DNA of 63,978 bases, the filler included, from Collodictyon triciliatum (lineage: Eukaryota), in NCBI GenBank assembly GCA_043381765.1. It is 6 parts of 6 records of this genome, joined end to end, with 100 filler letters (N's around TTAATTAATTAA, not from the genome) between each part and the next. Parts side by side here need not be neighbours in the genome. Positions count along the whole stretch, not along the records: positions 11,292 to 22,433 come from JBHJMP010002475.1; 5 more parts are not named here. The stretch is one strand, 5' to 3'. Numbering within the stretch: the first letter of the stretch is position 1; each line of letters starts with the position of its first letter. This document shows positions 1 through 63,978 of the stretch, in pieces. The notes beneath the pieces are model-generated. The model had not been told where the DNA came from, did no database searches, and saw only the letters and a list, made by a program, of their open reading frames with translations. The translations under genes were made by a program, and so were the position numbers.

Positions 1-11745: not shown

Positions 11746-14700
11746 ATGGACAGCAGCCACCCACAGGAATCCGCCGACGAAGTGGGGCAAATACGCGCCT
11801 TTGCAAAGCCCCGAAACTGCGCACCGAAAGAAGCGACCTGGCTCGACCTGGGCTTCCAATCACTCGCGGCCGTCCCTGACTCTGTGTCGCTCTTTGTGAA
11901 TCTGGAGACGCTGCTTCTCAACAACAACGACTTGGCAGCAGAGCTCCCAGCCTGCCTGTCCTGCCTCAAGAAGCTCAGGACACTCAATCTCTGCGACAAC
12001 AAGGTTCCTTCGCAACCACAGCCTCCTTTCCTGCAACTTCTGCAAACCTTTGCGCCTTAGAATGCTTTGTGTGCTTATCGGCTGATCATCGGACTTAGTT
12101 CGACTCGCTGCCTGAGTGGATCGCAGAGTTGGCGAATCTCACGTCCTTGTTTCTGGAGCGCGAAGGGAAAACAAGCGTTGTGTATGCGCCGCGCGGTCTG
12201 ATTCTTTTGCCGTGCTGGAAGAACGATGAGAAGCTGATTTGGATGAAGTACAGTGTGCGCGAGACTCTGTCGAAGTTGGTTCTGTACAGCCATGCGCCGT
12301 TCTACGTGGAGCAAGGCATCGACGATATGGATGTTGTGATGGATGATATCGCTGGTGGCAAAGTGCTGGACGTGTCGGCGAACAAGGTATCCTTAATCTA
12401 TTTCTTTTTCTTTCTTCTCCCTTTTTTTTCGTTTTTCTTTTTGGCTTTTTGGCTTTCTTTTCATAGGCCTTGCCATCCACCGAAAAATATGCTTATGCTT
12501 CCTGCTTTGCTTCTAATCTGATCGGTGTACTAGATCTCTGTGATTCCCGAGACCATTGAGAGGCATCCGCAGCTCGAGATTCTCGTGGCCAGCAAAAACT
12601 TGGTAGGATAACCGATTCGCTGTGTATCAATTAACTGTGGTCTTGAGTTGATATTTGTATTTGTTATTTTCTTCCTCGGCATATATATAAACTCCATATG
12701 TTTTTTTTCCTGTCGAATGTTTATATTTACATCGGTTTTCAGATCTCGGCGATTCCAAAATCTGTGACTGTGCTGACTAATCTTGTCATCCTTGACTTAA
12801 GCAACAACATGGTACGATTATTTCCATTCACGCATCGCCTATTCGCCATCTCATTATTGCAATTTCCTTCTAATCAGATTGGTAGCCTCTGTACCTAAGA
12901 TGTCAAATGAATTCTTTAGATTTCTTCTGTTCCATCAGAGATCCAATTCTTGCGCCTTCTGAAGGAGCTCCACCTCCAAAAGAACAAAGTCACATTATTG
13001 CTATTTATTTCTAAGACACACTTAAAATTATGTCGTTGCCTTGATATATATTACGGTATGTGAATAATACATCGATCACATGTAGATATTCGATCTTCCT
13101 CGAGAAATCCTGTCTCTTACAACTCTCCAGATTCTGGATATCAGCCAAAATTTGGTGACACAGAAGAATGATTGAAATCTTCATTATTTTTTTTTATTGC
13201 TAACTGTGATTAAATATGAACGAAACTAATCTGTCGCGAAAATATTGATGAAAGTGCAGTTTGTCACCTTTCCAAATGTTGTGTCTGCGATGATTTGGAT
13301 AACTTCCTTGAACATATCACACAACAAGGTATTCGTCGGTTGTGTTTACATTTTCCTAACAGCTGAATCATCTCCTTTTCTTTTCCTTTCTATTTCTCTT
13401 TTCCTTCTATTTATATTTCTCTACCTATTTCTCTACCTATTTCTCTACCTATTTCTCTACCTATTTCTCTACCTGTTTCTCTACCTGTTTCTTTTCATTT
13501 CTTTTCATTTCCTTTCTCACTTTGTGTCGACATTTATCTCTTCTTTTTTTTTTTTTGAATCAGATTCCAGCGCTTCCTGAATCTGTGTCCAAGATGAGCA
13601 ATCTCTCAGTTCTGGATGCATCAAACAACAGGGTGAATACCATTCTACATACCAAGCTCATTCACTCTTACAGCCTTTAAATGCTTTTTAAGGAAGTTGG
13701 TTGTGCCTCGTCATTAATCCACCTTCTTTTTTTTTTTTTTTTACGTGAATGTTTGTAACAGATCGATATAATCCCTGCATTTATCGGTGGCATGGATAAG
13801 CTCGTCAGCGGACTCGAAGTGAAGGGAAATCCGGCCAGAAACATTCCCAAGAATGTCTTCAAGCGCGGCTCCGAGGCTATCATCGACTTCCTTAACTCTA
13901 GCAGTAAAGGCGGCTCACAAAAATGGAGACAGGGAAGACTGCTGCTGCTCGGCGAATCACAAGCTGGAAAGACCACTCTTGCTCAATCCTTAGCCCGAAA
14001 CGCAAGCTTTTTGGGTGGCCTCCGACCCGAAAAGATCGAGCAAACAGATGGGATTGAATACACCGATATTGAAATCTTCGATGAGGCTACTGGAGCCGTA
14101 CCCGAGCCGATTGCAATCCGCGTGTGGGATTTTGCTGGTAGCGCCGACTTCCAGCCATCGCATCCTTTGTTTGTGACGGCCGGCGCACTAGTCGTGGTGC
14201 TTTATCGTCTTGACCAAGGCAAGGATGCAAATAATCTCTCGCGCTGGATTCCCATGCTCAACGAAACTGCACCGGGATGTAAGGTGATTCTGCTTGGCAC
14301 ACACAAAGATAGGCAGAACCCAAAGGCGTGCGAGGAAATGAAGAAAGAAATCAAGCATCTCCGCCTTTCTTGCCCGGATGTCCACTTCATGAGTCTAAAG
14401 ACCAGAATCAATCTCCACAACTCGAAGGAACTGACCAGCCTGAAGCAGCTGATTTACCAAGGCATGATTCAACTAGACTGTATCAACAAGTATATCCCAA
14501 AGAACTTCCTTGAGCTCCAAAAGTTCCTTCACGAGAAGGCACGGTCTCTAAAGTTTCTCAAGCTCGAGCAGATTCTCGAGCATGCCGCAAAGTCGCTCCA
14601 GATGAACGAGAGACGGTGCTCCATCGCGCTCAGGTTTTTGCATGACATCGGCTCTGTATTGTGGTTCTCGGACAACGAGAGTACCAAAGACGTTGTGTTT

Positions 14701-17700
14701 CCAGACCCAGACTTCCTTGTTCGTGTCTTCCGCTGTGTCTTTAGCTTCAAAGGCGTCGGAAAACGATCAGAAGGCAGTGGAATGGTGGTGATTTCCCAGC
14801 TGAAACAAAAGCTGGAGCAAGAGTTCGATATCAAAGTGGACGATCAAGTATTTAACGTCATCGTTGGTCTTCTGGACCACTTCGGGCTTGGGCTCCAGTT
14901 CAACAAGGAATGCCTCATCTTTCCTTCCTTGCTCGGCGAGCTCCGAAGCATTAAGAGTGTTTGGAATGAGAAGCAAGAATCCAACTGCGTGGCTGAAATA
15001 TCGATCGACTTGGCAACAAATCATCTGACGCAGCTGAGCGACAGAAGCAAAATCATCGCGTATCTGCTGCGTATAACCAGGGTATCTGCAACAGGTGGCT
15101 CGCCACAAGAAAACTCATTCTACAAAAACGCTGCTGTGGTTCATGTGACTTGCCTTTCTGGAGGCTCTGCAAGTTCATCTAAAAAGGGCTCTGATGATGT
15201 CAAGCTCGGTCCTGGAGAAGACCTTAGAGTTCTTGTGCATTTCTTGTCAGACAAAGTGACCATCGCCGTGCGCAAATACGAAGTGCATGGTGAAAGAAAG
15301 GACTTTATCGATATTTTCAAGGTTCTGAACCACCTTAAGGAGCAAATCCTGGCAGTGCGGCCAGGTGTATTCAAATATTGCAAGATGGGCTGCAGCGAAG
15401 TTGGAAAAGACGGGGCCAAGCAGGAAGTGAAGGCATCGCCCTCGCAGTTTCACGAGTTGGAGGTGGCTCGAAGCACACATGGCCAGGTCATCGACTTTGA
15501 GTCTGCCAAGCGCGGCCGAATTTATCTAGGAAATGGTACACATCCGTGTATATTCCTATTGAGCAAATACAACCCAAAAATAACTGTCTTCTAAACATAA
15601 ACAAGTCATAACATTATTTATTTGCTAAGCTTTTTTTTTTATTATTATTTCTTCCTGCACATTTATCGAGACTAAGATGCCTTTTTGTTCGTCGCACAGA
15701 TGACCATCCCCGTTACCAGGCCGAGGCAAAACGTAAGCAGAAACCAGCCCAGGGCAAAGCAACGAAAACTCTTGAGCTCGCTTCGATCGATGCCGAATTG
15801 AAAAGCCTTTTGACGACTGAGCAGATTGAATTGAGAGACTTCATCGCTAGTGGGACTTACGGCAAAGTATACAAAGGTCGTATGAAAGGCGTAGAAAAAG
15901 ACGTTGCCGTCAAGATCCAGACAGTTCAAGCTGTAGGAAAATCCACGGTCCAAGAAGTCATCGAGTCCGTCATTCAAGAAAGCAAGCTTCTTTTTGAGTG
16001 TCGTGAATGCGAAAACATTGCCAAGCTTCTAAAGGTTTATCGTCGAGAGAGCAACTTCTTTATGGTCATGGAATATGCAGGAACATCGCTCAAGAAAATT
16101 GTGGAGCACAGCAGCGAGTCAAGACCAACACTGGTGCAAATGATGCAATATGGAAAACAGATTTGTCAGGCACTGCTCTACATGCAGACGAAAAACATCT
16201 ATCACGAAGACCTCAAGGCCGACAACATTGTCATAGAAAAGGATGTTGCAAAACTTGTCGATTTTGGCTTTGTCAGCAGACGCGAGATTGAGAAAGTCGG
16301 GTCGCAGCTACCCACACGACTCGGCGAATGGAAGCAAAACGGAAGCAGGAACTGGCAGGCGCCCGAGATTTTCCAAGTAGTCAGCAAACCACACTTTAGT
16401 GATGAACGCAAGTATGGCGAAGACGGTGTCAATGTCGGGCACCGCGGAGAGGCCAGCAATGTGTACGCCTTTGGGCTTCTTGTCTGGTACATGTTTTCGA
16501 GTGTGGAGCCTTTTCTCCATGAGCCCCACCCGCAGAGTTGTGCATCACAAGGAATCCGCCCGGACATCGCAGACAAGACACCCAGTGAGATGACTCGCCT
16601 GATTAAAACCTGCTGGAAACAAAACTACAAGCATCGCCCGACCCTCAAAAACATCCTGCAATACTATACCGAGATTATCGCAAACAACATCCGAATTGCG
16701 CCGGAGCGAGCGCAACAGCTTCTCCCTATCAAGTATGCCCGTCTGGACGACATGTACCGCGGCGAATTAGTAGAGTTTGCTGATGACTTTCAGCTCACAG
16801 AGGTCAAGCAGCAAGTGGCTGCAGAGGACTGGGTCACGGTGGCCGGGAAGTATGGCTCTTCAGCCTCGTCAGCCTTGGCTTCGCTTTATCCAAAGCTCTC
16901 GGGGCAGATCACCAGCGCCGTCCAGGCGATGCAGGGTAGTTCAGTTTGCCCGCCGGCATATTCTTCAAAGTTTACCTTCCAGGACTACCAAGCCTACGAA
17001 CTGACCCTCCAACCCCCGAAGCCTGTCCAAGTTATTCGCCCATCCTCCTCCTTCATCTTTGGCGGGCTGTCTCAGCAGTTCCATTCATCCCACTTCGGCC
17101 ATTTTATCCAGAGCCTCCCCCAAGTCTCGTTCCCTGCTGCGCCCAATCTACTGCAGATGCCCCAGATGCCCCAGATGCCCCAGATGCAGCAGTTCCAATC
17201 CATGCTCTCCAACATCCAAAATACTCTGCAGGAGAAACTCCCAGCATCGCTCCAAGAAATCCTTCCTGCGTCTCTCCAGTTCCACGACGACGAGTCCGAA
17301 GACCAACCACCTCAGAAACAAGAGGCCGTGAAGCCTGCCCCATCGTCGTCCCACAACGCCGCTCATACAAACGCTGCCTTGGCTGCCGTCACACAGGTAA
17401 CTTCCCCGCAAAAGTCACGATTATTTTATTTTATTTTATATATATATATATAAAGAAGCTCAGATACAGCAAAGACTTCATGCATGATTGACTCATTCAA
17501 AGCCGACCCTTCGACATTTGTTCCACTATGAATGCGCAGGCAACAACAGACCAAGTTGTGGAGTGGCTCGAGCATCTCGGTCTCCCAAATGCTGCCAAGC
17601 TCGCTGAGCAATACGGCCTCTCGGGAAAGGACATCATCGGTGTTTCCGAGGAAGAAATCATCAAGTTCTTTGGTGCCGAGGACGCCGCCAAGATTCTCCC

Positions 17701-17926
17701 TGTCCTGGCCAAGCTGCAGGAAAATTGTACCAGTGGCGAATACCAGGTGAATGCGGCTGCACAATCGCCGTCCCGCCCAGCCAACCCACCAAATACCCAA
17801 ACGGCCATCCTCCATCACGATGATTCCACCGATGTCCACCAAGAGGTTGATGAGGGTGAGACTCATGAAAACCAAGCCGCAGGAGGAACTACCAAGCGCA
17901 GGAAACGCCGCTGCCTCATTCTATAG
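11746..17926 (+). CDS. Roco-family protein, LRR-Roc-COR-protein kinase-SAM-like-CaaX, ~1623 aa, 11 exons
   Basis: Exons 11746-12003, 12099-12386, 12534-12602, 12743-12811, 12920-12988, 13086-13154, 13260-13328, 13564-13632, 13762-15535, 15700-17413 and 17503-17926 all join in frame via GT-AG. Roc: GESQAGKTT, QTDGIE, VWDFAG, LGTHKD. COR: ALRFLHDIGSVLWF, VFPDPDFL. Kinase: ASGTYGKV, VAVK, HEDLKADN, DFG, APE. SAM-like: TTDQVVEWLEHLGL...GLSGKDII. Ends KRRKRRCLIL*. Confidence 0.88.
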
Positions 17927-18878
17927 CCGGTTGGCATACACAACAATTTTCTTTTTTTCATTTTTTCTTTTTTCATTTTTCTTTTTTCTTTTTTCTTTTT
18001 TCTTTTTTCTTTTTTCTTTTTTCTTTTTCATATCTTTTTATATACCGGTGGGGCGATGCCACTGCTCTTTGAGAACCTTTCATCCTCTGCGGGTTGGTCA
18101 TGCTTCTCGGCTCATAAACTCACCCACACACCCGCCACAATCTGGTTGCACACCCGACTTCAACTGCACTGCGACCACATAAAAAAACAAAAGCTGCGAT
18201 TTGAGATTCCTCCGTTTTCCAGTGATTGCTGTCAAGTTATTTTGCATGAACGATGGGAACTTGTCGCTTCAGCTGTCTAACTACATCATTCATCTTTCAA
18301 GGCATTAAATATATATTGCGGGCATGATTTTTGTATTATTTATTACACTTAAACCACCAGTAATACAAAAATATGAAAAACTCTATAGATTCCAGAATTA
18401 CATATGTTCTATGTATGTTTCACCAAAAATAGAGAACGTTTTCTTGGAAGGTTTCCGAGAAAGCAACCACACTCCGAAGCGCCAACAGAACACCGGATTA
18501 CTTCGAGGAAAAGCAGAGGGAAACAAGGCTCGAAGTGCATGAAGTGATGTTGGGAGATGGTGAGGAATTTTTCCACGAAGCGCCAATTCTCTGAAGCTGC
18601 TTTGTATCTATCGCATCTGCTCCTATAAAAACATTCCTAAATCCTTCTCGCCGAGCGATGTGAATGGTCGTCACAAACCAGCAACAGAAGGCGAGATGCG
18701 GGTGACGATGCTGGGGAATAGAAGATGACGATACGGATCCAGAAGGAAACGATGAGAACGAAATAAAATAACTGTGCATGGGTTTCGGTGTGATGTTTTT
18801 TTTGTTTTGTTTCATTTTCCTTACTTTTTCTCTGTAGATACCACTTTATTTTAATTTTTGGAAGAAAGAACAAAGCAG

Positions 18879-20362
18879 ATGAACGGCGGTGCAGATTGCG
18901 ATTATGTCTTCAAGGTATGCCCATTATATTATTTGCAGAACTATCAAAATATCATGGTGACTGAACACCTTTACCTCTGTTCTTGAAGATAATTCTACTG
19001 GGGGACAGCGGCGTGGGAAAGAGCTGCCTTCTCTCGAGATTGACTGTGAGTTTAGCATTGCGCAGCGTTTATTTTACTTTTCCCACATTATATCAGAGCA
19101 GTTTTCTTTTCTGTCGATAGTTATGCAAGAGTGTTAACAAACTCAACATACCAGGAGCAACAGTTTAGCGAGAACTTCCTGTCGACGATAGGCGTTGATT
19201 TGGTTTGTTGCTGCTTCATGATTTTTTTTTGTTGAATTGTGCATGGAATAGTGAAGGAGTTTAAGTAGTGAAAAGTAATCAATAAATGAAAAAAAAAATT
19301 GAAACATTAATGTAAACAGTGAATGAAAATGGTTTCTTTAGAAAATCAAGACTGTTGAGAAAAGCGGCAAAATAATCAAGCTTCAGCTGGTAAGTTAAAC
19401 TTTGCAATATTCAAGAGCAATCGTCTGAATCTTTTCTTTTTTCCCTTTCCGCAGGTTTGCATATCCCTTATAAGAAACTAAAAAAATAATGATAAAATTG
19501 TGCACAATTATAGTGGGACACAGCGGGACAAGAGCGATTCAGAAGTATAACCCAAGGCTACTACAGAGGAGCCCATGTGAGTAAAGGTCGATCGAGTAAG
19601 AAAAATTACATGTCGTGGGAAGTCACCATGAGTCATTCATGGTATCTTTGTATGAAACTCAAATACTTGATTTAATTAAAAGGGAATACTGCTTTGCTTC
19701 GATGTTACGCGCAGAGAATCGTTCAACAGTATTAGCCGATGGCATGAGGATGTCATCCGAAGTGGTGCGAAGAGCGTGGTAATATAAACGTACATAGTTT
19801 GTATCGTTTCAAATCTTTGTGTCCATCATTCGCAAAGGCCTACAAATATTTAAAACTCACTCGATTGAAACAGAATTGGCTTCTTGTTGGCTGCAAGGCA
19901 GACTTGTCATCTTCAAGAACGGTGTCTTACGAAGAAGCAAACGTATTTTTTTTTTTTATTGATATTCCTATCTCTTCTGGTGCTGCTCATTACATTTTAT
20001 TTGCTTCGACATACATTTGATATTCAGCTTGTTGAATCAAGTCAAATATTAAGATATATCACGTTCTTGTATTAAAACCATAGACGGTTGCAATATCTTT
20101 GGGACTCCCTTACATCGAAGTTAGCTCAAAAACTTCACACAGAGTAGAAGAGGCCCTTGAGAAACTTGTGGGGGATACTTTGAAAGCATATGTTGAAAAG
20201 TAAGTATTAAGCATGGTACATCAGTTCTTCAAAATCAATATATGATTCTAATACATAATAATGGATATCAGGTCTATGCAACCTTCAACAGGACCTCGGA
20301 ATACAGGATTTCAAGTAGTTCGAGAGGGTGTTGATATTTCTCAAAAGAGTTCTTGCTGCTGA
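18879..20362 (+). CDS. Rab GTPase (Rab1/Rab8-like, divergent), 9 exons
   Basis: [68 protein letters not shown] and C-terminal SSCC*. All introns are GT-AG. Confidence 0.92.
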
Positions 20363-20690
20363 CAGCAGGCATTCTCGACCCATTTTTTCGCTTCAAAGTT
20401 GTGTGTTATCTTCAATTTGCTCTTTCGGACGTCTATTCTCTTCCATCTCCTTTCCCCCACTGTCAACACCATTCAAAAAAGTGCATAAAATAGACTCAAA
20501 TATCTACGTTTACGTGTCTTTCATTTAATTGAGCGCATTTTGGCTTGTTTAAATCAGCGATATTACGTTTTCTTTTATTCGTTATGATTTGATGTTGTAT
20601 TCCCATGTCTCTCGATGTTCCGATTTCATAAGAATAAATCCAGCGCAGTAGGTCAAAAGTCATGTTTTAATCTAATGAAGTAACAGCGTC

Positions 20691-22433
20691 CTATTGCGAT
20701 ATAAATTCGTCAAGTATATCTCGGAAACGAGGCCGGGCTTCTGGAGCACCTTTCCAGCACCTCGTCATCAGAGAAACGATGTATTTGTTCATGCCCTTCG
20801 ATATCTCTGGTCGCAATCCATTTGTGACGGCAAACTGCACGGAGATTGGTTCCATACTGCAGTACGGTGGTTCCCTCATTTCAACCTCCCACAATAGAAT
20901 TCCAAAGCTGTACACATTAGATCTTTCATCATAGTGCTTCCCTTTGAGAATCTGTCATTTTATTACATTCATTCAATCTCACATTTGTGATAGCATTTGA
21001 TAAGATGCTAATATATGTACACTACATGTATGCGATTATGCTCGAACACTAAAATCGGTTCGGATATAAAGAAATAAATAAATAAAAAAAAATTAATACC
21101 TCGGGTGCTTGGTACGCAAAGGTCCCACATCTGGTCATAGTGCGATTGTTTTGTTTCACCCTCGCAAAACCAAAATCACATATTTTGCTCTCATGTTTTT
21201 CATTTACCTATCAAATTATATCAAAATGAACACATAAAAATATGCCCACCTCACAAATTTACACAAAACGCTCACCAAAACATTTGCAGGTTTCAAGTCG
21301 CGATGAAGGATGATAGGGTCCAGGGTGTGGAGATAGTTCATCCCGTTCATGATGCCTTTGATTATTTTCAGCCTAGATTATAGGGCGTTTGAGAGTGTCG
21401 ATGGAGAATATCCGATAAATTAGCATCCTAGCAATCACCTGTCCTCAATTTCCAGAGATTTCGCTCTGTTATGCAAAAGTTGCTGAAGGCTTCCAGGCTC
21501 CACAAGTTCCATGACAATTCCAATATTAGGTCTCTCTGTTGTAGCCCCAATGGAGGATACAATATTTGGATGTGACAGATTCCTATAGAGTACAACCAGG
21601 TCAGAAAAATGGAATGCAAAGATTCACCAATACCATTCTACCTTAAAATATTAACTTCGCAAAGGAAAGCGATGTAAACAGCATCTGACACATAACCTCC
21701 ACACCCAATGTTTTTATAGCAACCCTTCTTCCCTGCGTACAAGAAACAGTATGAAAAGTTAAATTGATCCAATTTAACCCTTAAAAAATGAAGATAAAAA
21801 ACAATGGACTATAAGATACAGCCTTCATTTACTCTTTTTTTTCCGATTTTCCATACCTTATAGTTTGTGATGAACACTGTCCCAAAAGAACCTGAACCTA
21901 ATCTGTTTTCTTTATTTATTAGCCCATCAAATTCGATTTCCCACGGTCTTTTCTCTCTAATACGTGACACATAAGACAAGTTCTCATTCATTCATATGTC
22001 TAAAGGCGATTCCCCGGGCCTTTTTTTTTGGATTTTTCAACGTTGGTAATGAACTTTGAGGTACATCTTGGGTGACCCGCGACATACATGGAGTCTGTGT
22101 GTAGCAAAGTCAATCAGTATGAGAAAATGCCCTGCTCTATCATTCCTACTTTAACAAAATTTTTATTTACTCACTTCAATATCCCCCGCACTCGCGTCAT
22201 CAGCAGATTGATTTTCCATGAAGTAATCTCCTCTCCCTTGGAGTTCATGAGAGAAAATTTGGGGTTACCACCAAAAATTAAAAATTGATAACAAATAAAA
22301 GGCAAATTCACATTCCTAATATATTTTGAATTTCAAAAAAGCAATACTCAATATATACTTCATATATATGACCGGATTCTGTTCTTTTATTTCCCATTTC
22401 TCGGATAGTATTTCTGAGTTCTAACACTCTCAA
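20691..22433 (-). CDS. TKL-group protein kinase, C-terminal kinase domain, 5' part lost at contig end
   Basis: Spliced exons: WEIEFD...LGSGSFGTVF, VAIK, HPNIV, ILHRDLKPANVL, ICDFGFAR, CGTFAYQAPE, NVYSFGILLWE, LMTRCWKGAPEARPRF. Confidence 0.9.
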
Positions 22434-24326
22434 NNNNNNNNNNNNNNNNNNNNNNNNNNNNNNNNNNNNNNNNNNNNTTAATTAATTAANNNNNNNNNNN
22501 NNNNNNNNNNNNNNNNNNNNNNNNNNNNNNNNNTTTTTGTTTTTTTGTTTTTTGTTTTGTTTTGTTTTTTGTTTTTTGTTTTGTTTTGATTTGTTTTGAT
22601 TTGTTTTGTTTTGTTTTGTTTTATTTTATTTTGTTTTATTTTGTTTTCTCGCCATCAATGAACATTTTTGGGTTGTACAAAGATGGAGAGGGAAGAGACT
22701 ATAATGAAGAGATTTAGTTGATGCTGTGCACAGTTACAGGCAGCTTGGACTTACCGCTTTGACCTTTGTGACATTATCTAAACCAACTTTGCTTAAGGTG
22801 ATACAAGGTAGAAAAAAATGTGCTGGACGTAGCTCTCTGGCACGATAAACTCGAAATCCGCAAGTGTTTCAGAATCTTTCATATTGCGATTATATGCCTA
22901 TTTTTAAAAAACAGAGTTAAGGCTCAGATAGCACGAAACACTCTGTCTTGGCAAAATATCTTAGTGCTTATGGTACTGTGACTAGCCTATGCTGAAAACA
23001 AGTCTAAATGGAAGCTTCTTTTGTTGTAAAAAGCCAAGCAAAATACTCTATTTAAGTCATATCTTCACTATATATATTGTAAGAAAAGACCTGTAGCTTT
23101 TGGGATTGTCGGTGAATTCGTTTTTTTTTATGATTGAACATGCAATAGCGTATATGATGTTTTTTTTAATACATATTATAATAATCACAAAGTGAATGAA
23201 AGCAAAGCACATTATTCAATTTCGTGGGAGCCATTCTTTAATGCATTTCAAACACTCCGGAATGATACCCTACATAAATATTTATTATGTTCTCTTTGAG
23301 CGTTCTGGATGGAGTTGAAGCACCGTAGATCGTTTAATCTAGGTTATGTAGACATGCAATGGCTTTAATTATTATAATATTCGATTTAACCAGCAATATT
23401 GTGCTAATAAGGGCTTAGAATGGGCTCGATGTCTTATGGTCGCATTTTATAATTTTTTAAAGAGTAGATATTGTTCGATGTAAAGACACCTCTCATGATG
23501 ACAATAAGCGATAACTACAAGCGCGCCATAAAATGCGATTGTGAGCAATTTAAAATTGTGTTACTTTTAGGAGTAGATTAGTATGTAACTATTCATTTTC
23601 AGACGAAAAAAATCCCCCGTGGCAACATTATCAGTGATAGGCCGAACAATTGTTTTCGATGCTAGAGTGCCTTATTTTTTCTTTTCTGAAATAATGAGCC
23701 AGGACTCGGCGCTGATTATGGGCGATTTGATATTGGTTAGAATTATACACAAGAAAGCCATTATTTCTATCGGAATGCGATGTAAAGATATCTCTTGGTT
23801 ATAAAAAAAAAAAGAGGCAATCTGGGTTGACCAAGCAATTAAGAAAGAAGCCAAGGAATCACACAGAGGAAGAAACATGCATCTCTTTCCCATAACACTT
23901 GGGATGATATCGACACATCGGGCATAGGATTGCCGAGCAAATCATGCTTGGGGCAAACGCAGTAAACCCATGACCCCTGGAGAAAATATTCTTTCATGCC
24001 CAACACGAACGAGATATCCTTTCTCACTGTATCCACTCCACAAGAAAAAGAGAGCATAAAAAGAGGATGCCAAGCGCAGAGAGCAGCAGAGTCAGCCAAG
24101 CGAAACCTGTCAAACAACCCCTCCATCATGCCGCATGTGTTCAATCGACGACAACAGCAGTTATAAATGAGCCTCCATTTCGGGCCGATCAACACTTCCA
24201 GCCAAGCACTTTCGCTTCGCTCTGACTCCCTTTTCCAACTTCCTTTGTCGCACACCTGCTTTGGTAGCAACCTGCCACAAAGCCCAGCACAAACGATGCT
24301 GACTCTCCTCAACATAGACCGTCAAG

Positions 24327-37303: not shown

Positions 37304-38927
37304 CTAGTACGCGCTGAACCTAGGCATTTGTGCCGAAGGAAACATCCAGTTATCCGGTTGGTGGTACTTTGCAGCATTCCATACTTTATCAAGCATCCCC
37401 AAAACCTCCGTGCGGTAGCCAAACCGCGGTGCACCAATTAAGATATAGGTGTTAGGACGAACACAAATTACGGGTAATTCTTTTAGCCCCATTAATCCAC
37501 TCTGTGCGATATAAAGAACGACCCAGTCTACTGAAAGGCTGTTTGGTTCTCACTTTCCATGAAAACAATTCCTCTCATCGTTAAAATAGAAAAGTTGATT
37601 TTATTTGATACAGCTTCAATGCCTTGCAGTCCATGTGTCGTGCCGATGTGAGTATGTAGTGAACGTGAGGAAGAAGCGAATTAGACTTACTAACAGCATT
37701 TATTTTAGTCATAGTTTTTCTCCTGTATTTCACCAGAATGGTGGTTAATCAACCAAGAGTCACTTTGTCTGCATCATCGCGCTCTAAGCCACTCGCAGTC
37801 GCACACCAGTCAAAGCAAAAATGATTATCTTCGATTCGGAATTGTTGAGAAAATAGGGGCTCCTATGCAATATATGATAGCTCCAAGGAGTGAAGCTGTA
37901 GATACCTTCTCATATGAGGTCGGAACTATTTTTCTATACCAGAAATCGGTTACGGCATTAAAAGAGGTAAAAGAAAAAAAGGCACAGGTGTTCATACATT
38001 CTAATCGTTTTTCATCCTACTATATCTTTGTATGCTTATTAACAAGGGTGAAATATGCCATTTTTAGATTTGTATTAATATTTATTTTGAAGCAAATGAA
38101 ATGCGATGTGATGAGTGACCCAATTATTCATTGCGTGGTTTGAGAAAAAAAAGTGTGAACAATATGTAAGGAACCAGGATATATCGCCACTGAAAAACCG
38201 TTATCAAATCGAGGGAATACACGTGAATCGAAGTACTTGACTCTCAGCGCAAGTGATCTACAGCATATTGGGGTAGATTCACTTGGTGACTCGAGAAAGA
38301 GACCCAGTCTCTTCTGAGAAGGTTTCATGCATCTGGACTGAAAGCAATGACGGTCTCCGATGCATAACAGGCATCTCAGAAGCGGGCCGCTCTGCGTCCA
38401 GAGATCGTCTCAAGAGGCCAATCACAATTGCGGCAGCAAGAACAAGAACGAGGATAATGCCCTAAACGAAGGATGAGTGACTTGAATTTTTAGGAATGAA
38501 ATCATGATTCTATCGTTCTTCTCACTTTAGTCCACAGATAAACGGATAAGAAAAAGCCTCGCTTTTCTTCCTGCTCAGACCCGTCAAAGTCCTCGTCATC
38601 GCTGCCATCGTTGATGCAGTTCTTGTCTTCATGACAAACTTTGCCGAGACTAGCTCTCTGGCCCATCTCTGGGTATACAGGCGTAGAAGCGCTCCTTGTT
38701 GGCTCTCCAAGGGTATCACACGACTATCCATGACCGCAGTTGTAGAACAAGCATTGAGAAATAGGTGTAGGAAGAGAAATAGATAAAAGTAAGATTTAAA
38801 CATTTGTTTAGGTATAGGTACAGGTATAAGTAAAAGAGAGAAAAAAAGAGAAAAGAGAAAAGAAAGGAAATGTAAAACAGACCCCGCCAGGCGAGCACTG
38901 CACAAACGGAACACAGTTGTCAGCCAT
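37304..38927 (-). CDS. Hypothetical multi-exon single-pass (type II-like) membrane protein
   Basis: Exons ~38927-38883 (MADNCVPF..), ~38725-38526 (acidic stretch, RGFFLSVYLWTK) and ~38462-38283 (GIILVLVLAAAIVIGLL) join in phase 0. A plausible last exon is ~37530-37304. Middle exons are unresolved and no family is recognised. Confidence 0.4.
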
Positions 38928-39232
38928 CTTCAAGCGTCGCATCTCTTCTGTCCCGCTTAGATGAGTCGTTCGGTCAAATCTTTTACGATCCTGTTATTAC
39001 GTGTCGTTCTTTCAGCTCCCATTTATTTTTATTTTTTTTGTTTATTTGTTTATTTGTTTTTTTTGTTTTTTTGTTTTTTTGTTTTTTTTTTTTTTTTTTT
39101 TGTTTTTTTGTTTTTTTTTTTTTTTTTTTTTTNNNNNNNNNNNNNNNNNNNNNNNNNNNNNNNNNNNNNNNNNNNNTTAATTAATTAANNNNNNNNNNNN
39201 NNNNNNNNNNNNNNNNNNNNNNNNNNNNNNNN

Positions 39233-39267
<35 letters not shown>

Positions 39268-39310
39268 CCCCCCCCCCCCCCCCTCTTTTTTCTTTTTTCT
39301 CTCTTCATAG

Positions 39311-42300
39311 GTCGCAGAGCAGACTTTCTCGAGAATGGTCTCAGACAATGCTGGTGAACTATCCAAGATGCTCATGGACCCAAATGCTTCCATAAGGCTG
39401 GATGCAACTATTTTCTCGAAAACAGCGGCCCTTAAGTCCATCAAATGTATTATTTTATCTCACCTTTTCATACTTTGATATATATATATATAAATTCCTG
39501 TCAATGAGCAGCCAGCATCGTTATGAATCACTCCGAAAACCTCGCAGATGTCTTTGAGATAGAAGCTGCCATTCCACTCCTTCTGGAAGATGAGAATGTA
39601 CTCATTAGAAGAGAGTCTGTTCTGCTCTCTGCCGCTGTTTACCGAGCCATTTTCTTTTTCCTGTAGGTTCTCATGATCTTTCTATCTTACCCACTTGTAA
39701 TCCTTTTAGCATACCATCTTTTTCACAGCAAAAAATAAATAAATAAAATTGAAGAACACTCCAAATAGATCACGAGTATCTCGAAGTCCATCCAGCGAGA
39801 GAATGTGGGCCTTTGCCTCGAATATCCGAGACAGAGTATTTGACCGGATCAGCTCTTCAGATGAGGTTTTCTCCAAATTCCATTTTTTTTTTATAAGCTA
39901 ATAGGAATATTTTACAAGAGCCAGGTATAATTTGGCAGTTCTTTATTCATGAACATTTTTTCACCTTATTCAAATGGTTTACAAAATGTTTAATGATGTT
40001 TCTAACTATAGATACTATCGAGGCATGCTCTGAAGATGGTTGAGCTCGTTGTTATACTTCACTGCAAAACGATTACACCCATGGTATGTGTTTACTTCCA
40101 TATATATATATGGGTTCCTTTATTCGGTGTTTTTATTAATTTATTTATTCTCTCAGCTCTTGTTATTTACGAACAATCTTTCTTGTTTCCCGTGTGACCC
40201 ATTCCAGATTTCAGAGTACGGAAACTTGAGCCTGAATGATTTTCCAGCATCGATGAGCGCCATCGACGTCGATCAAGCGTGGTATTTTGGGAGAGAAACA
40301 CTCTCGTTCTTGCTGTCAAAGTGCCAAACCTTCGTGTAATTAATGCATATATATATATATTTACATCTCAAATCTAATAGTGTCATACACAAGGTCCAAA
40401 TCATTTTTGGTAGCCTTTCATATATACAAGAGAAATGACAGATTTATGATTGAAATGCAGATCTGTTTCGGTTCTGCAAACAATTGTTATGTCTCTTACT
40501 TCCATCGCACGATTTCGCAATGAGTATATTTCACAAATCACTCCCGTGCTTGTTCAAGTGTACTCTGATTTGCCGGCTGAACTGCCCAAACAAGAGAAAA
40601 TTCGTATAGCATCTACGCTCAAGATTTCGTTGCTTTCAATATTGAAATATCCTTTTCTTATTGAAATTTTCAAACAATCAAAAACGAATTTCTTGATGAA
40701 TTTTATATAAAAGAGCCTGAAAAGTAGTGTTTTAATCCTTTACGTGATTACGACAAAATCTGCCACCGAATGGCGTAAACAAGTTCTCTCCGCGCTTTTC
40801 ACCATCACCGGAAAGGATTATTCCTCTGTAGCAGAAACCCCATCATCCAGACAGGTATGATTTAATACATAATACATATAAGCAACCAAATTGATAAAAC
40901 TGATGTCGCATTACTTTTGATTATTATGGTGTTTTCATGCGTTATGCAGAAGTTTCAGGATTGAATTTTTGTTCACATCACCCCTTTCATTTATATGAAA
41001 TTAGCCAATCTAATATACGCACAATTAGACGAATGCCGAATCGGATGGTGCTGATGGACAGCCGGAAAAGAGAAAAAGATCTAGTTCAAATGCGTCTGCG
41101 GTGGAGCCTGACCAAGAGAACGTTCAACCCGAGAAAAAGCCAAACACAACCGTTGAAGTTCAAAAAATGCCCCGTACCCTGACTCCCAGGGAGCGCGAGC
41201 ACCACGACTTTGTTGAAATGGTTATCGAACACATCCAAAGCGCTCCTGATAATCCGCCCAATTTCCAACGGACGCCAAGAATTGAACAGCTATTGAATGC
41301 TTTTCGCGACATTGCCAGAGTCGAATCTCAAAAATATATCGAGAGGATGAATGCATTAGATGAGAAATATTGTATGTTAATATTATTGATTGGCTGCTTG
41401 ATTCTTTATATTTGCGTATTGGATGATTCACAGACTCTTTTGTCAACCAGCGAAACCTATCGTTCCCAAGCGTGATACCATGCGCGACCCTCGGCTATGT
41501 AGAGAATATACCCAGCCGATTTTCGATCACAACATTCCTCATGGTGTGGTCTTCAATGAAGAGACGAATCCCATCGTCCCAGAATCCTACGGAGAAACAA
41601 ATATAGCACCGCTAGCTTACAATTATGACGATTACGTGGATGAGAAACCATCAAACAGGTGCTTTCCGGTCATTCATCAATTGACTTTATTTTTTCTTTG
41701 TTATTTTCCTAGATAACAATAATTGAAAGTTTCAATGAAACTCTTACTAATGAATTACAAGCATCGAAAATAAATTGTAGTTTATATGAAGGTAATAATT
41801 TTGTTCTTTTTTTTTTTTCGCCCATCTGTAGTGTTATTGAACAGAGTCATATGAAGGAAAATTATCAAGTTTCGCAGCCAACCGATAACTATGCTGACAT
41901 TTCCGTTCAAGTATGTCATTCACAGACCCCACATGTTCCTGGCTTTTCCTATTATTTAACTTCATATTACCTGTGCTTAGGCTTTGAGTAGGATAATGGA
42001 TAATGAAGAGCAAATGTCCAGCGACATCCACCGAAAGCGCTGGGTTGAAACTGTATGCAGACTTGTTGCTCGGTTTCCAAAATCCAGTCAGGTGATATAT
42101 ACTTCTTTCGCAAGAATAATCAGAAATCGTCAAAGCCTTATCTCCTGGTGGTGGAAGAATACCAATTTTTTTTAAAAAAAAAAACCGTGGTTTGAATTAT
42201 TTTTTTTTTTTTGGTACCGTTGATTAGAACTTTTATTGCATATAGGCTTGGCAGCGCTTCAAAGCATTTCTCTTCACCGACCTGACTTCAAGGTACTTCG

Positions 42301-45300
42301 GTCTTAACTAGAATCCCTATACATATTATAACATATGAATGTCCGACGGTTTCAGTCATCTACGCAATAAAACATAATACTGAATTCTTGCACGAGGGCT
42401 CTATATCTCCAGTAAATTAAGTTTAAGTAATAATTATTTGTCGTGAGGCTGGACTTGGCTATTAGTTGGCTCTATCACGAATATATTCTATCCATGAAAA
42501 TTGAAGCCGAGGATTCCAAAGTATCTATCAAATAATCACTATTTAAAGTGTGAATGAGCTTATTTTTTCTCTTTCTTTTTTGTCTTGGTAAACAGTTAAA
42601 AACTATTTATAGGCCCGCTACGAGGAAATATTTGAGCAGACACTACAAAGACTACCCGAGGATAACCATATGCTTCAGTTTTTGTTGATGGTACTCTGAG
42701 CTCTACTCTCTCCTCGATACACGAACAAGATATATTCTTTTTCTTTCCAATATCCACTTCGTCCATTTATTTTAACACGAACCACTGGTCGTTATATTTT
42801 ATTTCATCTTTCGTTGTTTTGGTTTATTTTTGGTAGTGATGAGTTGATGCATTTCCAATATTGCTACATATTTAATTAAAATAGTAGAAATTTGGAGTCT
42901 AGGACGAACAGAGAATAATTGAATATTAACTGAAAGGTTCCGTGTATCCTCCCCTCTGGATTCTCAAAAATTCGATCTTTCATCACTCCATCCAAGTATC
43001 CTTTCTTTACCGATTATAACTTTAATGGGAACACCAAGATGCTTCGATATTTCTTAAAAACACAAACCTTCTCTTTCTAAGGCTTGAATTCGGAATGTCC
43101 ATGTATGAAAAGTTGATAAAATACCGAGCTGGGATGAGAGACCAACTTCTTACAGATTTATTTGACTTTTCGAGAAGTGAAGGTGTTTTTTTTTTAAAAA
43201 AAAAAAGTTTATCGTAAAATTTCTTCATTTTCTTTGATGAATAGCTTTCATCGAAACAGCCCATTATCTATGCACAAAGTTATAAAATATGGGTTTTTTT
43301 TAAACCACTAGATGCACAATTGAAGAAAGAATCCATATCACTCATTACAAATACCCTTTTTGATAATCCGGGTCTCTCTGATATTATCGTGAAGGCAGCC
43401 GAGGAACGAGTTTTGCTTCTTACTTCAAGCATAAATCCACAGAGCTCTGAGCAGACAACTATGGCTGATGATTTATCTGCGGGTATTTAGATTAGAAGTT
43501 ATTCATTAGACATAGACTCATTGTTTGAAGATGTGATTCATACAGACACAAATGTCGAAGTCTTTGGCAAAGCCCTTATGCATCGTTTCTTCAACTTTGG
43601 ATATGTAATATGGATATATTCAATTTACTTTTATGCCTTACTCACTCTTCAGTTGATTTCTCTAACGATGTGTATTTCGAGAATAGACACAAATATGGTG
43701 AAACCGGAATCCACTGAAGAGATGAAAGTTGACTTTACGGCAACTGAGGTCTTTTGGCACCACTTCATAGGCTCCTTCATATATTTTTTTAAAAGAAAAA
43801 CAACCTCCTGCACCCCAAGCATTTGTTATTCGCCAGTTGATAAGTTTTCCTTTCATAGAATGCCTTACCTCCCTCAAGTGATAATTATGCGAGGCAAAAT
43901 CTTGTTCTATATCTTGGGCTTTGCAGGAAAAAAACGTCACTTATCATAAAGTATATCCTATCGTACATCACATTCATGGTTGTTTGCTCAATTTTTTTTA
44001 ATTGAAACTGAATTCACAAACTTAGAACAGTGTATGATTAGGAAAGAGCATTACCCTACCTACATCCTGAAACTATGGGAAAAGTAATTAAATATCAATT
44101 TTCATAGATTGTCTGAAATATACCCTCGGTTCCCGACAAACGTGAGAGACATAGTTGCCGAAGAATGCAAAGAACTGGTTCAGTCGTTCTCGTCCAACTT
44201 GGATGTGTTTGTCGATGTCATAAAGAATTTTGTGCCTGGAGCAGAAAGTCTTATTCTGAGCATCGTCCAAACTATATCAGACCATGGTAGTGAGGCGAAC
44301 TTGGACAATCGCAAAAATATCATAAAAAGCTACAGTCCTTTTATTGACCTCCAAAGACTCTGATTTTCCTTCCTTTTTCCTTCCTATTTCTTTCTTGCTA
44401 TTACGTCTAGTATCGATTTTGTGGCTGGTCTTGTAAATCCCGTTTTCATTCCAGGGATGATGACCACTGGAATTAGCTCCGCTTGGAAGGATGTTTATGC
44501 TTCAAGAGGACTTGATGGACAGTACTTGATTCCAATCATGCAGTACATGACAAAAGTGAGCTGATTTCACACAATGAACGTCTATGTTGATAAAACTGTT
44601 TATTTGATTATGTTACACGCTTCTACCTGCCATATTCTAACATGACACCTATATACCATTGACTCCTGAAACGTGCAAAGGAGGAATTCCTTCAGAGCCT
44701 ACCTCGCCTTCTGCTTATGACGAAGACGGCTTGCTACAGTGTGTTTGCTAAAATAAAAATCGGACCCATAAAAATGAACCGAAATAACTTAAACATAAGA
44801 ACCAGATTATTTGACCATATATTACATGAAGAATTCCCCTGTAACTCAACTTTCAAACAAGGATACATATGAGAAGTGCTCTGATAAATCCTAATAGCAA
44901 TAATAATGATAACCTAATATGGCAGCCGCCCTGAACAAACTGGTGGAGGGTGTTTGCCGGTCCGTATCGCCAATCGATTTGGTGGTTAACCTCCACACCA
45001 TCGATACGACAAAGCACAAGATACACGTCAAAGTGGTGATAGAAGGTACGAATGAACTTTTCTCGGTATTCTGAATTTGCCTCAGAAACTTCTCATTTTT
45101 ATCTTCTTAATTCTCATGTTTTTCAATATATGCTATTTGTTTTCGCTATATATAATTTTGATATTTCCAATTAATTTTGAACTCTTGCTAAAATATCACG
45201 CCGACCTATGTTCATAGTGTTTAAATGATACTTTTGTAAATAGCTATTGAGTACTGTTTTGAAAAGAAGCAAGTATATACCCAAGATGTCCTGGAGCGTA

Positions 45301-46343
45301 TTTTGTTTCGTCTTAACGGGCTTACAAGCATCCCAGAGCTTACGATGCGAACGGTAAATAACTCCTTATCTCTCTGTTCTTCCTATTTCCCTTCTCTTTT
45401 TTTCTCTCTCTCTTTTCTTCTCTCTTTTCTTCTCTCTTTTCTTCTCTCTTTTCTTCTCTCTTTTCTTCTCTCTTTTCTTCTCTCTTTTCTTCTCTCTTTT
45501 CTTCTCNNNNNNNNNNTTTTTTCTTCTCTTTTTTTCTTCTCTTTTTTTCTTCTCTTTTTTTCTTCTCTTTTTTTCTTCTCTTTTTTTCTTCTCTTTTTTT
45601 CTTCTCTCTTTTCTTCTCTCTTTTCTTCTACTGGAATAGCCTACTCGTGTATTGATTCGCTTACATATCATCAACATTGATTTAACCACATTCTTTCTTG
45701 GCAGATGATTCAAGCAGTCAAATTGTATCCTCGGCTACTACCCACATCCATGAAGATTCTGCAAGAGCTAGTCCGGCGAGAAGTTTGGAAGACAGAGAAA
45801 CTCTGGAAAGGATTTGGCCGATGTTGCGCGGTATTGGCCTCTTCATCATATTTTCTCTTTTTCTTGTATTTTCGATGCTTATCGTCGCCATGGAAGCTCA
45901 CCTTCATACTCTTCACATATGCAACGAAAGCGGTTGGAATCCTTTCAAGCTGTCAAATTTTCTCGAATATTGGAACGCGTTTACTTGACCATCCCTTTTT
46001 TTTTCTTTTGCACATTTTCTTACAATCCAGGAGCATCAACCGGCAAGTTTTCCGGTCATAGCGACCATTCCACTCCCACAACTGCAGCTGTTTTTCAAGC
46101 AATTTCCGGACGTTGGGCAAAGTGCTGCGATTCATTACGCATTTTCTAGATATGTCTCAATGAAATAAGAGAAAATCTTATTCGTTTGGAATGCTAAAAG
46201 TGGGGAAACTTACTAACCATGATTATATAGATTTAATGAAAGCAATCAATGCTGGAGAGGCAAGGATAGACAAGGCAGCAGAGCCCAAAGTCCGGGAAGC
46301 CTTTGCAAATGCGACTTCAGAGCCGGATAATTCAGCAAACTAA
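39311..46343 (+). CDS. SYMPK: Symplekin (cleavage/polyadenylation scaffold), many exons, 5' end missing
   Basis: SLTSIARFR, LKISLLSILK, RLDLAISWLYHEY, YLIPIMQYMTKEEFLQSLPRLL, SPIDLVVNLH, AIEYCFEKKQVYTQDVL, IPELTMRTMIQAVKLYPRL, ILQELVRREVWKTEKLWKGFGRC, PASFPVIATIPLPQL. Stop TAA at 46341-46343. Confidence 0.9.
40647..40751 (+). other. U12-type (minor spliceosome) AT-AC intron
   Basis: 5' ATATCCTTTT, branch-like ATCCTTTAC at 40735-40743, terminal AC at 40750-40751. Removal gives in-frame LLSILK-TKSATEWRKQV. Confidence 0.8.
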
Positions 46344-46666
46344 AATAAAACGACTTTGAGAAGAAAAAACCCTTATTGTGTGACGGGAGTAAAGCTCAAC
46401 CTTGAAACGAAGAGAGAACAAGTTGCAGTGATTTCAATTGCATCGACATCTTACGAGCGTGGTTATCGATATCAGGACGCAATACCGACGAATCAGGGTG
46501 ATTGAAAGGGACACCAAGTTTCATACAAATATCGAGAATCAAGTTCAGAAAAGAACAAGAAATCGAAGGAACCTTGCTTATCAATTGTTTTTTTTTTTTT
46601 TTATAAAATATATGTATATATTGAACAATGCACGGGTGTGGCTTAAAAAAATGGGCTTGCTCCTTT

Positions 46667-49839
<3,173 letters not shown>

Positions 49840-50287
49840 GTTGATATTACATTTCGTGAGGTGCTCTCTCTTATCAGACACTCGACAGCTTTACCAGTCT
49901 TTGTCAGCCACCTTTTGCCTTTGCCTTTTGCTTTTTGCTTTTTGCTTTTTGCTTTTTGCTTTTTGCTTTTTGCTTTTTGCTTTTTGCTTTTGCGGCTGGA
50001 TTCGGGGTTTTAGCTTTCTGTGTCGCTTTGCTTTGTTCGATTCGACAGAAGTGTGTGATGCTGGAAAGCTTATCCCTGTCAAAGGGCGCAGCGGGCTTTG
50101 AAGATGTTGGTCGAGTGGAAGTTTTTTCGTACGTTTATTTGTGTGTTCCGCTGTATCTTGCGGAAACAAGTCGCACAGTGTCTCTATTTTTTTGCGAGTT
50201 GGGGTGAGTGGCGTGAGAAGTGGTGGCAATAGCAGTACCTGTAGGCCTTGTCTGCTTATTTTTTTTTTGTTTTTTTATTGTTTTTTT

Positions 50288-50354
<67 letters not shown>

Positions 50355-50454
50355 NNNNNNNNNNNNNNNNNNNNNNNNNNNNNNNNNNNNNNNNNNNNTT
50401 AATTAATTAANNNNNNNNNNNNNNNNNNNNNNNNNNNNNNNNNNNNNNNNNNNN

Positions 50455-50498
<44 letters not shown>

Positions 50499-50925
50499 AA
50501 AAAAAAAAACAAAAAACAAAACAAAAAACAAAACAAAAAACAAAAAACAAAACAAAAAACAAAACAAAAAACAAAAAACAAAAAAATACAATAAAACAAA
50601 ACAAAAAAAACAGTTAAACAAAAGAAAACAAAACAATTAAAAACATAAAACAATTAAAAACATAAAATAAAAAACAATTAAAAACAAAAAACAAAACAAA
50701 AAAAACAAAACAAAAAAAAACAGTTAAACAAAAGAAAACAAAACAATTAAAAACAAAAAACAAAAAAAATACAAAAATACAAAAAAAGACAAAAAACAAA
50801 AAACAATTAAAGAAACAGAAACCAAAAAAAGCAAAAAAAAAAATAATAATAATAATAATTTTAAAAAAAACGAGCGCATTTTCAACCACCATGAAAAACA
50901 GAGCAGGAAGCTTTTGCCGTCAGAG

Positions 50926-53900
50926 ATGCACTTCACGACCCCAATACCGTCCGTGCCACTGCCTCGACAAAATTCCCGTGCTTCTTCACCCGCTTATCCT
51001 GGAATGGCTCCGGCCTTTTCCCAGGTAAATCTTCTCATTCAAGCACAGCCACAGCGCAATATTACAGATGAAGAACAGAAACCTCAGAACACAGAGAAGT
51101 ATGATTCAAACTATTCGGTCTGCAGTTTTAAGCTGACTGAGATACCCACATATTTAGTAATGTATAATTGCAGGGATATCAATACACCGCAACCTGCCCA
51201 TGATGCCATAATCTTTAATTGTACCCAAATAAAATAACAACAACAACGCCACCAACACGAATAATCAACATCAGCATTTCCAAAAACATAGAATCTCCAA
51301 GCGCACCACTTGCAACAAGTTGCTGCCCATCCTGGAAACATACACACTCAATATCCTGTGCAACCACATATATCATCGCAAATGCCCCAGACTGGGCACA
51401 ATCCCTCTCCTCACCGAATTCGCCCAGAATCCAACCCACCCGGGGCATATCCACTTATTTATTATTCACAGCAAATGAGCGAAATACCAGGAATCCATGA
51501 AGCTCACCGGTTATTCTTCATCAATACATACACACATACATACATACATACATACATACATACATACATACATACATACATACATACATACATACATACA
51601 TACATACATACATACATACATACATACATACATACATTGAAGTCATTTATCTTGAATCATATGTACATGCATTAGTAATAGTGTGTCATAATTTCGTTAT
51701 AGCAGTCAACGTTTTTCTTCACCGTCTCTTCAACAACACGCCTCTTTCATCACCGACCCAAACGCTGCACTCTCCAGATTCCATTCAGAGACGATGGACC
51801 CAACAGCATATTCAGGATATTCGAATATGAATGCAAATAGAGATTTCAATACCAATTCTCAGGCACAAATGCCGTCATTTGCACATCAACCAGTGATTCG
51901 TCCGACGCGCTCTCAGATGCACGGGAATAACGTGATGGAGCGCCTTGCAACGATGCCGAGTCAACCCTACCCCGGCCCAAATCCCTATCCACATGGCCAA
52001 AATGACACTGTTAATATGAACATACAAACTTATCCACCATACAACCACGACCCATATAGCCAATATCAAGCGCAATATTCTCGTCACAACTCTCACCCTG
52101 CAATGAACCGACCAGAAAGCTATGTGTATCCCATGAACAAGTCTCGATTCAACGCTGCCCATCAGCTCGAAGGTTCTCCTCGCTATTCGCAAGTGAGCCT
52201 CTCAAACGCAAGGAGCGGCACTACAGAAATTGAGGATGACGTTGATGTACGCATTTTCTTAATTATACTTTAATTACTTTGTAACCTACTTGTCATTTAC
52301 TACGCATTGAACACTGTAATATGCATTTCTTCACCTCCCCTTTAGACAAACTCTATTTGAACTAACATCACACAACATTCTCTCATGAAAAAGAGCTTTG
52401 TCACCGATTTTGTCCGTATTATCTAACCAATATGTTGTATTAATTGAGTTATGAATATTTAGGCACTTCGTCAGCGCATTGCCGATTTGGAGAGACTGGT
52501 GCACAAGCACGAGAATGATATATTTAGAACAAGGCAAGAACAGCAAGTGAAAATGGAGGATTTTGAGCAGAAAATACAAACACAGCCATCATTTGTCGAC
52601 GACTCTACGCCTTCTCCTTACGATTACCAGCTTAGAATAACTGACCTTGAACGCCGGTTTGGGCGGAGGGCCTCACAAATATGGAAAGAAGATGACACAA
52701 AGTACATTTTCGTTTTTGAAGCATAATTCACAATCGCATAGTTTATTCTGTCTGTTTTTTTTTCCCTTCAAATTTCTCCCATAATTTCCATAATTTTTAG
52801 AATGATTATTACATTATTATTTTTGAAGCGTAATTCACAATCGCATAGTTTATTCTGTCTGTTTTGTTTTTTTCCTTCAAATTTCTCCCATAATTTCCAT
52901 AATTTTTAGAATGATTATTACATTTTTGTTTTTGAAGCATAATTCACAATCGCATAGTTTATTCTGTCTGTTTTGTTTTTTTCCTTCAAATTTCTTCCAT
53001 AATTTCCATAATTTCCATAATTTTTAGAATGATAATTATATTATTATTTTTTTTTTTTGGGAATTTTGCTCCGTGAGACAACAACCCGAATACTTGTCAT
53101 TTTCATGAAATGATATCATCCCGTTTTGCTATCGATCAGAGACATCTTAAATCTCATTTTCCCCCAAATACCAAAGAAAAGAAAAGGAAAATATATACGC
53201 ATCAAATGATACTATTAATTAAGACAGCACACCACTTCACTCTACGTTTTATTATCATTTTAGATCTACAAAGTCGTATGGTGATGAAACGCGGTCCCTA
53301 AGACAGGAGGCTCGCACACGGTCATTTGATACACGCTCCCAATATGAGTTTGGCCATCCAACAGAGTTTACGTCACCCAGTTTCAGGCAATGGCAGCGAC
53401 TGAGTTCATCAGACGAAAGGAAAAGAGATGACCCTTATGGAGAAAAATACCCCATCAGCGCGGAAGAGAGGGGATATAATCATGCAGCGGCACCCCCTGT
53501 AAGTACTAAATAGTACAAGGTGCTCTGGTGTACTCTGTGGTAGTATGGACACTGTTTGTTCCATGAGTGATTGTCTTTAAGAAATGCTCTTCCACATTTT
53601 AAATAGTGTATAAATACTCTCCCACGTTTAATTTATTCCTAGTTTCCTCCGGCTTCCAATACGCCATCTTTTACCTTCAAATGATACATATAAATAAGTA
53701 ACAGAAATAACAATGGAAAACTAATCCTGCTGAAAACATATGCTCTTTTAGCATGAAGCGATGGAGCGGATAGAGCGCAACGCACCGCAACAACAAATAC
53801 AAGCACCTCTGCGATCTCAGTCATCAAACATAGTAAGACTGGAACCCAAGCTTCGTTACATTTGTGTAACTTGCAAATATTAATGCTCGTATCATATGAA

Positions 53901-63978: not shown

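What the first reader, a model, noticed from the sequence alone, without database searches (positions are those of the whole stretch)
12534..13632. Six consecutive 69-nt, phase-0 exons, each encoding exactly one LRR
Seen: exons 12534-12602, 12743-12811, 12920-12988, 13086-13154, 13260-13328 and 13564-13632 are all 69 nt (23 aa) with introns at the same repeat position (after LxxLxLxxNx), while Roc-COR and kinase lie in ~1.7-kb exons. Any subset can be skipped, duplicated or swapped without frameshift. Established: one-LRR-per-exon Roco genes with exon shuffling have been described in the brown alga Ectocarpus and proposed as immune-type receptors. Inference: a modular, diversifiable recognition surface in this protist.
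Basis: partly seen in the sequence, partly recalled or inferred. Interest (0 to 1): 0.72.

Follow-up and report, generated by a model that had tools for sequence, protein, structure and literature searches.

The report
One-repeat exons in a Roco kinase
Six equal-sized small exons each encode one leucine-rich repeat of an expressed signalling kinase gene in a little-studied freshwater flagellate; this looks like an old relic of exon duplication, a gene layout already known elsewhere, and not an actively reshuffled receptor.

Summary
The six intervals are each 69 nt, flanked by AG and GT, in phase 0, and encode one 23-residue LRR. An RNA contig splices 12386|12534 and 12602|12743 exactly as predicted. 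The other four 69-nt exons have no RNA cover.

They belong to an 11-exon, 1605-codon gene (11746-17926, + strand). Its order is LRR, Roc, COR, kinase, SAM. All 8 introns of the LRR part sit at the same repeat position.

The organism is a diphyllatean (CRuMs) flagellate. The Roc-COR part falls in a clade with 8 Diphylleia rotans Roco transcripts.

The "diversifiable surface" reading found no support:
- The six exons are 23-61% identical, and 35% at third positions.
- The introns hold no relic or cryptic LRR exons on either strand.
- The LRR part is at most 31% identical to any of 150 relatives.
- Diphylleia isoforms show no LRR-block skipping.
- Brown-algal ROCO exons differ: 72 nt, phase 2, shifted boundary, no kinase.

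Best reading: a fossil of ancient exon-plus-intron duplication in an ordinary Roco kinase. It is a new member of a known kind.

The parts
11746..12003 (+). Exon 1 (258 nt, phase 0): ATG, N-terminal cap and two 23-residue LRR units with no intron between them. It ends after ...LxLxxNx.
   Evidence: Pfam LRR_8 gives 26 bits (cut-off 27). nhmmer hits at 11867-11928 and 11957-12003. The start codon is inferred and has no RNA cover.
12099..12386 (+). Exon 2 (288 nt, phase 0): starts as an LRR unit, carries a non-LRR island of about 73 residues, and ends at the same repeat position.
   Evidence: The X1 contig covers 12115-12384 and splices to 12534. No Pfam family was found.
12534..12602 (+). 69-nt LRR exon 1 of 6 (exon 3)
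   Evidence: AG/GT flanks and 23 aa. Both flanking introns are spliced out in the X1 RNA contig.
12743..12811 (+). 69-nt LRR exon 2 of 6 (exon 4)
   Evidence: The acceptor is confirmed by the X1 contig, which covers up to 12803. Pfam LRR_4 gives 16.3 bits, below the cut-off.
12920..12988 (+). 69-nt LRR exon 3 of 6 (exon 5)
   Evidence: No RNA cover.
13086..13154 (+). 69-nt LRR exon 4 of 6 (exon 6)
   Evidence: No RNA cover.
13260..13328 (+). 69-nt LRR exon 5 of 6 (exon 7), the most divergent unit
   Evidence: No RNA cover.
13564..13632 (+). 69-nt LRR exon 6 of 6 (exon 8)
   Evidence: No RNA cover.
13762..15535 (+). Exon 9 (1774 nt): last LRR unit, Roc GTPase and COR
   Evidence: Pfam Roc 58.3 bits and COR-A 47.6 bits. 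The best solved relative is LRRK2, E 1.8e-23. The donor at 15535 is confirmed in X1 and X2.
15700..17396 (+). Exon 10 (1697 nt, enters in phase 1): protein kinase followed by a Q/P-rich tail
   Evidence: Pfam Pkinase 126 bits. The best solved relative is RIPK1, E 9.4e-20. RNA joints at 15535|15700 and 17396|17540.
17540..17926 (+). Exon 11: SAM domain and the TAG stop codon (17924-17926)
   Evidence: Pfam SAM_3 24.5 bits and SAM_2 21.9 bits. The joint to exon 10 is seen in an X10 RNA contig. Stop codon.

Best explanation
The six exons are the middle of the LRR solenoid of an expressed cytosolic Roco kinase (LRR, Roc GTPase, COR, TKL-type kinase, SAM; 1605 codons, 11 exons) of a diphyllatean flagellate.

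The LRR array most likely grew by ancient tandem duplication of a unit made of one 69-nt exon plus its intron. That would explain why every intron in this domain sits at the same point of the repeat and in phase 0. The copies have since diverged to saturation.

The exons appear to be spliced together constitutively. The regular layout is then a historical footprint and not a working diversification device.

Inferred function: the LRR arm binds partners or folds back on the catalytic core, Roc-COR acts as the GTP-dependent switch, the kinase is the output, and SAM mediates oligomerisation. The domain functions are inferred from family knowledge (LRRK2 and Dictyostelium Roco proteins, recalled), not tested here.
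For: Shown:
- Exact 69-nt, phase-0 exons with AG/GT flanks.
- 8 of 8 LRR-domain introns at the same repeat position.
- Splicing of exon 2, exon 3 and exon 4 in one RNA contig, and of 15535|15700 and 17396|17540.
- Roc, COR-A, kinase and SAM found by Pfam.
- P-loop, DxxG and xHKD motifs in Roc, and G-loop, VAVK, HxD..N, DFG and APE motifs in the kinase, readable in the translations.
- Intron density of 8 introns in the first 1035 coding nt against 2 in the remaining 3783.

Old age of the copies:
- Pairwise nt identity 23-61%, mean 44%; third positions 35%; amino-acid identity 4-12 of 23.
- The introns share only T-rich low-complexity matches.

No sign of ongoing shuffling:
- No further LRR unit in the 64-kb window on either strand.
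- 0 cryptic AG-(63..75 nt)-GT open exons in the 8 introns.
- LxxLxLxxN-like motifs in the introns number 5, against 3.0 +/- 1.8 in shuffles.
- The LRR part is at most 31% identical to any of 150 relatives.
- 8 Diphylleia paralogues share no LRR block of 50% identity or more; the only such match is a collinear 51% pair.

Family context: Roc-COR sits in an SH-aLRT 99 clade of 11 rows, made of 8 Diphylleia rotans proteins, 2 unnamed proteins and the window gene.
Against: - Four of the six exons have no RNA cover, and Logan contigs drop rare isoforms, so exon skipping cannot be excluded.
- No genome is held, so paralogues in the same genome and their intron positions could not be examined.
- The Diphylleia comparison uses transcripts that are only 25-33% identical.
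- The tree was a quick search and the window gene has a long branch (1.91), so its placement is less sure.
- Duplication of an exon-intron unit is inferred from the layout. The introns no longer show any similarity that would prove it.
- The spliced protein could not be passed to Pfam or to structure prediction.
Confidence: 0.7

Rival explanations
1. The symmetric one-LRR exons are used as interchangeable modules. Exon skipping or genomic exon shuffling among Roco paralogues would vary the LRR surface, making an intracellular immune-type receptor as proposed for brown-algal ROCOs.
For: - The exon symmetry permits it.
- The precedent exists in brown algae and in human NLRP3 exon skipping (passages of PMC6642158).
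- The gene belongs to an expanded Roco clade with at least 8 paralogues in the Diphylleia rotans transcriptome. Some of them are fused to DUF4062 and an AAA_16 NTPase.
Against: - No relic, antisense or cryptic LRR exons.
- The exons have diverged to saturation.
- No mosaic similarity to 150 relatives.
- 0 of 6 Diphylleia isoform clusters differ by an LRR block.
- The only RNA contig across exons 2-4 includes the first 69-nt exon and runs on into the second.
- 2 of 2 strain differences in the LRR part are synonymous, against 10 non-synonymous of 20 in the rest of the gene.
- Exon size, phase and boundary differ from the algal type.
Confidence: 0.12
2. The regular introns were gained independently at equivalent sites in each repeat, because the repeated coding sequence offers the same insertion (proto-splice) site. 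On this view they were not inherited from a duplicated exon-intron unit.
For: 4 of the 8 exon ends are AAG or AGG, which partly resembles a proto-splice site. The introns share no sequence similarity.
Against: - No following exon starts with G; they start with A or T. The full MAG|G site is therefore never present.
- Eight independent gains at one position and phase are far less parsimonious than duplication.
- The boundary between the two units inside exon 1 offers the same kind of site and has no intron.
Confidence: 0.05
3. This rival is compatible with the best explanation. The contrast between small LRR exons and 1.7-kb Roc-COR and kinase exons comes from secondary loss of introns from the 3' two-thirds of the gene, for example by recombination with a reverse-transcribed mRNA. 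That process is known to spare 5' introns (recalled).
For: - 8 of 10 introns lie in the first 1035 of 4818 coding nt.
- Elsewhere in the window open frames are short. Leaving aside frames that run through N stretches, the only stop-free frames above 300 residues are the two in this gene. This suggests that long exons are the exception in this genome.
Against: No annotation or genome is available to measure typical exon size. Intron positions in the paralogues are unknown. The Roc-COR-kinase part could equally have been intron-poor from the start.
Confidence: 0.3

Closest known systems
Brown-algal LRR-ROCO genes with type I LRR exons (Ectocarpus, Saccharina; PMC3341825, PMC11378527)
   Same: These are Roco genes in which consecutive equal-sized symmetric exons each encode one LRR N-terminal to Roc-COR.
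   Different: The algal exons are 72 nt and phase 2, with the boundary GxxP...NxLx. Here they are 69 nt and phase 0, with the boundary after Nx. The algal proteins are LRR-ROC-COR without a kinase, whereas here a kinase and SAM follow. The algal loci show relic or antisense LRR exons, recombined paralogues, splice variants and positively selected sites. None of these was found here.
Human LRRK2 / LRRK1
   Same: Same domain order: LRR, Roc, COR, kinase. LRRK2 is the best solved relative of the Roc-COR part (E 1.8e-23, query 40-397 against LRRK2 1318-1679) and gave 26% identity. The kinase is TKL/RIPK-like.
   Different: No armadillo, ankyrin or WD40 domains were detected, and the C-terminus is a SAM domain. 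In the tree the gene groups with the diphyllatean Rocos and not with the LRRK2-like animal proteins.
Diphylleia rotans Roco transcripts (EukProt EP00002; P0005-P0011, P0013)
   Same: They are the closest sequence relatives (E 1.8e-50 to 1e-24, 25-33% identity). All have LRR-Roc-COR and form one supported clade with the window gene.
   Different: Among the 10 other clade members, none has a kinase. Five carry DUF4062 after COR (four of them also AAA_16), three carry PH and two carry nothing detected. Their intron positions are unknown because only transcripts are available.
Tetrahymena 90-bp-exon LRR genes (PMC6564038)
   Same: They have tandem arrays of exactly equal LRR exons separated by same-phase introns, explained by duplication of exon-intron units (passages).
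   Different: The exons are 90 nt and phase 2. There are thousands of young genes, associated with retroelements. They are not Roco genes.
Human NLR/NOD LRR exon modularity (PMC6642158)
   Same: The exon border always falls at the same position of the repeat, with one LRR per exon in NOD/NLRC genes. This modularity allows in-frame skipping (passages).
   Different: The repeats are 28-29 residues of the RI class on a NACHT NTPase. Skipping is demonstrated there (NLRP3 exon 5) and is not demonstrated here.

Membership tests
Roco proteins | Roc (Ras of complex) GTPase domain | tested here: met
   Pfam PF08477 gives 58.3 bits (cut-off 27) at residues 59-183 of exon 9. GxxxxGKT, DxxG and xHKD are readable.
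Roco proteins | COR domain directly C-terminal to Roc | tested here: met
   Pfam PF16095 COR-A gives 47.6 bits (cut-off 35.3) at residues 246-391 of the same exon. The match to LRRK2 Roc-COR spans 1318-1679. No Pfam COR-B match was reported at E <= 0.01.
LRRK-type Roco kinases | Protein kinase domain C-terminal to COR in the same transcript | tested here: met
   Pkinase gives 126 bits. The exon 9-exon 10 joint 15535|15700 is seen in RNA contigs of two runs.
LRRK-type Roco kinases | ANK/ARM N-terminal repeats and a C-terminal WD40, as in LRRK2 | tested here: not met
   Pfam on all exon translations found none. The C-terminal exon is a SAM domain.
Brown-algal type I LRR-exon ROCO genes | 72-nt exons, phase 2, unit GxxPxxLxxxxxLxxLxLxxNxLx | tested here: not met
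   Here the exons are 69 nt and phase 0, and the unit starts at IxxIP and ends at Nx.
Brown-algal type I LRR-exon ROCO genes | Relic or antisense LRR exons in the LRR-domain introns, and recombined near-identical exons among paralogues | tested here: not met
   Six-frame HMM search and nhmmer over the window found none. There are 0 cryptic exons in the introns. Exon identity is 23-61% and identity to relatives is at most 31%. The paralogues of the same genome could not be examined.
Brown-algal type I LRR-exon ROCO genes | Alternative splicing of LRR exons | tested here: inconclusive
   One contig shows inclusion of the first 69-nt exon and continuation into the second. The other four exons are uncovered, and contigs drop rare forms.
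Typical 23-residue LRR | LxxLxLxxNxLxxLPxxLxx register repeated in tandem | tested here: met
   The column profile of the six units shows invariant P5, L17 and N22. A local BLAST of the spliced LRR part against the LRR regions of relatives gave E down to 6.6e-37. Single 23-residue exons are too short for Pfam thresholds; the best score is 16.3 bits.

The most novel reading that the evidence does not exclude
Diphyllatean flagellates (CRuMs, a deep branch near Amorphea) hold an expanded family of intracellular LRR-Roco sensors with exchangeable output modules (kinase-SAM, DUF4062 plus a STAND-like NTPase, PH). The one-LRR, phase-0 exon layout would let them vary the sensor surface by exon skipping or exon gain and loss. 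That would be an independently evolved, Roco-based innate-immune-like repertoire outside algae, plants and animals.
Probability: 0.1. Interest if true: 0.7.

Novelty: new member of a known kind. Interest (0 to 1): 0.33.

Why it matters
It adds an independent case (69 nt, phase 0) to the known list of LRR domains built from one-repeat symmetric exons. That list includes brown-algal ROCOs, Tetrahymena LRR genes, NLRs and gonadotropin receptors. The new case lies in a eukaryotic lineage with almost no described nuclear gene structures.

It also shows that Roco proteins are expanded and diversified in domain make-up in Diphyllatea.

For the wider question of whether exon-modular LRR-Roco genes are immune-type diversifying receptors, this gene is a useful negative example. 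It has the layout without any of the signs of ongoing shuffling, so the layout alone should not be read as evidence of diversification.

Tried and rejected
- Whole genome: none is held for this window, so no genome-wide search for paralogues or 69-nt exon arrays was possible.
- The search for homologous proteins with Roc-COR: the near-length search gave nothing. The longer-length search gave only 4 distant hits, the best being LRRK2 at 26%.
- Metagenome contigs: the single-protein scan confirmed none of 137 pattern matches. The alignment scan (A1) gave 19 loci at 21-32% identity. 17 of these hold the match in one open frame of 390 residues or more, and none has a 69-nt LRR exon array. L017 and L018 look intron-bearing but do not have one unit per exon.
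- Earlier-findings index: empty for this genome, for the sequence and for the words searched.
- RNA runs: X9 and X10 cover only the 3' part of the gene. No run covers 12804-14307, so nothing can be said about splicing of the last four 69-nt exons.
- Pfam on single 23-residue exons: 2 of 7 pieces gave sub-threshold LRR hits and 5 gave none. The pieces are too short to be informative.
- The spliced protein was not sent to Pfam, structure prediction or remote searches, because joined sequences are not accepted there. No 3D model of the LRR arm was made.
- Literature: 'roco' with 'diphyll' returned 7 papers, none relevant by title or abstract start. 'roco', 'collodictyon', 'diphylleia' and 'crums' (at least 2 terms) returned 74 papers; the 10 listed contain no 'roco'. 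'LRR', '69 bp', 'exon' and 'phase 0' returned 0 papers. Supplements of the brown-algal papers (selection tables, exon lists) were not available.
- Considered and rejected: an assembly or gene-model artefact. The region holds no N, RNA contigs of separate studies match at 98-100%, and the six copies are too divergent to be a collapse or an amplification chimera.
Full report
OBSERVATION

The region was read directly and checked by script. Each is preceded by AG and followed by GT, and translates in frame 0 to 23 residues without a stop. The six peptides align without gaps. Position 5 is always P, position 17 always L and position 22 always N, and positions 1, 4, 8 and 14 are aliphatic or F. This is the common 23-residue LRR written from the residue after 'Nx'.

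The window holds 155 AG-69 nt-open-GT candidates on both strands. Only these six fit that pattern. The pattern was derived from the six, so this shows that they are unique in the window and is not an independent test.

A protein profile of the six units searched against all six frames of the window, and a DNA profile searched with nhmmer, recover the six at E 5e-11 to 1e-6. Otherwise they find only weak matches to the LRR units in exons 1 and 2 of the same gene.

GENE MODEL AND EXPRESSION

The exons belong to a + strand gene from the ATG at 11746 to the TAG at 17924-17926. It has 11 exons and 1605 codons. Pfam finds these domains:
- LRR_8 in exon 1 (26 bits, just under the cut-off).
- Roc (58.3 bits) and COR-A (47.6 bits) in the 1774-nt exon 13762-15535.
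- Pkinase (126 bits) in the 1697-nt exon 15700-17396.
- A SAM domain in the last exon.

Logan contigs of four RNA runs were laid on 11600-18100. One 402-nt contig of run X1 covers 12115-12384, 12532-12601 and 12742-12803. Its two GT..AG joints, after the stated shifts, are 12386|12534 and 12602|12743. The first 69-nt exon and both of its introns are therefore confirmed, and so is the acceptor of the second.

The joint 15535|15700 is seen in X1 and X2, and the joint 17396|17540 in X10. The latter ties the SAM exon to the kinase exon.

No contig covers 12804-14307. The other four 69-nt exons therefore rest on splice sites, frame and motif. The runs are freshwater or aquaculture metatranscriptomes plus one run with a coded organism name.

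EXTENSION OF THE OBSERVATION

Exon 1 ends at 12003 and exon 2 at 12386, both after '...LxLxxNx' and in phase 0. Exon 9 begins with a further LRR unit. So 8 of 8 introns in the LRR part lie at the same repeat position and phase.

Not every unit has its own exon. Exon 1 holds two full units with no intron between them. Exon 2 is one unit interrupted by a non-LRR island of about 73 residues.

Intron density is 8 in the first 1035 coding nt against 2 in the remaining 3783.

ORGANISM

No genome is held for the window. A ribosomal protein S16 exon in the window (56625-57065, minus strand) is 98% identical to an unnamed NCBI record and 73% identical to Collodictyon triciliatum S16. Other eukaryotes score lower.

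Of the 10 best Roc-COR relatives looked up, 8 are from the Diphylleia rotans transcriptome. The window therefore comes from a diphyllatean (collodictyonid, CRuMs) flagellate. The species was not determined.

RELATIVES

A full HMMER search with the Roc-COR exon found 4614 proteins at E <= 0.001. The best has only 33% identity.

In a quick maximum-likelihood tree of the window plus the 60 best hits, the window sits in a clade with SH-aLRT 99. The clade has 11 rows: 8 Diphylleia proteins, 2 unnamed proteins and the window gene. The window gene has a long branch of 1.91, which makes its exact place less sure.

All clade members have LRR-Roc-COR. The parts after COR differ: DUF4062 in five (with AAA_16 in four of them), PH in three, and nothing detected in two. 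None of the 10 others has a kinase.

The best solved relative of Roc-COR is human LRRK2 (E 1.8e-23). The best solved relative of the kinase is RIPK1 (E 9.4e-20).

TESTS OF THE 'DIVERSIFIABLE SURFACE' READING

(a) Age of the copies. Pairwise identity of the six exons is 23-61% (mean 44%), third-codon positions are 35% identical, and amino-acid identity is 4-12 of 23. The introns share only short T-rich matches.

(b) Relics. In Ectocarpus the LRR-domain introns carry intact or decayed LRR exons, often on the other strand (PMC3341825 section 15). Here the 8 introns hold 0 open AG-(63 to 75 nt)-GT candidates on either strand. They hold 5 LxxLxLxxN-like motifs, against 3.0 +/- 1.8 in shuffles. No LRR unit lies elsewhere in the 64 kb.

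(c) Mosaic exons. The spliced LRR part, compared locally with the 150 best relatives, reaches at most 31% identity. That is no higher than Roc-COR at 32%. Among 8 Diphylleia paralogues there is no internal or cross-protein block of 50% identity or more, apart from one collinear 51% pair.

(d) Isoforms. Six 90%-identity clusters of Diphylleia Roco transcripts were compared, 5 of them with more than one isoform read (16 sequences aligned). The differences are N-terminal truncations, one 49-residue non-LRR insert and C-terminal variants. None of the 6 clusters differs by an LRR block.

(e) Polymorphism. The X1 contigs differ from the window at 20 coding sites and the X2 contigs at 2, which makes 22 in all. 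The 2 in the LRR part are synonymous. Of the other 20, 10 are non-synonymous. The numbers are too small for a selection test, but they do not point to diversifying selection on the LRRs.

COMPARISON WITH THE KNOWN CASES

Brown-algal ROCO LRR exons are 72 nt and phase 2. Their unit is GxxPxxLxxxxxLxxLxLxxNxLx, and the proteins are LRR-ROC-COR without a kinase (PMC3341825 section 15; PMC11378527 abstract and sections 11 and 15).

The boundary here lies two residues earlier in the repeat and in another phase. The two layouts therefore cannot be inherited from a common exon and must have arisen separately.

Equal-sized, same-phase LRR exon arrays are also described elsewhere:
- Tetrahymena, 90 nt and phase 2 (passages of PMC6564038).
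- Human NLR genes, where the exon border is always at the same place in the repeat and NLRP3 exon 5 is skipped (passages of PMC6642158).
- Gonadotropin receptors (cited in PMC11378527 section 15).

The kind of structure is therefore known. This is a further, independent instance. Searches of the held library found no paper on Roco genes in Diphyllatea and none on 69-bp phase-0 LRR exons.

MECHANISM

Shown:
- The gene is transcribed and spliced as modelled at four junctions.
- It has the domains of a Roco kinase, with the usual nucleotide-binding and catalytic motifs readable.

Inferred:
- The LRR array grew by tandem duplication of an exon-plus-intron unit long ago.
- The units diverged, and the exons are now joined constitutively into one solenoid.
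- That solenoid serves as the binding or regulatory arm of a GTP-switched kinase, with SAM for self-association.

The long Roc-COR and kinase exons may reflect later 3'-biased intron loss. This is compatible with the best explanation and was not tested.

Independent intron gain at each repeat is unlikely. No junction has the full proto-splice site, and one equivalent boundary in exon 1 has no intron.

VERDICT

The gene is a new member of a known kind. Its interest is modest. It would rise if long-read cDNA or a genome-wide census showed exon skipping or shuffling in this Roco family.

Noticed in passing
window 17397-17926: A 143-nt intron (17397-17539), confirmed by an RNA contig of run X10, joins the kinase exon to a SAM-domain exon. 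This gives an LRR-Roc-COR-kinase-SAM architecture. None of the 10 other members of its Roco clade has a kinase.
   Followed up: partly
proteins P0005, P0006, P0007, P0009, P0043, P0158 (Diphylleia rotans transcripts and one unnamed): Several of the closest Roco relatives carry DUF4062 after COR, and most of those also an AAA_16 (STAND-like) NTPase. This puts two NTPase switches behind one LRR arm. Others carry a PH domain instead.
   Followed up: partly
window 12160-12360 (inside exon 2): A stretch of about 73 residues with no Pfam match interrupts one LRR unit, forming an 'island' inside the repeat array. It is covered by the X1 RNA contig, so it is coding.
   Followed up: no
window 13400-13490 (intron 7): A 12-nt unit is repeated about seven times in tandem inside the longest LRR-domain intron (235 nt). 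It has no LRR coding potential.
   Followed up: no
window 11300-11710: A long purine-rich (A/G) microsatellite runs up to about 35 nt before the predicted ATG. The upstream frame is open through it, so the true start codon is inferred only.
   Followed up: no
window 11192-11291, 22434-22533, 39133-39232, 50355-50454, 61560-61659: There are five pairs of 44-N runs, each pair separated by 12 bases, and several of them are spaced about 11.2 kb apart. This looks like a masking or scaffolding pattern and not biology.
   Followed up: no
window 14728-14762: Contigs from three RNA runs (X1, X2, X10) match only this 32-35 nt stretch of the COR region and continue with unlike sequence on both sides. They may be paralogous Roco transcripts sharing a conserved motif (tables 7 and 8).
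   Followed up: no
window 20690-22000, minus strand: A separate, intron-rich TKL-type protein kinase gene lies 3 kb downstream (PK_Tyr_Ser-Thr 62 bits for one exon). Other neighbours are housekeeping genes: symplekin, ornithine decarboxylase, ribosomal S16 and the DNA primase large subunit.
   Followed up: no
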